NCBI GenBank assembly: GCA_038061835.1 | Contig: JBBTYJ010000015.1 | Location: 3,907 to 67,906, forward strand | DNA: 64,000 bases | DNA from: Patescibacteria group bacterium | Lineage (GTDB): Bacteria > Patescibacteriota > Minisyncoccia > Phycocordibacterales > Zambryskibacteraceae | Reading direction: 5' to 3' | In this document: positions 1 through 64,000 of the stretch, one piece after another | Position numbering within the stretch: the first letter of the stretch is position 1 | Layout: each line of letters starts with the position of its first letter | Notes under the pieces: model-generated | The model's input: only the letters and a program-made list of their open reading frames with translations | Told to the model about the DNA's origin: nothing | Databases searched by the model: none | Position numbers and translations under genes: made by a program

Positions 1-93
1 GGAAAATGGACAAAGACGTATTGCGTATTACGGGCACTGGGGCAGGACTTGAACCGTTGACTTTGGAAAAACCTTCAGTAGAATAGGCATCCT

Positions 94-489
94 ATGGCCA
101 AGACTCCAACAACAACAAAAACAACCAAAAAGACCGCTCTTAAGGCCATTGCCAAACCCGATAATAAGGCGCTTTATGCCGTCTTTGCCTCCGGTGGCAA
201 ACAGTATCGTGTAGTGGTAGGGGACAAGGTCAAAATTGAAAAACTCAACGATAACCAAAAGGAGGGAGATAAGCTTACTTTTGATAAAGTTCTTTTGGTA
301 GATGACGGGATAAGCGAGGCTACTATTGGTACTCCTTTCATAAAAGGCGCGGAAGTCAAAGCCACCTTAAAAAAAATTGCTCGATATAAAACAATCGATG
401 TTATCAAATATAAACAGAAATCCCGTTATTTCAAAAAATACGGTCATCGTCAACCTTACTTTGAAATTCAAATAGATTCAATTAAATAA
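94..489 (+). CDS. rplU: 50S ribosomal protein L21 with Lys/Thr-rich N-terminal extension
   Basis: Translation contains the L21 core YAVFASGGKQYRV...GDK...; 131 aa. Confidence 0.9.
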   Translation: MAKTPTTTKTTKKTALKAIAKPDNKALYAVFASGGKQYRVVVGDKVKIEKLNDNQKEGDKLTFDKVLLVDDGISEATIGTPFIKGAEVKATLKKIARYKTIDVIKYKQKSRYFKKYGHRQPYFEIQIDSIK

Positions 490-501
490 AAAGTCAGTAG
501 A

Positions 502-1104
502 TTATTTAGTCCGATGCAAGAAAGCGTTTTTGAGAGTTTCTGGGTCAGCATACTCAAGTTCAGCACCAGTTGAGAGTCCCTTACCTAAAGTGGTAAATAT
601 CAAGGGTAGCCCTTGATATTTTTGTTTGATAAATTCAGCGGTATTCTCTCCGTCAAGATTGGCGTTCATAGCTAAAATAATTTCTTTAATACTTTTATCA
701 TTCTTGATCCGTGATTCTAAATTCTTGATTCTTATCCTCTTCTCAGGTTCTTTTTCAAGAATCGGGATAACACCTCCTAAAATAAAATAATATCCTTTAT
801 AGCCGCCGCTTCGTTCCACCGCTTCAAAATCAATATCTCTTGGCACAATCATAAGCATTGAATTATCTCTGGAATTATCGGAGCATATGGCACAAATTTT
901 GGATTCATATCCATTCTTAGCGTAATATCGCATGCATTTCTCACATTGGATAATTTCTTTTTTTATACTTTGAATTGCTTTTATTAATTCACTGGCATAG
1001 TCGCCGTTTCTAGAAAGAAGAAAGTACACGAAACGTTTGGCCTGTCTCGGCCCGATACCCGGAAACCGAGCGAATATTTCCGATAATTTATCTATTGAAT
1101 TCAT
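502..1104 (-). CDS. recR: Recombination protein RecR
   Basis: N-terminal HhH FPGIGPRQAKRF, C4 zinc finger (CEKC...CAIC), Toprim-like C-terminus; 200 aa. Confidence 0.9.
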   Translation of the reverse strand: MNSIDKLSEIFARFPGIGPRQAKRFVYFLLSRNGDYASELIKAIQSIKKEIIQCEKCMRYYAKNGYESKICAICSDNSRDNSMLMIVPRDIDFEAVERSGGYKGYYFILGGVIPILEKEPEKRIRIKNLESRIKNDKSIKEIILAMNANLDGENTAEFIKQKYQGLPLIFTTLGKGLSTGAELEYADPETLKNAFLHRTK

Positions 1105-1108
1105 CCTG

Positions 1109-2527
1109 TTAAAGACTCTCGAATTCCTCTTCCGCTTTACCGTAATTGGAATAATCTATTTCAACAAAAGTATTAAAGCGAGTGTGATAGTCAAGAGTGG
1201 CCACACCAAGAGGACCGTTTCTATGTTTAGCAATGATCAGTTCTTTTCTTTGAACTTCTTTCATTTTCCCGTGCTCATCGCGAATATCATCTTCTCCCGA
1301 ATGAATAAACATCACCAAATCGGCATCCTGTTCAATTGAACCGGAATCTCGCAGGTCAGAAAGCTTTGGTTTACCGCCACGGGTTTCTACCGCGCGGGAA
1401 AGTTGAGAAAGCGCTACCACCGGAATATTGAGTTCGCGAGCCAGATGCTTGAGCGAGCGAGAAATTTCCGTAACTTGCTGAACCATAGAATCGTTGACAC
1501 GCGCAGTCGAAGGCGCCATGAGTTGAAGATAGTCAACAATCAAAAGTTTGAGACCTTTTTCAATTTTTAATTTACGCGCGGCCGAACGCATTTTCATAAT
1601 AGTATTACCGGGTTGATCGTCTATGTAGATAGGAGTGCGCGAGAGATCGTCGAGCGCGTCACGAATATTTTTAAAAACATCATCACGCCAAGTGCCCGTT
1701 TGAACGCGTACCCCCTTGCGAATAATCGAGGAATCTGTACGTGATTGAGCAGCCACAATACGGTCAACAAGTTGATCAGCGCTCATTTCAAGAGAGAAGA
1801 TGCCTACTGGAGTTTGATGCAGGCTGGCGGTTCTTCTGGCGATATCGAGAGCCAGAGCAGTCTTACCAACCGAAGGACGAGCGGCAATAATGATAAGATC
1901 AGAGTTTTGAAAACCGCCTAAAATATCATCGAGAGATTTAAAGCCCGTCGGCACACCTCGTAGTTCGTGTTCCGCCGAAGAAAGTTTTTCAAAACGTTCG
2001 TAAGCCTCGGCCAATAGCGGCACCAGATCTCTAAAACGCGCCGAACCGGCGAAACGTTCGGTAATATCAAACACCTTTTTCTCAGCTTGATCCAAAATTT
2101 CTTCTAGATCACCGGCTTCATTAAAACCTAAATGAGAGAGATGCTCTGAGGCTTCAATGAGTTGACGCATCATATACTTCTTCATCACAATTTCGGCGTA
2201 ATGTTTGGCATTAGCCGAAGATGGTACCGCAGAGGAAAGTTCGGTTAGATATGTCACGCCGCCAATACGTTCGAGCAAATCCTTCTCCTTAAGTCTCGAG
2301 GATAGAGAAAGAATATCTATCGGTTGATGCTTGCTAAAAAGTTCTAGCATCGTCTCAAATATCGTCTTGTGTTTTTCAAAATAGAAAGAGATCGGTGTAA
2401 CAATATCTAAAACATCATAAATAGCATCGGGTCGAAGCATGATCGAACCAAGTAAAGCCATTTCTGCTTCCATACTATGAGGGGGAATGCGCAAGCCCGT
2501 ATTTATTTCTTGAGAAATCGTTTGCAT
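1109..2527 (-). CDS. dnaB: Replicative DNA helicase DnaB
   Basis: PHSMEAEMALLGSIM N-terminal DnaB motif, Walker A ARPSVGKTALAL, RecA-like C-terminal domain; 472 aa. Confidence 0.95.
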   Translation of the reverse strand: MQTISQEINTGLRIPPHSMEAEMALLGSIMLRPDAIYDVLDIVTPISFYFEKHKTIFETMLELFSKHQPIDILSLSSRLKEKDLLERIGGVTYLTELSSAVPSSANAKHYAEIVMKKYMMRQLIEASEHLSHLGFNEAGDLEEILDQAEKKVFDITERFAGSARFRDLVPLLAEAYERFEKLSSAEHELRGVPTGFKSLDDILGGFQNSDLIIIAARPSVGKTALALDIARRTASLHQTPVGIFSLEMSADQLVDRIVAAQSRTDSSIIRKGVRVQTGTWRDDVFKNIRDALDDLSRTPIYIDDQPGNTIMKMRSAARKLKIEKGLKLLIVDYLQLMAPSTARVNDSMVQQVTEISRSLKHLARELNIPVVALSQLSRAVETRGGKPKLSDLRDSGSIEQDADLVMFIHSGEDDIRDEHGKMKEVQRKELIIAKHRNGPLGVATLDYHTRFNTFVEIDYSNYGKAEEEFESL

Positions 2528-2660
2528 AACACTATGCTACCAGTCTGGCTTTCCGCCGCAAACTGGAAAAAGTTGAAAAGTCAGGGTGTAAGTTGGGGAG
2601 AACCTGGTGGTTCGACATTAATCTTATGAGGATTATTTTTTCTGTCTAAATATCCCAAAT

Positions 2661-2679
2661 AGCAAGGTTAAACCTTGCT
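2661..2679. repeat. REP-like palindrome copy 1 (AGCAAGGTT-A-AACCTTGCT, perfect 9-bp arms)
   Basis: Perfect palindrome read directly; same core as the two copies flanking the RAYT gene. Confidence 0.7.
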
Positions 2680-2745
2680 CCACAAAAAGAATGTGGTATT
2701 CTCCTAGCAGGTAGTTCACGAATTAATGTTAAGGAGGAAACGACA

Positions 2746-2916
2746 ATGACAGAAGACACAATTCTTAAGATGTTGGGCGTGATAGGGATTATTTTACTGA
2801 TTGCTTTGGCAATCAAGGGAATCTACCGGCGATACAAGATGAATGGGACGCTAGATGAGAAAGAGGGGAGACAACTCAAAAATAGAAAAACGGTAATATA
2901 TCGACGAGACAATTAG
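2746..2916 (+). CDS. Small hydrophobic protein (56 aa, one predicted TM) with strong SD; not in ORF track (<60 aa)
   Basis: TAAGGAGG 8 nt upstream of ATG; translation MTEDTILKMLGVIGIILLIALAIKGIYRRYKMNGTLDEKEGRQLKNRKTVIYRRDN. Confidence 0.4.
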   Translation: MTEDTILKMLGVIGIILLIALAIKGIYRRYKMNGTLDEKEGRQLKNRKTVIYRRDN

Positions 2917-3013
2917 AGAAAAAGAGGAATTGGGTATTGGTTGATAGAAACAACTTCGACCCTCGGTTTGTCCAAATTTATTTAGGTAAACCGGGGGTTG
3001 TTTTTTATATTTA

Positions 3014-3036
3014 AATATCAAGGTTTAACCTTGCTC
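3014..3036. repeat. REP-like palindrome copy 2 (AATATCAAGGTTTAACCTTGCTC)
   Basis: 23-bp exact direct repeat of copy 3; contains palindrome CAAGGTT-T-AACCTTG; 30 bp upstream of RAYT start. Confidence 0.7.
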
Positions 3037-3065
3037 TAAAGGTCGATTATTGATATAACTTTTGT

Positions 3066-3743
3066 ATGTCCACACGAGTTCCATTTGGCACTGGGGAGTG
3101 GTATCACTGTTACTGTCGTGGCGTTGATAAACGCAAAGTATTTTTAGAATCAAAAGACTATGAAAGATTTATTCTTTCTATGCATGCTGGAAATGGCCCA
3201 TTAGCCGTACATCTCTCAAATATTTTGAGAAATAAAAAATTTAATGAGATTCTTACAACACTTTTTCAGAATGAACATCTGGTTGATATTGGAGCATTTT
3301 GCCTTATGCCAAATCATTTTCACTTACTGCTTAAAGAAGTGGAGGAAGGTGGTATATCGCTTTTTATGCAAAAGGTTTTAACGGGATACACTATGTATTT
3401 TAATGAGAAATATGAGCGGAAGGGTGCCTTATTTGCAAATACCTATAATTCTCGACATATTTTTGATGACAGATACTTTAAGAAAGTTATAGCCTATATA
3501 CATCTGAACCCGGTCGAGTTAGATGAAATAAATTGGAAGGTGGGAAGTGGGGATATTAGAAAAATAGAAAAAAGACTACGTAATTATAAATACTCGAGTC
3601 TCTCTGCCTTTACAGATATCGAAAATCCAAGCAACTCTATTATCTCTGGTTCGGTTTTAGAAATATTTGACTCACTTCCATCAATCAGAGAAATGCTGGC
3701 AGACGCTCAAACTTATTATCAAGAACAAAATATCAAGGTTTAA
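3066..3743 (+). CDS. IS200/IS605-family Y1 (HuH) transposase-like, REP-associated tyrosine transposase (RAYT)-like
   Basis: HuH motif FCLMPNHFHLLL, catalytic-Tyr region YIHLNPV, N-terminal WYHCYCRGVDKRKVF; flanked by REP palindromes; 225 aa. Confidence 0.8.
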   Translation: MSTRVPFGTGEWYHCYCRGVDKRKVFLESKDYERFILSMHAGNGPLAVHLSNILRNKKFNEILTTLFQNEHLVDIGAFCLMPNHFHLLLKEVEEGGISLFMQKVLTGYTMYFNEKYERKGALFANTYNSRHIFDDRYFKKVIAYIHLNPVELDEINWKVGSGDIRKIEKRLRNYKYSSLSAFTDIENPSNSIISGSVLEIFDSLPSIREMLADAQTYYQEQNIKV

Positions 3744-3751
3744 CCTTGCTC
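3729..3751. repeat. REP-like palindrome copy 3 (AATATCAAGGTTTAACCTTGCTC); overlaps RAYT stop codon
   Basis: Exact 23-bp repeat of copy 2; TAA stop of the RAYT gene lies inside the palindrome (GTT TAA CC). Confidence 0.7.
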
Positions 3752-3763
3752 AAAGATGGCTAG

Positions 3764-5179
3764 CTAAAGTTTGGAAATTTGGGGGCCTGAAGCGGTGTCT
3801 TCTATTATAAAACCGAGGTTCTTTATTTTTTCACGGAGCTCGTCAGATTTAACATAGTCACCAGTCGCACGAGCAGATTCGCGATCCTTAAGTAATTGCT
3901 CGATTTCCCTTGGAAGATCTTTTACTTCAAATTCATTATTTTCCAGATTCAAACCGAGCACCTTATCAAAATTCGATAAAGTCATTTTTTTATCAGCTAG
4001 AGAAATAGACTCATCCTTGACTAATTTCCAGACAACAGCTAAAGCCTCCGGAGTATTGAGATCATTTTCAATAGCTTCTGTAAATTCCTTTTTATATTGA
4101 TTGTTTACTTCTCCGTTCTCATATCCAGATGAATTATAAAATTCTTTTAATTTACGATAGGCATTCCCGGCGGCTTCGAGCGCTTCCCAAGAAAAATTAG
4201 TGGGTGTGCGATAATGTGAGTTTAATAAAAAATACCGGAAGGCTAGGGGACTGAAACCTTTTTTAATTATTTCAGAGAGGTAAACGACATTACCTTCGGA
4301 CTTTGCCATCTTTCTTGCCCCTCGGAGCTTCAGCGAAGTGGGGTCTCCGGAAATTTGCAGATGGGCGCGATGGAGCCAATACTTCGCAAACGGAATCCTA
4401 CCAGTAGCCGCTTCGGATTGAGCGATCTCATTGTTGTGGTGTACTGGAATATGTTCAATGCCGCCGGTATGAATATCTATTTGCTCTCCAAGAATTTTAA
4501 TAATCATAGCTGAACATTCGATATGCCAACCCGGGAAACCTTGACCCCATTCGCTCGTAAAACCAAGATTATCGTTGAATTTCCATAGGGCAAAGTCCTT
4601 AGAACTATGTTTCTCAGGATTTATGGAAACTCGCGCCTGGGTATCCGTCGATTCAGAAAGGCCGCCCAACTTGCCGTACTCGGGAAATTTCGACGTATCA
4701 AAATAAATGCCGTCACTTGTCCGATAAGTGAATTCTTTTTCTTCCAGAGTTTTGATCAAGGCAATTTGATCCGAAACATAGTCGCTGGCATAAGGAAAAA
4801 CTGTTCCATTTGTCTTGATGTTTAACTTTCCAATATCATCCAGAAAAATGCCACCATATTTGTGAGCAAGGACCTGCATATTTGCAAGAGTGGGGGAGAG
4901 CCCTTCATTCTTTAAACCTTTAGCCATTTTGTCTTCCCCTTCATCCGCATCAGAAGTCAGGTGTCCAAAATCGGTTATATTAATGACTTGTTTTGTTTTG
5001 AAACCACAATACTCAAGCGTTCGACGCAAGATATCGGTAAATACAAACATGGAAAGATTGCCGATATGCTGAGTACCGTAAGCCGTCGGGCCACAATGAT
5101 ACATTTTGACTTCACTTGCCCTGATTGGTTCGAAGACTTCTAATTTCCCTGTTAGAGTGTTATGCAATTTAATAGCCAC
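3764..5179 (-). CDS. cysS: Cysteine--tRNA ligase
   Basis: HIGH-region MYHCGPTAYGTQHIGN, KMSKS-like KMAKSEGN. The ORF track extends to 5440, but that N-terminus overlaps the divergent ctpA gene; an in-frame GTG at 5179 gives a typical KLHNTLTGK N-terminus (471 aa). Confidence 0.85.
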   Translation of the reverse strand: MAIKLHNTLTGKLEVFEPIRASEVKMYHCGPTAYGTQHIGNLSMFVFTDILRRTLEYCGFKTKQVINITDFGHLTSDADEGEDKMAKGLKNEGLSPTLANMQVLAHKYGGIFLDDIGKLNIKTNGTVFPYASDYVSDQIALIKTLEEKEFTYRTSDGIYFDTSKFPEYGKLGGLSESTDTQARVSINPEKHSSKDFALWKFNDNLGFTSEWGQGFPGWHIECSAMIIKILGEQIDIHTGGIEHIPVHHNNEIAQSEAATGRIPFAKYWLHRAHLQISGDPTSLKLRGARKMAKSEGNVVYLSEIIKKGFSPLAFRYFLLNSHYRTPTNFSWEALEAAGNAYRKLKEFYNSSGYENGEVNNQYKKEFTEAIENDLNTPEALAVVWKLVKDESISLADKKMTLSNFDKVLGLNLENNEFEVKDLPREIEQLLKDRESARATGDYVKSDELREKIKNLGFIIEDTASGPQISKL

Positions 5180-5207
5180 ATATGTATTATATGATACAAT
5201 TCTTGAA

Positions 5208-6428
5208 ATGGAATTTTTAAAAAGACATACTGCCCTCCTGATACTCGGAACAATTATAGCTATCGCCTCGTTTAATCTCGGCTTTAATGCAGGAGAAAAA
5301 AGTCTTTCCACCACAGTAGTCGGAATAGAAAACATGACGGAAGGCGAGCCGTCTAACGTAGACTTTGCCCCCTTTTGGAAAGTGTGGAATCTTATCAATA
5401 CAAAATATGTACCCACCAGCACCACGACCAAAGATGTCAACAGCCAAGAAAAGGTTTGGGGCGCTATTCAGGGTTTGACCAATTCACTCGATGATCCATA
5501 TACAGTTTTCTTTCCTCCTGTAGAATCGGAGCTTTTTGCATCGGATATCCGCGGTAACTTCGAAGGAGTGGGGATGGAAATAGTTGCCAAAGAGGGAGCA
5601 ATTACCGTTGTCGCGCCACTTAAAAATTCCCCGGCAGCCAAGGCCGGCATCATGGCTGGTGACAGAATTATTAAAATAGAAAACAAGGAGACCAGCGGTC
5701 TTTCCACCGAAGAAGCCGTTCAACTCATACGCGGACCAAAGGACACTCGAGTGACCCTAACAATCTTTAGAAACGGTATTAAAGAACCTTTTGAAATAAA
5801 AGTAATACGTGATGTCATAGATGTCCCAACCATTAATACCAAAAAATTGCCGGGAGGAATTTTTGTCATTGAGCTCTATAATTTTTCGGCTCAATCTCCC
5901 AATCTTTTTCGTCTCGCCCTGCGCGAATTTATCCTATTAGGTGATAACAAATTAATCTTGGATCTACGCGGTAATCCGGGCGGATATCTGGAGGCGGCGA
6001 TTGATATGGCCAGTTGGTTCTTGCCTTCGAGCAAAGTGATAGTTAGAGAGGATTTCGGATCATCACGAGAGGAAAAAATCTACCGCAGCAAGGGTTATGA
6101 TATATTCAACGAATCTTTAAAACTTGTCATCCTGGTTGATGGAGGTTCCGCCTCCGCCTCAGAAATATTAGCAGGTGCCTTATCTGAACAGGGTAGGGCG
6201 ATTTTGGTCGGAGACAAGACTTTCGGCAAGGGATCTGTTCAAGAGCTGATAGACATCACGGCAGACACTTCGCTGAAAGTTACTATTGCCAGATGGCTAA
6301 CTCCAAACGGCGTATCTATCTCCAAAAATGGCATCGAACCAGAGTATCTTGTTAAATATACTCTGAAAAATAGAGAGGCCGAACACGATCCACAACTTGA
6401 AAAAGCTATTGAAATTTTAAAACAATAG
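5208..6428 (+). CDS. ctpA: Carboxy-terminal processing protease (S41 family, CtpA-like) with N-terminal TM and PDZ domain
   Basis: PDZ segment GVGMEI..., S41 motifs ILDLRGNPGGYLEAAIDMASWF and TFGKGSVQE; start taken at MEFLKRH (TM helix) because the upstream track extension overlaps cysS. Confidence 0.8.
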   Translation: MEFLKRHTALLILGTIIAIASFNLGFNAGEKSLSTTVVGIENMTEGEPSNVDFAPFWKVWNLINTKYVPTSTTTKDVNSQEKVWGAIQGLTNSLDDPYTVFFPPVESELFASDIRGNFEGVGMEIVAKEGAITVVAPLKNSPAAKAGIMAGDRIIKIENKETSGLSTEEAVQLIRGPKDTRVTLTIFRNGIKEPFEIKVIRDVIDVPTINTKKLPGGIFVIELYNFSAQSPNLFRLALREFILLGDNKLILDLRGNPGGYLEAAIDMASWFLPSSKVIVREDFGSSREEKIYRSKGYDIFNESLKLVILVDGGSASASEILAGALSEQGRAILVGDKTFGKGSVQELIDITADTSLKVTIARWLTPNGVSISKNGIEPEYLVKYTLKNREAEHDPQLEKAIEILKQ

Positions 6429-6447
6429 TTCAATCAATTCACCATAA

Positions 6448-6756
6448 ATGAAAATCATTTTACTCAAAGATATAAAAGGGGTAGGGAAGAGGTTTGAAGA
6501 AAAGTCTGTTTCAAACGGACACGCCATGAATTTTCTCATTCCTAAGAAATTGGCAGTACCTGTCAGTCCAGTATCTTTGAACATGGTAAGACAAATGAAA
6601 GAGCAGAGTGAGAAACAGAGAGCAGAAGAAGAGAAGGAAATAAATGAAAAACTATCGAAGCGACAAGAAAAACACGAGGTACTTGAGAAATTTAGACAGA
6701 CCAGTCTCGCCGAAGCAGAGTCTAGACGGGAACAACGTGCAAAACCTTCTTCTTGA
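6448..6756 (+). CDS. rplI: 50S ribosomal protein L9, N-domain clear, C-terminal half replaced by a charged low-complexity tail
   Basis: [36 protein letters not shown] matches the L9 N-terminal domain; 102 aa versus ~149 typical. Confidence 0.75.
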
Positions 6757-7000
6757 TAATTTTGTTATCGAAATGAATCTTGCGCTTGTAACTAATGGAA
6801 ACTAAACCGTTTCTCACAGCAAATAGAGTGTGATCCTTGCCCATTAAGACATTCTTGCCGGCTAGAAAATTTGAGCCACGTTGACGCACCAAAACAGAGC
6901 CCGCTTGGGCCAGACCGCCGGGCGAGACCTTCACACCGAGATATTTCGGGTTAGAATCGCGGCCGTTTTTAGTTGTACCTGCGGACTTTTTATGTGCCAT
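6722..7000 (-). CDS. rpmA: 50S ribosomal protein L27
   Basis: [24 protein letters not shown]... classic L27 N-terminus; 92 aa. Confidence 0.9.
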
Positions 7001-7011
7001 AATTAAGTTGC

Positions 7012-7455
7012 ATGAGTTTACAGGATATCTGGAATAAAATCAAGCCCCAATCTCAAGTAGAGATCATCAAACTCGATGAGAATGGGGGAGTAGAATCTTT
7101 TCCTCTATTTAAGAAACTCTTCTTATCTACCGTCATAATGTTGGTCGCCTTGTTATCTTTCGGCATTGGACGGTTATCTGTGATGGGGAAGAGAGAACCG
7201 ATCAGAATCGAATATGATTCAGAAATGTCCAATACTCCACTCCAAATTTCAAATGAACAAACGGCCTCGGTCATACAAGGAGTACCGAAATCTAATAATG
7301 AAGTAATTGTGTCCAAGAATGGCGCCCGTTATCATTATTCACATTGTGCAGGCGCCAAGCAGATTAAAGAAGCAAATAAAATCGTCTTTGCCTCACCTGC
7401 AGCGGCCGAAGCCGCGGGTTATACTCTGGCAGCCAATTGTGTGCCCAAACCATAG
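7012..7455 (+). CDS. Membrane-anchored hypothetical protein with C-terminal His/Cys motif (YHYSHC...GY...C)
   Basis: One predicted TM ([18 protein letters not shown]); C-terminal segment [40 protein letters not shown] suggests a small metal-binding domain. Confidence 0.5.
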
Positions 7456-7520
7456 AGGACCAGATAAGCAATATATGGCTTAATTGAGCCATTTTAGAAA
7501 TATTTCACCATTTAAATTGG

Positions 7521-7549
7521 TTGACTTCAAGGGTCAGGTATGATAGTAT
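7521..7549 (+). promoter_or_regulatory. Sigma70-like promoter TTGACT-N17-TAGTAT upstream of lysozyme-like gene (long ~190 nt leader)
   Basis: Hexamers and 17-nt spacer read directly. Confidence 0.45.
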
Positions 7550-7740
7550 GTAGGTAAGTCAGCAGGTGCTGGCTTTTCATTTAGGAGAGCTTGTTCCGCC
7601 ACGATGGAACAAATTACGGAAACAGCCACCTAAAATTAGAAATTTAATTTACTGTTATTTTACAGCTTACGACCATTAGTCTTCTCTTAAGCTTCTCATC
7701 TGGAGCCGCCGCAGTATTACCCGCGATACCATCGCTCGTA

Positions 7741-8148
7741 ATGCCTGTGATTGGCCCGGAGGTAACGGTAGAGCCGGTGCCTAAAGAAGTAAAAGCTGAA
7801 GATTATCAGCCGATTACAGATTCGAAGAATGTCGAGAAATTCATCAATGATTATTTTGCCGATATTCCCGTTCTGGCCCATATTGCCAAATGTGAGTCGC
7901 GCTATCGCCAATTCAACTCGAATGGCGAAGTGTTAAGAGGGGAGAAGAACCGATACGACAGAGGTGTGATGCAGATTAATATCCTGTATCATGAAAGAAC
8001 TGCGGAAGAAATGGGATTAGATATTCACAACATAGATGACAACGTTGCTTATGCTCGTTATCTCTATGAGAAACAGGGCGCTAAGCCTTGGTTATCTTCC
8101 TCAAAGTGTTGGGCAAACTTCACTCAATCTGAAATCGCTAGAGGTTAA
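7741..8148 (+). CDS. Lysozyme-like / lytic transglycosylase-like small protein
   Basis: AKCESRYRQF...GVMQIN resembles the catalytic-Glu region and GLMQI motif of SLT/lysozyme-like folds. The in-frame upstream region encodes a signal-peptide-like hydrophobic stretch but has no canonical start. Confidence 0.55.
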   Translation: MPVIGPEVTVEPVPKEVKAEDYQPITDSKNVEKFINDYFADIPVLAHIAKCESRYRQFNSNGEVLRGEKNRYDRGVMQINILYHERTAEEMGLDIHNIDDNVAYARYLYEKQGAKPWLSSSKCWANFTQSEIARG

Positions 8149-8158
8149 TACCTCAACA

Positions 8159-8190
8159 AACCCCGCCATCACTGGCGGGGTTTGTTTTGT
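8159..8190 (+). terminator. Rho-independent terminator
   Basis: AACCCCGCC-ATCACT-GGCGGGGTT followed by TGTTTTGT. Confidence 0.8.
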
Positions 8191-8240
8191 ATAAATAAAC
8201 GGATTGGATGGAAACTTTTAAATTTAGTACTATCTTAGGA

Positions 8241-8834
8241 ATGAATACAGAGATTGAAGCAAAATTCACTCGTATTGACCCAAGAAACGTAAGAAAACGT
8301 TTAATCGAGTTAGGCGCAAATTTAAAACAACCCGAAAGATTAATGCGAAGGAAAAATTACGATTATGGCGATAATCGGTTAAGAAAGGTCGGGGGTTGGA
8401 TTCGTCTACGAGATGAGATAAATAGAGTGACACTTGCTTATAAACAACTGGATGATCGGACACTTTACGGAACTAAAGAAATTTTAATAACCGTGGAAAA
8501 CTTTGAAGAAACGGCAATTTTTTTGACAACCATAGGTTTACAAATAAAATCCTACCAAGAAACAAAAAGGGAATCGTGGTTGTTAGAAGAAGTAGAAGTG
8601 GAAATTGATACATGGCCCTGGGTTCCGTCATTTGTGGAAATTGAAGGAAAAGATGAAGAGAGTGTTAAAAAAACTGCCAAAATTTTAGGATTCGACTGGG
8701 GGGTGGCAAAACACGGTAGTGTAGAAAATGTTTATCAAGAGATATTTGATGTTACGGAAGAAGAAATAGATGGATGGAAAGAAATTGTTTTCTCGCCAAT
8801 ACCTGCATGGCTAGAAATCAAACGTAGGGGATAG
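8241..8834 (+). CDS. CYTH-domain protein (triphosphate tunnel metalloenzyme / CyaB-like)
   Basis: N-terminal EIEAKF motif typical of CYTH; start taken at MNTEIEAKF (the track ORF starts 11 codons earlier). Confidence 0.7.
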   Translation: MNTEIEAKFTRIDPRNVRKRLIELGANLKQPERLMRRKNYDYGDNRLRKVGGWIRLRDEINRVTLAYKQLDDRTLYGTKEILITVENFEETAIFLTTIGLQIKSYQETKRESWLLEEVEVEIDTWPWVPSFVEIEGKDEESVKKTAKILGFDWGVAKHGSVENVYQEIFDVTEEEIDGWKEIVFSPIPAWLEIKRRG

Positions 8835-9168
8835 AACTCTTGAATTTGATTACATGTCGCACAATATACCTTTTACGACTCTAAGATAGCTTTAAATGAA
8901 CTTCGATTATATTACATTTATAATACGCTATAGCATAAATTAGATGTATTCTCTTTCATGCATCCTCGGATCACAATTTAATTAATTATTAAAATTTTCC
9001 CTGATTAAAGATCGGATAATTAAAAACTAAAAATACAACCTCCCTCTCCCCTATTTTGAAGGATAGATAGGGAAGTTTTAACATTTGATTTTATGAAAAT
9101 TTCTGTTAATATAGCTTCAGAATTAGCAAAGTTCTACGTTACTTTCGGATTGAAAAAGGAGAAAGTCA

Positions 9169-9732
9169 ATGGAACAGACAGAGAGTCTTTATGTTAATAA
9201 GACTAATGTACACCTTGAAACACCTGATTATCGACTGTTTGCAAAACCGTACGGGCCCCTTTATCCAGAAGCCACCGGGAGGATTTTTAGACTTGAGCAC
9301 CATGAATCCTCACCATCAAGTGTTTCCTACATTAAATCGATCGCTCCTATTATCTTTGACTTTAAGATAAGCGAAGAGTTACCAGTCAAAGTATACTACG
9401 AAGCAATGATTGATAATGAAAGAGTACTCATGGTTCGAATCGAGTATGGACAGTATGAACGTCTCATCGACCTTCAGAAAAGGAATGGGAACTGGCTCCT
9501 TTTGTTTCTTTGCACACCAAGATGCCTATTAAGTGAGGGGGCTAAAAGAGCTAAACTCATCATGATCATGCTTGATTCAGAGTATGCTTTCCGAGAAGAC
9601 ATGACGGCGGAAGAAAGGGATGCACTAGATGTTGAACGTCAGTCATTCGCGATGCGAATGGGCTGGACGCAAATGAGTATCCCCGAACTAGAGAAACAGT
9701 GCAAAACACTGACCGACAAGCTGCCATACTAA
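9169..9732 (+). CDS. Hypothetical protein (orphan plus-strand gene with its own SD and terminator)
   Basis: AAGGAGA SD 6 nt upstream; 330-bp AT-rich upstream region; followed by a terminator; no recognisable domain. Confidence 0.5.
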   Translation: MEQTESLYVNKTNVHLETPDYRLFAKPYGPLYPEATGRIFRLEHHESSPSSVSYIKSIAPIIFDFKISEELPVKVYYEAMIDNERVLMVRIEYGQYERLIDLQKRNGNWLLLFLCTPRCLLSEGAKRAKLIMIMLDSEYAFREDMTAEERDALDVERQSFAMRMGWTQMSIPELEKQCKTLTDKLPY

Positions 9733-9752
9733 TAAGTCGTAAGTCTTGAAGG

Positions 9753-9787
9753 GGTCGCTACTATGGGAGGAGTGGCGACCTTTTTTA
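9753..9787 (+). terminator. Rho-independent terminator
   Basis: GGTCGC-loop-GCGACC followed by TTTTTTATTT. Confidence 0.75.
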
Positions 9788-9907
9788 TTTATCCAAAAGG
9801 CCGGTCCACCACTTGAAAGTAAAAGTCATCAATAGATAAGCCGGTAGATAGATAGGTACCAAAATAAAAAACAAGATTAGGCGCACTGTCTTCATGAATA
9901 TTTTCAT
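9785..9907 (-). CDS. 40-aa hydrophobic peptide ORF (not in track) whose ATG abuts MITE copy A
   Basis: Translation MKIFMKTVRLILFFILVPIYLPAYLLMTFTFKWWTGLLDK; speculative. Confidence 0.25.
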   Translation of the reverse strand: MKIFMKTVRLILFFILVPIYLPAYLLMTFTFKWWTGLLDK

Positions 9908-9973
9908 CCCGTTAGAAGTTTACTTCTCATAATATTACCACTATGACTCAAACTTGTTGAACTTCTAACGGGA
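9907..9973. mobile_element. MITE-like element copy A (67 bp; 14-bp TIRs TCCCGTTAGAAGTT/AACTTCTAACGGGA; TSD TTCA)
   Basis: Perfect 14-bp terminal inverted repeats, 39-nt interior, TTCA direct repeat at 9903-9906 and 9974-9977. Confidence 0.7.
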
Positions 9974-9974
9974 T

Positions 9975-10217
9975 TCATACAGATTGCTTAGCTGACCAAA
10001 GTGACATAATCATTCGCCAAATAAACATAACTGCCGGTTTGATATAAAACCAAACTATATTTAACACATCTTTTACATAATTTATGGTATTTTTCCCTTG
10101 TTCCGAGTTGGCTACGTCAATAATAGACCAATTCAAGAAATATTTAAGGAGCGCTAAAGCAATAATGATAAGTATCAGCCAACTGACAAAACCCTTATTT
10201 CTCGGCATATTCTCCAT
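9975..10217 (-). CDS. Small membrane protein (~80 aa, 2 TM)
   Basis: Only the part of track ORF 9975..10415 downstream of the M23 gene stop is non-overlapping; MENMPRNKGFVSWLILIIIALALLKYF... Confidence 0.4.
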   Translation of the reverse strand: MENMPRNKGFVSWLILIIIALALLKYFLNWSIIDVANSEQGKNTINYVKDVLNIVWFYIKPAVMFIWRMIMSLWSAKQSV

Positions 10218-10245
10218 TCTACTCCTCGACAAAGCTCGGAGCAAG

Positions 10246-11529
10246 TTAAAGAACCGGTAAGTAAGCAAGAGGATCGAGATACGCATCTCGTCCTTTCGCA
10301 ATCGGGACAAAGACCTGTTTACATCCGATACTGGTAGTGAATTGTCTAATCTCCACACCTTGTGACGCAAAGAGTCCGACGTGGAGATGCGGACCCTTGG
10401 AATACCCCGAACCATTTACTCCAGGCACCCCGCCTGAATAGCCAATCATCTGCCCCACGCTCACCTCTTGACCTTTTGGCACTAATGAAGCAGATAGATG
10501 GGCGTAAATACTCGTTAGGCCATTATCGTGTTTTATTAGTATCCAGCGACCATACGAATAACAGCCTTTCTGGTTATCCGTATTACCAATACCTTCGATT
10601 ACACCAGCAAGCATTGAACGCACCGGAGTACCCATGGAGGCTCGAAAATCAAGACCATTATGAAAACAGTCAGCGCTGCCATAGATACTGCAATCCGACC
10701 TGCCAAAAAGACCTGTAATAAACACATTATCCAAAGGCCAATCCAAAATGCCGCCCTTGGGTTTAGGAAAAAGAGATGGGTCAAGCGTAATACGTAGTTC
10801 TTGTTCCAAGCGATCAAGATCAGCTTCTGACTCTTTCTGTCGCGCTATGTTTGCTTGGATAAGTTTCTGATATTCCACTTCTTTGTTTTTTGTCTCAGTG
10901 AGAAGTTTTGCCTTTGCCTTCTGATTCTCTTCAACGACCGACTTTTGTCCACTTAACTGTCCACGCAAACTCACTTGTTCCTTTTTTATTTTCTCTTTCT
11001 CCATTTTTTGTTGGTTGAGTATCCTACGAGTCTCGCGTAAGGCGGTAATTTCTTCTTCCAGACGAGCATTCAGACCTGCAAGTTGACTCCCATCCCTCCA
11101 AATATCCGATAATCGGATAGAGGCCAGTATTTGGAGGATTAACGGACTAGAATCGTAATCGGATAAGGAAGTGAGAGTATTGGCAATCGCCGCTCTATGC
11201 GTGATAATCTGTTTCTCTTTCTCGCTCATGGCATTCTCAAGCGAACGGATGGTCAAATCGGCGGAAGTAATTTTCGACTGAGTAATGCTGATATCTTTGG
11301 CAAGCTTCTTTTTGGTCGTATCGAGCGATTTAACAGCGCTGCCGAGAGTCTGACTTTCTTTATTGATTTCATCAAGCTCCACTTGAAGCTTCTTCTGTTC
11401 TTCAACGAGCACTTCTCTATCTCTTCTCACCCGTTCTATTTGTTGTTCCAGTTCGCTTGGATTAGCGGCATTTAGGACAAACGGTATAATCAAAAAGATA
11501 ATAAAAATACTAATGAATCTCTTGTTCAT
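10246..11529 (-). CDS. M23-family (LytM-domain) peptidase with signal peptide and long coiled-coil (EnvC-like)
   Basis: HNGLDFRASMGTPVRSMLAGVI...GPHLHVGLF M23 motifs; N-terminal hydrophobic signal; Q/E/K-rich coiled-coil. Confidence 0.85.
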   Translation of the reverse strand: MNKRFISIFIIFLIIPFVLNAANPSELEQQIERVRRDREVLVEEQKKLQVELDEINKESQTLGSAVKSLDTTKKKLAKDISITQSKITSADLTIRSLENAMSEKEKQIITHRAAIANTLTSLSDYDSSPLILQILASIRLSDIWRDGSQLAGLNARLEEEITALRETRRILNQQKMEKEKIKKEQVSLRGQLSGQKSVVEENQKAKAKLLTETKNKEVEYQKLIQANIARQKESEADLDRLEQELRITLDPSLFPKPKGGILDWPLDNVFITGLFGRSDCSIYGSADCFHNGLDFRASMGTPVRSMLAGVIEGIGNTDNQKGCYSYGRWILIKHDNGLTSIYAHLSASLVPKGQEVSVGQMIGYSGGVPGVNGSGYSKGPHLHVGLFASQGVEIRQFTTSIGCKQVFVPIAKGRDAYLDPLAYLPVL

Positions 11530-11595
11530 CCCGTTAGAAGTTTACTGATAATAAAATCTTTACCAAACTTTATGAGAGCTGAACTTCTAACGGGA
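11529..11595. mobile_element. MITE-like element copy B (67 bp; identical TIRs; TSD TTCA)
   Basis: Same 14-bp TIRs; 39-nt interior about 50% similar to copy A; TTCA at 11525-11528 and 11596-11599; sits exactly between the GluRS-like stop and the M23 start. Confidence 0.7.
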
Positions 11596-11596
11596 T

Positions 11597-12475
11597 TCAT
11601 TTATTTCTGATTTTACCAAGATTGAAATGTTTTCGATTTACCCAAGCTAGTTTTTTTTCGTCGAAAATTGCACCTCCTTTATGAACTTTCGAGAAATCAA
11701 AAACATTTATCAATTCATCAAGAGTAAAAATTTCCTGCTCCGTACCCGGATTCCAACCCAAGAGAGCCAAGTAGTTAATAATAGCCACAGGTAAATATCC
11801 TTTTTGTCTATAATAATCAAGCGAAACTGATTCCCCGTGCTTGCGTTTGGAAAGCTTTGATCTATCCGGAGCCAAAATCAGAGGGAGGTGCGCATAGATT
11901 GGCCGTGGCGCGTCGATTGCCTCCTGAATCAGAATCTGTCTCGGAGTGTTGGAGATGTGGTCCTCGCCGCGGATCACATGTGTAATCTCCGCTTCAAAAT
12001 CATCAACCACAACCGCTAAGTGATAAAGGGGTTCGTTAAGATTTTTTGCAATAATAAAATCTCCAAGTTCGGTGGTATCAAACTCTACCTTACCGCGAAC
12101 CAAATCCTCAAAAACCATTTGTTTATTAGGATTGCGAAAACGCACCACTTCCCTATTCTCACCCTCTGTCTCCGTCGAAATATAGGCCTTATTGATTTGT
12201 ATTAATTTATTCAAGTGAGATTTGTAAATTTCCGTGCGTTCAGACTGATGCCAAAGCTCGCCATCCCTTTCAAAACCGAGCCATTTGAGACTTTCAAGCA
12301 TGCTTTCTTCATATTCCTTCTTGGAGCGCACTCTGTCCGTGTCTTCTATTCTAACTACAAAATCTCCACCATTCTGTCTGGCAAATAGATAGTTGAAAAG
12401 CGCAGTCCTCACGTTACCGATATGCAGCGGTCCTGTCGGCGATGGTGGAAATCGGGTAATAATTTTTTGATTCAT
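11597..12475 (-). CDS. Glutamyl-tRNA synthetase catalytic-domain-only protein (GluQRS/YadB-like length, no anticodon-binding domain)
   Basis: Class-I motifs PSPTGPLHIGN and KLSKR; 292 aa ends right after the catalytic domain (..WVNRKHF). Confidence 0.75.
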   Translation of the reverse strand: MNQKIITRFPPSPTGPLHIGNVRTALFNYLFARQNGGDFVVRIEDTDRVRSKKEYEESMLESLKWLGFERDGELWHQSERTEIYKSHLNKLIQINKAYISTETEGENREVVRFRNPNKQMVFEDLVRGKVEFDTTELGDFIIAKNLNEPLYHLAVVVDDFEAEITHVIRGEDHISNTPRQILIQEAIDAPRPIYAHLPLILAPDRSKLSKRKHGESVSLDYYRQKGYLPVAIINYLALLGWNPGTEQEIFTLDELINVFDFSKVHKGGAIFDEKKLAWVNRKHFNLGKIRNK

Positions 12476-13617
12476 TTCTCTATCTCGTGTTCAAGAGCAA
12501 TTTTAAGAATTTCTTCGGCAATCAAACGCGCGGCGTTTGACTTATAAAATGCTTTGGCTGCTGTTTTCATTTTTTCGCGTTCGATTTCATTTGTAATCAG
12601 CCGTTCAATCTCCGATGCAAGGAGATTAGCCGTAAGATTATTTTCTTCTATTACCTCGCACGCTCCGGCACGAGCGTAGGCAAAGGCGTTCGAATGCTGG
12701 TCATGACTGATTTTTTCATTAATAGGCACGATAATTGACGGTACACTCCAAGACGCGATTTCAAAAATAGTTGAACCAGCGCGCGAAATAACCAAAGAAG
12801 CCACCCCGGCCGCCATGCGCATTGTCAAAACATTAAGATAATCAAGGGCCCTGTATCTCTCTTTATAAAGAGAGTCAAGAAGAACTGCCTCGCTGGTAGC
12901 TCTGACTTCCATAATATTGTTTTTGCCGACCTGATGAATAATTGCGTATTTTTCAACCAAACTCTTAAGATCTTCCAAAATCGTATCATTAATCTTTTGT
13001 GCGCCTTGCGAACCGCCAAGTATTAAAATAACCGGAATATTTTCTTCAATTTTTAAAAATTCGCGGGCGCCTGAAGTGATGGGAAGAGCGATTTCCTTAC
13101 GCACGGGCTGACCGGTATAAGCCACCGCTCCTGCCGGGAAATATCGGACAGCTTCTTTATAAGAAACGGCGACGATCCTGGCAAATTTCCCAGCCCACAA
13201 ATTTGTCTTTCCGGGAATAGTATCGGACTCGTGGATTACCACTGGAATGCGTAAAAGGCGCGCCGCTACCAACGCGGGGAAACTTGCGTAGCCTCCTTTG
13301 CCAAAAACAACATCGGGATAAAGTTTATATACCATGTAGAGCGAGGAAAGAATCCCCCACCCTGTCCTAAATAGATCAACAAAATTAGGGATAAAAATCC
13401 ACCAATGAGCAGAGCGGCGAATTTTGCCTGCACTATTTTTCTTATAGGTAATACCATTTTCAAAGAGTACTCCGGGATTATACGGAGTGGGAGACATATA
13501 AAATAACTCTAGTTCAAGAAGTCTTTTCTCTTTAGTCAGATTATTGAGTTCTTCAGCAATGGAAACTATCGGGTAGAAGTGTCCCCCGGAACCACCACCA
13601 GTAAATAAGATACGCAT
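12472..13617 (-). CDS. murG: UDP-GlcNAc:undecaprenyl-PP-MurNAc-pentapeptide GlcNAc transferase MurG
   Basis: MRILFTGGGSGGHFYP N-terminus, GT28 family pattern; 381 aa. Confidence 0.9.
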   Translation of the reverse strand: MRILFTGGGSGGHFYPIVSIAEELNNLTKEKRLLELELFYMSPTPYNPGVLFENGITYKKNSAGKIRRSAHWWIFIPNFVDLFRTGWGILSSLYMVYKLYPDVVFGKGGYASFPALVAARLLRIPVVIHESDTIPGKTNLWAGKFARIVAVSYKEAVRYFPAGAVAYTGQPVRKEIALPITSGAREFLKIEENIPVILILGGSQGAQKINDTILEDLKSLVEKYAIIHQVGKNNIMEVRATSEAVLLDSLYKERYRALDYLNVLTMRMAAGVASLVISRAGSTIFEIASWSVPSIIVPINEKISHDQHSNAFAYARAGACEVIEENNLTANLLASEIERLITNEIEREKMKTAAKAFYKSNAARLIAEEILKIALEHEIEK

Positions 13618-13694
13618 CCCGTTAGAAGTTAATTTTTATAAACTTGTTGGTAAAAAATATCATGGTAAGTAATTTGAAAAAACTTCTAACGGGA
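13617..13694. mobile_element. MITE-like element copy C (78 bp; identical TIRs; TSD CGCA)
   Basis: Same 14-bp TIRs; 50-nt interior; CGCA direct repeat at 13613-13616 and 13695-13698 (reverse complement TGCG = murG start ATGCG). Confidence 0.7.
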
Positions 13695-13705
13695 CGCATT
13701 GTTGT

Positions 13706-14800
13706 TTATTTGGTTCTAGAAATCGAGAGTATTATACCCACTTCAAGAAGAGTGATAAAAAGAGAAGTACCACCATGGCTCACAAAAGGCAACGTAATGC
13801 CCGATAACGGGACCACTCCAAGCATAGCGCCGATATTGACGAATGCCTGGGATGTAATCATTATAACAATTCCAACAACTGAGAGTCTAGCAAAAATATT
13901 CGTCGTTTCCGAAGCAATTTTAATACCTCGAGTGGCAAAGAGAACGAACATTATCAATAAGAAAACAGAACCCACAAAACCAAATTCTTCGGCCGCCACA
14001 GCAAAAACCGAATCCCCTATTGGCTCGGGAAGATAAGTGAATTTCTGAACACTTTGACCAAAACCACGACCAAAGAGACCACCGGAACCGATCGCGATTA
14101 GAGATTGCTGGACTTGGTAACTTGCTCCTTGGGCATCCACTTGCATATTTAAATAAGTGGTAATGCGTTGCATAATATACGGCCGCATGAAAGCCAGGAG
14201 CCCCAAACCGATAGCGCCACCTAAGATAATCAAAAAGACATAACGCCACTTTCCTCCAGCAGCTATGAACATCGCCATACCAGTAAAAGCAATCATGAGG
14301 AAATTATCGGTATCCGGTTGATTTAAAAGAAGCGCTGCCGAGATAACCAAAAGGATAATAAGTGGCAAGAAACCCCGACGAAAAGTTTTTATTCTATCCT
14401 TGATCCCGGCAAGCCAAGCCGCGAAATAAACAATAAAAGCCAGTTTTAATATCTCGGAAGTCTGGAAGGAAATACCGCCAAACACAATCCAGCGCCGAGC
14501 ACCGGCATGTTCGAAACCAATTTCCGGTACTAACACCAAAATATTGAGAATAATAGCTATGATCAGAAGCCAGAAAGCGGACTTCTTCCAGATTTGAACA
14601 TCCAGACGCGACGCAATTACCATCGCCACAGTACCAGCCAAGAGTCCAAAAATGGTTTGCGAGAAAGCAATACTCGAATAATTTGAATTCTCTTTCGCTA
14701 AAAGAGCAAGCGCTGCCGAGCTAAAAATAAAAAAACCAAATACTATTAAAATAATAGAAATAAATAAAAACGATCTATCGACTTTTCGACCATTTAGCAT
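13706..14800 (-). CDS. ftsW: SEDS-family peptidoglycan glycosyltransferase FtsW/RodA
   Basis: 10-TM protein; conserved GFGQSVQK...LPEPIGDSVFAVAAEEFGF region. Confidence 0.9.
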   Translation of the reverse strand: MLNGRKVDRSFLFISIILIVFGFFIFSSAALALLAKENSNYSSIAFSQTIFGLLAGTVAMVIASRLDVQIWKKSAFWLLIIAIILNILVLVPEIGFEHAGARRWIVFGGISFQTSEILKLAFIVYFAAWLAGIKDRIKTFRRGFLPLIILLVISAALLLNQPDTDNFLMIAFTGMAMFIAAGGKWRYVFLIILGGAIGLGLLAFMRPYIMQRITTYLNMQVDAQGASYQVQQSLIAIGSGGLFGRGFGQSVQKFTYLPEPIGDSVFAVAAEEFGFVGSVFLLIMFVLFATRGIKIASETTNIFARLSVVGIVIMITSQAFVNIGAMLGVVPLSGITLPFVSHGGTSLFITLLEVGIILSISRTK

Positions 14801-14843
14801 AATTGGAAGAATTATAGCATTCCATCCGTCATACGGGACAGCA

Positions 14844-15890
14844 CTAACTAATGAGAGCCAGTATGACCCCGGTGATAGCGCAGATGACAGAAACTATCCA
14901 ATAACGCATAACCACTTTCTCTCTCGGCCAACCCAGCGCTTGGAAGTGATGATGAAGCGGAGCAACTTTAAAAACTCTATATCCGTTGAAAAATTTATAC
15001 ACGTAAATCTGGATAAGATCAGAAGCGGTGGTGGCTGCAAGAGGCAGAGCAACAATGGGTAATAGGAGCACTGAATCCGTGAGAAAAGCGATAACCGAGA
15101 GAGTAACAGTAAGAGCCATCATTCCCGTTTCTCCCATATAAAAACGCGCTGGCGGGACATTAAACCATAAGAAAGCCAGAATAGCGCCGGCTATGGCGCC
15201 GGACAAGGCAGAAATGTCAATCTGATTATTTATGAAAGCAATGATCGCAAAAGCGGTAAAAACGGAAGCGAGCACTCCTCCGGACAAACCATCAATACCA
15301 TCGATAACGGAAGTCGAGAAGGTGGCCAACATTACAACAATAAAGAAGGGTATAAACCAGATTCCCAAATACCAATCCCCATTAAATGGGATGTGAACAA
15401 AATTAAAATCAAGTTTGTAATAGAACCACAAACTGATGACGAGACCAATACCGAGAACGAGAATAGTTTTGACCTTACGATAAACCAACGCATCTTGAGT
15501 AAATCGACTTTGGCCATAGATATGTACCAGATCATCTGCCAAACCTATAAACGCAGCCAGGAAGAACGCTCCTAAGGGTACCAGGGTTTGTGATCGTGAG
15601 AAGAAGTTGAGTTTTAAAGTTAGATCAGATGGTATTGCCAAAGAGAGAAGATAGATGGCACATACGGCAAAAAGTACGGCCACCCAAATTATCACTCCCC
15701 CGACCTTGGGAGTACTCAGTTCGTGTTCGGTATTATGAATATTTTTAAAAGCTTCGGAAGTATTGGCATTCGTCCTCGGCGATCTTTTCCACATCTTGTA
15801 CCGGTAAAAATATCTGGTAAAGAATGGTGTAATAATAATACCAATAAAGAAAGTAAGAACTGTCGGAAAAATAATTTTAAGAATATCCAT
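14844..15890 (-). CDS. mraY: Phospho-N-acetylmuramoyl-pentapeptide transferase MraY
   Basis: DDL, GIDGLSGG and NVPPARFYMGETG motifs. Confidence 0.9.
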   Translation of the reverse strand: MDILKIIFPTVLTFFIGIIITPFFTRYFYRYKMWKRSPRTNANTSEAFKNIHNTEHELSTPKVGGVIIWVAVLFAVCAIYLLSLAIPSDLTLKLNFFSRSQTLVPLGAFFLAAFIGLADDLVHIYGQSRFTQDALVYRKVKTILVLGIGLVISLWFYYKLDFNFVHIPFNGDWYLGIWFIPFFIVVMLATFSTSVIDGIDGLSGGVLASVFTAFAIIAFINNQIDISALSGAIAGAILAFLWFNVPPARFYMGETGMMALTVTLSVIAFLTDSVLLLPIVALPLAATTASDLIQIYVYKFFNGYRVFKVAPLHHHFQALGWPREKVVMRYWIVSVICAITGVILALIS

Positions 15891-17734
15891 TATGGTCTGT
15901 GGCCTACGATAAAGACATTGTACCAGATGGCTAACATCAAAAGGAGATAGATTTTTCTTGAGTTATCACTCTGGCCGGAGATATGATCATCTATAAGATT
16001 TTTAATAAACGAGATATTCATGTGATTCTGGATATATGGATTATCCAAAATAGTATTATAAATACTTTGCCTCTCTTTCGTAAACCAGTTTCTAACGGGT
16101 GTTGGAAAACCAAGTTTCCTTCTCCTGCGCACCGATTCAGGCAAAATTTGTCTAAACGCTTCACGTAAAAGATATTTAGTGATCCCGCGTTTCCATTTAA
16201 ATCGATCTGGAAGACTCGACGCAAGACGCGCCACCTCAATATCTAGAAATGGCACTCTCAATTCGAGTGAATATGCCATAGTCATTTTGTCAGCCTTGGC
16301 CAAAATATCTCCGACAAGCCAAGTATTAATATCAATGTATTGCATTTTGGTCGAATCACTAAAACGAGCAGCTTCCTTGTATAGGTCTCTGATTAAAAAC
16401 TTTTGCTCTGGTTTATCTTTCCAGAGAGATTTAATTTCTGTTCCATTAAAAACAGAGGCGTTGCCAATATACCATTCTTCAAGTTTTTGACTTGCTCTCG
16501 TGGCATAATTTTTACCCCTAAAATCAAAGGGTAATTGGCTAATAAATTTCAAGATAATATTAGGTATCCAAGTAATCCATCGGCGCGCGAAAGGTTCTAA
16601 GTAAATATTATAACCGCCAAAGAGTTCGTCCGAGCCCTCGCCGGAGAGTACTACTTTGACGTGCCGAGCCGCTTCCCGAGCAAGAAAATATAATCCCAGG
16701 GCCGAGGGATCTGCCACTGGTTCATCAAAATGCCATACCGCCTTGGATAAATTTGTAAAATATTCTTCGGCTCCGATAGTAATTTCGCAATGATCAGAAT
16801 CGATCGCTCTAGCGGTCTCCAAGGCTTCTTTGCTCTCGTTTAGAGATTCAAAGCCAACGGTAAATGTTTTAATTTTTTTACTCGCATTGAACGGGATTGG
16901 AGTATTATTTCTAATTTTCTGCATCAGGGTCGCAATGATACTCGAATCTATGCCTCCGGATAAAAAGGATCCAACCGCCACATCGGCTACCATGTGATGA
17001 GCAACAGAATCCTCCATCGTTCTAAGAATTTCTGCGGCCGTTTTTTTCTCATTTAGAGAATTATTCTGTTTGAATTCAAATTGCCAATATTTTTTGATCT
17101 CCGTCGCTCCGGTTTTAACATCTATTTTCATAAAATGGGCAGGCAATAGTTTGAAAACATTTTTAAAAAAAGTTTCCTCAAGAGGATTATATTGGAACGA
17201 CAGATAATTGAAGACTGCTTTGTCATTTACTTCCGATCTAAATTTAGGCAGAGCAAAAAAACTTTTTATTTCTGAAGAAAAAGCGTTGATTTGATTTCCC
17301 TCTTTCCAATAATAAAGTGGCTTGATACCGAAGAAATCGCGTGCCAGAAAGACTTTTTTATCCATGGCATCATAAATGGCAAAGGCAAACATGCCGCGTA
17401 AACGCAGCAATATATTTTCTTCCCACTTTTCGTATCCTGCTAAAATTACCTCGGTATCGCTATTAGTTTTAAACTGATAATCTTTCAGCTCATTTTTAAT
17501 TTCCTTGTAATTATAAATTTCTCCGTTAAAAATAAGCGTGAGTCTGCCATCGTTTGAAGTTATCGGTTGTTTACCTCGGGCAAGATCGATAATCGAGAGA
17601 CGCCTCATGCCAAGCGCTAGATATTCATCAACGAAGAAACCTTCATCGTCCGGCCCGCGATGATGAATTAACTCCGTCATGTTTTTAATGGCGTCTTTTT
17701 CTTTAAAATTAATGATCCCCGCTATACCGCACAT
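15890..17734 (-). CDS. asnB: Asparagine synthase-like glutamine amidotransferase (AsnB family)
   Basis: N-terminal MCGIAGI Ntn nucleophile; PP-loop SGGIDSS; 614 aa. Confidence 0.9.
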   Translation of the reverse strand: MCGIAGIINFKEKDAIKNMTELIHHRGPDDEGFFVDEYLALGMRRLSIIDLARGKQPITSNDGRLTLIFNGEIYNYKEIKNELKDYQFKTNSDTEVILAGYEKWEENILLRLRGMFAFAIYDAMDKKVFLARDFFGIKPLYYWKEGNQINAFSSEIKSFFALPKFRSEVNDKAVFNYLSFQYNPLEETFFKNVFKLLPAHFMKIDVKTGATEIKKYWQFEFKQNNSLNEKKTAAEILRTMEDSVAHHMVADVAVGSFLSGGIDSSIIATLMQKIRNNTPIPFNASKKIKTFTVGFESLNESKEALETARAIDSDHCEITIGAEEYFTNLSKAVWHFDEPVADPSALGLYFLAREAARHVKVVLSGEGSDELFGGYNIYLEPFARRWITWIPNIILKFISQLPFDFRGKNYATRASQKLEEWYIGNASVFNGTEIKSLWKDKPEQKFLIRDLYKEAARFSDSTKMQYIDINTWLVGDILAKADKMTMAYSLELRVPFLDIEVARLASSLPDRFKWKRGITKYLLREAFRQILPESVRRRRKLGFPTPVRNWFTKERQSIYNTILDNPYIQNHMNISFIKNLIDDHISGQSDNSRKIYLLLMLAIWYNVFIVGHRP

Positions 17735-17738
17735 AAAT

Positions 17739-18689
17739 TTAATTGCTACTTATATACCGCATTACGGCGTTAACCAATACACGCGCATCGTCAAAACGAC
17801 CTTCCCCGGCAGAAGCACCGAGGATGGAAACAATAATCGGCCGGCCCAATTCCGGGTCAAAGACAAATGCCAGATTGCCGCCGGCAGTATCGGTAAAACC
17901 AGTCTTAGACGCCATAAGTCCAGGAATTTCCGCGACCAAGCTATTGGTATTTTGGGCGACATGCAGATGATTATCCAATGATTGAAAAGTGGTGGTAGCC
18001 TCTTTGGTTGCATCAAAAAAGGCGGGATGATTCGTGAGTATATATTCCAAAAGAGTACTAATATCTTTAGCCGTGCCATAAGCGCCACCCTTCACATTCG
18101 ACTCATCCAAGCCCGTTTCATTCCAAAAATAAGTGTTCTTAAGATTAAGTTCTCGGGCCTTATCATTCATTTCTCCGACGAAATCATTAATAATTTCCGC
18201 AGACGTTGCATTTGCGCTCGAGAGAGCTCCGAGAGACAGGGCTATCGCCCGCACACCATCATTGGATGACGTTAATAGAGAAAAGTCCAAGAGATCCTTA
18301 AGTTTCCAGTGTTCATTTTTGTATAGACCACTATTGCCTTCCGCGTTTAGGGCTTCCTCAGTTACGATAACCGTGCCATACAAAGGACTTAGATCTTCAG
18401 CAATTAAGGCGGACATGATCTTGGTCAGAGAAGCAAGCGAGAGACGCATGTTTTCGTTTTTAGCAAATAAAACGGTTCGAGTTCTTAAATCATAAACGTA
18501 AACCGCTTTTGCCCCGATTGTTATAGGAGGAAAAGAAACGGCAGCCACCCCGGTAGGAACTGATTTATCTTTCCTTTCCACTTTTGTGTTAAAAATTAAA
18601 GAGACTATAAACAAGCACGAAAGAATAATAGCCAAAACAAGAAAAAATCTTATCTCCGTATGACGTATGGTAGAAAATTGATCATTCAT
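17739..18689 (-). CDS. D-alanyl-D-alanine carboxypeptidase (S11, PBP5-like)
   Basis: SLTK (SxxK), SSNDG (SxN) and KTGFT (KTG) motifs; N-terminal TM/signal. Confidence 0.8.
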   Translation of the reverse strand: MNDQFSTIRHTEIRFFLVLAIILSCLFIVSLIFNTKVERKDKSVPTGVAAVSFPPITIGAKAVYVYDLRTRTVLFAKNENMRLSLASLTKIMSALIAEDLSPLYGTVIVTEEALNAEGNSGLYKNEHWKLKDLLDFSLLTSSNDGVRAIALSLGALSSANATSAEIINDFVGEMNDKARELNLKNTYFWNETGLDESNVKGGAYGTAKDISTLLEYILTNHPAFFDATKEATTTFQSLDNHLHVAQNTNSLVAEIPGLMASKTGFTDTAGGNLAFVFDPELGRPIIVSILGASAGEGRFDDARVLVNAVMRYISSN

Positions 18690-18767
18690 CCCGTTAGAAG
18701 CCGCTACTAGTGACTCGCTGATAATAAATGATATTCATAGTTTTGTATATATGAGCTTCTAACGGGA
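18689..18767. mobile_element. MITE-like element copy D (79 bp; TIRs TCCCGTTAGAAGCC/AGCTTCTAACGGGA, 13/14 match; TSD TTCA)
   Basis: TIRs as in A-C with one mismatch at the inner end; 53-nt interior shares CTGATAATAAA with copy B; TTCA at 18685-18688 and 18768-18771; the scpB stop codon TAG lies inside the TIR. Confidence 0.65.
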
Positions 18768-19337
18768 TTCATTTGATTCTGCGGGCGAAGCTTTTTCAAA
18801 CTCCTCTATTTTTTTAAAAGCAACTCGATATTCCGGTAAATCTTCGCGACAAGTGATCCCTAAATGCTCAAAAAGTTTTAGGGTGGGCTTGTAACTATAG
18901 CTCCTCCCCACTCGAACCGTTTCGTCAGGTGAAGCAAGCGTGTCATCGGGACGTTCAATAAGACCTCGAATAAGAAGCGAGCGGAGAATAAAACTTGAAT
19001 TCACCCCGCGAATATGATCGATCTCGCGGCGGGAAATTGGACCCCTGTAGAGAATAATGGCGAGAGTTTCAAGACTGGCGCGACTAAGCTCGCGAGAAAA
19101 TTCTTCTTTGACTAGACTCTCGATAAGATTACCGGCATCTGGATGAGTACCGAGGCCTGCAAATTCGCCATCGAAAACAATGACAATACCCCTGTTTTTA
19201 TAAAATTCTCCCAATTTTGATAACGTGATTCTTATTTCTTCCGGTTTATTGCCGGTTATTTTCGCCAATTCAGAAACAGAAACCGGTTCGTTCTTGAAAA
19301 AAAGTATTGATTCTATTTTTAATTCTAAATTAAGCAT
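18759..19337 (-). CDS. scpB: Segregation and condensation protein B
   Basis: Winged-helix ScpB pattern ...ISRREIDHIRGVNSSFILRSLLIRGLIE; overlaps scpA by 8 nt. Confidence 0.85.
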   Translation of the reverse strand: MLNLELKIESILFFKNEPVSVSELAKITGNKPEEIRITLSKLGEFYKNRGIVIVFDGEFAGLGTHPDAGNLIESLVKEEFSRELSRASLETLAIILYRGPISRREIDHIRGVNSSFILRSLLIRGLIERPDDTLASPDETVRVGRSYSYKPTLKLFEHLGITCREDLPEYRVAFKKIEEFEKASPAESNESR

Positions 19338-20073
19338 AAATGGGAGTGTTCACTGATTCGCTTTCTATCTCGATATCTTCTCTGCTTTTTTGTGTCACAC
19401 GAATGGCGCCGCGTTTGATCAATTCGAGCATGGCAAGAAAACCAATGATTATAGAGACTTTCTTTTCATAAGTGAGCGCTCCTTTAGTACTATGAAATTC
19501 TTTGAAGCTGAATTTGCTTGTCTTGGTAATGCGTTCCGCCAATTTCCCTATCATCTCTTCGAGACTAATTATCTTTCTGACAATAACTTTAGGTAATGTC
19601 TCTTTCTTCGGTAAAGATTCTATCACCCCCTCGAGAGCAAAGAGAAGATTTTTTGTATCAGTTTTGGAGTCCGGGGAGAAAACTATCGTTTGATTTTTCG
19701 ATGGTGTCTTTTCAAAAATTACCTTCCGACCATAAATCATTTTCAAACCAAGGGTAAGTTCCTTGACTCTGGCATAGACCTTCAAACGATCTTCCAAATC
19801 ATGGATACTTTCTTCTTCTTCGTCTGTCAGTCGAATCATGGGTAGAAGAGATCGAGATTTGATGAGCATCAAGGTTGAGGCGATGACGATAAATTCAGCC
19901 GATTCTTTTAATGGAAATTCTTCGTGCTCATCAATGTATCGTATAAAGTCATCCGTTACTTGAGACAATGACACATCGTTTACGAAAAGTTTCCTTTGAG
20001 TCACTAAATCAAGAAGAAGGTCTAAAGGACCTTCAAAAACCCCCGTTTTTACGGTATATGAGCGCTTTTCCAC
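19330..20073 (-). CDS. scpA: Segregation and condensation protein A
   Basis: Kleisin N-terminal FEGPLDLLLDLVTQRKL; 247 aa. Confidence 0.85.
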   Translation of the reverse strand: MEKRSYTVKTGVFEGPLDLLLDLVTQRKLFVNDVSLSQVTDDFIRYIDEHEEFPLKESAEFIVIASTLMLIKSRSLLPMIRLTDEEEESIHDLEDRLKVYARVKELTLGLKMIYGRKVIFEKTPSKNQTIVFSPDSKTDTKNLLFALEGVIESLPKKETLPKVIVRKIISLEEMIGKLAERITKTSKFSFKEFHSTKGALTYEKKVSIIIGFLAMLELIKRGAIRVTQKSREDIEIESESVNTPIYA

Positions 20074-20097
20074 TTCTCCATCATAGCGTCTTTAGGC

Positions 20098-20679
20098 TTA
20101 ATTTTCAATTAAAATCTCTACTATTTCGTCCCAAGAATAGACTCTGTGAATTGGTGGTTTAATTTCACCCTGATTCCACGGCGCATCAAAGAGTAAAGCA
20201 GGTATGCCAAAGCTTGCAATATCATTCACATTATGTAGAGAATCATCCACAAAAAATTCAACGCCAAGTTCTTTACACACTTCTCCTTTAGTACGTTTGA
20301 GACCCTTTTCTTGATATTGATACTGATTCGTAAAATGAATTCCAGCAAAAGTTTGGGGGAAATGCTTGTCCAACCACTCTAGCGATATATTTTTCAATTC
20401 TTCTGGCTTAGCCGTAATAACATGAAGAATATGATGCTGTTTTAGTTTTTTTATCTTCTCAACCGCTCCATTTATGGGCTCGGCATTACGATGTTCTGAT
20501 GACTGATAAAAACCAAAAACTTTCTTTTTTGATTCTTCCTCCGTACAATTCCACATTTCTGCTAAATTTTCTCTGAACTGGTGACGTTTATAATCTGTTC
20601 CAAAACGATAATTGTGATATCGGTGAAGCGATTCTCGAAAATCAAGCAATACATCATCAAGGTCAAAACCGATGGTCAT
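20098..20679 (-). CDS. HAD-superfamily 5'(3')-deoxyribonucleotidase-like (NT5C family)
   Basis: N-terminal DxDxV motif FDLDDVLLDF; 193 aa. Confidence 0.6.
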   Translation of the reverse strand: MTIGFDLDDVLLDFRESLHRYHNYRFGTDYKRHQFRENLAEMWNCTEEESKKKVFGFYQSSEHRNAEPINGAVEKIKKLKQHHILHVITAKPEELKNISLEWLDKHFPQTFAGIHFTNQYQYQEKGLKRTKGEVCKELGVEFFVDDSLHNVNDIASFGIPALLFDAPWNQGEIKPPIHRVYSWDEIVEILIEN

Positions 20680-21950
20680 GGATTCAGTCTCTTAACATCT
20701 CGCGGTAAATATGTCGCCTCGCGGACATTGGGTAAATCAAGAATTTTCATAATAAAGCGACCCGGGCCAATACCGGCGCCGCCATGCGGCGGACAACCAT
20801 AACGGAAAAAATTCAAATAATCTTTCAGCAACTCGAGATCCATATCCTTCTCTTTGGCTTGTTTTTCAAGAATCTCTGGTCTATGTTCGCGTTGTGCCAG
20901 AGTTGTTACTTCAATACCTCGATAAAGAAGATCCGCCCGACGGCTTCTATCGGAATCTTCGTCTAGACGCATATGATAGAAGGCGCTTTTGGATTTGTGA
21001 TAATCGGTGATAAAAACAAATTCATGTTCATGTTCTTTAAGAATATATTCCGAGATGGTTCGTTCTTCTTCCGGCGAAAGATCGTGCTCCCCGCCCGACT
21101 GAACGATGTCAGTCGTTCGGGCAGGTTCCGGCGAAGAAACACCGAGACTGGATAAAATCTTTTTTGCCTCCACTATTGTCATTCTTGGAAAAGGTCGAGT
21201 CGGCACAGTAATATTCAAATCTGGAAAAACCTTCAATAGTTGCTCGAGGCCGCGAATAATCATCCCCTCTTCTTCGTCCATGACATCGTAGTGGTCCTTA
21301 ATATACGAAACCTCAAAATCCCAACCGGTAAACTCCGTCAGGTGGCGAGTAGTAAAGGAGGGTTCAGCGCGAAACACGGGAGATGTCATAAAAATTTTCT
21401 CAAAACCGGATGCCATGGCCATTTGTTTATAAAACTGAGGAGATTGAGCCAGATACGCTTTCCGATCAAAGTAATTTACCTCAAAGACTTCCGCTCCTGA
21501 TTCCGACGGGGTAGACATAAGGGCCGGCGGGTAAAGCTGGATGAAATTGTTTTCATTCCAATATTTGCGCCAGCCTTTCTCAAATTCCGTCCAAACCTTG
21601 AAAATCTTGGCTTTCTCTGGCTTACGAAGATCAAGCCAGCGATAATCGAAACGTATCGGCGCTTCGGTTTCTTCCCCACTCTTCACCACTACCGGTATCG
21701 GCAATTCCGGCGCGGCCATACTCAACACCTCAATCTTAATCGGATGCATCTCATGACCGCCGGGTGCCTGTGGAGCGTCTATCATTTCTCCGGTCGCTCT
21801 GATGACAGATTCGAGTGTTAAATTCTTGGCCGTCTCGAATTCCGGATTGTCTGTCGTCACTACCAACTGCGTTAAGCCCTTCAAATTGCGCACGATAATA
21901 AAAATTATTTTTGATTGAATGCGCAGAGCATGTACAAATCCCTGAATCAT
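20676..21950 (-). CDS. aspS: Aspartate--tRNA ligase, archaeal/eukaryotic type (class IIb)
   Basis: QSPQFYKQ, motif 2 FRAEPSFTTRHLTEFTGWDFE, motif 3 GCPPHGGAGIGPGRFIM; 424 aa. Confidence 0.8.
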   Translation of the reverse strand: MIQGFVHALRIQSKIIFIIVRNLKGLTQLVVTTDNPEFETAKNLTLESVIRATGEMIDAPQAPGGHEMHPIKIEVLSMAAPELPIPVVVKSGEETEAPIRFDYRWLDLRKPEKAKIFKVWTEFEKGWRKYWNENNFIQLYPPALMSTPSESGAEVFEVNYFDRKAYLAQSPQFYKQMAMASGFEKIFMTSPVFRAEPSFTTRHLTEFTGWDFEVSYIKDHYDVMDEEEGMIIRGLEQLLKVFPDLNITVPTRPFPRMTIVEAKKILSSLGVSSPEPARTTDIVQSGGEHDLSPEEERTISEYILKEHEHEFVFITDYHKSKSAFYHMRLDEDSDRSRRADLLYRGIEVTTLAQREHRPEILEKQAKEKDMDLELLKDYLNFFRYGCPPHGGAGIGPGRFIMKILDLPNVREATYLPRDVKRLNP

Positions 21951-22915
21951 AAAATTTGTAATCCAATTTTTTCTCTAACCTCTTTCATCTTTTTTTCTGC
22001 TCTTTCTCGCGCAACCTGACCGCCTTGGCGCAAGACATTGAGTACCATTTTTTTATCAGTCTCGAGGTCTTGTTTCTTGTCGCGCATCGGTCTTACGAAA
22101 TTTTTTAAATCATCTATCAACACTTCTTTAAGAATTTTGTATTTCCCTTTATTTTCTTCATATAAATTATCGAGAAATTCTTTGTCCTTGAACAAGGCAT
22201 GAATGGCATAAACATTTTCCGGTCTTTCGTTCGAGGAATCAGTCACAATACTCATCACGGATTTTTCTATCTCTTCGTCTGTGGCAAAAAGCGAAATGGT
22301 ATTACCATAACTTTTGGACATTTTCCTGCCATCGATACCCGGTACCGTGGCAACATTTTCCAAAATCAATGATTTCGGTAATCTGAATACTTCTCCAAAT
22401 ATCCGATTAAATTTCTCTGCCGTATCACGCGCAATTTCTACATGTTGTTTCTGATCCTGTCCGACAGGCACAACATCAGCGTCCTGAATAAGGATGTCTG
22501 CGGCCATAAGCAGCGGGTAATCAAAGAGTCCGACGTTAGGTTCTTTACCATTGGTTATTGCATCCTTATAAGCATGCGCACGCATTAGATATGGCACAGT
22601 AGTCAAACAATTAAAAATCCAGGCGAGTTCTGTTACTTGGGGCACATCGGACTGTAGAAATAAAGTAGTTTTGCGTGGATCAAGACCTATGGCGAGATAG
22701 GTGACGGCGATATCAAAAGTATTTTTCTCCAATCCCCTTCTCTGTTCCCCATTATTAGCAACTATGTTGGTTAATGCATGATAATTTGCAATAAAAAAAG
22801 AGCTTTCGTATTTATTCTGAAGCTCAACAAACTGCTTCATTGCGCCAAAATAATTGCCTATGTGCGGTGTGCCGGTCGGTTTGACTCCGGATAGCAGTAT
22901 TTTGCTCTCTGGCAT
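21947..22915 (-). CDS. trpS: Tryptophan--tRNA ligase
   Basis: GVKPTGTPHIGNY HIGH region and KMSKS; 322 aa. Confidence 0.9.
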   Translation of the reverse strand: MPESKILLSGVKPTGTPHIGNYFGAMKQFVELQNKYESSFFIANYHALTNIVANNGEQRRGLEKNTFDIAVTYLAIGLDPRKTTLFLQSDVPQVTELAWIFNCLTTVPYLMRAHAYKDAITNGKEPNVGLFDYPLLMAADILIQDADVVPVGQDQKQHVEIARDTAEKFNRIFGEVFRLPKSLILENVATVPGIDGRKMSKSYGNTISLFATDEEIEKSVMSIVTDSSNERPENVYAIHALFKDKEFLDNLYEENKGKYKILKEVLIDDLKNFVRPMRDKKQDLETDKKMVLNVLRQGGQVARERAEKKMKEVREKIGLQIL

Positions 22916-22929
22916 ATGAACCTATGGTA

Positions 22930-24606
22930 TCAAGAATTGACAGGCAATTCCATAAAAAATGTGGAGCCTCGGCCCGTACCGGCAGATTCTACCCAGACAC
23001 GACCTTTATGCGCCTCCGCCACTTCTTTGACAAAAGAAAGACCAAAACCGGTAGAATTGATATTAACCTTGAGCGAATCCTTGTCTCGTCCACCTTTGGT
23101 AAAAAGCTTCGACTTAAGTTCACTTGAAATACCCACACCCGTATCTTCAATTTTAAACAAGATTTTATCACCATCTTTTGCTTGCCCGTCGAAGCCTTGG
23201 CGTAGTCGAGACATTTGGATTTTGACTTCTCCTTTCGGCGTATAACGGATGGAATTATCAATCAAATTTCTTATAGCTTGTTCCAGCTGGGTCTTGTCAC
23301 CACGCGTATTGTAGTTGCCTTCTTCGATCTGCAATTTAAACGATAGTCCTTTGTCTTCCGCCGTTTCTCTCTGTTTTTCGGCCACGCCCTGAACCAGTTC
23401 TCTCATATCTAACGATTGCATTTCATATTTATAAGTCCCCTTTTCAATATTAGACGCATTAAGAAAATCGGTAACAAAATTGACTCCTTCAGTTACCGAA
23501 TCATAACCCTCCTTAACCAGATGTTGGGCTGACTCTGAAACTGGTCCATAATCCTTGTCGGTCAATAATGCATCAAAAACAAGCCTGGCCTTAGTCATAT
23601 ATCCCTTAATCTGGTGGTTGATGATGTGTATCAAATTCGCCTGCCCCTCGTTGGCAATCTTCAGTTCTCCGGCCAACTTTTCAATTTTCTCGCGCTGTTC
23701 AATTTCCCGCTTAACACTTTTAACCAGCAATAGACCGGAAATAACAGTCAATATGAGAGTAATACCAATTAAAATTCTATTGATATCAGTGGTTACAAAG
23801 AAAAGTTGTGAGCCAATCAATATTATTAGAATAACCAGAAATGCCTGTGTGGCAATTAGTTTAATATTAAAGGCTCGAAATTGTACGATTAAATACATTA
23901 ATATCAGTAAAAAAACAACCATTCCTAAAGGACCCCAGAGATTTATTTCATAAGTTTTGCTCAATTCTGCAAAATAGTTTGAAGCCCAAAAAAAGCCAAG
24001 GAATAGAAGAACACCGATTGGCAATAATATCGATAAAAATTTCTCTTTTCTAGTACTACTTTTAATAAACTTCTCTATCACAATAACTGGTATTATTAGA
24101 AGTATCACTAACTCCAAGATATAAATAATGTCCCATAATCTGCCTACGACGCCTTCACAATTTGATAGATTAAAATACGAAATATTGAGAGTGGTTGGTA
24201 CTAGCAATAAGATTCCTGTATATATTATAAGAAAGATATAATTACACCATGTTGGTACTTCTTTAATAAATAAGAATGAATAACAGAAATAAATACTAAA
24301 GATGTAAATCAATATCTCTGGTATGACTAAGAGCTGCCACGCCAAATATACCACCTCAACATCGGCGGCAATCCATTGAAATAAAATTAAAAAAATCCAA
24401 GCTGCAAAAGCAAAGGAAATATAAGTGAAATATTTAGCATACACCACCTCCTTTCTTTTTTGCCATACCACTATTCCAAATATTATAGAAAGAATCAAAA
24501 TTGGTATATAAGCATAAAACAAAAAAGCGGGGGCAATGGCAACGTCAAATAAATTTAAAAAATTTGGTTGGGCATCCGGACAAAGTGTAAGTGTCATATC
24601 TAACAA
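22930..24606 (-). CDS. Sensor histidine kinase with ~8-TM N-terminal domain (no adjacent response regulator)
   Basis: H-box IINHQIKGYM; N, G1, G2 boxes (NLIDNSIRYT, EDTGVGIS, GFGLSFV). Confidence 0.85.
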   Translation of the reverse strand: MLDMTLTLCPDAQPNFLNLFDVAIAPAFLFYAYIPILILSIIFGIVVWQKRKEVVYAKYFTYISFAFAAWIFLILFQWIAADVEVVYLAWQLLVIPEILIYIFSIYFCYSFLFIKEVPTWCNYIFLIIYTGILLLVPTTLNISYFNLSNCEGVVGRLWDIIYILELVILLIIPVIVIEKFIKSSTRKEKFLSILLPIGVLLFLGFFWASNYFAELSKTYEINLWGPLGMVVFLLILMYLIVQFRAFNIKLIATQAFLVILIILIGSQLFFVTTDINRILIGITLILTVISGLLLVKSVKREIEQREKIEKLAGELKIANEGQANLIHIINHQIKGYMTKARLVFDALLTDKDYGPVSESAQHLVKEGYDSVTEGVNFVTDFLNASNIEKGTYKYEMQSLDMRELVQGVAEKQRETAEDKGLSFKLQIEEGNYNTRGDKTQLEQAIRNLIDNSIRYTPKGEVKIQMSRLRQGFDGQAKDGDKILFKIEDTGVGISSELKSKLFTKGGRDKDSLKVNINSTGFGLSFVKEVAEAHKGRVWVESAGTGRGSTFFMELPVNS

Positions 24607-24760
24607 ATATATTAATCTTTAATCTTGAATTTCAATGATATCAATATGTTTTCTTACAAGAGTATTGTAAGAAGTATAAATGATAATGAAAAAACTTAAT
24701 AAAACAACGAGGATAATAAGACTTGAATTTTTATTCATTGTATGGCAGTTTTAATTATAC

Positions 24761-26059
24761 ATGAGAGTGTTCTTCATTTCCAAAGATCTGATTGCCGGTA
24801 ATTTGGCTTATCTACTTAAAAAAGAGGGACACGATGTGAGACTTTTTATTGATGAAAAGGGCCGCAAGGGTAATTTTACAAATCTTGTTCAGAAAGTTAA
24901 TACCATTAAAGGGGGCGTATCATGGGTTGGTAGAGATGGTTTAATCATTTTTGATGATGTGGGATACGGTAAGATGCAAGATAAATTAAGAAGCATGGGT
25001 TACTTGGTGGTGGGAGGGTCAGAATTAGGAGATAAATTAGAACTAAATAGAGAATTCGGACAAAAGATTTTCGCTGAGCATGGCCTTAAAACAGTACCCT
25101 TAAAGAATTTTGAGGATTTAGATGATGCCGCAGTTTATATAAAAAATAATCCGGCTCCATGGGTTATAAAGAAAAATTCTGGCTCTACCAAATTCATCAG
25201 TTATGTTGGCCAACTTGAAAACGGACAAGATACTTTGGATCTGATAAAAACTTATTTGAATGATAAAACCACAAGTGGCGCCAAGATTTCGTTACAAAAA
25301 AGAGTTGATGGAGTGGAAATAGGAGTGGGAAGATTTTTTAATGGTAACTGTTGGGTTGGTCCGATTGAGTTCAATATTGAGTACACGAGATTTATGCCGG
25401 GCGATATTGGTCCTATCACTAGTGAAATGGGAACCCTGGCATGGTACAGCGAAGATGAGCAGAATAAGCTTTATCAAGAAACTATAGCCAAGCTTGAACC
25501 ATATTTGAAAAAAATTAATTTCAAGGGTGACTTTGAACTTAATTGTATGGTCAATGAATCTGGCGCCTATATTTTAGAGGCAACATCGAGATTCGGATCG
25601 CCAATTGTACATCTACAAACGGAAATACATGAATCCCCTTGGGGTAAATTTCTTTTGGCTTTGGCGAAAGGAGAAAATTATGATTTAAAGTGGAAAAAGG
25701 GTTATGGAATGGTGCTGTGTCTTACGACTCCGCCGTTTCCATATCCAAAGAAATCGAAAGATAATTATTCATACGGAATTAACATACACCTTGAAAATAT
25801 TAATAATGCAGATATGACACACATTCACTTTGAAGAAGTTTCGGCGAGAATGGATAATAGTAAACAGTTATATATTTCAGACAACAGAGGATATATTTTA
25901 TACGTGACTGGTATAGGTAGTTCTGTCATCGAAGCGCAGAAAAAAATATATGAATTGACCAGTAAAATAATTATTCCTAAAGTTATATATAGAAACGATA
26001 TTGGCTCAAGTTTCGCAAACAAGAACGAACAACTTTTAAGAAAGTGGGGATATTTATAG
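24761..26059 (+). CDS. ATP-grasp protein, phosphoribosylamine--glycine ligase (PurD)-like
   Basis: Collinear with PurD; ATP-grasp segment PWVIKKNSGS. Confidence 0.55.
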   Translation: MRVFFISKDLIAGNLAYLLKKEGHDVRLFIDEKGRKGNFTNLVQKVNTIKGGVSWVGRDGLIIFDDVGYGKMQDKLRSMGYLVVGGSELGDKLELNREFGQKIFAEHGLKTVPLKNFEDLDDAAVYIKNNPAPWVIKKNSGSTKFISYVGQLENGQDTLDLIKTYLNDKTTSGAKISLQKRVDGVEIGVGRFFNGNCWVGPIEFNIEYTRFMPGDIGPITSEMGTLAWYSEDEQNKLYQETIAKLEPYLKKINFKGDFELNCMVNESGAYILEATSRFGSPIVHLQTEIHESPWGKFLLALAKGENYDLKWKKGYGMVLCLTTPPFPYPKKSKDNYSYGINIHLENINNADMTHIHFEEVSARMDNSKQLYISDNRGYILYVTGIGSSVIEAQKKIYELTSKIIIPKVIYRNDIGSSFANKNEQLLRKWGYL

Positions 26060-26087
26060 AGAATTTATAGAGAAATCGGCACCCTTT

Positions 26088-26612
26088 TCAGGATGCCGAT
26101 TTGACTGCGCGAATGATCCATTCACTCGCAGTCAGTCCAGAAAAAACCGCAGTTGTCCACCAGGCGTTGGAAATGACAAAAGATATCAAAAAAACTTTCC
26201 AGTCTTTTCTCGTCATCCCATTGTACTGGTGAGCGCCTTGTCTTAAGTAAACGACGCAGACAAACGGATCCCAGTAGACGGAGATGGCTAATACAACCAC
26301 CATGTCCCCTTTTGATAGAATCCATTTGAGAATTCCGTGAAAAATCCCGGTTTCTTCCGCGTCTCTTACTTCTTTTATAGTCTCAATCCCCAACCAGTCC
26401 ACCTTACACCAATCGTAAAACAAAATGGTAAAGTAACAGACCAGTAAAGAAAGCAGCCACATGACTGCCGCTCCCCAGATAAGTCCGAGGAACCATAGGA
26501 CTGATGGGTATAATACGAGATTAAACCCTTTCACCATTAGGAAGTTGGCCGTATGGCCAATTCCCCATAAACCAATGCATCTTTTCCAAGACGAAAGATT
26601 TTGAGAGACCAT
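26088..26612 (-). CDS. Hypothetical polytopic membrane protein
   Basis: Multiple hydrophobic helices, Trp-rich; no recognisable domain. Confidence 0.4.
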   Translation of the reverse strand: MVSQNLSSWKRCIGLWGIGHTANFLMVKGFNLVLYPSVLWFLGLIWGAAVMWLLSLLVCYFTILFYDWCKVDWLGIETIKEVRDAEETGIFHGILKWILSKGDMVVVLAISVYWDPFVCVVYLRQGAHQYNGMTRKDWKVFLISFVISNAWWTTAVFSGLTASEWIIRAVKSAS

Positions 26613-26818
26613 TGTCGACCCCCTTTCCTTTGTTTAAGGTTGATTTTACTGCATACTGTCTGCCACCAATTGTAGCATAAAAAATGCCTACATGTCAATA
26701 GCTGAGAATTATATTTTCTCTTTTCAAATACTCAATAATCCCCTGTCGCACGAACCAAGTAAAATAAGTACTAAAATAGAAAAGCTCATTTTCTCGCCCC
26801 ATACCATCACATTACTTC

Positions 26819-28846
26819 TTAATTTTGATTGAGTTGATCATAAATAAAGGACCATATATCAGCATATTGTTCTACGTATTTATTAATACCATTTGCCCCG
26901 CCATGACCAGCATTTTCTTCAACTCTTAATAAAATTGGGTTAGATGTCTTTGATTTTTTTTGTATTTTTGCTACAAACTTATAAGCATGCATCGGATGCA
27001 CTCTATCATCTTGTTTTGCCGTGAGAACAAGAACGGCCGGGTAAGATATACCTGTATTGATATTATAATAGGGACTAAATTTCAAAAGATTCTTTAAATG
27101 TTTTTTGTTGTTTGGATCGCCATAATCAGAAATCCAATATTTGCCACCGTCAAATAAATGATATCGAATCATATCCAAAACAGGCGCGCCAATAATGGCT
27201 ACCTTACAAATATTTGGATGTTGAGTTATTACACTGCCAATTAAAAGTCCACCATTACTCCATCCAAAGATAGCAAGTTTGTTATAATTGGTATACTTCT
27301 TTTTTACTAGATAATTGAGCCCTGCGGTAAAATCATCAAAACTATTTTGTTTTTTAAATAGTTTTCCATCATCATGCCATTTCTGACCATATTCACCCCC
27401 GCCTCGTATATTGATTTCCACGTATATTCCGCCATCTTCCAAAAAAGGAATGATGTTTGCATGAAAATGCGGAGTTATTGAAAGACCAAACCCACCATAA
27501 CCATAGACCAAAGCAGGATTATTACCATTCTCTTTTAATCCCCTTTTATACACAATAAACATAGGCACTGACGTCCCGTCCTTTGATTTAAAAAATTCTT
27601 GCCTTATCTCTACTTTTTTAAAATTAAAAGGTAATTTAGCTTGAAAAAATATTGTTGGATCTTTTTTCTCAAGAGCAAGATTAAAAATGGCTGCCGGAAA
27701 AGAATACGACGAGAACATAAAGAATAAATGATTACCTTCTTTTTCTCCTCCCATGGTTGATATGGTACCCTTTGTTGGTAGGTTAATTTTCCTCTTAAGC
27801 CTACCTTCCAAATCATAGACATAGAGTCGTGAAGATGCATTCTCCAAGACCTCAACAAAAAGTCTGTCTTTAATAAAACAGATGGACTCTTTTTTATCCT
27901 TATCTTCTCCTAAGATTGTTTTCGGAGCTAATCGACCTAGTTCTAAATTAGAAATTTTTGCTTCTTGCACTTTCCAGTTTGGTGCGCCTTTGTTTGTTAA
28001 AAAATAGACAGAATCACGATGTATATAGGCATAAGAAAGATGGTTTTCCTTTTTTAATATTTCTACTATTTTGTTATTTTTATCACTAGTTTTACCTAAA
28101 AACATTTGCGTTGTTTCTTTTTCTTTTGAAGAATTATAAACAGAAATAATAAAATATTTACCATCTTCTGATATGCTTATCGTAGGCCAATCTGTTTTCT
28201 CAGTTTTGTTTCCCAACAAACACTGATCTTTCTTAAAATTATCTCCGATCTTATGAAAGTATATTTTCATATTTAACTTTTCTTCAGTTTTTGGTGATTT
28301 TAGATTAGAGTGTCTGTACCAAAAACCATTTCCATGGCTGTTCCAACACATAAAATATGGATATATGTAATCAGGTATATGGTTTTTCAAAGTAACTTTA
28401 TTTTTGACATCAAAAGTAAAGATTGAAGTTTTGTCATTACCACTTTTTGATAAAGAGTATGCCAATCTGGTTCCATTCTTATTCGGGATCCAAGATTCTA
28501 AAATATATCCAGATCTTTTGAAAATTGACTCACTATTTATTAGCAGGACTGGTTTTTTTGAACCTTTCTTTATGATGTAGACTGAACCGATTTCCTCACT
28601 TCTCTTTCTCCAACTAAAAAAAGTGTTGCCGTTTTTAATTACAGGAAGAGATTTACTTTCAACATTTTGTAGAAGTTTTATCCTTTTAACTAATGAGCTC
28701 TTGTATTTGTTTTGTAAAAAATACGCATCAGCTTTCTGTTGTTCTAATGTTAGCCACTTTCTTGTTTTTAGTGTATTTTTTTCTAAAAATTGAAAAGGGT
28801 CTGAGTTGTTTTTGTTTTGTTTACTACCTCTCATATTCATAATCAT
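26819..28846 (-). CDS. Prolyl oligopeptidase (S9A family)
   Basis: N-terminal DPFQFLE...W...QN, beta-propeller region, catalytic GWSNGGLL (GxSxGG), C-terminal hydrolase Asp/His region; 675 aa; markedly AT-rich by eye relative to neighbours. Confidence 0.85.
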   Translation of the reverse strand: MIMNMRGSKQNKNNSDPFQFLEKNTLKTRKWLTLEQQKADAYFLQNKYKSSLVKRIKLLQNVESKSLPVIKNGNTFFSWRKRSEEIGSVYIIKKGSKKPVLLINSESIFKRSGYILESWIPNKNGTRLAYSLSKSGNDKTSIFTFDVKNKVTLKNHIPDYIYPYFMCWNSHGNGFWYRHSNLKSPKTEEKLNMKIYFHKIGDNFKKDQCLLGNKTEKTDWPTISISEDGKYFIISVYNSSKEKETTQMFLGKTSDKNNKIVEILKKENHLSYAYIHRDSVYFLTNKGAPNWKVQEAKISNLELGRLAPKTILGEDKDKKESICFIKDRLFVEVLENASSRLYVYDLEGRLKRKINLPTKGTISTMGGEKEGNHLFFMFSSYSFPAAIFNLALEKKDPTIFFQAKLPFNFKKVEIRQEFFKSKDGTSVPMFIVYKRGLKENGNNPALVYGYGGFGLSITPHFHANIIPFLEDGGIYVEINIRGGGEYGQKWHDDGKLFKKQNSFDDFTAGLNYLVKKKYTNYNKLAIFGWSNGGLLIGSVITQHPNICKVAIIGAPVLDMIRYHLFDGGKYWISDYGDPNNKKHLKNLLKFSPYYNINTGISYPAVLVLTAKQDDRVHPMHAYKFVAKIQKKSKTSNPILLRVEENAGHGGANGINKYVEQYADIWSFIYDQLNQN

Positions 28847-28864
28847 GCACTTCTGTGCATTAAA

Positions 28865-28900
28865 AGTGAGTAGCTTCTCGGTTCCGAAAAACTACTCACT
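28865..28900 (-). terminator. Terminator/attenuator-like hairpin in the leader of the prolyl oligopeptidase gene
   Basis: On the minus strand: AGUGAGUAG-18 nt loop-CUACUCACU followed by UUUUAAU, 20 nt before the POP start. Confidence 0.4.
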
Positions 28901-28917
28901 CGTGCCCACGTATCCGA

Positions 28918-28980
28918 CTAATTCGGACGTGGTCGCGGAAGATGCGGCGGTCTTTCCGGCGGTTTTTTATCGTTCCCCAT
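28918..28980 (-). CDS. Candidate proline-rich leader peptide (20 aa) with consensus SD
   Basis: AAGGAGGTG SD then AGGAAA then ATG; translation MGNDKKPPERPPHLPRPRPN; stop lies within a 10-bp hairpin. Confidence 0.4.
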   Translation of the reverse strand: MGNDKKPPERPPHLPRPRPN

Positions 28981-29018
28981 TTTCCTCACCTCCTTTCTAT
29001 ATTAAAGTCTGACCTTAA

Positions 29019-29046
29019 TATAATACAAGTAACACTCTAGTGTCAA
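29019..29046 (-). promoter_or_regulatory. Sigma70-like promoter TTGACA-N17-TTATAT driving leader peptide and prolyl oligopeptidase
   Basis: Hexamers read on the minus strand; spacer 17. Confidence 0.45.
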
Positions 29047-29080
29047 TGGCAACCGCAAATTTCCCACACTGCAGTCTTCT

Positions 29081-29132
29081 TATATAAAAAAGAGGGGCAG
29101 TCACCGTATAAAGCATGTGGTGACTACCCCTC
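29081..29132 (-). terminator. Rho-independent terminator for the upstream minus-strand membrane-protein gene
   Basis: Minus strand GAGGGGTAGTCACC-loop-GGTGACTGCCCCTC followed by TTTTTTATAT. Confidence 0.7.
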
Positions 29133-29145
29133 TGGACCCATGGGA

Positions 29146-29595
29146 TCAGACTGGGCGCTTTCTTAGGCGAAAGTTTTTCATCGAAAGCGTTGATCGCGCC
29201 ATCTTTTTAAGACGCGATATAAATGTGCCGAATCTCCAGGGCCAACTCCTGAAATCCCACTGTTTCAAGTCGGTTGCCATTAAGCAACTGATAATGACGA
29301 GGACAAAGAAAGTTACGCGCAAAGTGATTGTCCAGTCAGGAAAATAACTTCGGGAAAGCGCTAGAACTCCAGAAAGGACAAGCAAAACAGAGACATAACC
29401 AATCCCAAGTGTCCAAGTCATGCTTGGCTTATCCTGTTCGTCATCATCTACATCTGGGATACCGGAGGGGTACAAAGCCCTCGATACACAACCGATGTAG
29501 ACAGCGGTCGAACACAACACGAGAAAAAGTATCCCGAAGATTGACCCGATAAAAACCATAATCCACCGCCACGAAATCAGTGCCAAAATTTCCAT
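29146..29595 (-). CDS. Hypothetical membrane protein (4 TM)
   Basis: Hydrophobic helices; start taken at MEILALISW. Confidence 0.45.
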   Translation of the reverse strand: MEILALISWRWIMVFIGSIFGILFLVLCSTAVYIGCVSRALYPSGIPDVDDDEQDKPSMTWTLGIGYVSVLLVLSGVLALSRSYFPDWTITLRVTFFVLVIISCLMATDLKQWDFRSWPWRFGTFISRLKKMARSTLSMKNFRLRKRPV

Positions 29596-29729
29596 TGTTT
29601 TTTGTCTCCTTTCAAACAAGTATTTGCACTAAAAACAACAATAAAACAAGAACATTACCTTTTATTAATTGTACATAAATTATTCCACAAGTCAATGCGT
29701 CAAAATTTATGGTATGGTAATAGCGTTCA

Positions 29730-29800
29730 GGGCCTATAGTTCAGTGGCAGAACGTAGCATTCGCATTGCTGAAACGGCGGTCCGATTCCGCCTAGGTCCA
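29730..29800 (+). tRNA. tRNA-Ala (anticodon CGC)
   Basis: Acceptor GGGCCTA/TAGGTCC with G3:U70, D-stem GTTC/GAAC, anticodon stem TAGCA/TGCTG with loop TTCGCAT, T-stem GGCGG/CCGCC, discriminator A; CCA not encoded. Confidence 0.8.
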
Positions 29801-29843
29801 CTGCTTCGCCGAGGCTTCGCAGTGCACAGCACTAATTGGTAAG

Positions 29844-30239
29844 TTAATAAATGTTATCCTTTGGATACCTTGTGCCTCTTTTTATAAAATTGGTTTCAAC
29901 ATTTTTCAGAGTAAATTTTTCTTTGAAATACTTGGTCAAAAAATCGGTATCCATACCGTTTCGGCAGCTGTAAACATCAACGCTGACAAAACCGCGCAGA
30001 GGAAAGGTATGAATACTGATATGGCTTTCGGCAATAATGACAAAACCCGTCCAACCGCCGGGATCTTTGTTATCATTACTCGGCGCATTGACCACTTGTG
30101 GCTCTACCAAAACTTCCATACCGAGCAAACTTGGAAGAGTATTAAGAATCTCTAATATAAGATTTTTATTATCTAAAAAAATTTTGTTTCCACCATAACC
30201 GTCGATAGTTAAATGTTCTCCAAAGTGCATTGGGGTCAT
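29844..30239 (-). CDS. speH: S-adenosylmethionine decarboxylase proenzyme (bacterial/archaeal SpeH type)
   Basis: GFVIIAESHISIHTFP self-processing region ES|H; 131 aa. Confidence 0.85.
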   Translation of the reverse strand: MTPMHFGEHLTIDGYGGNKIFLDNKNLILEILNTLPSLLGMEVLVEPQVVNAPSNDNKDPGGWTGFVIIAESHISIHTFPLRGFVSVDVYSCRNGMDTDFLTKYFKEKFTLKNVETNFIKRGTRYPKDNIY

Positions 30240-31102
30240 TATAACCCTAATTTCTTTAATTCTTCAACAATTTTATGAGCTTCTTTAGAAAGTTTTTCCG
30301 GTATTTGAACGGAAATACGAATATATAAATCACCGCGACTCTTGGAACCTGCGCCATGCGGCACTCCCTTACCCTTCACTCGCAGAATACTTCCGTGTTT
30401 AGTACCAACTGGTATCTTCAGAGTAATTTCTCCATCGAGGGTATGAATAACTTTTTCTGCACCAAGAAGCGCTTCGGTCAGCTTAACATCCAAATCCATG
30501 ATCAAGTTATATCCTTCTTTGCGAAGATATGGATGCTTTCTGACATGCACTTTGACATAAAGATCTCCCGGCACTCCCCCGTCCAAAGTTTCTCCCATCC
30601 CTGAGAGTCGGATCATTTGGCCGCTATCAATACCGGGCGGGACATTAATAGACACCTCTTTTTGCTTCACGAATTTGGAATTAATTACCACTTTTCTCTC
30701 CGCGCCGAACACCGACTCTTGGAAAGAAAGTTCGATATCCACTGCGATATCCCGTCCGCGTCTCACACGACGACCGCCAAAAATACTTGAGAGAATGTCT
30801 CCCAGATCCTCCGTATCGAAACCGGTATTTTTAAAACCTGAGAAATCAAACCCTAAACCAGACGAATCAAAACCTGCGCTTCCTTGGAATCCGCCAGTGC
30901 CGGTTGCACCAAAAGCGTCATATTGAGCGCGCTTCTTTTTATCGGAGAGCGTAGCATAAGCCTCGCTTGCTTCCTTAAACTTTGCTTCATCACCGCCAGA
31001 CTTGTCTGGATGATGAACATGCGCCAGTTTACGAAAGGCCCTTTTTATTTCCTCCTCGCTCGCATTCTTATTGACTCCTAGAATTTTATAGTAATCTTTC
31101 AT
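30239..31102 (-). CDS. DnaJ-family co-chaperone lacking Cys-rich zinc-finger domain (CbpA-like)
   Basis: J-domain DYYKILGV...HPDK, G/F-rich linker, C-terminal substrate-binding domains; no CxxCxGxG repeats. Confidence 0.8.
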
Positions 31103-31139
31103 TTATTATTATAATGATATTTATTTGATTCTAGCATAC

Positions 31140-31168
31140 TTGACATAGATTATCAAGTATGCTATCAT
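31140..31168 (+). promoter_or_regulatory. Sigma70 promoter TTGACA-N17-TATCAT
   Basis: Consensus -35, 17-nt spacer, near-consensus -10; downstream AAGGAGG SD and GTG start. Confidence 0.5.
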
Positions 31169-31205
31169 GGTGGGTAGAATTAAATCTCTCGACAAGGAGG
31201 AAACC

Positions 31206-31544
31206 GTGGACAAGTTCTTTGCTGGAGGTGTTATGACCTTGATTGTTCTCGTCGTGGTGGGCTACGTCTATGTAATGACCCCACCGTGGGTGAAGAAGGA
31301 TCTGATGGATAATGCCGCTGTGGCGGTCGGGCGTCAGGTCGTAGAGAAGAGTGATTGTGGTCAGATAGTGAGGGTAAGAGTGTACAAGAGACCAACCTTC
31401 AGCACCTTCCCGCCAGATATACTCTTCACCTCGTACAAACATCATGTTGTACTCGAAGATGGACGAAATAGGACATTCGATAGCTATTCTATCTACCGGG
31501 TCGGTTGGACCCACTGCATCTTCTGGACCGAGTACATCAAGTGA
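31206..31544 (+). CDS. Hypothetical small membrane-anchored protein; GC-elevated; inserted antisense between dnaJ and dnaK
   Basis: AAGGAGG 5 nt before GTG; translation VDKFFAGGVMTLIVLVVVGYVYV... The track ORF start at 31167 lies inside the -10 box, so the GTG start is preferred. Confidence 0.45.
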   Translation: MDKFFAGGVMTLIVLVVVGYVYVMTPPWVKKDLMDNAAVAVGRQVVEKSDCGQIVRVRVYKRPTFSTFPPDILFTSYKHHVVLEDGRNRTFDSYSIYRVGWTHCIFWTEYIK

Positions 31545-31603
31545 TGGTCAAGTCCCGCTTCAAACAAGGCCTCGTGCCTGTTTGGACGGGGCTTTTGTTT
31601 TGT

Positions 31604-33499
31604 CTAAACTTTTGGTTCCGTATCGTCTTTCTTCTCTTCTTTGACTTCCGCATCTTTGACCTCGGGTTCGCCAGATTTTTGACCGGAAGAATCAGCGGGA
31701 GGATTCTTACTCATATACTCACCAATCCTCTGCATTTCCGACGAAAGAGCCCCAGTGGCGGATTTGATAGAGTCCAAAGCGCCGGAATCTTTCTCCTTCT
31801 TTAAAGCAGTTATTTTATCATTGACCGCAATCTTAATATCTTCCGGAACACCGGCGTTATCTTTCAGAGATTTTTCCGCCGTATAAATCAGCTGTTCGGC
31901 AAGATTTTTAGCATCTACCAAATCTTTTTTCTTCTGATCTTCTGTAGCATTAGCTTCTGCATCCCTTTGCATCTTCTCAATCTCATTTTTCGACAAACCG
32001 GAACTTGCTTCTATTCTAATGGACTGCTCCTTGCCAATCGTTTTGTCTTTGGCTTTGACATTTAGAATACCGTTAGCATCTACATCAAAGGTGACTTCTA
32101 TTTGAGGCATACCGCGTGGAGCGGGCGGAATACCGTCAAGAATAAATCGACCGAGAGATTTGTTGTCGGCGGCCATGGCGCGCTCACCTTGCACAATATG
32201 TATTTCGACGGAAGTCTGACTATCAGCCGCGGTTGAGAATATTTGTGATTTTGCGGAAGGAATAGTGGTGTTTTTCTCGATGAGCTTAGTTGCCACCCCA
32301 CCCATCGTTTCAATTCCTAAAGAGAGAGGAATCACATCGAGTAAAAGCACATCTTTGACATCGCCGCGGAGAATTCCTCCTTGGATAGCGGCGCCGAGCG
32401 CCACCACTTCGTCCGGATTTATGGATTTATTCGGTTCTTTCCCAAAAAACTTTTTGACCGCCTCTACGATAGCCGGCATGCGCGTCTGACCTCCAACCAA
32501 AATCACCTCATGTAAATCACCTATTTTGAAAGGAGATGCTCCCATGGCTCGTTTAGTAATATCCATGGCTCGATTGATAAACTCTCCGGACAGTTCTTCA
32601 AGTTTTGCTCTTGAAAGTTTCAGAAGCAAATGTCTTGGACCGGATGCATCGGAAGTGATGAAGGGTATATTAATTTCGGTTTCTGTTGCGGTGGAGAGCT
32701 CAATCTTGGCCTTCTCGGCAGCTTCGTCGAGTCTTTGGAGCGCTAGGGCATCCGTTCTGACATCAATACCGGACTCCTTCTTGAATTCTTCTGCAATATA
32801 ATTGAGAATCTTTTGATCAATATCTTTGCCTCCTAAATGAGAATCGCCATCAGTGGATTTTACTTCGACCACATCATCTCCCACTTCAAGAATGGAAACG
32901 TCAAAGGTGCCGCCCCCAAAGTCAAAGACGGCAATTTTTTCATTCTTCTTTTTGTTAAAACCGTAGGCTAAAGCCGCGGCAGTCGGTTCATTAATGATAC
33001 GCTTAACGTCCAGTCCGGCAATTTGACCTGCATCCTTGGTGGCCTGACGCTGCGAATCGTTAAAATAAGCCGGCACAGTGATAATGGCCTCCGTAATTTT
33101 TTCTCCCAGTTTAGCTTCGGCATCTGTCTTTAATTTTTGAAGAATCATGGCAGAAATTTCCTCCGGACGATAATCCTTATCAGACATTTTCACCAGAACT
33201 CCACCAGTCGAACCGGTCTTCACTTCAAAAGGCACCGTGGCCTTATCTTTCTGTACAGCAGGATCGGAAAAAGTGTGACCGATAAACCGCTTAATGCCAA
33301 AAATTGTATTTTTAGGATTAGTAACTGCCTGACGTTTGGCTAAAAGACCCACCAAGCGATCACTTGTTTTAGAAATAGCAACAATAGAAGGAGTGGTGCG
33401 CGCTCCTTCGGCATTTTCTATAATTCTCGGCTGGCCCGCTTCCATCACCGCTACAGCCGAATTTGTGGTGCCGAGATCAATACCAATTATTTTTGCCAT
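31604..33499 (-). CDS. dnaK: Chaperone DnaK (Hsp70)
   Basis: [22 protein letters not shown], canonical Hsp70 throughout; 631 aa. Confidence 0.95.
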
Positions 33500-33511
33500 A
33501 TATTTTGTAAA

Positions 33512-34033
33512 TTAATTTGTAATAAATTCTCCCACTTTTACCTTTGCCGGACGAATCATTTTACCATTCAATCTATATCCCTTCCGTAAAACCTCGAGTA
33601 CTTTATGGTCTTCTTCACGCTTATCCGTCGGAATCATGGTCAGCGCCTCGTGTTCTTGCGGACTGAAGATCTTGTTGATTGGATCAAGTTCCTCTAGACC
33701 ATTAGCCTTAAGCACCGCCGTCAGTTGATTATATAGGGGCTCAAAATCTTTATGACCCTGAACAAGAGCTATATTAAAACTATCGAGCACAGGAATCAAT
33801 TCCTCAATTAAAGATAAGTTAGCAAACTTGATAAATTCAAGTTTAGATTCTTCATCGCGCCTGCGAAGATTGGTAAAATCCGCTTGCGCCCTCTGCCAAC
33901 CATCCAGATATTCTTTAGCCTTAATTTCAGCCTCTTTTAAACGCATTCGAAGCTTTTTCAACACCTCGGATGAAGCTGTTAAATCCGGATCGTCCTCTAT
34001 TACGATATCGTCATTTTCCTCTTTCATATTCAT
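33512..34033 (-). CDS. grpE: Nucleotide exchange factor GrpE
   Basis: Coiled-coil N-terminus then the GrpE core ...WQRAQADFTNLRRR...; 173 aa. Confidence 0.85.
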   Translation of the reverse strand: MNMKEENDDIVIEDDPDLTASSEVLKKLRMRLKEAEIKAKEYLDGWQRAQADFTNLRRRDEESKLEFIKFANLSLIEELIPVLDSFNIALVQGHKDFEPLYNQLTAVLKANGLEELDPINKIFSPQEHEALTMIPTDKREEDHKVLEVLRKGYRLNGKMIRPAKVKVGEFITN

Positions 34034-34041
34034 TAACCCAT

Positions 34042-34440
34042 TTATCTCTTACTCCACTTCGGAGCCTTACGGGCTTTCTTGAGACCGAATTTTCTACGTT
34101 CTTTAGCGCGAGGATCACGCTTGAGAAAACCTTTAATCTTTAACTTTGTACGTAAATTAGGGTCAAAAGAAACGAGCGCTCTGCCTAAACCATGTCGCAG
34201 GGCATCGGCCTGCGAAGCAATGCCTCCTCCATTTAATTTGGCTGATACCGTAAATTTATCTTCCGTATTATCAAAAATAGATAAAACGGTTTTCTGAAGG
34301 ATAGGGGTGGCAAAATATTTTTCTAATTCTTTTTCATTGACGAAAATAGAGATTTTTGAAGCAGGAGTAATACGCACCCTGGCCACAGAAGTTTTCCTTC
34401 TCCCTACCGCCTCTATATACTTGTCAGTTTTTTCTGCCAT
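34042..34440 (-). CDS. rpsI: 30S ribosomal protein S9
   Basis: GRRKTSVARV ... C-terminal KARKAPKWSKR. Confidence 0.9.
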   Translation of the reverse strand: MAEKTDKYIEAVGRRKTSVARVRITPASKISIFVNEKELEKYFATPILQKTVLSIFDNTEDKFTVSAKLNGGGIASQADALRHGLGRALVSFDPNLRTKLKIKGFLKRDPRAKERRKFGLKKARKAPKWSKR

Positions 34441-34443
34441 ATA

Positions 34444-34818
34444 TTAAGGTTTGATTTTCAAGTTCTTCATCATTTGAGCGCGCAATTTATTTTTTGGAAG
34501 CATACCATAGACAGCTCGACGCAACACTTCTTGGGATCCTTTGTTTTTGATCATATAATCCTGAGAGCGTCTCTTAAGATTTCCAGGAAAACCGGAGTGA
34601 GAAGAATACATTTTGTCTCTTAATTTTTTGGCGCTAAATATCATTTGAGAACTGGAAATTACTTCCACTTCAATATCCGGAATACGATTTCTGGCAAAAT
34701 CCGTTCGATTTTTACCCATGAGAAAACCCGCCACCTCCGTAGCCACTCTGCCCGGCACTCTTCCTTTTGCATCTATAACGTGTTTGTTCATTTGTGGTGA
34801 ATTTATCGGACTATACAA
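34444..34818 (-). CDS. rplM: 50S ribosomal protein L13 (start may be at MNKHVID, 34791)
   Basis: Collinear L13 similarity ...DAKGRVPGRVATEVAGFLMGK... Confidence 0.9.
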   Translation of the reverse strand: MYSPINSPQMNKHVIDAKGRVPGRVATEVAGFLMGKNRTDFARNRIPDIEVEVISSSQMIFSAKKLRDKMYSSHSGFPGNLKRRSQDYMIKNKGSQEVLRRAVYGMLPKNKLRAQMMKNLKIKP

Positions 34819-35158
34819 ATTCTATAATAGCCATCGGGCTCGCATCAGTCATTCGCGACCCCAGCTTGGTGATACGCGTATAACCCCCCGATCTATCTTT
34901 ATATGCTACAGAAAATTTTTCCACAATTTTTTTGGCAGCCTCAGGACCAATCCGACTCTCAAGAATACGACGAGAAGCAATGGTTTGCTTTTTCCCCAAA
35001 GTAACAAGCTTCTCCATATAAGGACGAAGTGACTTGGCCTTAGATTCTGTGGTTTCGATTTTACCCCTTAAGGCAAGTGAGTATGCCAATGACTTGAGAA
35101 GAGCATTTCTCTGATTTTTTTCGCGCCCGAATTTTCTATTGGTATTATGATGTCGCAT
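34811..35158 (-). CDS. rplQ: 50S ribosomal protein L17
   Basis: MRHHNTNRKFGR...GYTRI. Confidence 0.9.
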   Translation of the reverse strand: MRHHNTNRKFGREKNQRNALLKSLAYSLALRGKIETTESKAKSLRPYMEKLVTLGKKQTIASRRILESRIGPEAAKKIVEKFSVAYKDRSGGYTRITKLGSRMTDASPMAIIEFV

Positions 35159-35168
35159 AATTTTTTAA

Positions 35169-36149
35169 TTATTTCAACGTGATACCAAATTCTCCCAAGG
35201 CCTTTTTAATTTCTTGGATACCTTTAGCCCCAAGACCGTCAATTTCAAGCAAGTCCTTCTCTTTTTTGCGTGCCAGACCTCCCACTGTACGAATATTAGC
35301 AAGAGAAAGCGCACTTCGTGTACGGGGAGAGACATCTAGAGATTCTATGCGTGTCTTAAGCACTTCCGGATCCACCGCTGATTTAGTAACTGGATTGCGA
35401 GTTTCCCGAGCGTTTTTTTCTTCAATTACCGGCTTATCTTCTTTGAAACCGACAATGGCCTTCAATTGATCTATCATGATTCCAATAGCGGAAGAGAGAG
35501 CGACAGAAGGAGAAATGGTACCGTCAGTTTCGATAAACATCCTTAGCTTATTGAAATCGGTTCTATCTCCCACACGCATATTTTCTACTTCATAACTGGC
35601 CCGACGAATAGGAGTAAAGATACCATCGAGGGCGATGGTGCCGATATCAACGCGAGACTTCTCAATCATTTCTTTAGGCATAAAACCGAGACCTTTTTCA
35701 GCCTTAATTTCCATCTCAAGCGTCGCATTTTTACCGACAATAGTGGTAATAATCTCATCTGGAGTAAGAATTTCTACTTGGCCAGGAATTTCCAAATCAG
35801 AGGCTCGCACTACTTTCTCCCCTGCCTGTGTCGATGAGCCTTTTACCTTAAGATAAAGAGTCTGGGGCTCGTCGGTAGTAAAACGCATTCGAATTTTTTT
35901 AAGATTTAATAGGATGGTAACAACATCCTCCTTCACACCATCCAAGACAGTAAACTCATGATTAACACCAGCAATCTTAACCGAGGTAATAGCCACTCCG
36001 GGCAGAGAAGAAAGAATGATGCGACGAAGACTGTTTCCAAGAGTGTGGCCGTAACCGGGGTAAAGGCCATCGATTTCGAAAACACCATTCTTTCTCTCTT
36101 CGGAGACAATTTTCGGCTGTGATGGTAAAAGTATCATGTAATCAGTCAT
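35169..36149 (-). CDS. rpoA: DNA-directed RNA polymerase subunit alpha
   Basis: N-terminal dimerisation domain (LGNSLRRIILSSLPG) and C-terminal HhH domain; 326 aa. Confidence 0.9.
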   Translation of the reverse strand: MTDYMILLPSQPKIVSEERKNGVFEIDGLYPGYGHTLGNSLRRIILSSLPGVAITSVKIAGVNHEFTVLDGVKEDVVTILLNLKKIRMRFTTDEPQTLYLKVKGSSTQAGEKVVRASDLEIPGQVEILTPDEIITTIVGKNATLEMEIKAEKGLGFMPKEMIEKSRVDIGTIALDGIFTPIRRASYEVENMRVGDRTDFNKLRMFIETDGTISPSVALSSAIGIMIDQLKAIVGFKEDKPVIEEKNARETRNPVTKSAVDPEVLKTRIESLDVSPRTRSALSLANIRTVGGLARKKEKDLLEIDGLGAKGIQEIKKALGEFGITLK

Positions 36150-36181
36150 AAAATATAAAAATTAAGGTTTAAATTATAACA

Positions 36182-36790
36182 CTATCTATTATAGAATTCA
36201 ATTACCGTTCCGAGATCAAAAACATTTTCTCGAACAATATAAATTGACTGTCCTAAGACGGTTGCCTGCTTACGCTCGGCATCAATTTGAAGCCAAGCAG
36301 GTACCACTATCGTTTTCATTCTCTCCTCGACTTCTCCAAAAAGAGGACTTGAGACGGAACTAGGGCGAAGATTTATGACATCTCCCTCCGAAAGAAGCAT
36401 GGAAGGTATGCTAGCACGTTTGTTATTTACCACGATATGACCATGATTTACCGCCTGCCGAGCCTGGGCGCGTGTTTTGGCCAAGCCAGCCCGATACACA
36501 ATATTATCAAGCCGACTCTCAAGAATCCCAAAAAGTTTCTGAATGGGATCCTTGGTACGAAGAGCTTTGTTGACGTAAATTCTAAACTGCGCCTCGCTAA
36601 GACCGTAACTGTAACGGGCCTTTTGTTTTTCGATAAGTTCATGACCAAATTCGCTTTGAGATTTTCTTCGGCCCCTTTTGTCATTTTTTTCTCTGCGAGC
36701 GAGAGAGAGCGCGTATTTTGGGGTCTGGGTTTTTTCAAAGATTGGCGCGCCCAGACGTCTCGCTATTTTGTATTTAGGTCCTATTTTCAT
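36182..36790 (-). CDS. rpsD: 30S ribosomal protein S4
   Basis: MKIGPKYKIARRLG... with S4 RNA-binding domain. Confidence 0.9.
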   Translation of the reverse strand: MKIGPKYKIARRLGAPIFEKTQTPKYALSLARREKNDKRGRRKSQSEFGHELIEKQKARYSYGLSEAQFRIYVNKALRTKDPIQKLFGILESRLDNIVYRAGLAKTRAQARQAVNHGHIVVNNKRASIPSMLLSEGDVINLRPSSVSSPLFGEVEERMKTIVVPAWLQIDAERKQATVLGQSIYIVRENVFDLGTVIEFYNR

Positions 36791-36816
36791 GGTGTTGATA
36801 TTTAAAATTAGAAAAA

Positions 36817-37257
36817 TTATGTGCGCCTAGGTTTGGGTGGTTTAGGACCATTGTGCGGCACAGCTGTTTTGTCTTGGATTGTAATCAAATTTATACCTTT
36901 AGAAATAAATCCCCGAATGGCAGACTCTCGACCAGAACCGACACCACGAACAATCACTTTTACCTCCTTGACACCTAAGGTTTGCGCCTTGAGCGCCAAA
37001 GCTTCCCCTACCTTTGCGGCCGCAAAGGGTGTTCCTTTTTTCGCTCCTTTAAAACCCAAACTTCCGCTTGAAGACCAAGCAAGAGTGTTACTTTTGTTAT
37101 CCGCGAGCATTAGTTTGGTATTGTTGTATGTGGACTCAATATAAAGAATACCGGAATCAATATGTCTTTTACCAGACCTCTGTTCTTTGACAATTTCTGC
37201 TCCGACGGGTTTTTCTTCTACTTTATCCTCGACTGTGGCTATTTTTTTCTTTCCCAT
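36817..37257 (-). CDS. rpsK: 30S ribosomal protein S11
   Basis: ...GSLGFKGAKKGTPFAAAKVGE... conserved S11 core. Confidence 0.9.
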   Translation of the reverse strand: MGKKKIATVEDKVEEKPVGAEIVKEQRSGKRHIDSGILYIESTYNNTKLMLADNKSNTLAWSSSGSLGFKGAKKGTPFAAAKVGEALALKAQTLGVKEVKVIVRGVGSGRESAIRGFISKGINLITIQDKTAVPHNGPKPPKPRRT

Positions 37258-37292
37258 TTTTATATCTACTGTTTATATTTTTACGTTACTAA

Positions 37293-37670
37293 CTATTTTT
37301 TTTCTGCAACCTTGCGTCCTGTACCCATCGTCTTCCTTACACCTCGCTTCGTGCGAGCATTGGACTTGGTACGTTGGCCATGCACAGGAAGGTTACGCAT
37401 GTGACGCAGTCCTCGATAAGATTTTATTTCTTTGAGCCGTTTGATATTTCCGGTTACTTCCCTTTTCAAATCACCTTCTAGAGTCAGACTTTCAATTACT
37501 GAACGAATTCTATTTTCTTCTTCTATGGTGGTTTCTTTGGGCCTCTTTCCAAAAGGTATACCAGCTTTTGTCAGAATAAATCTGGCTCTGGGACGACCAA
37601 TACCAAAAAGTGTCGTAAGACCGATTTCAAGACGCTTTTCCTCTGGGATGGTGATACCGAGTATTCTCAT
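37293..37670 (-). CDS. rpsM: 30S ribosomal protein S13
   Basis: MRILGITIPEEKRLEIGLTTLFGIG. Confidence 0.9.
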   Translation of the reverse strand: MRILGITIPEEKRLEIGLTTLFGIGRPRARFILTKAGIPFGKRPKETTIEEENRIRSVIESLTLEGDLKREVTGNIKRLKEIKSYRGLRHMRNLPVHGQRTKSNARTKRGVRKTMGTGRKVAEKK

Positions 37671-37787
37671 TTAACCTTGTCTTTGTTTATGTCGCGGATT
37701 GGCTTTACAGGTTACGTAAACATAGCCCCTTCTGCGGACTATTTGACATTTTGCGCATAGTTTCCTGACCGATGCCTTAACTTTCAT
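37671..37787 (-). CDS. rpmJ: 50S ribosomal protein L36 (38 aa; not in ORF track)
   Basis: Minus-strand translation [38 protein letters not shown] with zinc ribbon C..C..C..H; its stop abuts the rpsM ATG. Confidence 0.85.
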
Positions 37788-37816
37788 AACAAGCCTGCAT
37801 TCTAACCCGATTGCAT

Positions 37817-38596
37817 TTATTTGTAAACCACTACCGCTCTATTATTCATAAGTTCCCAATCAGAATTAAATTCTTTCGTATTCATATTAATCAGACCGTA
37901 AATAGGGTCAATGAGAATCACTTTTTTGGGATTATCCGGTTTTCCCACAAAACCTATTAACACTCGTGCATGCTCTCCAGGTTGCACTTCAACGGTCTTA
38001 CCTTCAATAGTCTTCCATGATATCAGTTTCTTTCTTGAAAGCAGGCCCCAGACAATAACTGGATTGCCTGACAGTACCTCTTTTAAAGCTTTGGTTAAAT
38101 TAGCATTTTCAATAATAGCCGCTTTTCTATAATTCAAAGCTAAATCAAGAATGGGTTTTTCATAAACACCAAAACCCGTGCGGTCAAAAATAGAACCGTT
38201 AATATCACCGATAAATCCTTTCTCCGGATCACCCCAAATACCATTCGGGGATATTGGATCTCTGGTATCAAATGCTAATTTATGCACCAATTCCTCTTCC
38301 GAGACATATGTGCCGTGATAAGCAAGGGCTGTTCTTAACGCCGCCACTTCGCAGGTTAGACCGTTTTCTTGTTTGTAATACGGCATCGAAAGAGAAAAGG
38401 ATTCATCTTTTTGCGGTAATACCAGCGCCAAGCCGATGCCCATGGAATAGAGAATTGTTTTCACCAAATATTCCAGACGACTTAATTTGTGATAAGAGGA
38501 ATTTTCGCGAGTAAACAAAAAAATAAGAAGTATCAATAAAATACATGACGCAACCGTTCTAAATTTTTTGTGAGATTTCCTCGAGACCATGAGCAA
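37817..38596 (-). CDS. Membrane-anchored papain-like cysteine peptidase, C39-like (Peptidase_C39_2-type)
   Basis: N-terminal TM; [20 protein letters not shown] (Gln/Cys active-site context) and HARVLIGF (His); 259 aa. Confidence 0.55.
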
Positions 38597-38614
38597 AAAT
38601 GTTAAGAAGACAAC

Positions 38615-38863
38615 TTAAAGCCGTTTGATAATACGGGCCTTGCCGCCATACGGTTCAAGCTCAAGTAGCACTCTATCTCCCACTAAAACTCTAATACGAT
38701 GTAGACGCATTTTTCCGGAAAGATACGAGAGTATTTCTTTTGTTTCATTTGATTCCGCAGTGGAATCGGATTCTTCGTCCAATTTGACACGAAACATAAT
38801 ATTGGGCAGAGATTCGACGACAACTCCCGTTCTTTCTAAATTCGAAGCTTTGCTTTGCGACAT
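38615..38863 (-). CDS. infA: Translation initiation factor IF-1 with ~15-aa acidic insertion
   Basis: GVVVESLPNIMFRVKLD ... ILSYLSGKMRLHRIRVLVGDRVLLELEPY matches IF-1; DEESDSTAESNETKE inserted in the OB fold. Confidence 0.8.
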   Translation of the reverse strand: MSQSKASNLERTGVVVESLPNIMFRVKLDEESDSTAESNETKEILSYLSGKMRLHRIRVLVGDRVLLELEPYGGKARIIKRL

Positions 38864-38866
38864 ATA

Positions 38867-40198
38867 TTACCTAGCGGACAATTTTTTCAGAGATATATTG
38901 GCACCATCTTCAGGGAACGAACTGTTCCAAAAGGGTCTGATCGTGGCAGTGGCTTTTATAATAGTCGGATAGTTATTGAGAATAGAAGGAAGATCTCTTT
39001 TGCTTTTCCCAATTAAATCTGATTTGAGTGCCACTTCGTCTACACGCCATATTGCTATTGCTTCTCCTTGCACGGAAAATCTGATTTCGTCTGAAGGTAT
39101 TGAGTCTGTGGCAGTATTGTTGATGAAAGCAAAGCCGAGTGAATCAAGTTCAACAATATCGACTGACTCGCCAATTGCCAACATAATCTTATCCGCAACC
39201 AAGCGATTGGCCAAATCAACCTTTTTAAATATAATGCCGGACAAATCAGCGTGCATATTTATCATGACACTGTTTTCATTATCGGAATCAGTTTGAGGTA
39301 AATCCCAGAAAGTCACCGAGGAAAGAGAAGATAATAAAATGAAATCTTCCGGCACTTGCGCCTTGGCTTCAGAAATAAGCTCCTCTTTTAACAGTTTTTC
39401 AAGTTGAGATTTTGCCGCAACTTCGTCTTCATTCTTTATGGCTCTTTCCCCGGCAATAGCCCCACCGGACATATTGGTCTTGGAACGAGCATAAACAGAC
39501 GAGAAAAGCGACGTACCCTTAAGACCAGGAAGAATGAAATCAGTAAGACCGATGTTAAATTCTTTTCCTGGACGTTCCGCATACACCACAATTTCCAGAG
39601 TGCCTGGGTTTTCTTTGCCGCCAATCACCTTCTTTTCCGGCACGGTAATAGCATCGGGCACTTGATAAACTTGGCCGTCTGGAGTTTCAAAACGCGTTGT
39701 TGCCCTGAATCTTTGTTCCGTTACACTAGTGTTATAAATAATAATAGTTCCACTGGCTTTTTTCTCCTCGCTGGTTTCTCCAGACGCAGATACTTTCATG
39801 CCTCTTTCTCCGGAAAGTTTAACAACGCTAAAAAGAAGATTGTCTTCGCCGGCTTTATGCGCTGTGTACAAATCGCCATTGAAAGACACTGCTTGAGATT
39901 TTGGAACATAAGCTAAAGTGGCACCATTAAATATAGACATTATGGCAAACACGAGTATTAAAAGAGCTATACCGCCCGCGATCCACTTGCGTCTACCTCT
40001 ACCGCCGATATAAGGAGTTTCCTTCGGTGGAATATTAAAGTTCTCGCGCGGTGAACCATTAAATTGGTTAGTTTCTTTTGGTACAGGCGAAACACCATGC
40101 CTTTCAAATCTGCGGCGTCCTTCCGGGATAGGAATATCTCTAATGCTTCTTTTTCGATCTGAAACAATGATGTCTTCAATATGTTTCGGCATGCTCAA
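38867..40198 (-). CDS. Hypothetical membrane-anchored extracytoplasmic protein
   Basis: Basic cytoplasmic N-terminus, single TM (IAGGIALLILVFAIMSIF), ~340-aa extracellular region; no recognisable domain; 10 nt downstream of alaS fragment. Confidence 0.5.
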   Translation of the reverse strand: MSMPKHIEDIIVSDRKRSIRDIPIPEGRRRFERHGVSPVPKETNQFNGSPRENFNIPPKETPYIGGRGRRKWIAGGIALLILVFAIMSIFNGATLAYVPKSQAVSFNGDLYTAHKAGEDNLLFSVVKLSGERGMKVSASGETSEEKKASGTIIIYNTSVTEQRFRATTRFETPDGQVYQVPDAITVPEKKVIGGKENPGTLEIVVYAERPGKEFNIGLTDFILPGLKGTSLFSSVYARSKTNMSGGAIAGERAIKNEDEVAAKSQLEKLLKEELISEAKAQVPEDFILLSSLSSVTFWDLPQTDSDNENSVMINMHADLSGIIFKKVDLANRLVADKIMLAIGESVDIVELDSLGFAFINNTATDSIPSDEIRFSVQGEAIAIWRVDEVALKSDLIGKSKRDLPSILNNYPTIIKATATIRPFWNSSFPEDGANISLKKLSAR

Positions 40199-40207
40199 AA
40201 TTATAAC

Positions 40208-41503
40208 TTATTTTTTAAATTTATGCTCTCCACTAGAACGCGAGAGAGCTTGATGTTTTCTCATTTCCGCATCAAACACAGCACGATCAATAGACACACC
40301 CTTCTCTTTAGCAAGCTCCTCGGTTAATTCTATCGGGAAACCGTAACTTGTGAAGAGCACAAACGGGTCCACACCTTTATCAAATTGTTTGAGGCCTGAT
40401 TCCAAAGTGTTGCTAAATTTCTCGATTTCCGCCGAAATAATTTTTTTTGTTTCCGGATGAAAAATATAAAGTCCTTGATAACTATTGTGGTGAGTAACAA
40501 CGTCCACCGCAGCATTTATTATTTCGAGACTACTTCCTATTTTGTGCGCGTGAACATAGGCGCGACGAAGAAGTCGCCGTAGAATGTATCCTCTATCGGT
40601 ATTCGACGGCAAGACACCGTCATTTATTATAAACACCGAAGTGCGAATATGATCAGCAATAACTCGTTGGGAATGAGCGTTATCTGAATTCGATTTATCC
40701 AAAATCGCCATGATTGGCAGAAAGAGGTCGGTTTCAAAAATATTATTTTTATTTTGGAGAGCCATAGTTAAACGTTCCAGTCCCGCGCCTGTATCAACAT
40801 TTTTTTGTAAAAGTTTGTTTGTAATTTGACCGTTCTTTTTTTCATACTCCATGAACACATCGTTCCAAATTTCCACCACCTTCTGTTCCGTATCGGCTTT
40901 TTGATATTCCTCTTTAGTTAAATTTCCCAAACCATGAGGGGTGATGTCGTAGAACATCTCGGTATCGGGGCCACAAGGACCGTTTTCTCCCACACCCCAC
41001 CAATTAGATTTTGCTCCCATGAAAAAAATTCGGTTCTCCGGCACGTATTTCTGCCAAATTCTGAATGCTTCTTCGTCTTTAGGAGCATTCTTATCACCTT
41101 CAAATACCGTAATGTAAAGTCGTTTTGGATCAATGCCAAATCCTTTTTCCTTATCCGTCAATAACTCAAAACTCCATTGAATTGCGTCTTCTTTAAAATA
41201 ATCCCCCATAGACCAATTACCCAGCATTTCAAAAAAAGTATCGTGAGTATTGTCGCCAACTTCTTCAATATCTTGCGTACGTACACATTTCTGAATATTA
41301 ACCAAACGTTTACCCAGGGGATGTTTTTGTCCCATAAGATATGGCACCAGAGGTTGCATTCCCGCGGTGGTAAAAAGTACCGAAGAATCATTCTCCGGCA
41401 CAAGCGAAGCCGAAGGGATAACTTTATGTCCCCGCTTTTCAAAAAAGGCCAAGAATCGTCGTCGAATTTCTTCGGAGCGCATATCTGAAACAATATAACA
41501 CAA
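40208..41503 (-). CDS. alaS: Alanine--tRNA ligase N-terminal fragment (aminoacylation + tRNA-recognition domains only; no editing or C-Ala domain)
   Basis: EIRRRFLAFFEKRGHKVIPSASLVP, LFTTAGM, THDTFFEMLGNWSMGDYFK class-II AlaRS motifs; stops at 431 aa and the next gene is unrelated. Confidence 0.8.
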   Translation of the reverse strand: MCYIVSDMRSEEIRRRFLAFFEKRGHKVIPSASLVPENDSSVLFTTAGMQPLVPYLMGQKHPLGKRLVNIQKCVRTQDIEEVGDNTHDTFFEMLGNWSMGDYFKEDAIQWSFELLTDKEKGFGIDPKRLYITVFEGDKNAPKDEEAFRIWQKYVPENRIFFMGAKSNWWGVGENGPCGPDTEMFYDITPHGLGNLTKEEYQKADTEQKVVEIWNDVFMEYEKKNGQITNKLLQKNVDTGAGLERLTMALQNKNNIFETDLFLPIMAILDKSNSDNAHSQRVIADHIRTSVFIINDGVLPSNTDRGYILRRLLRRAYVHAHKIGSSLEIINAAVDVVTHHNSYQGLYIFHPETKKIISAEIEKFSNTLESGLKQFDKGVDPFVLFTSYGFPIELTEELAKEKGVSIDRAVFDAEMRKHQALSRSSGEHKFKK

Positions 41504-42112
41504 TTAGATTAGAGTCTTAAGTACCTTAAAATCTTCTTTAAGGGTATCGAGCAGATGCTGATTGTAAATTGCGGCAGCGGGGTGATAAAGAGGAATGAAT
41601 TTAAAGGTCAGACCTTGAGAATTTATATCTAAGGTCTGACCTTGGAAGACTTTGCCGTGTAATTTACTTATAGAATCCAGTTCCCATTCAAGACCATATC
41701 TCGTCATCACATATTGCATTGAGAATCGACCGAGCGTTGCTACCACTTTCGGTTTAATAATTTCAATCTGACGATCCAAAAACGGCGCATAGATTTCTAT
41801 CTCGTCGGGATACGGATCGCGATTACCTGGTGGACGATCTTTGACAATATTAGTCACGTACACATCCTTCCTGTCTATGCCAACAGAAGTTAAAAGTATG
41901 TCCAAGACCTTTCCTGCCCGCCCGCAAAACGGCTTGCCGGTCTTGGCTTCGTTTTCCCCTGGTGCCTCGCCGATAAACATTATGTCAGCTGAATGATTTC
42001 CTTCTCCTATTACCGGGAAATACTTGTTCTTTACTCGTTCGGCATAAAGCGGTGAGGCCACAAGACCAATAATCTCGTTCTTAATTTTTTTTAATTCTTC
42101 ATCACAATTCAT
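41504..42112 (-). CDS. Uracil-DNA glycosylase, family 4 type
   Basis: GEGNHSADIMFIGEAPG motif and 4Fe-4S-type Cys pattern; 202 aa. Confidence 0.8.
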   Translation of the reverse strand: MNCDEELKKIKNEIIGLVASPLYAERVKNKYFPVIGEGNHSADIMFIGEAPGENEAKTGKPFCGRAGKVLDILLTSVGIDRKDVYVTNIVKDRPPGNRDPYPDEIEIYAPFLDRQIEIIKPKVVATLGRFSMQYVMTRYGLEWELDSISKLHGKVFQGQTLDINSQGLTFKFIPLYHPAAAIYNQHLLDTLKEDFKVLKTLI

Positions 42113-42959
42113 TTATTTCGTTCATGACGGGTTCTGTATTAAAATTTTTGCCGAGAAATTCATTCAATAATTTTGGATTCTTTTTTATGTCTGAGCAAAG
42201 CACAGTTCTGTTTTCCAAAAGTGCTTTTTTGTCGTTGGTTGAGAGCGAAATCAGACAAGTGATCGGGTGAAGCGCCTCGCTTTCAATCATATCCTGCAGA
42301 CTTCCTTTTTCAGGATAATTCCACCCGATCATAGTCAGATTCTGACAGATTCCATAATGAATAGCAGTGCTTGAGAACTTGGTATTGGTCACAAGCCAAC
42401 AGCCAGTAATGTGCCGATTTGAAGCGCCATAATCAAAAACATTGTCGCGCAAATCATCAAATCTTGCCTTAATATAGAGAACTACTTTCAAATCGGATTT
42501 TGTACCCAGATCATTATGAAACTTTGCTTCAATCATTATTAGTTCTTTTTCGTTGTAAGCCACCACGTCAACTTCGTGCGCCACACATTCGCCAAGCACA
42601 GTTTGACGAGTCTGACATTTGTAACCCTTGGCTTCAAGCACTTTGGCAATAAAATCTTCAAACGGAAAACCTGACGGTCCGAGATCCATCACTGCTCGGC
42701 GGAGAGAATAACTTCTAGCAATCGGTTTGCTTATTTTCTGAAGTACAGAAAAGGCGTGTCTGTAAATATCGTTAGTAGTCATTTCGTTGTGAAGCTCTGG
42801 CCAGATATGCGACCTTACTTGTTCTACGGCTTCTTCCGTCGCGCCAGCATGAAAAAGAGAGGCCATGAGCTTCTCTTCATCAAAAATTTCCCGCTCCCCG
42901 TTCGCCTTGAGAACTGTTACTTGTTTGCTTAGTTGTGTCATTTCATCATTATACCTCAC
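42102..42959 (-). CDS. ATP-cone domain fused to PD-(D/E)xK restriction-endonuclease-like (Mrr_cat-type) domain
   Basis: N-terminal ATP-cone (VLKANGEREIFDEEKLMASLFHAG...), then FEDFIAKVLEAKGY...VDVVAY...IMIEAKFH (D...ExK); overlaps the UDG gene by 11 nt. Confidence 0.55.
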   Translation of the reverse strand: MRYNDEMTQLSKQVTVLKANGEREIFDEEKLMASLFHAGATEEAVEQVRSHIWPELHNEMTTNDIYRHAFSVLQKISKPIARSYSLRRAVMDLGPSGFPFEDFIAKVLEAKGYKCQTRQTVLGECVAHEVDVVAYNEKELIMIEAKFHNDLGTKSDLKVVLYIKARFDDLRDNVFDYGASNRHITGCWLVTNTKFSSTAIHYGICQNLTMIGWNYPEKGSLQDMIESEALHPITCLISLSTNDKKALLENRTVLCSDIKKNPKLLNEFLGKNFNTEPVMNEINEL

Positions 42960-43049
42960 AAAACTACTTCAATATTATCCATTAATACAAAAAGAAAGCC
43001 GCCCCAGAGAGAGGTCGGCTCCTTTGTGGCGGCAATGTTCGAGTGATAT

Positions 43050-43574
43050 TTATTTCGTCAAGTCGCGTGACCCGGTTTCCACGCCATCACGGAAATTATG
43101 ACCATCATCTGGCAGTTCACTCTGTTCACACCATCTTTCATGGATTATGAACTCGAGCGTACCCTGGACAACTTTAATACCGTTTTTTTCGAAGACCGGT
43201 TTGAGGAAATCAAATCCTTTGTCAATTATTGGATCAAGGAACACCCATGGCTTATGGGGATGGGCACGGAGGGCTTCCGAGATGCGTTCGGCGGCATTAT
43301 CAATGTTCGCAGTACAGCGAACCCAATCATGTTCATTGACAATGGAAAAAATTTCTAAGTCCTCATGTTCGGCAATATACTTGAGGACTTCATGCACGCT
43401 GGAGGTTGCTGCGGAAGCTAAAGTCCACCCCATATGCATACCCCTCAGTCCGCTTTTTAGAGACGACCGCCAAAAAATGTACCGACCGTCTTCCATTTGT
43501 CCATTTTCACAGACTCTATCGGAGAGGCCAAGCACCAGTACACGAGTGTATTTTTTTATTTCTGAATACCTCAT
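43050..43574 (-). CDS. Hypothetical protein (mildly GC-elevated), own promoter and SD
   Basis: TTAAGGAGG 6 nt upstream of ATG (MRYSEIKKY...); upstream TTTACA-N17-TATTATAAT; the track ORF start at 43667 is probably too long. Confidence 0.45.
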   Translation of the reverse strand: MRYSEIKKYTRVLVLGLSDRVCENGQMEDGRYIFWRSSLKSGLRGMHMGWTLASAATSSVHEVLKYIAEHEDLEIFSIVNEHDWVRCTANIDNAAERISEALRAHPHKPWVFLDPIIDKGFDFLKPVFEKNGIKVVQGTLEFIIHERWCEQSELPDDGHNFRDGVETGSRDLTK

Positions 43575-43669
43575 CACTAACCTCCTTAACAAATTAAGAG
43601 AAATTTGAACGACACATACAATTCTGGCATTATAATAGCATGTGGAAGACATTTTGTAAATGACCAAAT

Positions 43670-44830
43670 CTATTTGATTATACTATCCATCACTCCGCCG
43701 CCGAGACAAGCGCTTGCGCCATCCTTATCAAGATCGCCGTAAAACACTATTGATTGGCCTAGGGACAATCCGCGCACTGGTTCTCTAAACTCCACCTCCA
43801 CCCTGTCAAAAGCTAAGCTTTTGACAGTAACTGGGAGTTTGTTTCCGCGGTATCGTATTCGGGCAAATAGTTGTCGTGTTTTAAATTCATTGATCCAATT
43901 TACACCCTTAACCACAATTCGTGTCGGTGAATGTAATACCATCTCCAGCTCATTATTTGAAACAGTGAGAGTATTCGCCTTCATATCTTTGGATAAAATA
44001 TAAAACGCTCCTTCCTCCGGTGACCTCTTGGTGATTTCGAAACCGTGTCTTTCTCCTATGGTATAAAGCAAGGCGCCCTTGTGAGTACCGATGATATCGC
44101 CGCGAGTATTTAGTACCTTGCCCGGTTTGGTTTTAATAAAATGAGAAAGAAATTCATCCATCGATACATCGCCGATAAAACAAATCCCCTGACTATCTTT
44201 CTTCTCAGAAACCGGCAGATGATACCTACGGGCCAGTTTTCGCACTTCGCCTTTCTCTAAATCACCGATGGGAAAACATGTATGGGATAAATCATTTTGA
44301 TTGAGAGTCCAGAGAAAATAACTTTGATCCTTTCCTCTATCTTTCCCCTCTTTCAGCAAATATCGATACAGAGGTTTAACCTTTGTAGTCCCAAGGTTAA
44401 ACCTCTGTATTTGAGAATAGTGTCCGGTGGCAATAAAATCTGCCCCCATTTCTCGAGCCTTTTTCCAAAACGCGCCAAATTTAATTTCTCTGTTGCAAAG
44501 CACGTCTGGATTCGGTGTCCGGCCGACCTTGTATTCGGCCACCATCTTGTCCGCTACATCCTTTTTATACTCCTTTTCAAAATCAAAAAAGAGAAACGGG
44601 ATATCAAGCGCAATCGCCACTTTCATCGCATCGCGTCTCTCGTCTCTCCAATTGCAAGGCAAAAAATCCGGTTGCCAGACTTTTATAAATACACCCGTGA
44701 CGTTGTAACCGGCTTTCTTCAAAAGCGCGGCGCTGACCGCGGAATCCACACCTCCAGATAAACCTACAAAAATTTTACGATGAGAGGTATTTGGTAATGT
44801 TTTTTTTATGTTCATCGAAAGTCTTGGCAT
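43670..44830 (-). CDS. mnmA: tRNA-specific 2-thiouridylase MnmA
   Basis: PP-loop SGGVDS, catalytic Cys regions, DQSYFLWTL; carries an in-frame ~10-aa insertion encoded by a REP doublet. Confidence 0.85.
   Translation of the reverse strand: MPRLSMNIKKTLPNTSHRKIFVGLSGGVDSAVSAALLKKAGYNVTGVFIKVWQPDFLPCNWRDERRDAMKVAIALDIPFLFFDFEKEYKKDVADKMVAEYKVGRTPNPDVLCNREIKFGAFWKKAREMGADFIATGHYSQIQRFNLGTTKVKPLYRYLLKEGKDRGKDQSYFLWTLNQNDLSHTCFPIGDLEKGEVRKLARRYHLPVSEKKDSQGICFIGDVSMDEFLSHFIKTKPGKVLNTRGDIIGTHKGALLYTIGERHGFEITKRSPEEGAFYILSKDMKANTLTVSNNELEMVLHSPTRIVVKGVNWINEFKTRQLFARIRYRGNKLPVTVKSLAFDRVEVEFREPVRGLSLGQSIVFYGDLDKDGASACLGGGVMDSIIK
44368..44408. repeat. REP-like palindrome doublet inside mnmA coding sequence (ACAGAGGTTTAACC-13 nt-GGTTAAACCTCTGT)
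   Basis: Perfect 14-bp inverted repeat whose cores (GGTTTAACC / GGTTAAACC) match the REP copies flanking the RAYT gene. Confidence 0.65.
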
Positions 44831-45641
44831 AATGCATTTCCCCGTCCTTGCCTGTCAAGAAATACAGATATGGAGTTGGAGTTGGATGAATGGCCGCCTC
44901 AATCGAGACAAGACCGGGATTATTGATGGGACTTTTCGGCAAACCGACATACTTATAAGTGCCGATCTCCGAATCAACTTGCAAGGGCATACCCAGATCA
45001 AATCGTTTCCACAATATGTCGGAGGCCATTTCTCGATCTTCTTTAGTATCTGTTTCTGCTTCGAGAAGTGAGGCCATAATAATAATTTCTTCTAAGGTTC
45101 TGCCTGAAGATTTAATATCTGGCAAAATAGAAGAAATTTGACGAATAAAATTATCATTAAGCAGTTTAATGGTTGAGGATGCGGTTGCAGTGACGGGTAT
45201 AAAATAGGTATCCGGAAATAGATATCCTTCTGGGGCTGAAACTAGAAAACTCTCGCGATTAAAGGATTGGAATTTATTGTCAAAAAGCGAAGCAATCTTT
45301 GTGACAGTAAAACCTTCTGGAATAGTTAGTTTAACTGTCTTTACACCATACTTTCCGTGAAAAAATCTCCAAGCGATAAAAAAAACATTTTCAGGAGCAG
45401 ACATTAAATATTGACCGGCTTTCATATTGCGCCCGCCGCCAAGTATGATGGCAATCGTCCGAAACCAAAACGGGGAGCGGATTACTTTTTCCTCCTTTAA
45501 TTTTTCCGTCAAAGAGTAAAGTCCAATTCCTTCTGGAACAGTAATCATCGCGCCCGAAGGAAATGTAAACGGAGAAGTAGTAAAAAAAGAACCAATTACG
45601 AATAAAATGATACCAATAAAAGAAAGATATATTCTCAACAT
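44775..45641 (-). CDS. mltG: Endolytic murein transglycosylase MltG (YceG-like)
   Basis: N-terminal TM; YceG motifs incl. YKYVGLPKSPINNPG; 288 aa. Confidence 0.8.
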   Translation of the reverse strand: MLRIYLSFIGIILFVIGSFFTTSPFTFPSGAMITVPEGIGLYSLTEKLKEEKVIRSPFWFRTIAIILGGGRNMKAGQYLMSAPENVFFIAWRFFHGKYGVKTVKLTIPEGFTVTKIASLFDNKFQSFNRESFLVSAPEGYLFPDTYFIPVTATASSTIKLLNDNFIRQISSILPDIKSSGRTLEEIIIMASLLEAETDTKEDREMASDILWKRFDLGMPLQVDSEIGTYKYVGLPKSPINNPGLVSIEAAIHPTPTPYLYFLTGKDGEMHYAKTFDEHKKNITKYLSS

Positions 45642-46888
45642 TAGACGGGTAGATTTGCCGGCGCTTCCGTTTTCTTCGACTCCACGCGTATGAGGGTCGG
45701 GGTTGTAACAGTAGCTCCGGGAAAATGAAAGATTGTGGCCAATTCTTCGACTGTTAAGACGTACGGTTTACCAAAAACATTTTTAAACGGCGGATTAAAG
45801 ACCGAGCGTCTCTTGTATGCCTCAAGTAATGTCCTTTGTCTGTATTTTCTTTTTATATCAAAAACGTCTTCCCAGGGATACACGATGCCGGGAAGAAATT
45901 TGTGCGGCCGAATATGGTTTAAAAATGTTCTCGAACCCAACTGGCGCATAGCGCCAATAATTCCGACTGTCCTGCGAACTGCTATTGTTTTGGGGGCGAT
46001 ATAGACCATTCTAAACATGGCATCAAACGCCAATTTGGCCGCATTTCGTTCGATAGAATCGATTGTATCACTTTGAGTTTTAGTGAGATTAAAAAGACTA
46101 TTGGGTTTACCCTTTTCTGTTTCAATAAAACTTTCTTTTTTAATGAACTTGTCTATTTCTTCCTTGATATTTTCCTTCCAATCGGGTTTGGTAAATAATC
46201 GAACATCTTCAAAACCCTCTTTACGATGACCTTGGATCAAAATTTGGATCCATTGATTCTCTCCCGGTTTAAGAGTCCCCAAATATTCTAGAATGGGAGC
46301 GATTGGGTCAATTATTTCTGTCTGTTCTTTGCCTGTCTTATCAAGCCCAAAATCAATATATGTTTTGATTGGATAGATATCTGGTTTGTGCAATCGAGTC
46401 GTTATGCCGGATAGATTCATTGTTTTAGGATCAAAGATAATTTTTGTGGCATAATCTTCCACTTCCACAACCTCGGCGCCGGGATAATGAGTATAAATTC
46501 TAGATTCAATTATGCGTTTCCATTTGGGAAACGCCCAGATAAAAAATTTTACTTGCCCACCAATCGATACTATTTCAAGAGAAAAAACGTCTCTTACCGC
46601 ACCCTCAAAATAAACCTCTGTCAATGTGCCTATGACATCTTCCCAGATACCATCAAGCACCATTTCCATGGCTGCTGGCGACTTTTCGGTATTTTTAGGA
46701 ATTTTTATTTCCAGAAGAATACTGCCAGTTTTTTTCAACCATTCGCGCCTTTTGTAATTGATCCAAGTGTGCATAAACAGCCACAGTAGAAACACCGGCA
46801 ACCAAATGGGCCAAGTGGCAGATACAATCCGCCAAACCTCCCGATAAAAATCAGTTTGAAAAAGGGCGAGAAAGTCACTAATAATCAT
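45641..46888 (-). CDS. Hypothetical protein with N-terminal TM segment
   Basis: No recognisable domain; abuts the mltG start. Confidence 0.45.
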   Translation of the reverse strand: MIISDFLALFQTDFYREVWRIVSATWPIWLPVFLLWLFMHTWINYKRREWLKKTGSILLEIKIPKNTEKSPAAMEMVLDGIWEDVIGTLTEVYFEGAVRDVFSLEIVSIGGQVKFFIWAFPKWKRIIESRIYTHYPGAEVVEVEDYATKIIFDPKTMNLSGITTRLHKPDIYPIKTYIDFGLDKTGKEQTEIIDPIAPILEYLGTLKPGENQWIQILIQGHRKEGFEDVRLFTKPDWKENIKEEIDKFIKKESFIETEKGKPNSLFNLTKTQSDTIDSIERNAAKLAFDAMFRMVYIAPKTIAVRRTVGIIGAMRQLGSRTFLNHIRPHKFLPGIVYPWEDVFDIKRKYRQRTLLEAYKRRSVFNPPFKNVFGKPYVLTVEELATIFHFPGATVTTPTLIRVESKKTEAPANLPV

Positions 46889-46909
46889 GCTCTTAATTCT
46901 ACACGGAAC

Positions 46910-47986
46910 CTAAACGCAATGGTAGCGGCCAGAAGAATCTTTCTTAAAATACTTAGTATTCTGAAGATTTACTAAAATAGTGTTTTCCTTGACGTAGCGT
47001 TCTTTGAGAACTTTCTCTATAATCTTATCTTTCGTCAATGGACCTTCTTTTTCCAAAATCTTTTTAATAACGTCTTTAACCACACCGGACATATATCCCC
47101 ATTCAGAGAGAGCATAGAGACCGCGTCCCACCAAGACAAATCTGGGATCCTTAATCAGTTCATTGTGGGTAGTAGCCACATGCGCCTTTTTATTGAAATA
47201 TTGAGTAATTGCTTTGGCCACTTCTTTGAAATGAATCGGGGAACCATGTTTTCTGATTACCAGAAAGGCGTAATCGCGCATCCCCTTTGCATTAACATTT
47301 GAAGATGATGCTCGACCCCACTCCCCTAAAGGATTTTTGCCAATTTTATGGGAAATGGCGAACCAACGTTTAATCATTTCTTCATTTTTGTACTTTTCGT
47401 TCAAATCCTTTACTTCTTCAAGAAAAGAGCCGATGAGATCGCTCTCTACCACAAGTTCATCATCAGACAGCGAGGAGTATAATTTGCGGAGCGCGGATTT
47501 AATCTTTTCCGCAAGCTCTCTATCTACGTGCCAATGATGCTTGAACTCTTCGTCTGCCTTCTCGCGCTTAAACTCTTCGCCAATAATTAGTAAAAAATAA
47601 AAATGATTTTGGATACTCGGCTCTTTGCTCAAATGTTTAAGAAGATCTTTCTCGGAAATAATACCGCCAAGTGCAAGAATGGTTTCCTTCAATTCGACAA
47701 AAACCGGTTCGAGATCCTTATAGACCTTAGATTTACGAATAGTTAAAAGAGAGTGATTCTCTATTTGGCGCACCCGTTCTCTGGTAATACCATATTTCTT
47801 GCCTATAGCATCCAAGGTAAACTTGATAGCTTTGGATCCCAATCCGTATCGATTAATAAGAATATCCTGTCCACGCTTGGTTAAAACTGATAATAGCCGT
47901 TTGGTGATCTCCTTGGGTTTGAAGTTTAGGGCAATTTTTTCGCTCATGTTTCTCTCATTTGTATCACCTATATAAAGAAGTGTCAA
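46910..47986 (-). CDS. Sigma-70 region-4-like HTH at N-terminus plus C-terminal HARE-HTH-like domain
   Basis: LTKRGQDILINRYGL...YGITRERVRQIENHSLLTIRK resembles sigma70 r4.2; C-terminal AFLVIRKHGSPIHFKEVAKAI...GRGLYALSEWG resembles HARE-HTH. Confidence 0.5.
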   Translation of the reverse strand: MTLLYIGDTNERNMSEKIALNFKPKEITKRLLSVLTKRGQDILINRYGLGSKAIKFTLDAIGKKYGITRERVRQIENHSLLTIRKSKVYKDLEPVFVELKETILALGGIISEKDLLKHLSKEPSIQNHFYFLLIIGEEFKREKADEEFKHHWHVDRELAEKIKSALRKLYSSLSDDELVVESDLIGSFLEEVKDLNEKYKNEEMIKRWFAISHKIGKNPLGEWGRASSSNVNAKGMRDYAFLVIRKHGSPIHFKEVAKAITQYFNKKAHVATTHNELIKDPRFVLVGRGLYALSEWGYMSGVVKDVIKKILEKEGPLTKDKIIEKVLKERYVKENTILVNLQNTKYFKKDSSGRYHCV

Positions 47987-47999
47987 GACAAGTTTCGAA

Positions 48000-50180
48000 T
48001 CAGGTTACAATGCTGACAATTTTCCCAGGTATCATAATAATCTTCTTGGGATTTTTTCCACCAAGCCATTTTTGAACCTCTGACAGAGCCAAGACGTTTA
48101 TTCTTATTTCTTCCTCACTTTGACTGCGAGTAACAAGCAAATTAGCTCTCACCTTACCATCAACTTGCACAGCCAAATTTACTTCATCTTTTACCAATTT
48201 CTTCAAATCGTAAGTCGGCCAACTTTGGACATGAATGGAATCTTTGTGTCCGAGAGATGCCCATAATTCTTCGGTAATATGCGGAGCAAAAGGCGCAAGA
48301 AGTAAAATTAAAGTCTCGAATTCTTTTTGGAAAATTTCTTTTTGCTTATCCAGAGCATTGACGTAGATCATCAGAGCAGACACCGCAGTATTAAATCCCA
48401 TAGACTCTATATCGTCAGATACTTTCTTAATCGTTTGATGCATCAAGGTCTCGCTCTTTAAGGTCAGACCTTTGGAAACTTTGGATTGAAGCCGCCAGAC
48501 CTTCTCCAAAAATCTCCGCGGACCAACAAGCGCATCTTCGCTCCAAGCAATGGCTTGTTCGAATGGACCCATAAACATCTCGTAGAGCCGCAGGGTGTCC
48601 GCACCAAAACGTTCTGCTATAGTGTCGGGATTAATGACATTGCCTTTTGATTTACTCATCTTCTCTCCCCCCTCGGCTAAAATCAGTCCGTGAGAAGTAC
48701 GTTTCTTGTATGGTTCGCTCGTGGGAACAAGTTTCAGATCATAAAGAAATTTGTTCCAAAAACGCGAATATAAAAGATGAAGCACCGTGTGTTCCATACC
48801 GCCGTTATACCAGTCAACCCCGCCATGGCGGGGCAAGTCGCCATCCAGCCAATATTTCAGTTTATCCAGAGATGCAAATTCTCTATCATTAAACGGGTCG
48901 CAATAACGTAGGAAATACCAGGATGATCCGGCCCAATTTGGCATGACGTCAGTTTCCCTTTTGGCTTGTTCATTACAATTTGGACATTTGACATTCACCC
49001 ATTCCGTGATATTAGCAAGCGGAGATTCACCATCCGGTCCAGGTTCATATTTATCCACTTTAGGCAGTTCCACCGGTAAATCTTTTTCCGGTACCGGCAC
49101 AACGCCACACTTGTCACAGTGAATCACCGGAATGGGCTCACCCCAATAACGCTGACGTGAGAAAACCCAATCGCGTAGTTTGTACTTGACGACCCTTTTG
49201 CCAAAATCTTCGAATTTAGCTCTTTGGTATTCCTTAATAATTGCTAAATTATGTTTCTTTGCAAATATCATATCGCGTTCATCATCGGCAGGAACACCCA
49301 TGATAGCGCCGGTACCATAATCAGACATTACATATTCTGCCTCCCAGACCGGAATCTTCTCTTTGGTCGCGGGATTAGTCACGAAGCGACCAGTAAATTT
49401 ATCTTCCTTGCCATTAACCACGACAAAAGTGGCTCCAAAAATCGTATCAGGCCGTGTGGTAAAAATTTCAACATCATCAAATTTAATCAGTACCCCTTCG
49501 CTCCTTCCGATCCAGTTTTTTTGTTGGGTTTTGACTCGTTTCGGATAATCTACGCTGTCTAAATCTTTTTCAAGTCTTTCGGCATATTTAGTAATAGCAA
49601 GCATCCACTGTTCTTTCTCCTTCTGTTCAACAGATGTGCCGCAACGTTCACAACCACCATCAACCACTTCCTCATTGGCCAGACCAATCTTACATTTCGG
49701 ACACCAATTAATTGGAATCTTTGCCTTGTATGCCAAACCTTTTTCAAGAAATTTAAGAAATATCCACTGCGTCCATTTGTAGTATTTGGGATTTGAAGTA
49801 TCAATCTCTCTAGACCAATCAAAAGAGAGGCCTAATCTTTTAAGTTGCGCACGAAAATTGTCTGTATTTTCTTTTGTAATCTCTGCAGGCTGTCTGCCAG
49901 TTTTGATCGCATAATTCTCCGTTGGTAAACCGAATGAATCCCAGCCGATCGGATACAGGACATTAAATCCTTCCATCCATCTTTTACGCGCAATAATATC
50001 CATCGCTGTATAGGCTCTCACGTGACCAAGATGAATCCCCACACCAGATGGATACGGAAACTCTACCAATGCGTAATATTTTGGTTTCTTGGAATTATTG
50101 TTCGCTTGATAGATTCCGGATTTTTCCCACTCTGTTTGCCACTTAGTTTCTATCTCTTTAGGATTATATTCCCTAGCCAT
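48000..50180 (-). CDS. leuS: Leucine--tRNA ligase
   Basis: PYPSGVGIHLGHV HIGH region, CP1 TTRPDT motif, KMSKS; 726 aa. Confidence 0.9.
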   Translation of the reverse strand: MAREYNPKEIETKWQTEWEKSGIYQANNNSKKPKYYALVEFPYPSGVGIHLGHVRAYTAMDIIARKRWMEGFNVLYPIGWDSFGLPTENYAIKTGRQPAEITKENTDNFRAQLKRLGLSFDWSREIDTSNPKYYKWTQWIFLKFLEKGLAYKAKIPINWCPKCKIGLANEEVVDGGCERCGTSVEQKEKEQWMLAITKYAERLEKDLDSVDYPKRVKTQQKNWIGRSEGVLIKFDDVEIFTTRPDTIFGATFVVVNGKEDKFTGRFVTNPATKEKIPVWEAEYVMSDYGTGAIMGVPADDERDMIFAKKHNLAIIKEYQRAKFEDFGKRVVKYKLRDWVFSRQRYWGEPIPVIHCDKCGVVPVPEKDLPVELPKVDKYEPGPDGESPLANITEWVNVKCPNCNEQAKRETDVMPNWAGSSWYFLRYCDPFNDREFASLDKLKYWLDGDLPRHGGVDWYNGGMEHTVLHLLYSRFWNKFLYDLKLVPTSEPYKKRTSHGLILAEGGEKMSKSKGNVINPDTIAERFGADTLRLYEMFMGPFEQAIAWSEDALVGPRRFLEKVWRLQSKVSKGLTLKSETLMHQTIKKVSDDIESMGFNTAVSALMIYVNALDKQKEIFQKEFETLILLLAPFAPHITEELWASLGHKDSIHVQSWPTYDLKKLVKDEVNLAVQVDGKVRANLLVTRSQSEEEIRINVLALSEVQKWLGGKNPKKIIMIPGKIVSIVT

Positions 50181-50204
50181 ATGGGCTAGTATAACAAAAC
50201 TTAT

Positions 50205-51128
50205 TTATTTGAGTCTTACCGGATACAACTCCGGGTCGATAGTGCGAGTAAAACATTGACGTCCCGCTTCATGTTGCCAACTCTCACCAGACTTACCCAT
50301 TGGTTCAGGATAAACTACTCGAGTCGCGGACCCCGAAACATCTTGTGAGATTTTGTTGAATTCCGCGCAAAGATTGAAAGCAAGATTCCCGGTTTTTTTA
50401 TACTCATAAGAATCTCTAGTCTGTGGATCAACCGGAACAACAAAACCAGATATCGGATCTTGCAAATCTTCAAGTGAGGCGGGTAGTACTCCCTTTTGCT
50501 GCCAATAATTTACGATTTGCCACTGGATACTTTGCAGATCAGAAACTTTTTGTACATCATAACGAAGCATGCGTTGATTTTGGGGCGTACCCAAGACGCT
50601 AAAACCAGCTACAATAGAGCCGACCACCAAAATCACTGCCACCACTCTCCAGATATTTCTACGAGAACCGGTTAATCTATCTCTCAAATCATCCATATAG
50701 TAACCAAAAACACAGCCAGCAACCACCAATACCGAGAGAATTTTTAAAAGAAAGGCCGTCGTCATCTCCTGTCCATCAAGAAAATAATAAATAAGAGTGA
50801 CAAGATCCCCCGCAAGCACTCCGCCGGCAAGGAAGATGGTGATGTAGATGAGCCACTTGCGGACCGGATAATCTTTACGACTCGGATCTTCTGCGTATCC
50901 CTTTCGGACAAAATTGGTCAGAAAAAGAAAGAGGGGGAAAACGACGATCAACGTTGCCACCGGTAGGGAGATAGACGTTGAGTCGTAGTAGGAATATTGA
51001 TTAACTTGCGGAAAGGCAACGTTGATAACGCGAAACAAAATATTGAGAAGTGCCACTGTGCCTGTGTATAGAATTGCGATAAGAGCAATGTGTAAAAAGA
51101 AATCCTTGGCTGTTATTTTGGTATTCAT
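50205..51128 (-). CDS. Hypothetical polytopic membrane protein
   Basis: 5-6 hydrophobic helices in the N-terminal half, soluble C-terminal domain; no recognisable motif. Confidence 0.45.
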   Translation of the reverse strand: MNTKITAKDFFLHIALIAILYTGTVALLNILFRVINVAFPQVNQYSYYDSTSISLPVATLIVVFPLFLFLTNFVRKGYAEDPSRKDYPVRKWLIYITIFLAGGVLAGDLVTLIYYFLDGQEMTTAFLLKILSVLVVAGCVFGYYMDDLRDRLTGSRRNIWRVVAVILVVGSIVAGFSVLGTPQNQRMLRYDVQKVSDLQSIQWQIVNYWQQKGVLPASLEDLQDPISGFVVPVDPQTRDSYEYKKTGNLAFNLCAEFNKISQDVSGSATRVVYPEPMGKSGESWQHEAGRQCFTRTIDPELYPVRLK

Positions 51129-51140
51129 GTCTCTATTGTA

Positions 51141-51959
51141 TCAAATCAGAAATTCAATAACATCTCCGTCTTGAACCACATATTCCTTACCTTCGGTTCG
51201 GAGCCAGCCCTTTTCGCGTGCCTTGACGAGAGAACCCGCTTCAATCAACTTGTCATAATGTATCACTTCGGCACGGATAAATTTTTCTTGGAAATCGGAG
51301 TGAATTGATTTACCCGCTTCCGGCGCTTTCGCGCCTCGCCACGTTGTCCAGGCTCGCGACTCATCTTCTCCTGTAGTAAAAAATGTAATCAGATTAAGTA
51401 GTTTGTATGCTTCTACAATCAACTTATCCAAACCTGTGCCAAATACCGGATCAACCTCGAGATACGGTCCGGGAATTTTATTTTTGAAATCTGCCGATAT
51501 TTGGCCTGCAACTTCGGAAATATTTAATACATACAAAGTTGGTTTCCTAACTTCCGCTGCCTCAAGTTCCATATTGATAATTTCAATGTCAAAAAGCGGA
51601 TCCACTTTTTCATGCACATGAATAATATCTGGATCTTCAAAGGTTCGCACCACTTCAATAATGGTGTCCACTTCGCGGATATGAGAGAGAAATTTATTGC
51701 CCAACCCCTCACCCATTGAAGCTCCTTTGACCAATCCGGCGATATCAACAAACTCCACCACCGCCGGAATAGTTTTCTTGGATTGTGACAAAGTTGAAAG
51801 TTTTTCTAATCTCTCATCCGGCACCGGCACAATCCCCACTGACGGATCAATGGTGCAGAAAGGATAATTCTCCGCCGGGACGCTTTTTTTAGTAAGCGCA
51901 TTAAAGAGCGTGCTTTTACCCACGTTTGGTAGACCCACGATACCAATTTTTAACGACAT
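51141..51959 (-). CDS. ychF: Ribosome-binding ATPase YchF (Obg family), shortened
   Basis: GIVGLPNVGKSTLFNALT, G2-G4 motifs, C-terminal TGS-like VVQDGDVIEF; 272 aa versus ~363. Confidence 0.85.
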   Translation of the reverse strand: MSLKIGIVGLPNVGKSTLFNALTKKSVPAENYPFCTIDPSVGIVPVPDERLEKLSTLSQSKKTIPAVVEFVDIAGLVKGASMGEGLGNKFLSHIREVDTIIEVVRTFEDPDIIHVHEKVDPLFDIEIINMELEAAEVRKPTLYVLNISEVAGQISADFKNKIPGPYLEVDPVFGTGLDKLIVEAYKLLNLITFFTTGEDESRAWTTWRGAKAPEAGKSIHSDFQEKFIRAEVIHYDKLIEAGSLVKAREKGWLRTEGKEYVVQDGDVIEFLI

Positions 51960-51998
51960 GGGGTTAGATTATCACAAAATACTTGAGGATTCTTTTGA

Positions 51999-52301
51999 TT
52001 GACATATTCATATTCGAGAGTAAGTTATGCTGTAGAAACAACTGAATTTATAAAAAAGGAGGCAAAGATGTTTCTTGAACAAGTCACTGCGTCCTGGGCC
52101 GGACATCAGACCATGAAGGGTTTTCCGCTCCTGCCTAAAACTCTCCCCACCGAGAGTTCCTACAAACGAGGCGATTCCCAGATTACCAAAACCAGGTGTT
52201 TTAGAACCGTAAGATGGGCTCGTGTATGGCGCAGGGTGGGAAGAAATCCCTCCACAGGCAAAGATATATGGAAATGGAAGGATGCGTACTGGATTGATTA
52301 A
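51999..52301 (+). CDS. Divergent HU/IHF-like small basic protein (possible start at 52068 after AAGGAGG)
   Basis: ...FRTVRWARVWRRVGRNPSTGKDI resembles the HU beta-arm (RxxRxGRNPxTGxxI); GC-elevated; strong SD before the internal ATG. Confidence 0.35.
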   Translation: MTYSYSRVSYAVETTEFIKKEAKMFLEQVTASWAGHQTMKGFPLLPKTLPTESSYKRGDSQITKTRCFRTVRWARVWRRVGRNPSTGKDIWKWKDAYWID

Positions 52302-52323
52302 CTGATAAATGGAGGAAGTTGTG

Positions 52324-52362
52324 AGGGGTCAGGCTAACCACCTGACCCCTTTCGTTTTATTT
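52324..52362 (+). terminator. Rho-independent terminator
   Basis: AGGGGTCAGG-CTAACCA-CCTGACCCCT followed by TTCGTTTTATTT. Confidence 0.8.
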
Positions 52363-52380
52363 ACGGTGGACGTAGTAGAA

Positions 52381-52692
52381 CTACCTTATCGCCACTATTG
52401 CAAACTGCATAAAATATTTTTCTAAATCTTGAAGAGTAGTTTTATATTCCGCACTGCCAAGCACTGCATCGGCAAAAAGCTCTTTGGCTCTATTTATCTC
52501 TAACATACGTTTGATCCAGCGCTTATCTCTTTGAGTAAGATCAAATAGCTCCATGGCTCGTGTCACCGCTCCCCAAAAAGAACTTTCATCTTTCCCCTGC
52601 CATTTGGCCGCACGACCAACCTCGCTACCAATATTCCCAAACTGCTCAGCGAATGATAGAGACCACCATCTTTCTTTTGAAACCAATTGCAT
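52381..52692 (-). CDS. Hypothetical small protein
   Basis: ORF only; 2 nt from the upstream small gene (possible two-gene module). Confidence 0.35.
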   Translation of the reverse strand: MQLVSKERWWSLSFAEQFGNIGSEVGRAAKWQGKDESSFWGAVTRAMELFDLTQRDKRWIKRMLEINRAKELFADAVLGSAEYKTTLQDLEKYFMQFAIVAIR

Positions 52693-52693
52693 A

Positions 52694-53041
52694 TTACTTG
52701 ACTAATTTAACTACAATTTCCCGTATCTCTTTTTGGATCTCGATATCTTCAACTCTACGAGTCTTATTTTCGAAAGCAGGTTTGAGGTTGATCATAGAAT
52801 CAAATTCAATGAAATCCTCTCCTGATTTATCCAAATATAAGTTTATACCCCACGTATCTTGTGATTCAGAATTTTCTTTTTCCATAAGAAGAGATTGAAT
52901 ATCCACGTGTAATTCTCCACCCACACCCATAATACCTCGTCTCACATCAACAACCGCTTTAATGACATCCCCATATTGTTTATGGGCTAGATTTTCTAAC
53001 TCACCCTTAGTAATCTTATCTTTAACGATTATGGTCTCCAT
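52694..53041 (-). CDS. Hypothetical small protein
   Basis: ORF only. Confidence 0.35.
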   Translation of the reverse strand: METIIVKDKITKGELENLAHKQYGDVIKAVVDVRRGIMGVGGELHVDIQSLLMEKENSESQDTWGINLYLDKSGEDFIEFDSMINLKPAFENKTRRVEDIEIQKEIREIVVKLVK

Positions 53042-53096
53042 ATAACAAGTTTATCATATTCCCCCACTTATCTATTACCAAACAACCTCTTAAAAA

Positions 53097-53693
53097 TTAT
53101 TTCGCTTTGCGGCCGAAATTAAAGACCTTGCGCTTAATGCGCTCTCGACGGGCCACACTGCTAAAATGTTTCAGATAACCAAACTTGCGTACATAAATTG
53201 GACCGAACCCGGCAAACCACAAAATTCCCTTCCTCAATTCATTGGTGGTATCGCCAAAGACAATTCTCTGTATAAAAGGAATGGTATCGGATGTGACAAA
53301 CATGGTGGCGCTTCTGCCTTTCAAAAGTTTTTTCCAAGTAAATTCACTTGTAAATTTATAGGCAAAATCGGGAAGCCACACTCTATCAAAGAGACCCTTC
53401 AATATGGCCGGCATAGTTGACCACCATGATGGGTAAAAAATCACAAAGTGATCACACCATCGTATATTATCTTGAAAAGCCATCAGGTCTGGTTCAAGTT
53501 CTTGTTTCAGTCTATATCCATGGTGCAGAATGGGATCAAATTGCATACTTCCAATATTCATACGACGCACTTCACGCATAGATTCTTCTGCTCCCTTCTG
53601 ATAATCGTCGGCCAAAGTACAGTTAAAGCTGTCTTCGTCTGGATGACCAACTAGAATAAAAATTTTTTTCTTCTTTTTTCCAAATACAAACAT
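53097..53693 (-). CDS. Flavodoxin-like-fold NAD(P)H dehydrogenase (quinone) family (KefF/MdaB-like)
   Basis: ILVGHPDEDSFN..., YPSWWSTMPAILKG..DRVWLPDFAY pattern typical of the family. Confidence 0.7.
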   Translation of the reverse strand: MFVFGKKKKKIFILVGHPDEDSFNCTLADDYQKGAEESMREVRRMNIGSMQFDPILHHGYRLKQELEPDLMAFQDNIRWCDHFVIFYPSWWSTMPAILKGLFDRVWLPDFAYKFTSEFTWKKLLKGRSATMFVTSDTIPFIQRIVFGDTTNELRKGILWFAGFGPIYVRKFGYLKHFSSVARRERIKRKVFNFGRKAK

Positions 53694-53694
53694 G

Positions 53695-53925
53695 CTATTT
53701 CATTAATCTTTGCAATTCAGCTTGATGTTCGCGCATAACAACCATAGTGGCCGCCATCTCACTTTGGCCAGTCTTCACCCTTTTTTGCACCTCATCTCCG
53801 ATCTTCTTAAAGAAGTCCGGATATTTTTCCATCAGTCCAAGGATAAGATCGCGCTCTTTTTCCGGCATGTCTTTCATCTTCGCCTTCATGGCTTGCCGAA
53901 GGAAGAAATCTTTAATTTTCCCCAT
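53695..53925 (-). CDS. Hypothetical small protein
   Basis: ORF only, 76 aa. Confidence 0.3.
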   Translation of the reverse strand: MGKIKDFFLRQAMKAKMKDMPEKERDLILGLMEKYPDFFKKIGDEVQKRVKTGQSEMAATMVVMREHQAELQRLMK

Positions 53926-53935
53926 ACCTGATATT

Positions 53936-54343
53936 CTACCAATTCTTGCAGCACTCTACTACTATTTTAAACCAATTCTTTGTCCGACCGTTTCTCGAAA
54001 GAAATATCAATCCAAACAATAACCACGTTACAACCACCTCTAAAATAATTAATATATCAAGAGTCCTGCTCAAAATTGAATAAAACACGATAAAGACAGA
54101 CAGTAAAAATGGAAGTTTAAAAAACTCAAACTTTTCCGGCAATGCGCTGGCCAAATAATACATCAAACCCACCGCAGTACCACCCATCAAAAGCGCCAGA
54201 ATCACCAGATCCAAACCAATCGCTAATCCCACAAGCCATGTACCAGACACGGCAAAACAGATAGCGCAGATTTTTGTAAAAATCTTTTTAAGACCCAAAG
54301 AAAGAACAAAAAATATGATTATAAGTATGGTGGCAATAAACAT
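53936..54343 (-). CDS. Small membrane protein (4 TM), last gene of the copper operon
   Basis: Hydrophobic; abuts the upstream gene. Confidence 0.4.
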   Translation of the reverse strand: MFIATILIIIFFVLSLGLKKIFTKICAICFAVSGTWLVGLAIGLDLVILALLMGGTAVGLMYYLASALPEKFEFFKLPFLLSVFIVFYSILSRTLDILIILEVVVTWLLFGLIFLSRNGRTKNWFKIVVECCKNW

Positions 54344-54859
54344 TTAGGTTGTGATTTGCAGAATTATACCGGCCAAAACAATAAGAATAAAAGTGATGAC
54401 AAGACCCTGGTACGGCAACATTCTTTCATTTCGACTTCTTGTCAGCGCCGTACTTAAATAAGGAGAAATAAAAAGAAGAAGAGCTCCGACAGTCGCGCCA
54501 AAAAGATACAAATTTATAAGATAAGTGTTATGAAACACTGTGCCATATCCGCCCCAAAGAGAAACGTAAAACGATCTGGATTCCTTAATAAACGGCATGA
54601 TGGGAATAATAGTGGAAAAAAAGACAACAAGAGTGACGACCGCATCCTGGCCTTGAAAATATTTTTGCTTAATCATTTTTGCAAGCCACAAACCAAGTGC
54701 CAAAGAGAAAGCGCCAATAAACACACCGACTGATGCGGTGGAGACTCCAAGTGACGCCGCCAGCACGGCAAGCGCTCCCGCGCCAATGGTACAAAGTGGA
54801 CAATGGGCCAGTGTAATTTTAGGAATTAAGACTAGTGTTAAAAGAAAGAATTTTTTCAT
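54344..54859 (-). CDS. Membrane protein with N-proximal HCPLC motif (possible metal-binding)
   Basis: Signal/TM then HCPLCTIGAG; 4-5 TM; in copper operon. Confidence 0.45.
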   Translation of the reverse strand: MKKFFLLTLVLIPKITLAHCPLCTIGAGALAVLAASLGVSTASVGVFIGAFSLALGLWLAKMIKQKYFQGQDAVVTLVVFFSTIIPIMPFIKESRSFYVSLWGGYGTVFHNTYLINLYLFGATVGALLLFISPYLSTALTRSRNERMLPYQGLVITFILIVLAGIILQITT

Positions 54860-54868
54860 AATCTTATG

Positions 54869-55600
54869 TTAGACATTACATCCTCCGCCCTGTTTCTCTC
54901 CTGGTTCATATCCGGGAAACCAGAACGAGTTTAGGACCAGAGCGCTATTATACATTTCTTTTTCAGTGGCTCCTTGCGACGCCGTAAGTTCCAAGAAACC
55001 GAGCATAGCCATACCATGATTACAGTCGGGAAAATACGCCGAGTTGCCACAGCAGGGTCTGTATATACTTTGAGCCACTCTGGCAACCGATTTTTCTTGT
55101 TCGGCAGTCAGATTAATAAATCGATGCGCATTGTAATGGTCCATGACGTCCCCTTTCGCCATTGTCCATCCGGCGGTAGAAGCAAAATTTTGTGGTCCGC
55201 CGTATTTTGGATTAGCCATTTCCCCATCCTCCAATACGGGACTTTTATTCCCCAGCCCTAACGCCCACAATAAATTCAAAACAAATCCCGCATTATCTTT
55301 ATTGATCTCAAGTTGTCCATCATCTTCTCCAAATAACAAGTTGGCATACTCATTGGTAAATTGGCCGCGTCCTTCATATATGGCCTTGAATTTCTCACTG
55401 TCTATCACTCCCGCTCTCACTAATTGAACGCCCATATCATCCCAAGAAACTATCAGGGCCGCTTTGTCGGCTGATGCGGTTTGTTTACCGGTGGCAGTGG
55501 TAGATTTTAATGGTTGCTGATAAAGCACAGCCCCTGCAACAATGAGTCCCGCCACCACAATACTTGCCGGTACGATATTTATGTCGCGTGAACCATTCAT
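54869..55600 (-). CDS. Secreted/anchored Cys-rich protein (CCGNSAYFPDCNHG)
   Basis: N-terminal TM; C-terminal Cys/His cluster; in copper operon. Confidence 0.45.
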   Translation of the reverse strand: MNGSRDINIVPASIVVAGLIVAGAVLYQQPLKSTTATGKQTASADKAALIVSWDDMGVQLVRAGVIDSEKFKAIYEGRGQFTNEYANLLFGEDDGQLEINKDNAGFVLNLLWALGLGNKSPVLEDGEMANPKYGGPQNFASTAGWTMAKGDVMDHYNAHRFINLTAEQEKSVARVAQSIYRPCCGNSAYFPDCNHGMAMLGFLELTASQGATEKEMYNSALVLNSFWFPGYEPGEKQGGGCNV

Positions 55601-56100
55601 AGCGTTACCATTGCCTTGATTTCTAACTGAAGCGCGCCACCCTTTTCATCCACAAGATAAATTTGACGTTCTATGGGCCCTACTCCGAGAGGGCCGTGCG
55701 CGGCCGGGTCAAAAACAACTTCAATAGTTTTCTCCTCACCGGCTTTGATAATTTCATTAGCCCGAGGCACTTCATTACCATGACCGGGCATACCGAACGG
55801 ACCCCGTTTGCCCTGTGCATCCACAATGTAAGCATTTGTGCACATGCACGAAGTCACCACCGTATCAACTCTTAAATCATTTTCAGTTTTATTGGAAACA
55901 ACAAAAGTTGTAGTGACACTACCGTCTTTCATTGAGATTGTACCGAAATCGTAACTGTTTTTCTCCGCGGTAAGAATACTGCCCGAATCTATTTGACTTT
56001 CAGCCGGCAAGACCGCCGTGCCGTTATCACCCTTCCACAGAAACAACGCTATAATACCCAACACAATCAAAACTAAAATAATTAATGTTTTATTTTTCAT
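55597..56100 (-). CDS. DUF1573-like secreted protein
   Basis: YDFGTIS...VVSN and TSCMCT motifs characteristic of DUF1573. Confidence 0.55.
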   Translation of the reverse strand: MKNKTLIILVLIVLGIIALFLWKGDNGTAVLPAESQIDSGSILTAEKNSYDFGTISMKDGSVTTTFVVSNKTENDLRVDTVVTSCMCTNAYIVDAQGKRGPFGMPGHGNEVPRANEIIKAGEEKTIEVVFDPAAHGPLGVGPIERQIYLVDEKGGALQLEIKAMVTL

Positions 56101-58043
56101 AATTTTCTTATAGCTAATAAACTGGCATTTACCGCTACAACCACAGTAGATACCGACATAAGTATCGCCGCAACGGCAGGTTCAAGCACAATGCCTTTCG
56201 AGATAAGCACGCCAGCCGCCAGCGGTATGGCCACCACGTTGTATCCTGTGGCCCAGAAAAGATTCTGAATCATTTTGGAATACGTCATACGCGAAAGACG
56301 AATAATCTTCACGATATCCCGCGGATCGTTCTTAACCAAAATGATGCCGGCGGATTCAATAGCCACATTAGTACCGGCGCCAATAGCAATACCCAGATCG
56401 GCTTGCATCAGCGCCGGCGCGTCGTTTACTCCGTCGCCCACCATCGCCACCTTTAAACCCTTGCTTTGAAGCAATTTGACTTTTTCAATTTTTTCTTCTG
56501 GTTTCACTCTGGCAAAATATTCATTTATACCGAGCTCTGCCGAAACTTCCTTGGCCACTTCTTCGGAATCACCGGTAATCATGATGATATTCAACCTCAT
56601 ATCCTTTAGCGCGTTTAGAGCCTCTCTGGCTTCAACGCGCACGGTATCGGAAACAATGATATTGCCGAGCGCTCGATTATCCGCTTCCACTTTTATATCC
56701 GCGCTGTCTCTGTGCCCAACGAAAATTTTTTTGCCTTCTACCAGAGCTTCCGCGCCAACGCCGGGAATGCGCCGAAAATTTTTAGCTTCTTTAATCTCTA
56801 AGTTTCTCTTGCGTGCTTCAGTCACAATAGCCGAAGCAATCGGATGTTCTGAATGTGCTTCTATAGTGGCAGCAAGACTTAATGTTTCATCCGAACTAAA
56901 TCCTGTCACACTAAATTTTCCCTCCGTGAGCGTACCTGTCTTATCGAAGAGAATAACGTCAACATTTCTTGCTGATTCTAGAGCTAGACGTTGTTTGATC
57001 AAGCAACCGTTCTTGGCCGCTTTAGTGGTGGAAATGGAAGCAACCAGAGGCACCGCAAGTCCAAGCGCGTGCGGACAAGCAATTACCAGCACGGCCACCA
57101 CACGAGCAACAGCAAAGGCCACGGTAGCGCCAACCGTGAGCCACGTGACGAAAGTAATTATTCCTCCGACCACGGCAATACCGGTTAGATACAGAGCGGC
57201 TTTATCCGAAAGTTTCTGCAGTCGAGATTTGGAAACCTGCGCTTCAGCAACCAGCCGCATCACTCCGGACAAGAAGGTGTGTTCGCCTATTTTTGTCACT
57301 TCAACCTTGAGAGCGCCATCGCCATTGGTGGAACCGGCAATAATTTCATCACCTACCGATTTTGAAACGGGTTTAGATTCACCGGTAACGAGAGATTCAT
57401 TTATCTCCGAATTACCTTCAATAATTTTGCCGTCAGCGGGCACCCTTGAACCCGGCTTAACCAGAAGAATATCTCCAACCACCAATTCACCTAAAGATAA
57501 AGTGATTGTTACCTCATCGCCGAGTTTAGACGGACGTATTACTTCCGCTGTATCGGGCAAAAGTCTGGAGAGTTCTTTGAGAGCGCTCTGCGCGCCAGAA
57601 ACAGCGCGCATTTCCATCCAATGACCAAAAAGCATAACAGTAATAAGAGTGGTTAGTTCCCAAAACAATGTTTCCTCTCCTGCAAACACGGCATAAACAC
57701 TCCAAAGGTAAGCGGAAACAATAGCAAGGCCTATAAGCGTCATCATGCCCGGTAATCTTGCCTTCATTTCTTTCCACGCCCCAGTGAGAAAAACCCAACC
57801 CCCATAAAAGAATACTGTTGAACCGAGCGCTAGTGATAAATATTCCGAACCAATAAATATCGGCGGAGACCAATTAAAAATATTTTTCATCACATCGGCA
57901 TAAAGAACGACGGGAATGGTCAAGATGAGAGAAAACCAAAATTTATTTAAAAATGTTTGAGCATCATGTCCTTGGTGTTTATTGTGATCTGTGAGATTAG
58001 CAGACGGACGGTGAGAACTGGATGAATGACAACAATTATCCAT
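56097..58043 (-). CDS. copB: Copper-translocating P1B-type ATPase (CopB-like, His-rich N-terminus, CPH motif)
   Basis: CPH in TM6, DKTGTLT, GDGVNDAPAL, His/Cys-rich N-terminus MDNCCHSSSSH. Confidence 0.9.
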   Translation of the reverse strand: MDNCCHSSSSHRPSANLTDHNKHQGHDAQTFLNKFWFSLILTIPVVLYADVMKNIFNWSPPIFIGSEYLSLALGSTVFFYGGWVFLTGAWKEMKARLPGMMTLIGLAIVSAYLWSVYAVFAGEETLFWELTTLITVMLFGHWMEMRAVSGAQSALKELSRLLPDTAEVIRPSKLGDEVTITLSLGELVVGDILLVKPGSRVPADGKIIEGNSEINESLVTGESKPVSKSVGDEIIAGSTNGDGALKVEVTKIGEHTFLSGVMRLVAEAQVSKSRLQKLSDKAALYLTGIAVVGGIITFVTWLTVGATVAFAVARVVAVLVIACPHALGLAVPLVASISTTKAAKNGCLIKQRLALESARNVDVILFDKTGTLTEGKFSVTGFSSDETLSLAATIEAHSEHPIASAIVTEARKRNLEIKEAKNFRRIPGVGAEALVEGKKIFVGHRDSADIKVEADNRALGNIIVSDTVRVEAREALNALKDMRLNIIMITGDSEEVAKEVSAELGINEYFARVKPEEKIEKVKLLQSKGLKVAMVGDGVNDAPALMQADLGIAIGAGTNVAIESAGIILVKNDPRDIVKIIRLSRMTYSKMIQNLFWATGYNVVAIPLAAGVLISKGIVLEPAVAAILMSVSTVVVAVNASLLAIRKL

Positions 58044-58044
58044 G

Positions 58045-58353
58045 TTATTTTTTCTTTTGCGCTAATTTATACACTTTGAGAATTTCGTCCACGGCTTGCC
58101 TTTCTCGACCGCTCTTCATCTGTTCAAGAACGTGGGTAGAAAGATGATTCTCCAATATGAGATGCTCCACGCCGGAAAGCGCTTCTTTAATAGCGCTAGA
58201 TTGAGTAATAATATCCACGCAATACTTATCATCCTCGACCATACGAATCAGACCGTTAAGTTGGCCTCGGATAACATTCAATCGGCGTAAGGCGGATTTC
58301 TTTATTGATTTTTTCACACTTTCAAGTATACCCCATGGGGGTATTGATGACAA
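58045..58353 (-). CDS. csoR: CsoR/RcnR-family metal-sensing transcriptional repressor
   Basis: RLNVIRGQLNGLIRMVEDDKYCVDIITQSSA matches CsoR (Cys and His ligands). Confidence 0.8.
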   Translation of the reverse strand: MSSIPPWGILESVKKSIKKSALRRLNVIRGQLNGLIRMVEDDKYCVDIITQSSAIKEALSGVEHLILENHLSTHVLEQMKSGRERQAVDEILKVYKLAQKKK

Positions 58354-58362
58354 GTGAACATA

Positions 58363-59277
58363 CTAATCTGTTTTACAAAGCGTTTTTAATGCCGCAAAGT
58401 CGGTTTTTGATAAAACTTTTGTATGACCTTCATTTAACTCATACATTATCGCTTCATGGTCATCTACATGTTCGAGACCAAGCGCATGTCCGAGTTCGTG
58501 TGCCAGCACCTTCACTAATTTATCCCGATTGCTAAATTCATAAACATTTATTTCTTGGACATCTTCAGTAATCTGATAGACTCCTCCCACAAACGTTTCG
58601 CCGCGCAAGGCGCCAATAGTATTGTAAGCTTCCACGTTTAGATTCAACGATTTGACGAGATTATTAAGTAATCCGACCAAATGATTGATTTCATTAACCA
58701 TTTGATTTAACCGCGTCTCCAAGAGTTTCAGCTCCGTTGCCTCGTTCTCAAGCGCCAGTCTTGCCGTCTCCAACTGTTCAAGTTCTGTGTTGGAGGTTCT
58801 CTTTCCCCTATTCCAAACCTTTACCCGTTGCTCATAATCCGAATTCTTTTCATTGAATAATTCAATTTGCGCATTATAAATACTTTTGACATTTTCGTAT
58901 TCTGCTTTTAAGCTAACGTATTTTGAACGAAGTGTCCGATATGCAACTTCATCTTTTGTTACGACATTTTCAAGACTGGAGAGCACGCCTGTCGTTTCTT
59001 GCCTGTAGTCATAAATAAGATTGACCGCTAATTCGTCGCTTTCCGGAGAGTACATAAAAAGCTCTTTTCCGATCGGCTTTTCCAAAATTGCTTCGGCTTC
59101 AGCAAGCGCGCTCAAAAAGGTTTGGTACGAAATGCCAAATCTTCTATCAAAAGTACCAATGCCATATTCAATCGGTCTGTCGCATGCCGATAAAATCTCC
59201 CTAGATTTGGAATAATTCCAGATCGTAAAAAACACCGCAAAAATAAAAGTAGCAGCTATTATGTTTCTAAAACTCAT
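58363..59277 (-). CDS. Metzincin (matrixin-like) zinc metalloprotease with N-terminal TM and coiled-coil
   Basis: HELGHALGLEHV (HExxHxxGxxH) then Met-turn ..AIMY. Confidence 0.7.
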   Translation of the reverse strand: MSFRNIIAATFIFAVFFTIWNYSKSREILSACDRPIEYGIGTFDRRFGISYQTFLSALAEAEAILEKPIGKELFMYSPESDELAVNLIYDYRQETTGVLSSLENVVTKDEVAYRTLRSKYVSLKAEYENVKSIYNAQIELFNEKNSDYEQRVKVWNRGKRTSNTELEQLETARLALENEATELKLLETRLNQMVNEINHLVGLLNNLVKSLNLNVEAYNTIGALRGETFVGGVYQITEDVQEINVYEFSNRDKLVKVLAHELGHALGLEHVDDHEAIMYELNEGHTKVLSKTDFAALKTLCKTD

Positions 59278-59281
59278 AAAG

Positions 59282-59854
59282 CTATTTTACTAAATTTTTC
59301 AATTCCTTATAGCGAAAACATGATTGGATATGATCGTTTATCATACCAACCGCTTGCATATGGGCATAAACAATGGTTGGACCGAGAAATTTGAAACCGC
59401 GTCTTTTCAAATCAGTTGCCAGGGCCACGGACTCCTTGCTGAGAGCCGGTAAATCTTTTTGCTTTTTGCGTTTTCCGTCCATTGGTTTTCCTTTTACAAA
59501 GTTCCACATGTATTTGCTGAAAGTGCCAAATTCTTTTTGTATCTCTAGAAATCTTTGAGCATTGTGAATAGCGGTCTTTATCTTTAATCGATTCCTGACA
59601 ATACTGGGATTTTTGACAAGTCTGGCAATATCTCGAACGCCAAACCGCGCCACTCGGCGCGGTTTGAAATCGGCAAAGGCCTGTTTATAACCATTTCTCT
59701 TCTTCAATATCGTAAGCCACGAGAGTCCGGCTTGCGCGCTCTCAAGCACTAGAAACTCAAAAATTTTTTTATCGTTCGTGACCGGTCTACCCCACTCTTT
59801 ATTATGGTACTTAACCATCAAGGGATCGCCCTTGGGCCACCAACAAGTCCCCAC
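59282..59854 (-). CDS. tag: DNA-3-methyladenine glycosylase I (Tag)
   Basis: CWWPKGDPLMVKYHNKEWG ... LESAQAGLSWLTIL. GTG start proposed because the longer track ORF overlaps the upstream zinc-ribbon ORF. Confidence 0.8.
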   Translation of the reverse strand: MGTCWWPKGDPLMVKYHNKEWGRPVTNDKKIFEFLVLESAQAGLSWLTILKKRNGYKQAFADFKPRRVARFGVRDIARLVKNPSIVRNRLKIKTAIHNAQRFLEIQKEFGTFSKYMWNFVKGKPMDGKRKKQKDLPALSKESVALATDLKRRGFKFLGPTIVYAHMQAVGMINDHIQSCFRYKELKNLVK

Positions 59855-59858
59855 GGAG

Positions 59859-60023
59859 TTATTTCTTCTTCTTGGCAGAAAGGATGCGATACATACCCGT
59901 ACCACAAACAGGGCACTTACCCTTGGCAGCGGGACGGCCAGGTTTTATCTCAACCTTCTGAACATCTTTTATTTCACGCTTTGTTTTGCACTTTACACAA
60001 TATCCAATAACTTTTTCGTCCAT
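59859..60023 (-). CDS. 54-aa zinc-ribbon protein (not in ORF track)
   Basis: MDEKVIGYCVKCKTKREIKDVQKVEIKPGRPAAKGKCPVCGTGMYRILSAKKKK: two CxxC pairs. Confidence 0.45.
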   Translation of the reverse strand: MDEKVIGYCVKCKTKREIKDVQKVEIKPGRPAAKGKCPVCGTGMYRILSAKKKK

Positions 60024-60063
60024 AAATTATATTAAATGATTAAATATCGTACCAACCGCCATT

Positions 60064-60112
60064 GTACCATAGGAAAAGCCCCGTGCCAGCTGATCATAAG
60101 ACTAGCTGGCAA
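60064..60112 (-). terminator. Rho-independent terminator after response-regulator gene
   Basis: Minus strand GCCCCTTGCCAGCT-loop-AGCTGGCACGGGGC followed by TTTTCC. Confidence 0.65.
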
Positions 60113-60134
60113 GGGGCGTGACGAAGCGAGTAAA

Positions 60135-60518
60135 CTAGGAACATCCGGCGTCTTCAAGTAGAGCGACAAGATCGTTTATAGAAAACGGCTTCGCCAAGAA
60201 GGTTGCACCATACTTAGTGCACATCTCCTCCAACTCTTCCTGTGAGGATTGAATACTGCCCCCACTCATGAGAATGAAGGGGATCTCAGCTAGATCCAGC
60301 CGAGGATCGTTGCGAATGTTCAACAACAAACCAATCCCGTTCATCTCTGGCATCTGATAATCCGAGATGATATAGTCGAACCTTTCTCCTTTCTCGAGAA
60401 GTCCCCATGCTTCTCGACCATTGGTAGTTAAAACGACCGAGTGATCGCCATTCTCCTGGAATAAGCACCCTAACATCTCGCGAAGTAAATTATTATCTTC
60501 CGCCAATAGAATCTTCAT
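60135..60518 (-). CDS. Single-domain response regulator (CheY-like receiver)
   Basis: MKILLAEDN...ISDYQMPEMNG...KP receiver-domain pattern (phospho-Asp, Lys). Confidence 0.8.
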   Translation of the reverse strand: MKILLAEDNNLLREMLGCLFQENGDHSVVLTTNGREAWGLLEKGERFDYIISDYQMPEMNGIGLLLNIRNDPRLDLAEIPFILMSGGSIQSSQEELEEMCTKYGATFLAKPFSINDLVALLEDAGCS

Positions 60519-60581
60519 ATGGACTCCTTGGTTGCTAAGCTGTTAGTCTATGTATAGAATTATCATAATTATACTAAAGAG

Positions 60582-61187
60582 TCAAGGGGCAATCTTTTTT
60601 GAATTCTTTCTTTCTTTGAAATATTCCCAAATCGGTGGAATGAAAGATATTATGATAATGATTACCACAATTGGTATCACATACTGATCGGCATTAGGCA
60701 CTCTGTGTCCGAAGACATATCCTAGAACAGTAAGACCGACTGCCCAAAGAAACGCCCCGAGTATGTTGAATTTGGCGAAGATACTGTATTTCATTCCACC
60801 CACTCCGGCCATAATTGGAGCGAAGGTGCGTACTATGGGAACAAAGCGTGCGATGAGAATAGTTTTTGAACCATATTTATCAAAAAATTTAGTGGTTTTA
60901 TCAATATGCGAAGGATGAAAGAAAAAAGATTGAGGTCTAGAAAATAACTTCGGACCAATTTTCTTACCAAATAAATAACCCACGGCATCACCACTAACGG
61001 CTGCAATAAAGAGCAGAATCGTTAGTGGCGCTATTGAGAAATACCCTTGAGAAGACAAAAATCCTGCGGTAAAAAGTAAACTATCGCCCGGAAGAAAGAA
61101 ACCGAAGAATAGTCCCGACTCGGCAAAGACAACAAGAAACAGACCTAGATAACCGCCAATTTGTATTATTGACATAACATCTACCAT
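60582..61187 (-). CDS. dedA: DedA-family (VTT-domain) membrane protein
   Basis: FFLPGDSLLFTAGFL...ARFVPIVRTFAP motifs. Confidence 0.8.
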   Translation of the reverse strand: MVDVMSIIQIGGYLGLFLVVFAESGLFFGFFLPGDSLLFTAGFLSSQGYFSIAPLTILLFIAAVSGDAVGYLFGKKIGPKLFSRPQSFFFHPSHIDKTTKFFDKYGSKTILIARFVPIVRTFAPIMAGVGGMKYSIFAKFNILGAFLWAVGLTVLGYVFGHRVPNADQYVIPIVVIIIIISFIPPIWEYFKERKNSKKIAP

Positions 61188-61235
61188 AATGATGCTATCT
61201 TAACAGATTTGTATCATTTTTTATAAAAAGAAGAC

Positions 61236-61259
61236 GGCGCGACCAAGAGGTCGCGCCGT
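61236..61259 (-). terminator. Rho-independent terminator
   Basis: GGCGCGACC-loop-GGTCGCGCC then, on the minus strand, GTCTTCTTTTTAT. Confidence 0.7.
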
Positions 61260-61292
61260 TAAGTTATGCATTCAGGATATCACCTTCAAAGA

Positions 61293-61889
61293 TCAGCCCG
61301 TCGCCAGCATGGTGGGATGTGCACCCCGAATCTCATCTGCATCGGGTAAACTTTTGATGGCCTTCAAAAGTCGCCCAAGTTGTGCCGAATCTTCATAGAT
61401 TTCCGGCACCCCCACACGGACTCTAAAATGTCCATTGTCTTCCAAATGCACTTGGATCACCCAATCCGGACCATAGACTGAGCGAGTGGATGTTGGCACT
61501 TGAGTAATCAGGTATTTCTCCCGACTACCATCCCATTTGGATTTTGTGAGTTTTAACGCCCAATCAGTGATCACATTCCACAATGGCTCATATTCGAGGA
61601 AATGAAAACGAACAAGACTTTGTGACCACCCTTTCTTGATCAGCGCTTCGCAGATGGGATCGAGAGTCCAATCGACCTTACCCATGGATTGGGCGCACAC
61701 ATTGAGATCATATGCGCCATACCCTCTATATTTGTAATTCACCACTACCAAACCTTCTGCCAAGGCAAGGTACCGGGGAATACTAAACTGGTCCGTACAA
61801 AGCACATATTGTCCGCGGTCCTGTTCTGCCACCATCACAAAACTTCGGTTATGATAGTGTTTATGAATCGTCTTAACATTAATCAACAT
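61293..61889 (-). CDS. Hypothetical protein (mildly GC-elevated) with consensus SD
   Basis: CAAGGAGG 5 nt before ATG (MLINVKTIHKHYH...); the track ORF starts 9 codons earlier. Confidence 0.45.
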   Translation of the reverse strand: MLINVKTIHKHYHNRSFVMVAEQDRGQYVLCTDQFSIPRYLALAEGLVVVNYKYRGYGAYDLNVCAQSMGKVDWTLDPICEALIKKGWSQSLVRFHFLEYEPLWNVITDWALKLTKSKWDGSREKYLITQVPTSTRSVYGPDWVIQVHLEDNGHFRVRVGVPEIYEDSAQLGRLLKAIKSLPDADEIRGAHPTMLATG

Positions 61890-61992
61890 GGAAGCCTCCT
61901 TGGCTTGAGTTAGCACACGCGGTTTGTCTATTCAATCTACGTATGTAATACAACAAAAGCGGATAATTCACAAATCACTATTTACGATCCCA

Positions 61993-63291
61993 TTAAGACG
62001 CAAGATAATCAGTGATGTTCTTAGCAATCGTGTTAACGGTTTTTTTAAAGCGGGTATCATTCTGTTCAAGAAGCAGAAATCTAAACCCATGGAAAGAAGA
62101 ATTGAATCCGGAGGAGAGGGGCACCACACATATACCGGTCGAAGCAAGTAGATAATACACAAAGCGTTTGTCCATTGAGGCGTTTAGCAGAAGTGAATCA
62201 ATATATTTTTTCAAACTATTTTTGACTGGCAAAGTATGATGGTTCTTTAAAGTCCCCTTCTTAAACACACAAGTAAAGTAGAATGCGCCACGCGCTTTAT
62301 GGACAATAATCTCGGAAATTTTGGAGAGAACAGAATATGCATATTCTGAACGTGCTTGGTACCGATGAGTGCGCAGAGCTAAATACGGATAATACCTTTT
62401 GTCCCCCATCACTTTCGGCAAAACCCTCTGCGGAAGTGTGGTCGAACAAACTTCAAGAGTTTTGGAATCAACTATCGAATGTACGTATCGATTGAAATTT
62501 TCATCTTTGTCACGATTATAAAATTCTATCCAGCCGCATCGCGCTCCCGGCCACGGAAATTCTTTGGAAATACCGCGCATGGCAATGCCCGGCACTCCGT
62601 CTATAACCGACGCAAGTTTATACATTCCGCTTCCCCTAAATGCCAGATTTGAATATATCTCATCAGAAATGATAAAGAGTTCGTATTTCTTCGCAAGCGC
62701 TACTATGGCACGAATTGTTTCCTGCGGATAGACAAATCCGGTCGGGTTATCCGGATTTACAATAAGGATACCGCCGATATTTTTGTGTTCGCGAATTTTT
62801 TTCTCCATCTCCGTCAAATCAGGCTTCCATCCATTTTCGGGGTTAAGTTTATAGGTGATATGCGGTTTATCGGAATGTGCCGCTTCAGTGGATGAATGTG
62901 TTGGATACGCTGGGTCAGGCCCGAGTATTCGCGTTCGCGGATTAAGATTTCGATAAATATGCGATATGGCATCGCCAAGCCCATTAAAAAATAAAATGTC
63001 GTCGGGCGTAATCTGAATACCCTTTTCAAAATTTCGTTCACGCGCGATATAAGCGCGGGTTTCATTAAGACCCTTGGTCGGTGAATAAGCAAAAGTTAAA
63101 TCTTCCTTGATAGCATTGGATACTATTTTCTTGATCCATGTTGGCGGCGCTTCCCCTTTTGCTACCGGATCGCCTATATTCTCCCAGACTATAGATATGC
63201 CCTCTTTTGCCACACGCTTGGCGACATCAACAATCCCACGTATTTCGTAACGTAATTTGTCTGCCCCCGGATGTACTAAATTTTGTCTCAT
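61993..63291 (-). CDS. Class I/II PLP-dependent aminotransferase (AlaT/AspC-like)
   Basis: SKEFPWPGARCGW (PLP-Lys region), NPDNPTG; 432 aa. Confidence 0.85.
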   Translation of the reverse strand: MRQNLVHPGADKLRYEIRGIVDVAKRVAKEGISIVWENIGDPVAKGEAPPTWIKKIVSNAIKEDLTFAYSPTKGLNETRAYIARERNFEKGIQITPDDILFFNGLGDAISHIYRNLNPRTRILGPDPAYPTHSSTEAAHSDKPHITYKLNPENGWKPDLTEMEKKIREHKNIGGILIVNPDNPTGFVYPQETIRAIVALAKKYELFIISDEIYSNLAFRGSGMYKLASVIDGVPGIAMRGISKEFPWPGARCGWIEFYNRDKDENFNRYVHSIVDSKTLEVCSTTLPQRVLPKVMGDKRYYPYLALRTHRYQARSEYAYSVLSKISEIIVHKARGAFYFTCVFKKGTLKNHHTLPVKNSLKKYIDSLLLNASMDKRFVYYLLASTGICVVPLSSGFNSSFHGFRFLLLEQNDTRFKKTVNTIAKNITDYLAS

Positions 63292-63472
63292 AAATCAAAT
63301 TTGGTGGTCTACGCTTGAAATAGCTCGAACGTTCGCCGCCCCCACCGGCGGCGAAAACCCCAGCGAGAAATTCGGCGCGGCAAAGCCGCACCGCTAACAA
63401 TATCAAATTTTTCTTTGGCGGACTAGATTCGAGCGCGAAGCGCACAATTTTGTTCTTTATGAAAAACAGAAA

Positions 63473-63520
63473 CCGCTCACCAAGATGAGCTGGTGAGCAG
63501 CTTCTGGTGAGCGGTTGATG
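63473..63520 (-). terminator. Rho-independent terminator after GC-rich gene
   Basis: Minus strand CCGCTCACC-loop-GGTGAGCGG followed by TTTCTGTTTTTCAT. Confidence 0.6.
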
Positions 63521-63525
63521 AACCG

Positions 63526-63855
63526 TTAGCGGGCGATCTTTCCCTCGAGGGCTCCGGTCCAACGCCCGCGATGGTATTGCACAACGATGGAGTCGCCGGT
63601 CCGCAGAAGGTCAAAGACCTTCTTGGAAACGGTGATTCGCATGTCGCCATGCTGCGTCATCACGAAGATGAAGTGCGCCGGAGAGGCGTAGCCCATCGAC
63701 GACGAAGCGCCGTACCCCGTTCCCATAAATGGGAGCGAAACACCTTCCTTCTTGTCGGCGACGGTGGTGCGTTCGACGTGGTTGGCTGTGAAGATGAAGT
63801 CGGTCGGAAGCGGTTGAGGCCGGTCCCAGCCGTATCTGATTGCTGTCGCGTTCAT
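63526..63855 (-). CDS. Hypothetical protein encoded by a high-GC (~58%) gene with strong GC3 bias
   Basis: Codon third positions almost all G/C; CTAAGGAGGG SD 4 nt before ATG (MNATAIRYGW...); consensus promoter upstream; the antisense track ORF 63571..63999 is Arg-rich and judged spurious. Confidence 0.5.
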   Translation of the reverse strand: MNATAIRYGWDRPQPLPTDFIFTANHVERTTVADKKEGVSLPFMGTGYGASSSMGYASPAHFIFVMTQHGDMRITVSKKVFDLLRTGDSIVVQYHRGRWTGALEGKIAR

Positions 63856-63918
63856 TTTGCCCTCCTTAGGCGTTGTGGCCAAAAGGCCGAATCAAAGAAA
63901 CTACCGAATTCTCCTACG

Positions 63919-63948
63919 ATTATACACCCAAGACCACGAGTTTGTCAA
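63919..63948 (-). promoter_or_regulatory. Consensus sigma70 promoter TTGACA-N18-TGTATAAT for the GC-rich gene
   Basis: Perfect -35 and extended -10 hexamers read on the minus strand. Confidence 0.5.
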
Positions 63949-64000
63949 GTGGTCAAGGACAACGACAAAAACGTCATATTTATCAATCCAATTCTTTGAA

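What the first reader, a model, noticed from the sequence alone, without database searches (positions are those of the whole stretch)
2661..3751. RAYT-like Y1 transposase gene bracketed by REP palindromes
ORF 3066-3743 has the IS200/RAYT HuH motif (FCLMPNHFHLLL) and the Tyr region (YIHLNPV). It is flanked at 3014-3036 and 3729-3751 by an identical 23-mer, AATATCAAGGTTTAACCTTGCTC, containing the palindrome CAAGGTT-T-AACCTTG. A third perfect-palindrome variant (AGCAAGGTTAAACCTTGCT) lies at 2661-2679. The RAYT stop codon is embedded in the 3' REP. This is the canonical RAYT/REP association but with direct rather than inverted flanking copies. At 225 aa the protein is longer than typical RAYTs, with an extra C-terminal region.
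Basis: partly seen in the sequence, partly recalled or inferred. Interest (0 to 1): 0.6.

Follow-up and report, generated by a model that had tools for sequence, protein, structure and literature searches.

The report
RAYT-like gene with cognate hairpin repeats
A groundwater Patescibacteria genome carries an intact single-strand-DNA 'tyrosine transposase' gene framed by copies of its own short DNA hairpin; the same hairpin also sits in frame inside a housekeeping gene, so this is a REP/RAYT-type system in a phylum where, as far as the paper library I searched shows, none has been described.

Summary
ORF 3066-3743 is an intact HUH/Y1 enzyme. It passes the Pfam Y1_Tnp threshold, and the best fold match of its AF2 model is the E. 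coli REP-associated transposase 4ER8. Three direct copies of AAATA[G/T]CAAGGTT[A/T]AACCTTGCTC lie at 2657, 3013 and 3728, and the stop codon is the centre of the third.

The arrangement is family-wide. At least 2990 Patescibacteria homologues of about 225 aa exist. About 70 of 82 examined loci have matched hairpins, one beside a -10 box 6-7 nt before the ATG (leaderless mRNA) and one at or after the stop.

Here the gene is vertically inherited between dnaB and cysS, because two relatives are syntenic. In another subgroup the hairpin-gene-hairpin block sits in unrelated contexts.

The hairpin is dispersed. An inverted doublet of the same core lies in frame inside mnmA (44370-44406). Related hairpins lie in recR, a uracil-DNA glycosylase gene and leuS. 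Close orthologues lack these inserts.

It is not a canonical REP. There is no GT[AG]G foot, the score is below the NCBIfam RAYT cut-off, and the motifs match TnpAY1 subclass 2.1.

Verdict: a REPtron-like system, a new variant of a known kind. Enzyme activity on the hairpins is inferred, not shown.

The parts
2657..2683 (.). Hairpin copy 1 (AAATAGCAAGGTTAAACCTTGCTCCAC). The perfect 9+1+9 palindrome is 2661-2679, with an A centre.
   Evidence: ssDNA fold -9 kcal/mol, z=-6.65
2746..2916 (+). orf56, a 56-aa predicted single-pass membrane peptide with a strong Shine-Dalgarno sequence (AAGGAGG). It sits between hairpin copies 1 and 2. It is absent from the syntenic loci L213 and L009, so it is a lineage-specific segment acquired at the hairpin site.
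   Evidence: no Pfam or PADLOC hit
2959..3007 (+). Strong stem-loop followed by TTGTTTTTT. It looks like an intrinsic terminator for orf56 and lies immediately before hairpin copy 2.
   Evidence: fourth fold; weak sub-threshold Rfam hit only
3013..3039 (.). Hairpin copy 2, upstream of the Y1 gene. Its first 24 nt are identical to copy 3.
   Evidence: same position as in homologues
3054..3059 (+). -10 box TATAAC, 6 nt before the ATG, with no Shine-Dalgarno sequence. This implies a leaderless mRNA. The hairpin occupies the -35/spacer region.
   Evidence: 44 of 50 family loci have TAnnnT starting at -14..-10 (control 6%), and 0 of 50 have an SD-like motif
3066..3743 (+). HUH/Y1 (RAYT/TIRYT-like) single-strand DNA endonuclease-ligase gene, 225 aa. 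HuH is H84-F-H86. The putative catalytic Tyr is Y144, in YIHLNP.
3728..3754 (.). Hairpin copy 3. It encodes the last residues ..NIKV and contains the stop codon (3741-3743). On the minus strand it is followed by ATATTTTGTT, a terminator-like tail for the convergent cysS.
44370..44406 (.). Orphan inverted doublet of the same core: ACAGAGGTTTAACCTTTG-tagtcc-CAAGGTTAAACCTCTGT. The 16-nt arms are complementary (REPIN-like). It is in frame inside mnmA (43670-44830, minus strand) and encodes RFNLGTTKVKPLY.
   Evidence: 47 of 120 close MnmA homologues lack any insert at this site
595..621 (.). Related hairpin AAATATCAAGGGTAGCCCTTGATATTT (12-bp stem) inside recR, encoding KYQGLPLIF. It has the same ATATCAAGG/CCTTGATAT stem as the Y1-flanking copies but a different loop.
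41604..41643 (.). Inverted doublet of a second hairpin type (AAGGTCAGACCTT / AAGGTCTGACCTT), in frame inside a family-4 uracil-DNA glycosylase gene (41504-42112, minus strand). It encodes QGQTLDINSQGLT.
   Evidence: 82 of 120 orthologues at 78-89% identity lack the insert, 19 have it, and 2 have a single unit
48460..48472 (.). Single hairpin AAGGTCAGACCTT inside leuS (48000-50180, minus strand), encoding KGLTL.

Best explanation
This is a REPtron-like module of Patescibacteria. It is an intact, vertically inherited HUH/Y1 enzyme gene (RAYT/TIRYT class) framed by copies of its cognate short DNA hairpin (core CAAGGTT[W]AACCTTG).

Shown:
- The protein has the Y1 fold, with invariant HuH and Tyr residues.
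- The hairpin-gene-hairpin layout is conserved across the family. The upstream hairpin abuts a -10 box that sits 6-7 nt before the ATG. The downstream hairpin overlaps or follows the stop codon.
- In this lineage the gene has stayed between dnaB and cysS.
- The same hairpin core, and sister hairpin types, occur elsewhere in the genome as single units and inverted doublets. These are mostly in frame inside housekeeping genes, at sites where close orthologues have no insert.

Inferred:
- By analogy with E. coli TnpAREP and IS608/ISDra2 TnpA, the enzyme binds these hairpins when they fold out of single-stranded DNA, for example on the lagging-strand template. It then cleaves and rejoins them through a 5'-phosphotyrosine intermediate.
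- This activity spreads or turns over hairpins and doublets. It occasionally relocates the whole hairpin-bounded gene block, and it lets extra DNA (here the 356-bp orf56 segment) be taken in at a hairpin.
- Binding at the promoter-proximal hairpin probably also autoregulates the leaderless gene.
For: Enzyme:
- Pfam Y1_Tnp scores above its threshold.
- H84, H86, Y144 and N148 are invariant in 29 diverse homologues.
- The AF2 model has pLDDT 90.8. Its top PDB fold hit is 4ER8 (RAYT bound to a REP hairpin), followed by ISDra2, IS608 and IS200 TnpA.

Layout:
- Matched upstream and downstream hairpins occur in L006, L007 and L009 and in about 70 of 82 loci.
- The lower stems differ between loci but stay complementary. 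The upper stem, YRAGG..CCTYR, is conserved. The two copies within a locus resemble each other.
- C-termini ending ..KV* or ..KVKP show the reading frame running into the palindrome.

Promoter: the -10 box result.

Vertical inheritance: L213 (Y1 77% identical) and L009 (64%) share dnaB|Y1|cysS|S41. Their neighbours have diverged to a similar degree (DnaB 84-88%, CysS 45-56%).

Block mobility: five genes 83-88% identical at the nucleotide level have unrelated flanks. Their similarity starts at the upstream hairpin in four of the five (L251 lacks that hairpin, and its similarity starts at the -10 box). In the four loci that extend past the gene it ends at the downstream hairpin (L249 stops at its contig end inside the gene).

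Dispersal:
- The 11-mer core occurs 5 times in the window against 1.25 expected.
- The doublet lies in mnmA and shows presence/absence polymorphism among orthologues. The same holds for the glycosylase gene.
- The pattern is enriched in Patescibacteria: 34 of 80 listed genome hits. Several lie inside KsgA, MurB, PheT, TsaD, LeuS and LigA.
- Strict palindromic AGG..CCT 13-mers occur at 20-49 per Mb in Patescibacteria DNA. The figures are about 5 per Mb in other genomes and viral contigs and 0.4-3 per Mb in shuffles.

Capture at hairpins:
- orf56 is absent from the syntenic relatives.
- L234 and L237 have hairpin, 118-aa ORF, hairpin, Y1.
- L261 has hairpin-bounded ParE toxin modules next to a Y1 paralogue.
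Against: - No biochemical link between this protein and these hairpins has been shown.
- Only 64 kb (plus 7 kb in L001) of the source genome could be read. The genome-wide copy number is therefore unknown. Only one orphan doublet of the exact cognate type was found.
- In 579 kb of flanks of homologous loci, the locus-specific 15-mer core is almost never found more than 1 kb from the gene.
- Orphan hairpin types often differ from the type flanking the Y1 gene on the same contig. Cognate pairing is therefore not demonstrated.
- The canonical REP hallmark GT[AG]G is absent, and the NCBIfam RAYT model is below its cut-off.
- Hairpin copies 2 and 3 are weak as isolated ssDNA hairpins (-4.3 kcal/mol).
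- Some intragenic hairpins (recR, LigA, the single-unit glycosylase form) cause no length change. Simple insertion does not explain these.
Confidence: 0.65

Rival explanations
1. It is an autonomous IS200-like mini insertion sequence. The roughly 740-bp block from hairpin to hairpin would be a selfish element that still transposes itself, with the two hairpins as its left and right ends. The dispersed hairpins would be solo ends or derivatives without a transposase.
For: - The unit size (3013-3754, 742 bp) is close to that of IS200.
- The hairpins lie in direct orientation at both ends, as IS200/IS605 left and right ends do on one strand.
- In the L232/L244/L249/L251/L267 group, 83-88% identical copies sit in unrelated flanks, and similarity is bounded by the hairpins in most of them.
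- Partial hairpin duplications occur at the junctions.
Against: - The Y motif is Y---NP (class 2, TnpAREP type). It is not the Y---Q of IS200 transposases (PMC6006769).
- There is only one copy in 64 kb.
- The gene has stayed at dnaB|cysS while diverging to 64-77% identity, in step with its neighbours. That is the behaviour of a housekeeping-like RAYT (PMC5581495).
- No two near-identical copies in different contexts were seen. The closest non-syntenic pair is 88% identical.
Confidence: 0.12
2. The flanking palindromes are only expression signals. The upstream one would be an operator at the promoter. The downstream one would be a bidirectional terminator shared with cysS. The dispersed look-alike hairpins would be unrelated to the enzyme.
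For: - The upstream hairpin abuts the -10 box in nearly all family members.
- On the minus strand the 3' hairpin is followed by a T-rich tail 16 nt after the cysS stop.
Against: - On the plus strand the 3' hairpin has no T tract.
- The two copies within a locus evolve in concert while differing between loci. Independent promoter and terminator elements would not be expected to do this.
- The same core recurs as inverted doublets inside coding sequences, where it cannot serve as a promoter or terminator.
- Block boundaries in non-syntenic copies coincide with the hairpins.
Confidence: 0.1
3. It is a hairpin-based gene-capture platform, an integron analogue. The hairpins would be recombination sites, each delimiting a cassette (orf56; the Y1 gene itself; toxin-antitoxin modules in relatives). 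The Y1 enzyme would act as the cassette recombinase.
For: - The window has hairpin, orf56, hairpin, Y1, hairpin as direct repeats. The orf56 unit is missing from the syntenic relatives.
- L234 and L237 have a 118-aa ORF between hairpins.
- L261 has two ParE toxin modules, each bounded by hairpins, next to a Y1 paralogue.
- L228 has an array of hairpin units around the gene: six copies of the 15-mer and eight of the AGGTTWAACCT core.
Against: - Most loci (more than 70 of 82) have just the two hairpins and no cargo.
- No cassette was seen in two different arrays.
- The bulk of dispersed hairpins are bare singles or doublets inside genes.
- No circular cassette evidence exists.
Confidence: 0.08

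Closest known systems
REPtron: E. coli TnpAREP (RAYT, PDB 4ER8) with its flanking REP/BIME sequences
   Same: - It is an HUH/Y1 enzyme with the Y---NP motif.
- It is the best fold match of the AF2 model.
- It is a single gene framed by its cognate hairpins.
- The hairpins also occur dispersed and as inverted doublets.
- Its inheritance is vertical and housekeeping-like (PMC5581495; PMC8266576).
   Different: - There is no GT[AG]G tetranucleotide at the hairpin foot.
- The hairpins are short, near-perfect palindromes without a bulge.
- The protein is 225 aa against 165 aa and falls below the NCBIfam RAYT cut-off.
- The copy number appears modest.
- Most dispersed copies are inside genes.
- The 3' hairpin carries the stop codon, and the 5' hairpin sits on the promoter of a leaderless mRNA.
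TnpAY1 subclass 2.1 / TIRYT-TIRtron (Quentin et al. 2018, PMC6006769; Di Nocera et al. 2013, PMC3733652)
   Same: - The key motifs match by inspection: NH[YF]H (NHFH), the FQ-type W-motif (FMQ), Y[IV]HLNP (YIHLNP), and an SS tail motif (YSS).
- The length is similar: 225 aa against a median of 238 aa.
- The copy number is low.
   Different: - Subclass 2.1 is reported to have no REP-like hairpins. It has long terminal inverted repeats (GGGGWSAS) and a C-terminal HTH domain (Bac_DnaA_C, HTH_23 or HTH_28).
- Here Pfam finds no HTH domain, and the flanks are short hairpins.
- 'Patescibacteria' does not occur in any RAYT/REPIN paper of the search, and 'Parcubacteria' does not occur in PMC6006769.
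IS200 (IS200/IS605 family, TnpAY1 subclass 1.1)
   Same: - It is a hairpin-bounded unit of about 0.7 kb that encodes only a Y1 enzyme.
- Its end hairpins are in the same orientation.
- Some relatives occupy unrelated genomic contexts.
   Different: - The Y motif here is Y---NP, not Y---Q.
- The protein is 225 aa against about 150 aa.
- It is single-copy and syntenic in this lineage.
REPINs (Pseudomonas) and intragenic REPs
   Same: - Inverted doublets whose two arms pair into a long hairpin (44370-44406; 41604-41643).
- In-frame REP insertions in genes, including replication and repair genes, were reported by Di Nocera et al. 2013.
- REP insertions inside tnpAREP genes are known for subclass 2.4. 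The hairpins at about +165 within some homologues here are comparable.
   Different: - The units are much shorter (13-17 nt), and the doublets are only about 37-40 nt.
- They are predominantly intragenic.
- The same loop site in MnmA is occupied by different hairpin types in different lineages.

Membership tests
HUH/Y1 transposase superfamily (Pfam PF01797 Y1_Tnp) | Profile match above the curated gathering score | tested here: met
   33.2 bits against a cut-off of 23, E=6.5e-8
HUH/Y1 transposase superfamily (Pfam PF01797 Y1_Tnp) | HuH metal-binding motif and a single catalytic Tyr on a downstream helix | tested here: met
   H84-F-H86 and Y144 are invariant in 29 homologues. Y144 lies in helix 135-152 of the model.
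HUH/Y1 transposase superfamily (Pfam PF01797 Y1_Tnp) | Y1 transposase fold | tested here: met
   Foldseek probability is 1.00 to 4ER8, 2XO6, 2A6M, 2VJV and 2F4F. Sequence-only PDB search is weak, E about 0.9.
TnpAREP / RAYT with REPtron (class 2 of Quentin et al. 2018) | Y---NP signature of class 2 | tested here: met
   YIHLNP, with N148 invariant; definition from PMC6006769
TnpAREP / RAYT with REPtron (class 2 of Quentin et al. 2018) | Match to the NCBIfam equivalog REP_Tyr_transpos (NF047646) above its cut-off | tested here: not met
   46.6 bits against a cut-off of 80
TnpAREP / RAYT with REPtron (class 2 of Quentin et al. 2018) | Gene flanked within 1 kb by copies of one hairpin family | tested here: met
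   Three copies lie at -403, -47 and at the stop. The arrangement is family-wide.
TnpAREP / RAYT with REPtron (class 2 of Quentin et al. 2018) | The same hairpin family is dispersed elsewhere in the genome, often as inverted pairs | tested here: met
   A doublet lies at 44370-44406. The count is known only for 64 kb. High copy number (more than 100 per genome) could not be tested.
TnpAREP / RAYT with REPtron (class 2 of Quentin et al. 2018) | Conserved 5' GT[AG]G tetranucleotide at the hairpin foot (canonical REP) | tested here: not met
   Information content is below 0.3 bit at all positions outside +-7 in 78 oriented sites.
TnpAREP / RAYT with REPtron (class 2 of Quentin et al. 2018) | Low copy number and vertical inheritance of the gene | tested here: met
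   There is one copy in the window. Synteny with L213 and L009 shows divergence matching the neighbours.
TnpAREP / RAYT with REPtron (class 2 of Quentin et al. 2018) | Strand-specific binding, cleavage and rejoining of the cognate ssDNA hairpin | not testable with these tools
   This needs a cleavage/strand-transfer assay such as that of PMC8266576.
TnpAY1 subclass 2.1 / TIRYT | Motifs NH[YF]H, FQ or W[EQ], Y[IV]HLNP, and an SS tail | tested here: met
   NHFH, FMQ, YIHLNP and YSS were read off alignment A1 and compared with Table 1 of PMC6006769. No subclass HMM was available.
TnpAY1 subclass 2.1 / TIRYT | C-terminal HTH domain (Bac_DnaA_C, HTH_23 or HTH_28) | tested here: not met
   No such Pfam hit appears at E<=1. 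The C-terminal region is helical in the model.
TnpAY1 subclass 2.1 / TIRYT | Long terminal inverted repeats (GGGGWSAS) instead of hairpins | tested here: not met
   The flanks are short hairpins. A GGGGAGAA-containing motif at 2576-2602 is a dnaB-upstream element and does not form an inverted pair.
IS200/IS605 insertion sequences (subclass 1.1) | Y---Q motif and a core-only protein of about 150 aa | tested here: not met
   The motif is YIHLNP and the protein is 225 aa.
IS200/IS605 insertion sequences (subclass 1.1) | Several near-identical copies per genome | tested here: inconclusive
   One copy lies in 64 kb.
Integron cassette array | Adjacent IntI tyrosine recombinase, with attC sites of 57-141 bp | tested here: not met
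   The neighbours are dnaB, recR, cysS and an S41 protease. The repeats are about 27 nt.

The most novel reading that the evidence does not exclude
Patescibacteria may carry a phylum-wide ssDNA 'copy-and-paste' system. In it, clades of Y1 enzymes would write their cognate 13-17-nt hairpins, singly or as inverted doublets, in frame into loops of essential proteins (MnmA, UDG, RecR, LeuS, KsgA, MurB, PheT, TsaD). Sometimes the hairpin would replace native sequence without changing its length. The same hairpins would serve as junctions to capture small gene cassettes (orf56; ParE toxin modules). This would be an HUH-based analogue of an integron that also remodels host proteins.
Probability: 0.2. 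Interest if true: 0.8.

Novelty: new variant of a known kind. Interest (0 to 1): 0.55.

Why it matters
REP/RAYT systems are known mainly from Proteobacteria, Cyanobacteria and Bacteroidetes. They are thought of as residents of intergenic space. Here a related system appears to be widespread in Patescibacteria, organisms with roughly 1-Mb streamlined genomes and almost no intergenic space.

It differs from the known systems in several ways:
- The enzyme belongs to a Y1 subclass reported to lack hairpin partners.
- The hairpins lack the GTAG guide.
- The gene is wired to its hairpins, with the promoter at one and the stop codon in the other.
- The dispersed copies live in frame inside essential genes.

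If the enzyme-hairpin link is confirmed, three things follow. It gives a compact, experimentally tractable pair for studying hairpin recognition without a guide tetranucleotide. It offers an explanation for some of the short lineage-specific inserts in proteins of these bacteria. It also provides markers for strain-level evolution in groundwater populations.

Tried and rejected
- Canonical REP with a GTAG foot: rejected. No conserved flanking tetranucleotide was found.
- 'Not dispersed at all': this was my interim conclusion. The exact 15-mer was confined to the locus in the window, and locus-specific cores were nearly absent from 579 kb of homologue flanks. I overturned it after relaxing the search to the 11-mer core and to other loop types.
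- 3' hairpin as the Y1 gene's own intrinsic terminator: rejected, because there is no T tract on the plus strand. It is terminator-like only for the convergent cysS.
- Known RNA family: none. The only hit is sub-threshold, on the orf56 terminator.
- Defence-system protein: none.
- Function for orf56 or the other cargo ORFs: Pfam gave nothing apart from the ParE toxins in L261.
- Phage association: 82 single-site hits in viral contigs look like chance.
- Cognate pairing of Y1-flanking hairpin type with orphan hairpin type on the same contig: inconclusive.
- Sequence-only PDB search: E about 0.9. The afdb50 fold library was unavailable.
The source assembly is not among the 80 stretches listed, so no genome-wide count was possible.
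- TIRYT-like GGGGWSAS repeats: the GGGGAGAA-containing motif at 2576-2602 is a conserved dnaB-upstream element, not an inverted repeat pair.
Full report
**1. Observation**

- ORF 3066-3743 (+) encodes 225 aa. FCLMPNHFHLLL is residues 78-89 and YIHLNPV is residues 144-150.
- The identical flanking repeat is 24 nt: AAATATCAAGGTTTAACCTTGCTC at 3013-3036 and 3728-3751.
- A third copy holds the perfect 19-nt palindrome at 2661-2679. With its flanks it aligns in direct register with the other two, so the spacings are 356 and 715 nt.
- The TAA stop (3741-3743) is the centre of the 3' palindrome.
- Chance is excluded. The 15-mer with up to 2 mismatches gives 4 hits against 0.2 expected. CAAGGN5CCTTG gives 4 against 0.05.

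**2. Source and neighbours**

The identical protein lies on a 109.8-kb contig of a Patescibacteria MAG (GCA_964364215.1) and on Hainich groundwater contigs. The neighbours are L21, recR and dnaB (minus strand) on one side. On the other are cysS (minus strand), an S41 protease, L9 and L27.

**3. The protein**

- Pfam Y1_Tnp passes its threshold: 33.2 bits against 23.
- The NCBIfam RAYT equivalog does not pass: 46.6 bits against 80.
- At least 2990 homologues exist. The top 120 are 216-280 aa long and cover 96-100% of the query. Every source name that identifies a taxon points to Patescibacteria or Parcubacteria. The C-terminal region is therefore a clade feature, not an extension peculiar to this copy.
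- In 29 diverse members, H84, H86, Y144 and N148 are invariant, and Y176, S177 and S178 are invariant or nearly so.
- An AF2 model (pLDDT 90.8) matches the E. coli REP-associated transposase bound to its REP hairpin best (4ER8, E=1.2e-5). ISDra2, IS608 and IS200 TnpA follow.
- Against the classification of Quentin et al. 2018 (PMC6006769), the motifs NHFH / FMQ / YIHLNP / YSS and the length fit subclass 2.1 (TIRYT-like). That subclass is reported to lack hairpin partners and to carry a C-terminal HTH domain. Pfam detects no such domain here.

**4. The hairpins belong to the gene family**

- Relatives at 64-77% identity carry the same palindrome 15-32 nt before the ATG and at the stop.
- Of 82 homologous loci, about 70 have matched hairpins upstream (11-60 nt before the ATG) and at or just after the stop.
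- The lower stem differs from locus to locus but stays complementary. The upper stem (YRAGG...CCTYR) is conserved. The loops fall into types such as TTWAA, CGAGG, TAAGA and TGACA.
- The two copies within a locus resemble each other. They are direct in some loci and inverted in others.
- Many homologues end in ..KV* or ..KVKP, which is the palindrome read in frame.
- In 44 of 50 loci, a TAnnnT hexamer starts 10-14 nt before the ATG (control 6%). None has a Shine-Dalgarno motif.
- The gene is therefore probably expressed as a leaderless mRNA whose promoter -35/spacer is occupied by the hairpin. In the window the -10 box is TATAAC at 3054-3059. Autoregulation is plausible but inferred.
- On the minus strand the 3' hairpin has a T-rich tail and could terminate the convergent cysS.

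**5. Inherited or mobile?**

- L213 (77% identical) and L009/L214 (64%) share dnaB|Y1|cysS|S41 with the window. Their neighbours have diverged comparably: DnaB 84-88%, CysS 45-56%, S41 65-76%. Here the gene behaves like a vertically inherited, single-copy RAYT (compare PMC5581495).
- L006 and L007 (72-77%) sit in other contexts.
- In the L232/L244/L249/L251/L267 group, genes 83-88% identical at the nucleotide level have unrelated flanks.
  - Similarity begins at the upstream hairpin in four of the five. L251 lacks that hairpin, and its similarity begins at the -10 box.
  - Similarity ends at the 3' foot of the downstream hairpin in the four loci that extend past the gene. L249 stops at its contig end inside the gene.
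  - Partial hairpin duplications occur at the junctions.
- So the hairpin-gene-hairpin block can relocate.
- The 356-bp segment between hairpin copies 1 and 2 holds orf56, which has a strong ribosome-binding site and its own terminator. It has no counterpart in the syntenic relatives, so it was acquired at the hairpin site.
- Similar hairpin-bounded cargo occurs in L234/L237 (a 118-aa ORF) and L261 (two ParE toxin modules next to a Y1 paralogue).

**6. Is the hairpin repetitive?**

- The exact 15-mer is confined to the locus in the window. Locus-specific cores are rare in 579 kb of homologue flanks.
- The 11-mer core AGGTTWAACCT occurs 5 times in the window against 1.25 expected.
- The two extra copies form an inverted doublet at 44370-44406 with 16-nt complementary arms. 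It lies in frame inside mnmA and encodes RFNLGTTKVKPLY.
- Among the 120 closest MnmA proteins, 47 have the short uninterrupted loop. Others carry inserts at the same site encoded by TTWAA-type or other hairpin types.
- The window also holds three related elements:
  - a hairpin with a 12-bp stem inside recR at 595-621;
  - an inverted doublet of the GTCWGAC type inside a family-4 uracil-DNA glycosylase gene at 41604-41643;
  - a single unit of that type in leuS at 48460.
- Of 120 glycosylase orthologues at 78-89% identity, 82 lack the insert, 19 have it, and 2 have a single unit.
Of the 80 listed hits, 34 are in Patescibacteria, and six of those are close A-centre/T-centre doublets.
- Several hits lie in frame in KsgA, MurB, PheT, ThiI, LeuS, TsaD and LigA.
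The figures are about 5 per Mb in other genomes and viral contigs and 0.4-3 per Mb in shuffles.
- The elements are thus REP-like in being dispersed and paired, but of modest copy number and mostly intragenic. No GT[AG]G-like foot is conserved.

**7. Interpretation**

The best reading is a REPtron-like system: a domesticated Y1 enzyme gene framed by its cognate hairpins. The same hairpin family is scattered through the genome. Occasionally the whole block relocates, and DNA is occasionally captured at hairpins.

Binding and cleavage of the folded single-stranded hairpin are inferred, not shown. The inference rests on the fold, the invariant catalytic residues and the behaviour of TnpAREP and IS608/ISDra2 TnpA (PMC8266576).

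The rivals each explain part of the data and are contradicted by other parts. They are an active IS200-like element, purely regulatory palindromes, and an integron-like cassette platform (see the rival entries).

**8. Novelty**

Flanking repeats that overlap the 5' or 3' end of tyrosine transposase genes are known, as are intragenic REPs (PMC3733652). REP insertions inside tnpAREP genes are known too (PMC6006769). No paper in the library links RAYT-type systems to Patescibacteria.

Four things differ here:
- the enzyme subclass;
- the guide-less mini-hairpins;
- the promoter and stop-codon coupling;
- the predominantly in-frame intragenic residence in streamlined genomes.

I rate it a new variant of a known kind, of moderate to good interest.

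Noticed in passing
window 2576-2602; L213 293-319 and 1197-1223; L009 4934-4960: A conserved non-coding motif, AAAAGTyAGkGTGTAAGyTGGGGAGAA, lies upstream of dnaB in all three syntenic genomes. In L213 a second exact copy sits immediately after the 3' hairpin of the Y1 gene, so the Y1 block there is bracketed by a 27-nt direct repeat. It may be a dnaB promoter or leader element, or a footprint of how the block entered.
   Followed up: partly
window 595-621 (inside recR, 502-1104 minus strand): A perfect palindrome with a 12-bp stem encodes KYQGLPLIF without lengthening RecR. L009 recR has a near-palindrome at the same codons. Protein constraint alone would give such a DNA palindrome with a chance of roughly 1 in 4600 by my codon-choice estimate. 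The hairpin therefore looks maintained at the DNA level, or written in by replacement rather than insertion.
   Followed up: partly
window 41604-41643 (uracil-DNA glycosylase) and homologues P0241-P0360: Orthologues show three states at one site. Most have no hairpin (VFTTDKFKV). Two have a single hairpin unit of the same length (VFQGQTFKF). Nineteen have the doublet, 9 aa longer (VFQGQTLDINSQGLTFKF). The single-unit state has the same length as the hairpin-free state, which simple insertion does not explain.
   Followed up: partly
MnmA homologues P0121-P0240, loop after ATGHY: The same loop site carries inserts encoded by different hairpin types in different lineages: RFNL..KVKP, PRSDLG..KVGP, PRFDLG..EVEPR, LPSPPLG..EGRAR and NSNIENSLKIKNS. 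This points to a hot spot or to in-place turnover of hairpin type.
   Followed up: partly
L266, L268, L245, L280, L285 (about +156 to +187 nt inside the Y1 genes): Some homologues carry an extra copy of their own hairpin inside the Y1 coding sequence, in the variable region around residue 55. This recalls the REP insertions inside tnpAREP genes described for subclass 2.4.
   Followed up: no
L261 3471-5992: Four copies of CAAGGCCTCGCCTTG delimit segments. Two hold ParE-family toxin genes with small upstream ORFs, and a third holds a second, divergent Y1 gene on the opposite strand.
   Followed up: partly
L108, L121, L139, L155, L157 (Bacteroidia bacterium SKYG108, JANWVE01 contigs): One non-Patescibacteria genome has six copies of the same 15-mer on five contigs. 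They sit within a longer conserved repeat (..ttttcaagyayataCAAGGTTAAACCTTG..), which looks like an unrelated repeat family of its own.
   Followed up: no
L118 1153-1200, L153 1719-1770, L149 1536-1560: In three Patescibacteria contigs the hairpin is followed by one or two copies of CCTTGCCG[GT]AGGCTAAA. This is a second short repeat attached to the hairpin.
   Followed up: no
window 1-64000: Cumulative GC skew rises to a maximum near 8-10 kb and then falls steadily to the end of the window. The sign change lies about 5-7 kb from the dnaB/Y1 locus. It could mark a replication origin or terminus, but I did not test this.
   Followed up: no

Follow-up and report, generated by a model that had tools for sequence, protein, structure and literature searches.

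Probable MITE-like hairpin elements occupy the start codons of cell wall and division genes in a groundwater bacterium with a tiny genome

The window, by which we mean the whole 64,000-nucleotide stretch that was analyzed, comes from a groundwater bacterium with a tiny genome and contains four hairpin-forming elements of 67 to 79 bp at the starts of cell wall and division genes. Copy A (67 bp; 9907 to 9973) has exact arms at 9907 to 9920 and 9960 to 9973 around an AT-rich interior of 39 nt. The others are copy B (67 bp; 11529 to 11595), copy C (78 bp; 13617 to 13694), and copy D (79 bp; 18689 to 18767). Copies A to C carry TCCCGTTAGAAGTT and its reverse complement, both exact, and the arms of copy D are co-varying variants (AGCC/AGCT, as in …AGAAGCC and AGCTTCT…) that match each other at 13 of 14 positions; all eight arms were found where the original prediction had placed them. 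When up to two mismatches were allowed, the 14-mer occurred 8 times versus 0.42 expected, and none of 100 shuffles reached 8. Each of the four copies is flanked by the 4-bp direct repeat that had been claimed for it, which can be read directly in the sequence: TTCA at 9903 to 9906 and 9974 to 9977 for copy A (TGAA on the minus strand), TTCA at 11525 to 11528 and 11596 to 11599 for copy B, CGCA at 13613 to 13616 and 13695 to 13698 for copy C, and TTCA at 18685 to 18688 and 18768 to 18771 for copy D. The predicted interior lengths of 39, 39, and 50 nt held for copies A to C, but the interior of copy D is 51 nt and not 53 nt. A similarity of about 50% had been given for the interiors; we measured identities of 48 to 67%, with 53 to 57% in a reverse-orientation control that only the A-B pair (67%) exceeded. 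Judged by these identities, the four interiors are essentially unrelated. Independent assemblies of the same strain have the same sequence for copies A to C, which are therefore not assembly artifacts.

All of the genes flanking the four copies lie on the minus strand, and in every case the last A of the element's right arm is the A of the downstream gene's ATG, which bears out the claim that start codons are regenerated at insertion. Copy A rebuilds the ATG of a conserved gene for a 40-amino-acid membrane protein (9785 to 9907), a homologous open reading frame (ORF) of which is found in six relatives. Upstream of copy A is a gene for a 77-amino-acid membrane protein (about 9975 to 10208), not the 146-amino-acid ORF originally assigned there, and its TGA stop is kept in the upstream copy of the target-site duplication (TSD). 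Within the TGAA of this duplication lie both that stop and the last two letters (TG) of the start codon of the tiny ORF. Copy B lies between a gluQ-like gene upstream (11597 to 12475) and an M23 peptidase gene downstream (10246 to 11529). Copy C occupies the start codon of murG (12472 to 13617), and the ftsW stop TAA (13706 to 13708) is 11 nt upstream; the description of all four sites as stop/start junctions fails here, since copy C sits on the murG start codon only. Copy D lies between scpB upstream (18759 to 19337) and dac downstream (17739 to 18689). The scpB frame enters copy D, now ends at a TAG inside the arm, and gains Ser-Arg, and therefore one protein end is slightly altered. Apart from these two residues, the statement that no gene was disrupted is nearly true.

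Up to ten genomes of Zambryskibacteria-like relatives (MurG identity, 75 to 91%) have nothing inserted at the four junctions. The empty junctions are colinear with the window sequence minus the element and minus one copy of the 4-bp repeat, and the target sites contain the tetranucleotide alone, without arm-like sequence. The copy A site is empty in relative L124, and the copy B junction is an empty ATGA overlap in nine relatives. The copy C site is empty in ten, among them a relative with a 91% identical MurG and identical flanks, and the copy D site is empty in six, with scpB and dac overlapping by 8 nt in the five where dac starts there. The relative genome CAZYVS01 lacks the element at all four sites but has members of the family elsewhere. 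Because the orthologous sites are empty and colinear, the four copies are lineage-specific insertions with target-site duplication and not conserved regulatory hairpins. The refuting condition set by the original prediction was tried, and the outcome favors mobility: the orthologous junctions of the relatives lack the hairpins, and copies across the family show consistent 4-bp duplications. Together, the empty sites and the family-wide duplications support the mobile-element reading of the original prediction.

The family is not a local one and is far larger than had been supposed, with many phyla and phages among its carriers. The paired-arm pattern occurs at a minimum of 119 loci in species-representative genomes, with hosts in Patescibacteria, Planctomycetota, Omnitrophota, Nitrospirota, Elusimicrobiota, and other groups, and copies are also found on phage contigs. 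Family elements are 60 to 90 bp long, and in all copies the TIRs take the form Y-CCCGTTAGA(AG) … (CT)TCTAACGGG-R. The ends share CCCGTTAGA as their invariant core, and the distal arm co-varies; the proposed 14-mer ends are present in the window, but family-wide the end is an invariant core of 9 to 11 nt with the co-varying extension and not a fixed 14-mer. Because the cross-phylum sample was chosen by exact 11-nt arms, this conservation is partly by construction. The outermost arm pair is C..G in 74 of 134 copies and T..A in 48 of 134. A perfect 4-bp direct repeat flanks 84 of the 134 (shuffle mean, 6.8; maximum, 15) in a single register, and deviant bases co-vary as a duplication and not as stem pairs. 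The duplicated tetranucleotide is T-N-N-A, within a wider target consensus of R-T-N-N-A-Y. Internal hairpins of family members show compensatory changes, which a purely TIR-dependent parasite would not obviously need.

Start-codon-adjacent copies account for 17 of 71 (24%), versus 2.3% of all RTNNAY sites (odds ratio, 13; p = 8e-13), and intragenic copies account for 14 of 71, versus 64% of all RTNNAY sites. Among AT-rich copies, the type seen in the window, 15 of 26 are exactly at start codons, whereas a filter that admits noncoding sites only predicts about 6%. Because the AT-rich share exceeds this prediction, the placement may involve targeting or else positive selection. Those AT-rich interiors that are related, which form two clusters, all point the same way with respect to the gene (7:0), a hint that some constraint depends on orientation. 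In Planctomycetota, paralogues have the element in common at their 5' ends. The GC-rich double-hairpin copies have a length that is a multiple of 3 in 29 of 35 cases, and translation continues in frame through those in RsmH, RluD, SecA, DnaE, CarB, Mfd, and other proteins. Set against the solved homologues 1m6y and 1v9f, these in-frame copies appear as insertions, which are translated into 20 to 28 residues (PVRS…SNG). None of the window's four copies is an in-frame insert.

If the elements were instead a vertically inherited regulatory hairpin of the operon (an attenuator, an RNase processing site, or a device for translational coupling), they would not be mobile. On the mRNA strand the hairpins are strong (copy A, -27.4 kcal/mol and z = -5.6; copy B, -28.8 kcal/mol and z = -5.9) and placed exactly at the AUG, over which the stem of copy C reaches (-30.7 kcal/mol; z = -7.6). 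In copies A and B, the duplicated ATG also opens a 24-codon ORF whose end overlaps the true start as ATGA. However, this relay ORF is open in 11 of 24 copies in gene orientation versus 9 of 24 in the reverse control, and a role for it is not supported. Rfam 15 gave no match at E values up to 10 over 9500 to 19200 and none at the gathering score in 14 loci, and none of the region's terminator-like sites lies inside an element. With every orthologous junction empty in relatives, 4-bp duplications throughout the family, and copies in unrelated genes and phyla in both orientations, we consider a regulatory hairpin very unlikely. A partly domesticated mobile promoter or gene-start cassette, whose AT-rich copies were kept since they drive or tune the downstream gene, would fit the excess of AT-rich copies at start codons over the neutral filter, the 7:0 orientation of related interiors, the Planctomycetota paralogues, and a promoter-like match in copy D. 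Yet that match is the only one in gene orientation among the four copies, and promoter-like sites in the region are not enriched (19 versus 20.6 in shuffles). Neither the score nor the position of the -10 box differs between gene orientation and the reverse control, although the test is a weak one, since these phyla may not follow the sigma-70 consensus. The TATTAT and TATAAA boxes pointed out in the original prediction have no measurable promoter signal. We regard such a cassette as unlikely.

A tyrosine or serine recombinase could instead have integrated a small circle or a cassette. In favor of such an origin are the ends that circularization would join, CTTCTAACGGG-RTNNAY-CCCGTTAGAAG, which would form an 11-6-11 palindrome with a dif-like core architecture (compare Xer/dif and attC), and the resemblance of the arm sequences GTTAGAA and TTCTAAC to integron core sites. 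The order is the reverse of that in attC (RYYYAAC…GTTRRRY), with GTTAGAA first and TTCTAAC last; the flanks are core housekeeping genes, and no integrase was found nearby among the ORFs scanned, and integron attC was rejected as a match. Moreover, empty targets hold only the tetranucleotide, without arm-like sequence, and a 4-bp duplication of variable sequence is not a product of such recombinases, so this origin has only a slight chance of being correct. The window also encodes an HUH Y1 (RAYT-like) transposase (Y1_Tnp; 3066 to 3743), and the elements form hairpins, a combination that brings REP/REPIN-type elements to mind. That gene is bracketed by a palindrome of its own (CAAGGTTTAACCTTG), which differs from the elements, and a Y1 homologue is present in only 1 of about 130 element-carrying loci. 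The copies also have target duplications, and HUH single-strand transposition is not known to create any. We therefore rejected REP/REPIN-RAYT, to which we give hardly any probability, and agree with the original prediction that the RAYT-like gene is unrelated to the elements.

Very probably, then, the four sequences are copies of a MITE-like, nonautonomous, hairpin-forming DNA transposon that survive at harmless start-codon sites. A transposase supplied in trans would cut T-N-N-A with a 4-nt stagger, and repair would duplicate the tetranucleotide; in a gene-dense genome, harmless insertions alone would survive. Where an (A/G)TGNN target coincides with a start codon, the element's terminal purine and the duplicated TG would rebuild the start, and the upstream gene's stop would be kept by the upstream duplication copy or supplied by the arm's own TAG. 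With the start rebuilt and the stop retained or supplied, both genes would stay intact, and the polycistronic mRNA would carry the element as a 14- to 19-bp stem whose base abuts the AUG. GC-rich in-frame members would be tolerated inside genes because two reading frames pass through both arms without a stop. We infer that placement reflects survivorship rather than targeting and that fitness effects are near-neutral. The unrelated interiors in recent insertions would require several distinct source copies, none of which was seen.

As had been predicted, no cognate transposase is visible in the window, and the wider search, which covered the window, phage contigs, and about 140 fetched loci, found neither a transposase nor an autonomous element that has these ends. 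Long-range arm pairs in the window and these loci occurred only between neighboring short copies, tblastn with the ISEcp1 transposase against all of the collected DNA gave nothing better than an E value of 5, and none of the copies examined had a piggyBac- or IS1380-like transposase nearby. Our best guess, a tentative one, is a piggyBac/IS1380-like DDE transposase. The ends of piggyBac (CCCTAGAAAG), of ISEcp1 from the IS1380 family (CCTAGATTCT), and of the element (Y-CCCGTTAGAAG) all contain TAGA and resemble each other in their CC(C), but in the family the CCC is preceded by one variable Y, with an extra Y/R pair outside it, and a likeness in such short motifs is no proof of kinship. The family's 4-bp duplication has T first and A last, like the TTAA duplication of piggyBac, where the first T and the last A govern the choice of target; IS1380 duplications are 4 to 5 bp, and those of ISEcp1 itself are 5 bp. 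Any two bases can stand at the center of the family's target, whereas piggyBac requires TTAA. More speculatively, the family could reflect a recently active, uncharacterized transposition system, possibly prokaryotic piggyBac-like, with T-N-N-A targeting and seamless excision, whose translation-invisible hairpin elements were spread by phages and other vectors through at least six phyla and some of whose start-codon copies were co-opted as expression modules. Such invisibility would come from stop-free arms in two frames, lengths in multiples of three, and the start-rebuilding purine, and it would let the elements colonize essential genes (SecA and DnaE) and the start codons of the most compact bacterial genomes.

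Few known genomes are as small and gene-dense as those of CPR/Patescibacteria, which are usually called poor in mobile DNA. The family shows that a selfish element can proliferate in them, either by landing where its ends rebuild start and stop codons or by harmless peptide read-through inside essential proteins. It is a hazard for annotation (spurious N-terminal extensions, split domains, and false small ORFs), a strain-level marker with comparable occupied and empty sites, and a source of protein insertions in conserved enzymes. That its ends are conserved exactly across phyla is a sign of recent horizontal exchange among uncultivated lineages from groundwater and their phages. A bacterial T-N-N-A-targeting piggyBac-like transposase, if it is the mobilizing enzyme, would be of interest to transposon evolution and genome engineering.

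The family is very probably a MITE, a known kind of element, with an unusual reach, and it has apparently not been described until now. It has the noncoding length of 60 to 90 bp, the shared TIRs, the fixed 4-bp TSD, and the occupied/empty polymorphism of MITEs; a related autonomous IS with the same ends was absent from the window and the roughly 140 loci. Correia/NEMIS (Neisseria) and ERIC elements are likewise small and noncoding, with TIRs, a short TSD, many copies, and presence/absence polymorphism, and are likewise co-transcribed as hairpins within operons. In contrast to them, this family has unrelated ends, is spread over many phyla and not confined to a genus or family, has no known parent IS, and abuts start codons exactly in about a quarter of its copies; the Correia duplication is TA, versus 4 bp of T-N-N-A here. 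Fungal mitochondrial GC-cluster/double-hairpin elements are very short, have two hairpins, can sit in coding regions, and lack their own transposase; they differ in their organelle genomes, their other ends, and their lack of a defined 4-bp TSD rule. Rickettsia palindromic elements (RPEs) are not known to have clear TIR/TSD signatures. They are about 100 to 150 bp long and limited to Rickettsia and relatives (Rickettsiales), whereas this family is 60 to 90 bp long, has sharp ends and a 4-bp TSD, and is cross-phylum, with hosts in Patescibacteria, Planctomycetota, and others. RPEs are palindromic selfish DNA that resides in frame in unrelated housekeeping genes and is translated as a peptide insert (PMC10969869). 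This in-frame, translated residence is shared by the GC-rich family members and not by the window copies.

The 14-mer TCCCGTTAGAAGTT has eight matches in the window at two or fewer mismatches, for which a dinucleotide-preserving shuffle gave an expectation of 0.42, and the eight form four inverted pairs. These arms (terminal inverted repeats) delimit copies A (9907-9973), B (11529-11595), C (13617-13694), and D (18689-18767), exactly the positions claimed in the original prediction, which had proposed a family of miniature mobile elements. Direct reading of the flanking 4-mers likewise returned the tetranucleotides it had reported, TTCA/TTCA at A, B, and D and CGCA/CGCA at C. The genes next to all four copies are on the minus strand, and Pfam identified among these neighbors an M23 peptidase, a truncated GluRS-like (GluQ-type) protein, MurG, FtsW, an MraY-like transferase, AsnB, a D-Ala-D-Ala carboxypeptidase, and ScpB. 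On the coding strand, every copy ends in …CTAACGGGA followed directly by TG, the right arm's final base supplying the A for the downstream ATG in 4/4 cases. The view that the copies occupy stop/start junctions without disrupting any gene held for the rebuilt start codons and needed correction for the stops. In A and B, the TGA stop of the upstream gene is held in the upstream repeat copy (TGAA); at C, 11 nt separate the element from the ftsW stop upstream; and at D, the scpB frame enters the arm and terminates at the arm's TAG, gaining two residues. The interiors between the arms measure 39, 39, 50, and 51 nt from A to D, in agreement with the earlier values except for D, previously put at 53 nt. 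Apart from the A-B pair, interior similarity did not exceed that of reverse-orientation controls. All four copies, with unrelated interiors, fall within 9 kb (9903-18771), and the remaining 55 kb of the window holds none; this clustering could reflect local hopping, import by recombination, or the availability of targets. A lone arm-like 11-mer inside asnB (16089-16099, one mismatch, no partner arm) is probably a chance match.

An exact match of the MurG protein assigns the window to a Zambryskibacteria-like genome of Patescibacteria from Hainich groundwater, and copies A to C are identical in independent assemblies of the strain. We compared the operon in ten relatives whose MurG is 75 to 91% identical to that of the window, and in every relative covering a given junction the site was empty. 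The relatives have an ATGA overlap at the gluQ-M23 junction and between the 77-aa gene and the tiny ORF, and a short spacer between ftsW and murG. The scpB-dac junction was empty in 6/6 covering relatives, with an 8-nt gene overlap in the five whose dac start is at that position. Closer relatives align base for base to the window minus the element and minus one copy of the 4-bp repeat, and the closest (91%) has ftsW-murG flanks identical to those of the window, without the element. This comparison of orthologous junctions, which the original prediction had named as its decisive test, returned empty sites with a single repeat copy and, at the level of sequence alignment, favors insertion with target-site duplication (TSD) as the origin of the window copies. 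Family members do occur at other loci in the genome of a relative, CAZYVS01, so that the lineage has the family, but at different sites.

Several other features of this DNA and of its relatives were seen alongside. A 146-aa ORF (9975-10415) overlaps the 3′ end of the M23 gene; its homologues in relatives are 74 to 79 aa long, and the real gene therefore spans about 9975-10208. Six relatives share the 40-aa ORF downstream of it (9785-9907; …LPAYLLMTFTFKWW…), which probably encodes a genuine small membrane protein. A strong terminator-like hairpin of 15 pairs followed by a T-run (9748-9785) separates the convergent gene at 9169-9732 (plus strand) from the tiny ORF (minus strand). The murG-gluQ junction of one relative (locus L127, 8634-9027) is occupied by some 390 nt of unrelated inserted DNA, in which a small DUF559-like ORF lies between CTCCCCTTAxCAGGGGAG hairpins; this is a further type of junction-seeking insert for these genomes. 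Tandem (CCTAAAT)n heptamers occur at the ftsW 3′ end and murG 5′ region of L127, L128, and L132 to L134 (about 7465-7500 or equivalent) and are absent from the window.

Scanning one genome per species with the paired-arm pattern CCCGTTAGAAG-N38-68-CTTCTAACGGG gave at least 119 loci in these species-representative genomes. Hosts among the matches listed include many classes of Patescibacteria, Planctomycetota, Omnitrophota, Ratteibacteria, Nitrospirota/Nitrospinota, and Elusimicrobiota, as well as “Deltaproteobacteria,” some Pseudomonadota, and a single contig assigned by binning to Nanoarchaeota. Copies were also present on five phage contigs. No sibling of copy A was found when metagenomes were scanned. 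The family ends read Y-CCCGTTAGA … TCTAACGGG-R, where CCCGTTAGA is the sole invariant part of the arm and the distal arm varies with complementary changes. Among the flanks of 127 to 134 copies, the direct repeat is confined to one register, with a left/right identity of 74 to 81% per position of T-N-N-A, and a perfect 4-mer repeat is found in 84/134 copies (shuffle mean, 6.8; maximum, 15). Flank bases that depart from T or A co-vary as a duplication and not as a stem, and a 2-bp TSD with a longer inverted repeat was therefore rejected in favor of a 4-bp TSD. The outermost Y/R pair is part of the inverted repeat, and the target consensus is R-T-N-N-A-Y. In one carrier locus (L004, 1139-1320), a complete copy and a duplicated 5′ fragment of a signal-peptide gene are nested inside an outer copy with arms CCCGTTAGAAAG…CTTTCTAACGGG, which suggests that the elements are able to carry or shuffle gene 5′ ends.

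To describe placement, we rebuilt the preinsertion sites of perfect-TSD copies and compared them with all RTNNAY sites of the same loci. Start-codon-adjacent sites accounted for 17/71 copies versus 2.3% of all RTNNAY sites (odds ratio, 13; p = 8e-13), and intragenic sites accounted for 14/71 versus 64% (odds ratio, 0.1). Of 26 copies with AT-rich interiors, the type found in the window, 15 lie exactly on start codons, and this type shows no length periodicity. A length that is a multiple of three was found for 29/35 GC-rich interiors, a type often located within long ORFs. In about 27 copies, inserted in either orientation, one frame stays open and reads PVRS-(14-20 aa)-[T/A]SNG; their hosts are recognizable housekeeping proteins, namely RsmH, leucyl aminopeptidase, DnaE, SecA, CarB, Mfd, RibD, RluD, and UvrC. 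Relative to solved homologues, the element-encoded peptide is an additional insert: in RsmH it aligns opposite a gap just before the DGIxxDLGxS motif (alignment to 1m6y), and in RluD about 28 residues are inserted between residues 219 and 221 of 1v9f. Start-codon occupancy by the AT-rich type is about 10 times that predicted by a filter admitting noncoding sites only, and related AT-rich interiors have a single orientation relative to the gene (7:0, but from two clusters only). Pure survivorship does not account for the start-codon excess or for this orientation bias.

We considered whether the elements act on host expression. GC-rich interiors have a few recurrent double-hairpin architectures, and an 11-sequence alignment of one subfamily contains compensatory two-sided changes in 9/28 predicted pairs. 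In that subfamily, C·A mismatches (8) are about as common as G·U pairs (4), and copies within genes occur in both orientations; with no strand preference, a strand-specific RNA function was therefore not seen. DNA-level hairpins or mutational correction of quasipalindromes explain the covariation equally well, and such correction could mimic selection. Rfam contains no matching family. On the mRNA strand, the window copies are predicted to fold into stems of -27 to -31 kcal/mol (z of -4 to -7.6), whose base adjoins the AUG and, in C, includes it; they were negative in the intrinsic-terminator test. The TATTAT and TATAAA boxes noted earlier in the AT-rich interiors found no support as promoters: there is no enrichment of promoter-like sites, D alone has one in gene orientation, and the placement of -10-like boxes is equally good in the reverse control, although sigma-70 rules may not fit these phyla. 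Translational coupling by a relay ORF from the duplicated ATG was dropped as a general feature, the frame being open in 11/24 copies versus 9/24 reverse controls.

From what is established about DDE transposases, a 4-bp duplication of variable sequence together with sharp inverted ends is the signature of a staggered-cut transposase acting in trans. As first reported, no DDE transposase gene is visible in the neighborhood of the four copies, nor is one among ten further window ORFs scanned. No long element with family ends was present in the DNA examined, where arm pairs up to 4 kb apart joined only the arms of neighboring short copies. A larger autonomous element around the Planctomycetota copies was rejected: the flanks in common are where paralogous genes of one family have their 5′ ends, and one copy is nested. 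One of the five phage contigs (IMGVR_UViG_3300038429_000794; loci L136, L139, and L141) is from a Mu-like transposable phage; it carries three copies with CCCGTTAGAAAT-type arms and encodes a MuA-type transposase, Mu F, and capsid; because MuA chemistry gives 5-bp duplications, this is not the family's enzyme. The RAYT-like gene, an IS200-like ORF at 3066-3743 (Pfam Y1_Tnp, E = 6.5e-8), was rightly dismissed as the mobilizer: it is flanked by a palindrome of its own and shows no co-occurrence with the element. That palindrome, (AG)CAAGGTTTAACCTTG(CT), occurs three times around it (2661-2677, 3019-3035, and 3734-3750), and the whole appears to be a distinct REP/RAYT-type system with no relation to the elements.

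Among known systems, the window elements were negative in REP/RAYT and integron attC tests. Of the documented systems, the piggyBac/IS1380 superfamily comes closest, sharing the 4-bp duplication. In piggyBac, the first T and last A are decisive for target choice and the ends begin CCC; similar short terminal motifs of the form CC(C)…TAGA are seen in the family (Y-CCCGTTAGAAG), piggyBac (CCCTAGAAAG), and ISEcp1 (CCTAGATTCT). Because no IS1380-like gene was found in any locus examined, we regard kinship with this superfamily as a tentative lead, possible but rather doubtful. Neither full-text searches (core sequence; MITE plus phylum names), whose literature coverage is incomplete, nor a 2024 review of prokaryotic MITEs (PMC10969869) yielded a description of the family. 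It matches MITEs in size, inverted repeats, fixed TSD, multiple copies, and insertion polymorphism but differs in that a parent insertion sequence was not found. When it resides in frame within genes, it resembles in behavior the Rickettsia palindromic elements, whose in-frame habit is documented (PMC10969869). Its unusual traits are the cross-phylum spread, start codons rebuilt by its own end, and a translation-compatible design, and its main interest lies in the transposase presumed to mobilize it. The family is one that combines MITE anatomy with the in-frame habit of Rickettsia palindromic elements.

Follow-up and report, generated by a model that had tools for sequence, protein, structure and literature searches.

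Short mobile palindromes and translational coupling in bacteria

The Correia elements of Neisseria (CREE/NEMIS) generate a TA duplication, carry 26-bp ends and act via promoters, IHF sites and RNase III. Like the element described here they are MITEs with inverted ends, being co-transcribed with adjacent genes, forming hairpins in mRNA and frequently found directly upstream of genes (PMC10969869). The present MITE differs from them in its 4-bp target duplication, which is mostly TNNA across the family, in that no promoter asymmetry was found, and in being sited on the start codon itself. Rickettsia palindromic elements (RPE) offer a second likeness, being short, palindromic and mobile, and inserted in frame inside essential protein genes where they are translated (PMC10969869). 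RPE, compared here by description, have no known sequence relation to the MITE and are confined to one genus with lengths of about 100-150 bp, whereas the MITE measures 56-86 bp, occurs in many phyla and is equally common in a second niche, exactly on start codons, where its lengths are out of frame.

The REP/REPIN-RAYT systems are likewise palindromic, repeated and located between genes, and a Y1 transposase gene is found on the same stretch of DNA as the copies studied here. To our knowledge REPINs make no target duplication and are lineage-specific. The MITE falls outside this class, as its target is duplicated, the same ends are found across many phyla and the hairpins associated with the Y1 gene are different. 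The left end of piggyBac is CCCTAGAAAGATA, with a TTAA duplication and excision that leaves no footprint (PMC5861402). The MITE end, CCCGTTAGAAGTT, shares with piggyBac/IS1380 a 4-bp duplication and a start in CCC, but its duplication is T-N-N-A rather than TTAA and no transposase was found; the resemblance is a lead from sequence inspection only. Finally, translational coupling by termination and reinitiation at ATGA overlaps in operons has its counterpart in two of the copies described below, with the difference that here the signal has been duplicated by a transposon and its two copies are joined by an ORF of the element that crosses a stable predicted stem.

Anatomy of the element at four gene junctions

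The host is a groundwater bacterium, and four copies of the MITE (A-D) are carried in the 64-kb stretch of its DNA that was analysed, referred to as the window. The element consensus is Y-CCCGTTAGAAG...CTTCTAACGGG-R flanked by the 4-bp target duplication. In copies A, B and C the inverted ends read T-CCCGTTAGAAGTT and are perfect over 14 nt, with copy D carrying a one-step variant (AGAAGCT / GGCTTCT). A 13-mer of the ends occurs six times exactly and nine times with two or fewer mismatches, against 1.5 expected and a maximum of five in 100 shuffles, and the end repeat is therefore not due to chance. One further half-site at 16087-16099, lying inside an asparagine synthase gene with two mismatches, was taken as chance.

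All four window copies exactly occupy start codons within runs of co-directional genes. The ATG of the gene (ATG2) is regenerated from the element's terminal A and the TG of the downstream duplication, while the original ATG (ATG1) stays before the element and keeps its original upstream context or stop overlap. This layout can be read directly in copy B, where the minus strand from 11600 to 11526 is ATGAAT-CCCGTTAGAAGTT...AACTTCTAACGGG-ATGA. Copy B (67 bp, 11529..11595) consists of a core CCCG...CGGG at 11530-11594 plus the terminal T/A, and separates a gene for a 292-aa GluRS catalytic-domain protein (11597..12475, minus strand) from one for an M23 peptidase with a signal peptide (10246..11529, minus strand). 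Its upstream TGAA (11596..11599, minus strand) forms ATG1 with A11600 and provides the TGA stop of the GluRS gene, and the downstream TGAA (11525..11528, minus strand) forms ATG2, the M23 start, with the terminal A at 11529. From ATG1 a 24-codon upstream ORF (uORF; MNPVRSSALIKFGKDFIISKLLTG followed by a stop) runs through the element to a TGA overlapping ATG2 (11526..11600, minus strand).

Copy A (9907..9973) is of the same length, 67 bp with the terminal T/A and a core of 65, with TGAA at 9974-9977 and 9903-9906. Its uORF, again of 24 codons (MNPVRSSTSLSHSGNIMRSKLLTG and a stop; 9904..9978, minus strand), has a TGA stop overlapping the start codon of a conserved 40-aa ORF (9785..9907), and the gene upstream (9975..), like that upstream of copy B, has a TGA stop overlapping ATG1. 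ATGA thus stands at both ends of the uORF in copies A and B. In copy C (78 bp, 13617..13694), at the FtsW/MurG junction, the duplication is TGCG with ATGCGT on both sides, and the 25-codon uORF (13622..13699, minus strand) terminates at a TAA within the right inverted end, leaving 4 nt to the murG ATG (13617-13615) in the arrangement TAA-CGGG-ATG. Copy D (79 bp, 18689..18767; duplication TGAA) lies between scpB and a D-Ala-D-Ala carboxypeptidase gene. Here the 21-codon uORF (18707..18772, minus strand) meets an early TAG (18709-18707), 18 nt before ATG2 (18689-18687), and an internal ORF of 14 codons (18694..18738, minus strand; ATG at 18738-18736) ends at the TAA of the right inverted end. 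The scpB frame (18759..19337, minus strand) extends 13 nt into the element, where the TAG of the left inverted end closes it. The upstream stop is 4 nt from the stem in copies A and B and within its left arm in copy D.

A preliminary description of this locus had reported the minus-strand layout with a duplicated ATG and, from copies A and B, 67-bp elements with 24-codon uORFs ending in the TGA of GGGATGA; both are borne out by the direct reading and by the ORF list. Its interval of 11525-11599 rightly covers element B and both TGAA copies, but misses the A of the upstream ATG at 11600.

Mobility and origin

Empty sites were identified in close relatives at three of the four junctions. Junction A is empty in L121, L123 and L124, junction B is empty in L120-L126, where it reads '...ATGAACAAG', and junction C is empty in L121 with identical flanks, indicating that the copies are recent MITE insertions. 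The identification of the window element as a MITE, also proposed in the preliminary description, is supported: it is short, has inverted ends and a 4-bp duplication, is present in several copies and has empty sites at three of four positions. Among 127 copies of the family a register of six gives 72-81% identity at the four central duplication positions, and the outermost base pair is complementary in 94%. The window copies measure 67-79 bp and those elsewhere 56-86 bp, with no capacity to encode a transposase. The presence of copy B is patchy among relatives, which precise excision would fit.

The search for an autonomous element in about 1.8 Mb of loci returned no pairs of ends 0.3-4 kb apart with matching duplication except neighbouring MITEs. 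Extending it to lone half-sites and to end pairs separated by as much as 6 kb, whether or not their duplications matched, recovered just neighbouring MITEs and housekeeping genes, the latter accounting for the ORFs between lone half-sites. A scan of viral contigs yielded only two matches and so no sign of a phage vector. The Y1 transposase gene of the window (3066-3743) has hairpin repeats of its own, CAAGGTTTAACCTTG, unlike the MITE ends; as the MITE also duplicates its target, an IS200-like Y1 enzyme is unlikely to be the mobiliser. In searches against Rfam the window contains just a tRNA at the gathering score, and eight loci bearing structured copies had no hit at E <= 1. Full-text literature searches, covering both the end sequence and MITEs of Patescibacteria/CPR, returned no relevant paper.

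Two niches across phyla

The family was found at more than 119 loci in Patescibacteria, Planctomycetota, Omnitrophota and other phyla, with copies either in frame within essential genes or exactly on start codons. Of the copies within ORFs, 34/37 have lengths that are multiples of three, and in SecA, DnaE, CarB, RsmH, PepA and Mfd Pfam domains flank the insert on both sides. In-frame insertion of the RPE kind is therefore a property of the family and not of the window copies. Programmed ribosome bypassing of the copies inside ORFs was considered, but the strong 3n bias and the open frames favour plain read-through.

An unbiased genome sample contained 128 copies, of which 33 lay on start codons and 37 in frame inside ORFs. 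The genes behind most copies are unrelated. Of the 126 non-disruptive RTNNAY sites that the window offers, only about 12 fall on start codons, as against all four copies, and overall start codons are over-represented approximately four-fold relative to other non-disruptive target sites. Start-codon copies fall into all three length classes (49/45/41), and the right end deals with each incoming frame: one brings a TAA 4 nt before the rebuilt ATG, another a TGA that overlaps the rebuilt ATG when A follows it, and the third continues in the frame of the gene. Such a layout would let a ribosome arriving from the upstream ATG behave safely in every frame, and the earlier suggestion that a length of 3n+1 had been selected to preserve coupling does not hold.

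The orientation of the element relative to the gene is identical in 186/187 similar pairs. No strict rule based on target sequence could be derived, with TCAA and TTGA, and TAAA and TTTA, all being found in the standard orientation within subfamilies. Nor, in the 65-nt and 69-nt types, does openness of the reading frame explain the orientation bias, as flipped copies would be open too.

The predicted hairpin and the frame of the upstream ATG

RNAfold predicts a 15-bp stem in copies A and B (z -3.6 to -5.0; dG -30 to -32 kcal/mol) in which the A and U of ATG2 are paired, the wider range of stem dG being -28 to -34 kcal/mol. The hairpin that the preliminary description had placed at the start codon is thus recovered in the prediction, where it takes in the first two bases of the gene's ATG. 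Most genes of the host have no Shine-Dalgarno motif upstream, and a subgroup of Parcubacteria is known in which the anti-Shine-Dalgarno motif is missing (PMC9297842).

Selection for translation through the element would predict an excess of copies in which the frame of ATG1 is free of stops, and this was assessed in de-duplicated start-codon copies at other genes against dinucleotide shuffles. The frame was stop-free in 42/80 copies against 22.7±3.8 expected (z = 5.1), a test that overstates independence because subfamily members share ancestry. By type, 7/9 copies were open in the 65-nt (A/B) type against 2.0 expected (z = 4.1) and 19/21 in the C type (76/79/82-nt) against 6.0 expected (z = 6.5), while the D type (77/78-nt subfamilies, including window copy D) is open in 0/21. 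The excess is restricted to the orientation in which the elements are found, the flipped orientation giving 20 open frames against 26.0 expected. In the smaller unbiased genome sample no excess was visible (0.45 open against 0.24-0.45 in the other frames). Copies away from start codons showed a weaker openness of the same frame (0.41 against 0.24); some of the signal may stem from a property of the whole family tied to in-frame insertion in genes. In the orthologous pair of copy B and L137 there are two non-synonymous changes and one synonymous change and the frame is still open, from which it appears that openness is kept and the peptide is not.

Interpretation of the start-codon copies

The reading that we favour, by a modest degree, is that the element is a selfish insertion passed through a selective filter, rather than a regulator built by the host, and that the surviving copies relay ribosomes across a hairpin that hides the start codon. 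In the mRNA the ends of the element would pair into a stem of 15-19 bp that conceals the rebuilt ATG, in a host where Shine-Dalgarno sites are nearly absent. Ribosomes that complete the upstream gene, or start at the original ATG, would translate the short element-borne ORF and in doing so would melt the stem; after terminating at or beside the rebuilt ATG they would initiate anew at that codon. Start-codon copies would survive only where this relay works, which would explain both the stop-free relay frame and the fixed orientation. As D-type copies are never open (0/21), the relay can be no general requirement. It is also conceivable that ribosomes open the stem as they terminate at the upstream stop 4 nt away, with no translation of the uORF.

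One alternative is purely passive selfish insertion. Copies would land on start codons, or survive there, because nowhere else in a tightly packed genome does a 4-bp duplication spare both genes; the uORFs would be by-products, and downstream translation would persist simply through unwinding of the stem by ribosomes finishing the upstream gene. The empty sites, which show that the junctions worked without the element, fit this account, as do the position of the upstream stops next to the stem in A and B and inside its left arm in D, the early stops of D-type copies and the lack of a clear frame excess in the unbiased sample. It is nevertheless rather unlikely given the stop-free excess (z = 4-6.5) in three length classes and in the sense orientation only, the near-absolute orientation bias, and an excess on start codons that remains about four-fold when other non-disruptive target sites are taken as the reference.

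Two further accounts centre on a short-leader downstream mRNA. An outward promoter, with an interior TATTAT/TATAAT 18-24 nt before the ATG acting as a -10 element, would give a short-leader mRNA without the left arm, on which the hairpin never forms. TATTAT lies 21 nt (A) and 18 nt (B) before ATG2, TGGTAATAT(A/T)AT is common to several relatives, TATAAT-like boxes are frequent 7-22 nt before the ATG of native genes here, and promoters are a known feature of Correia elements and other MITEs (PMC10969869). This possibility, raised in the preliminary description, has become improbable and was set aside as the main explanation, since a sigma-70 scan matches copy D alone with a total below the shuffle mean, -10-like boxes close to the gene-proximal end occur no more often in the sense than in the flipped orientation (21 and 24 of 87, respectively), and GC-rich subfamilies without the box show the same orientation bias. 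Alternatively, a site for RNase III or another double-strand RNase, as in Correia elements, would allow cleavage of the polycistronic mRNA at the gene boundary to free a short-leader downstream mRNA. RNase III prefers roughly two helical turns, and the stem is shorter than this. A perfect predicted duplex of 15-19 bp exactly at cistron boundaries is in keeping with such a role, and post-transcriptional cleavage is a known role of MITE hairpins (PMC10969869), but this account leaves the depletion of stop codons in one frame and one orientation unexplained and is very improbable.

A broader proposal, put forward tentatively and with less than even confidence, is that a cross-phylum MITE family may have evolved translational transparency. 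Judged from the sequences, the ends would rebuild the start codon and provide stops in two frames, on or beside that codon, with the third in frame with the gene, and the interior would be stop-free in the incoming frame. The element would live in ultra-compact genomes without Shine-Dalgarno sites, inside genes where its length is 3n and on start codons where it is not, relaying ribosomes across its own hairpin. As part of the same proposal, the near-identical copy that a distant relative carries at the same start codon would reflect a circulating element with start-codon hot spots and precise excision.

Implications

The invariant ends across phyla point to a widely shared mobilising enzyme. 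For the annotation of Patescibacteria and other uncultured phyla, the family accounts for inserts of about 22 residues ('PVRS...SNG') in essential proteins, and creates false alternative start codons and small ORFs. If the relay works, a transposon can occupy the start codon, the most sensitive position of a gene, without silencing it, and the start-codon copies would represent a natural case in which bacteria that make no use of Shine-Dalgarno sites chain termination-reinitiation events across a stable RNA stem.

Four Copies of One Element on Start Codons

Read on the minus strand, copy B (11529-11595, 67 bp) runs ...AAATAA-ATGAAT-CCCGTTAGAAGTT-(39 nt)-AACTTCTAACGGG-ATGAACAAG... The 13-mer CCCGTTAGAAGTT has six exact matches in the window, arranged as three inverted pairs, with a fourth pair carrying one or two changes, where 1.5 matches would be expected. 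These pairs define four copies of one short element, each on a gene's start codon: A (9907-9973, 67 bp), B, C (13617-13694) and D (18689-18767). The ORF opened by the upstream duplicated ATG (uORF) has 24 codons in copies A and B and ends in GGGATGA; in copy C it has 25 codons and its stop, a TAA within the right end, lies 4 nt ahead of the start codon of murG, and in copy D it ends early. For copy B the ORF list contains this uORF (11526..11600, minus strand). Its ATG overlaps the TGA that ends the gene upstream, which Pfam identifies as coding for a 292-aa GluRS catalytic-domain protein (11597..12475), and its own TGA overlaps the start codon of the M23 peptidase gene downstream (10246..11529, likewise identified by Pfam). 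In RNAfold predictions for copies A-D, a terminal stem of 15-19 bp takes in the first two bases (A and U) of the gene's start codon, with a dG of -28 to -34 kcal/mol and equally good folding in 0-1 of 200 shuffles. The hairpin at the start codon and the 24-codon uORFs with an ATGA overlap, as reported in the preliminary description, were accurate by ORF list, 13-mer pairs and RNAfold.

Copy D holds an internal 14-codon ORF (18738-18694, minus strand) from an interior ATG to the TAA of the right end, and a similar interior (T)ATGA(A/G) with an ORF to this TAA occurs in several other 77/78-nt copies. The reading frame of scpB (18759-19337, minus strand) now ends at a TAG (18761-18759) that the left end of copy D supplies, giving ScpB two extra C-terminal residues (SR); judged from sequence, the pre-insertion stop was the TGA of ATGAATGA. 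Near copy A a 146-aa ORF (9975-10415, minus strand) shares 170 nt with the 3′ end of the M23 gene; in its place relatives, like the public gene calls, show a 77-aa ORF (9975-10208) and after it a conserved, membrane-like ORF of 40 aa (9785-9907).

The window also contains a second repeat system, unrelated to the MITE and either IS200/IS605-like or RAYT/REP-like. It comprises a 225-aa ORF (3066-3743, plus strand) with a Pfam Y1_Tnp (IS200-like) domain (E 6.5e-8) and the hairpin repeat AAATATCAAGGTTTAACCTTG, found on both flanks of this ORF and elsewhere (594-615, 2656-2677, 3012-3033 and 3727-3748, inverted at 44392-44419).

Insertion History and Target Duplication

Syntenic contigs of relatives were found via GluRS homologues, with protein identity of 82-91%. 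Their GluRS/M23 junction reads '...AATCA-ATGA-ACAAGG', a 4-nt overlap, their FtsW/MurG junction 'AAATAAACAACA-ATG-CGTATCTTATTTACTGG' with flanks the same as in the window, and their junction before the conserved 40-aa ORF 'CTGT-ATG-AAG', all without the element, which is evidently mobile and recently inserted. The GluRS gene (11597-12475, minus strand) encodes a catalytic domain only (292 aa), as in the closest relatives, while homologues 75-83% identical have 393-460 aa and the anticodon-binding domain PF19269; this truncation is older than the MITE since relatives with empty sites are also truncated.

Among 127 copies taken from a genome-wide scan, a register of six gives the best agreement between the flanks, the four central positions being 72-81% identical, and the outermost element bases are complementary in 94%. 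The element thus reads Y-CCCGTTAGAAG...CTTCTAACGGG-R and duplicates 4 bp of its target, mostly T-N-N-A within a looser R...Y context, which is what the TGAA-TIR-interior-TIR-ATG structure first proposed amounts to; its reading as a MITE is correct, given inverted ends, duplication and empty sites in relatives. The rebuilt ATG consists of the element's terminal A and the duplicated TG, with the original ATG remaining upstream. A more distant relative (L137) carries an element at its orthologous GluRS/M23 junction (220-287) that matches copy B at 62 of 65 positions. The flanking genes in L137 are only 69-78% identical to those of the window, and closer relatives have an empty site. This likeness suggests that one circulating lineage may have repeatedly inserted at the same start codon, or that precise loss has occurred.

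Distribution and Kinship

The pattern CCCGTTAGAAG-N32-62-CTTCTAACGGG matched at least 119 loci in one-genome-per-species contigs, with about one chance match estimated; hosts among the matches listed were Patescibacteria (many classes), Planctomycetota, Omnitrophota, Elusimicrobiota, Nitrospirota and deltaproteobacterial MAGs. Viral contigs gave only two matches. The ends are invariant and the interiors vary widely, tracking host base composition, with GC-rich interiors folding as hairpins with a few compensatory changes. Nested or tandem copies, element within element, were seen at seven loci (L004 1139-1321, L014, L025, L037, L051, L074, L089), and CCTG(C/T) recurs directly left of some copies without a recognisable duplication, suggesting composite or longer variants.

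Rfam gave no match to the element, a literature search found neither its end sequence nor a link between MITEs and these phyla, and about 1.8 Mb of fetched sequence yielded no autonomous partner. The left end of piggyBac is CCCTAGAAAGATA, with TTAA duplication and footprint-free excision (PMC5861402), and the bacterial IS1380 family has been linked to piggyBac in the literature. The element likewise has a 4-bp duplication and a CCC-initial end, so that piggyBac/IS1380 kinship may be taken as a lead only.

Two Niches

An unbiased genome sample of 128 copies was sorted by position and core length mod 3 (0/1/2). Copies inside long ORFs and read in frame (37) were distributed 34/2/1, those placed precisely at the start codon of ORFs with at least 60 codons (33) 5/12/16, and those elsewhere (58) 30/14/14. 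The in-ORF hosts are essential genes, SecA, DNA polymerase III alpha, CarB, RsmH, PepA and Mfd (loci L007, L018, L036, L001, L033, L035), each with Pfam domains on either side of an insert of about 22 residues reading x-D/N-PVRS...(T/A)SNG-x. Rickettsia palindromic elements (RPE) are known for in-frame survival within genes (PMC10969869), and the in-ORF copies behave alike. Both niches share the codon register [RTN][NAY]-CCC-GTT-AGA-AG, of which ATG-NAY is the start-codon special case. Outside elements the window has 1068 RTNNAY sites, 114 fully intergenic and 8 on start codons, so that start codons make up about 12/126 of non-disruptive sites; copies lie there in 4/4 cases in the window and, in the genome sample, in 33 of the 91 cases outside ORFs. 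This amounts to a roughly four-fold preference for start codons, through targeting or survival.

Reading Frames Through the Element

A further scan, this time of metagenome contigs and requiring an ATG after the right end, added 119 loci. Pooled with the genome set, these yielded 135 distinct copies that have a gene behind them, mostly unrelated genes, with ATG, GTG or TTG kept at the upstream duplicated position in 98. Independently of element length, the right end offers three outcomes for the three frames from the upstream ATG: ...AAC-TTC-TAA stops 4 nt ahead of the gene's start codon, the stop of ...CTT-CTA-ACG-GGA-TGA overlaps that codon if A follows the ATG, and ...TCT-AAC-GGG-ATG is in frame with the gene. 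Selection for 3n+1 lengths, as earlier suggested, is unsupported because all three length classes are found at start codons (49/45/41).

Copies de-duplicated at 85% identity were compared with dinucleotide-preserving shuffles of each interior. In sense orientation 42 of 80 were stop-free in the frame of the upstream ATG (expected 22.7±3.8, z 5.1), against 20 of 80 when flipped (expected 26.0, z -1.5). The 65-nt class, including A and B, gave 7 of 9 (expected 2.0, z 4.1), the 76/79/82-nt classes of C 19 of 21 (expected 6.0, z 6.5) and the 77/78-nt classes of D 0 of 21 (expected 3.3, z -2.0). The translational coupling first proposed gains comparative support from this excess, but not in every subfamily, and stays a hypothesis. 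Peptide sequence is not conserved among the uORFs, and copy B differs from its orthologue in L137 by two non-synonymous changes and one synonymous. What is kept is an open frame, not the peptide product. In 186 of 187 similar pairs the two copies were oriented alike relative to the downstream gene; the single exception is due to a copy with ATGs on both sides. Orientation is fixed even where a flipped copy would be open too.

A Proposed Ribosome Relay and Its Rivals

The anti-SD motif is lacking in a subgroup of Parcubacteria (PMC9297842). The present host is a Patescibacterium from Hainich groundwater with a GC content of 41%, and only a few of about 65 window genes are preceded by Shine-Dalgarno-like motifs. 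TATAAT-like boxes lie 7-22 nt before many ATGs, including genes inside apparent operons, a placement that suggests short-leader or leaderless mRNAs. Without Shine-Dalgarno pairing an unstructured, accessible start codon is decisive. With such pairing scarce, covering the ATG with a 15-bp stem should carry a cost unless the stem is opened.

Insertion history, geometry and statistical signature of the element are documented by sequence comparison, and from there we infer ribosome behaviour. The upstream ATG, which in copies A and B still overlaps the upstream gene's stop, would retain its original initiation or coupling context, with ribosomes initiating or re-initiating there as before insertion. 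Translation of the element-borne ORF would unwind the stem, and termination on the rebuilt ATG or 4 nt before it would allow re-initiation at the rebuilt ATG. We lean towards this relay being what selection acts on. The main rival is a passive element whose stem is opened as ribosomes complete translation of the gene before it. This account agrees with copy D and with the weak signal that the small unbiased sample gave, but leaves the frame-specific and orientation-specific stop depletion unexplained and is the less probable of the two. An internal promoter is improbable, the sigma-70 promoter scan matching copy D only and not above chance, with -10-like boxes symmetric between orientations (21 vs 24 of 87); the interior TATTAT once put forward as an internal -10 is accordingly not borne out. 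That the stem might be an RNase III processing site seems more doubtful still. The element is of a kind already known, a MITE and RPE-like; its start-codon niche, with the ribosome relay that may operate there, appears to be new.
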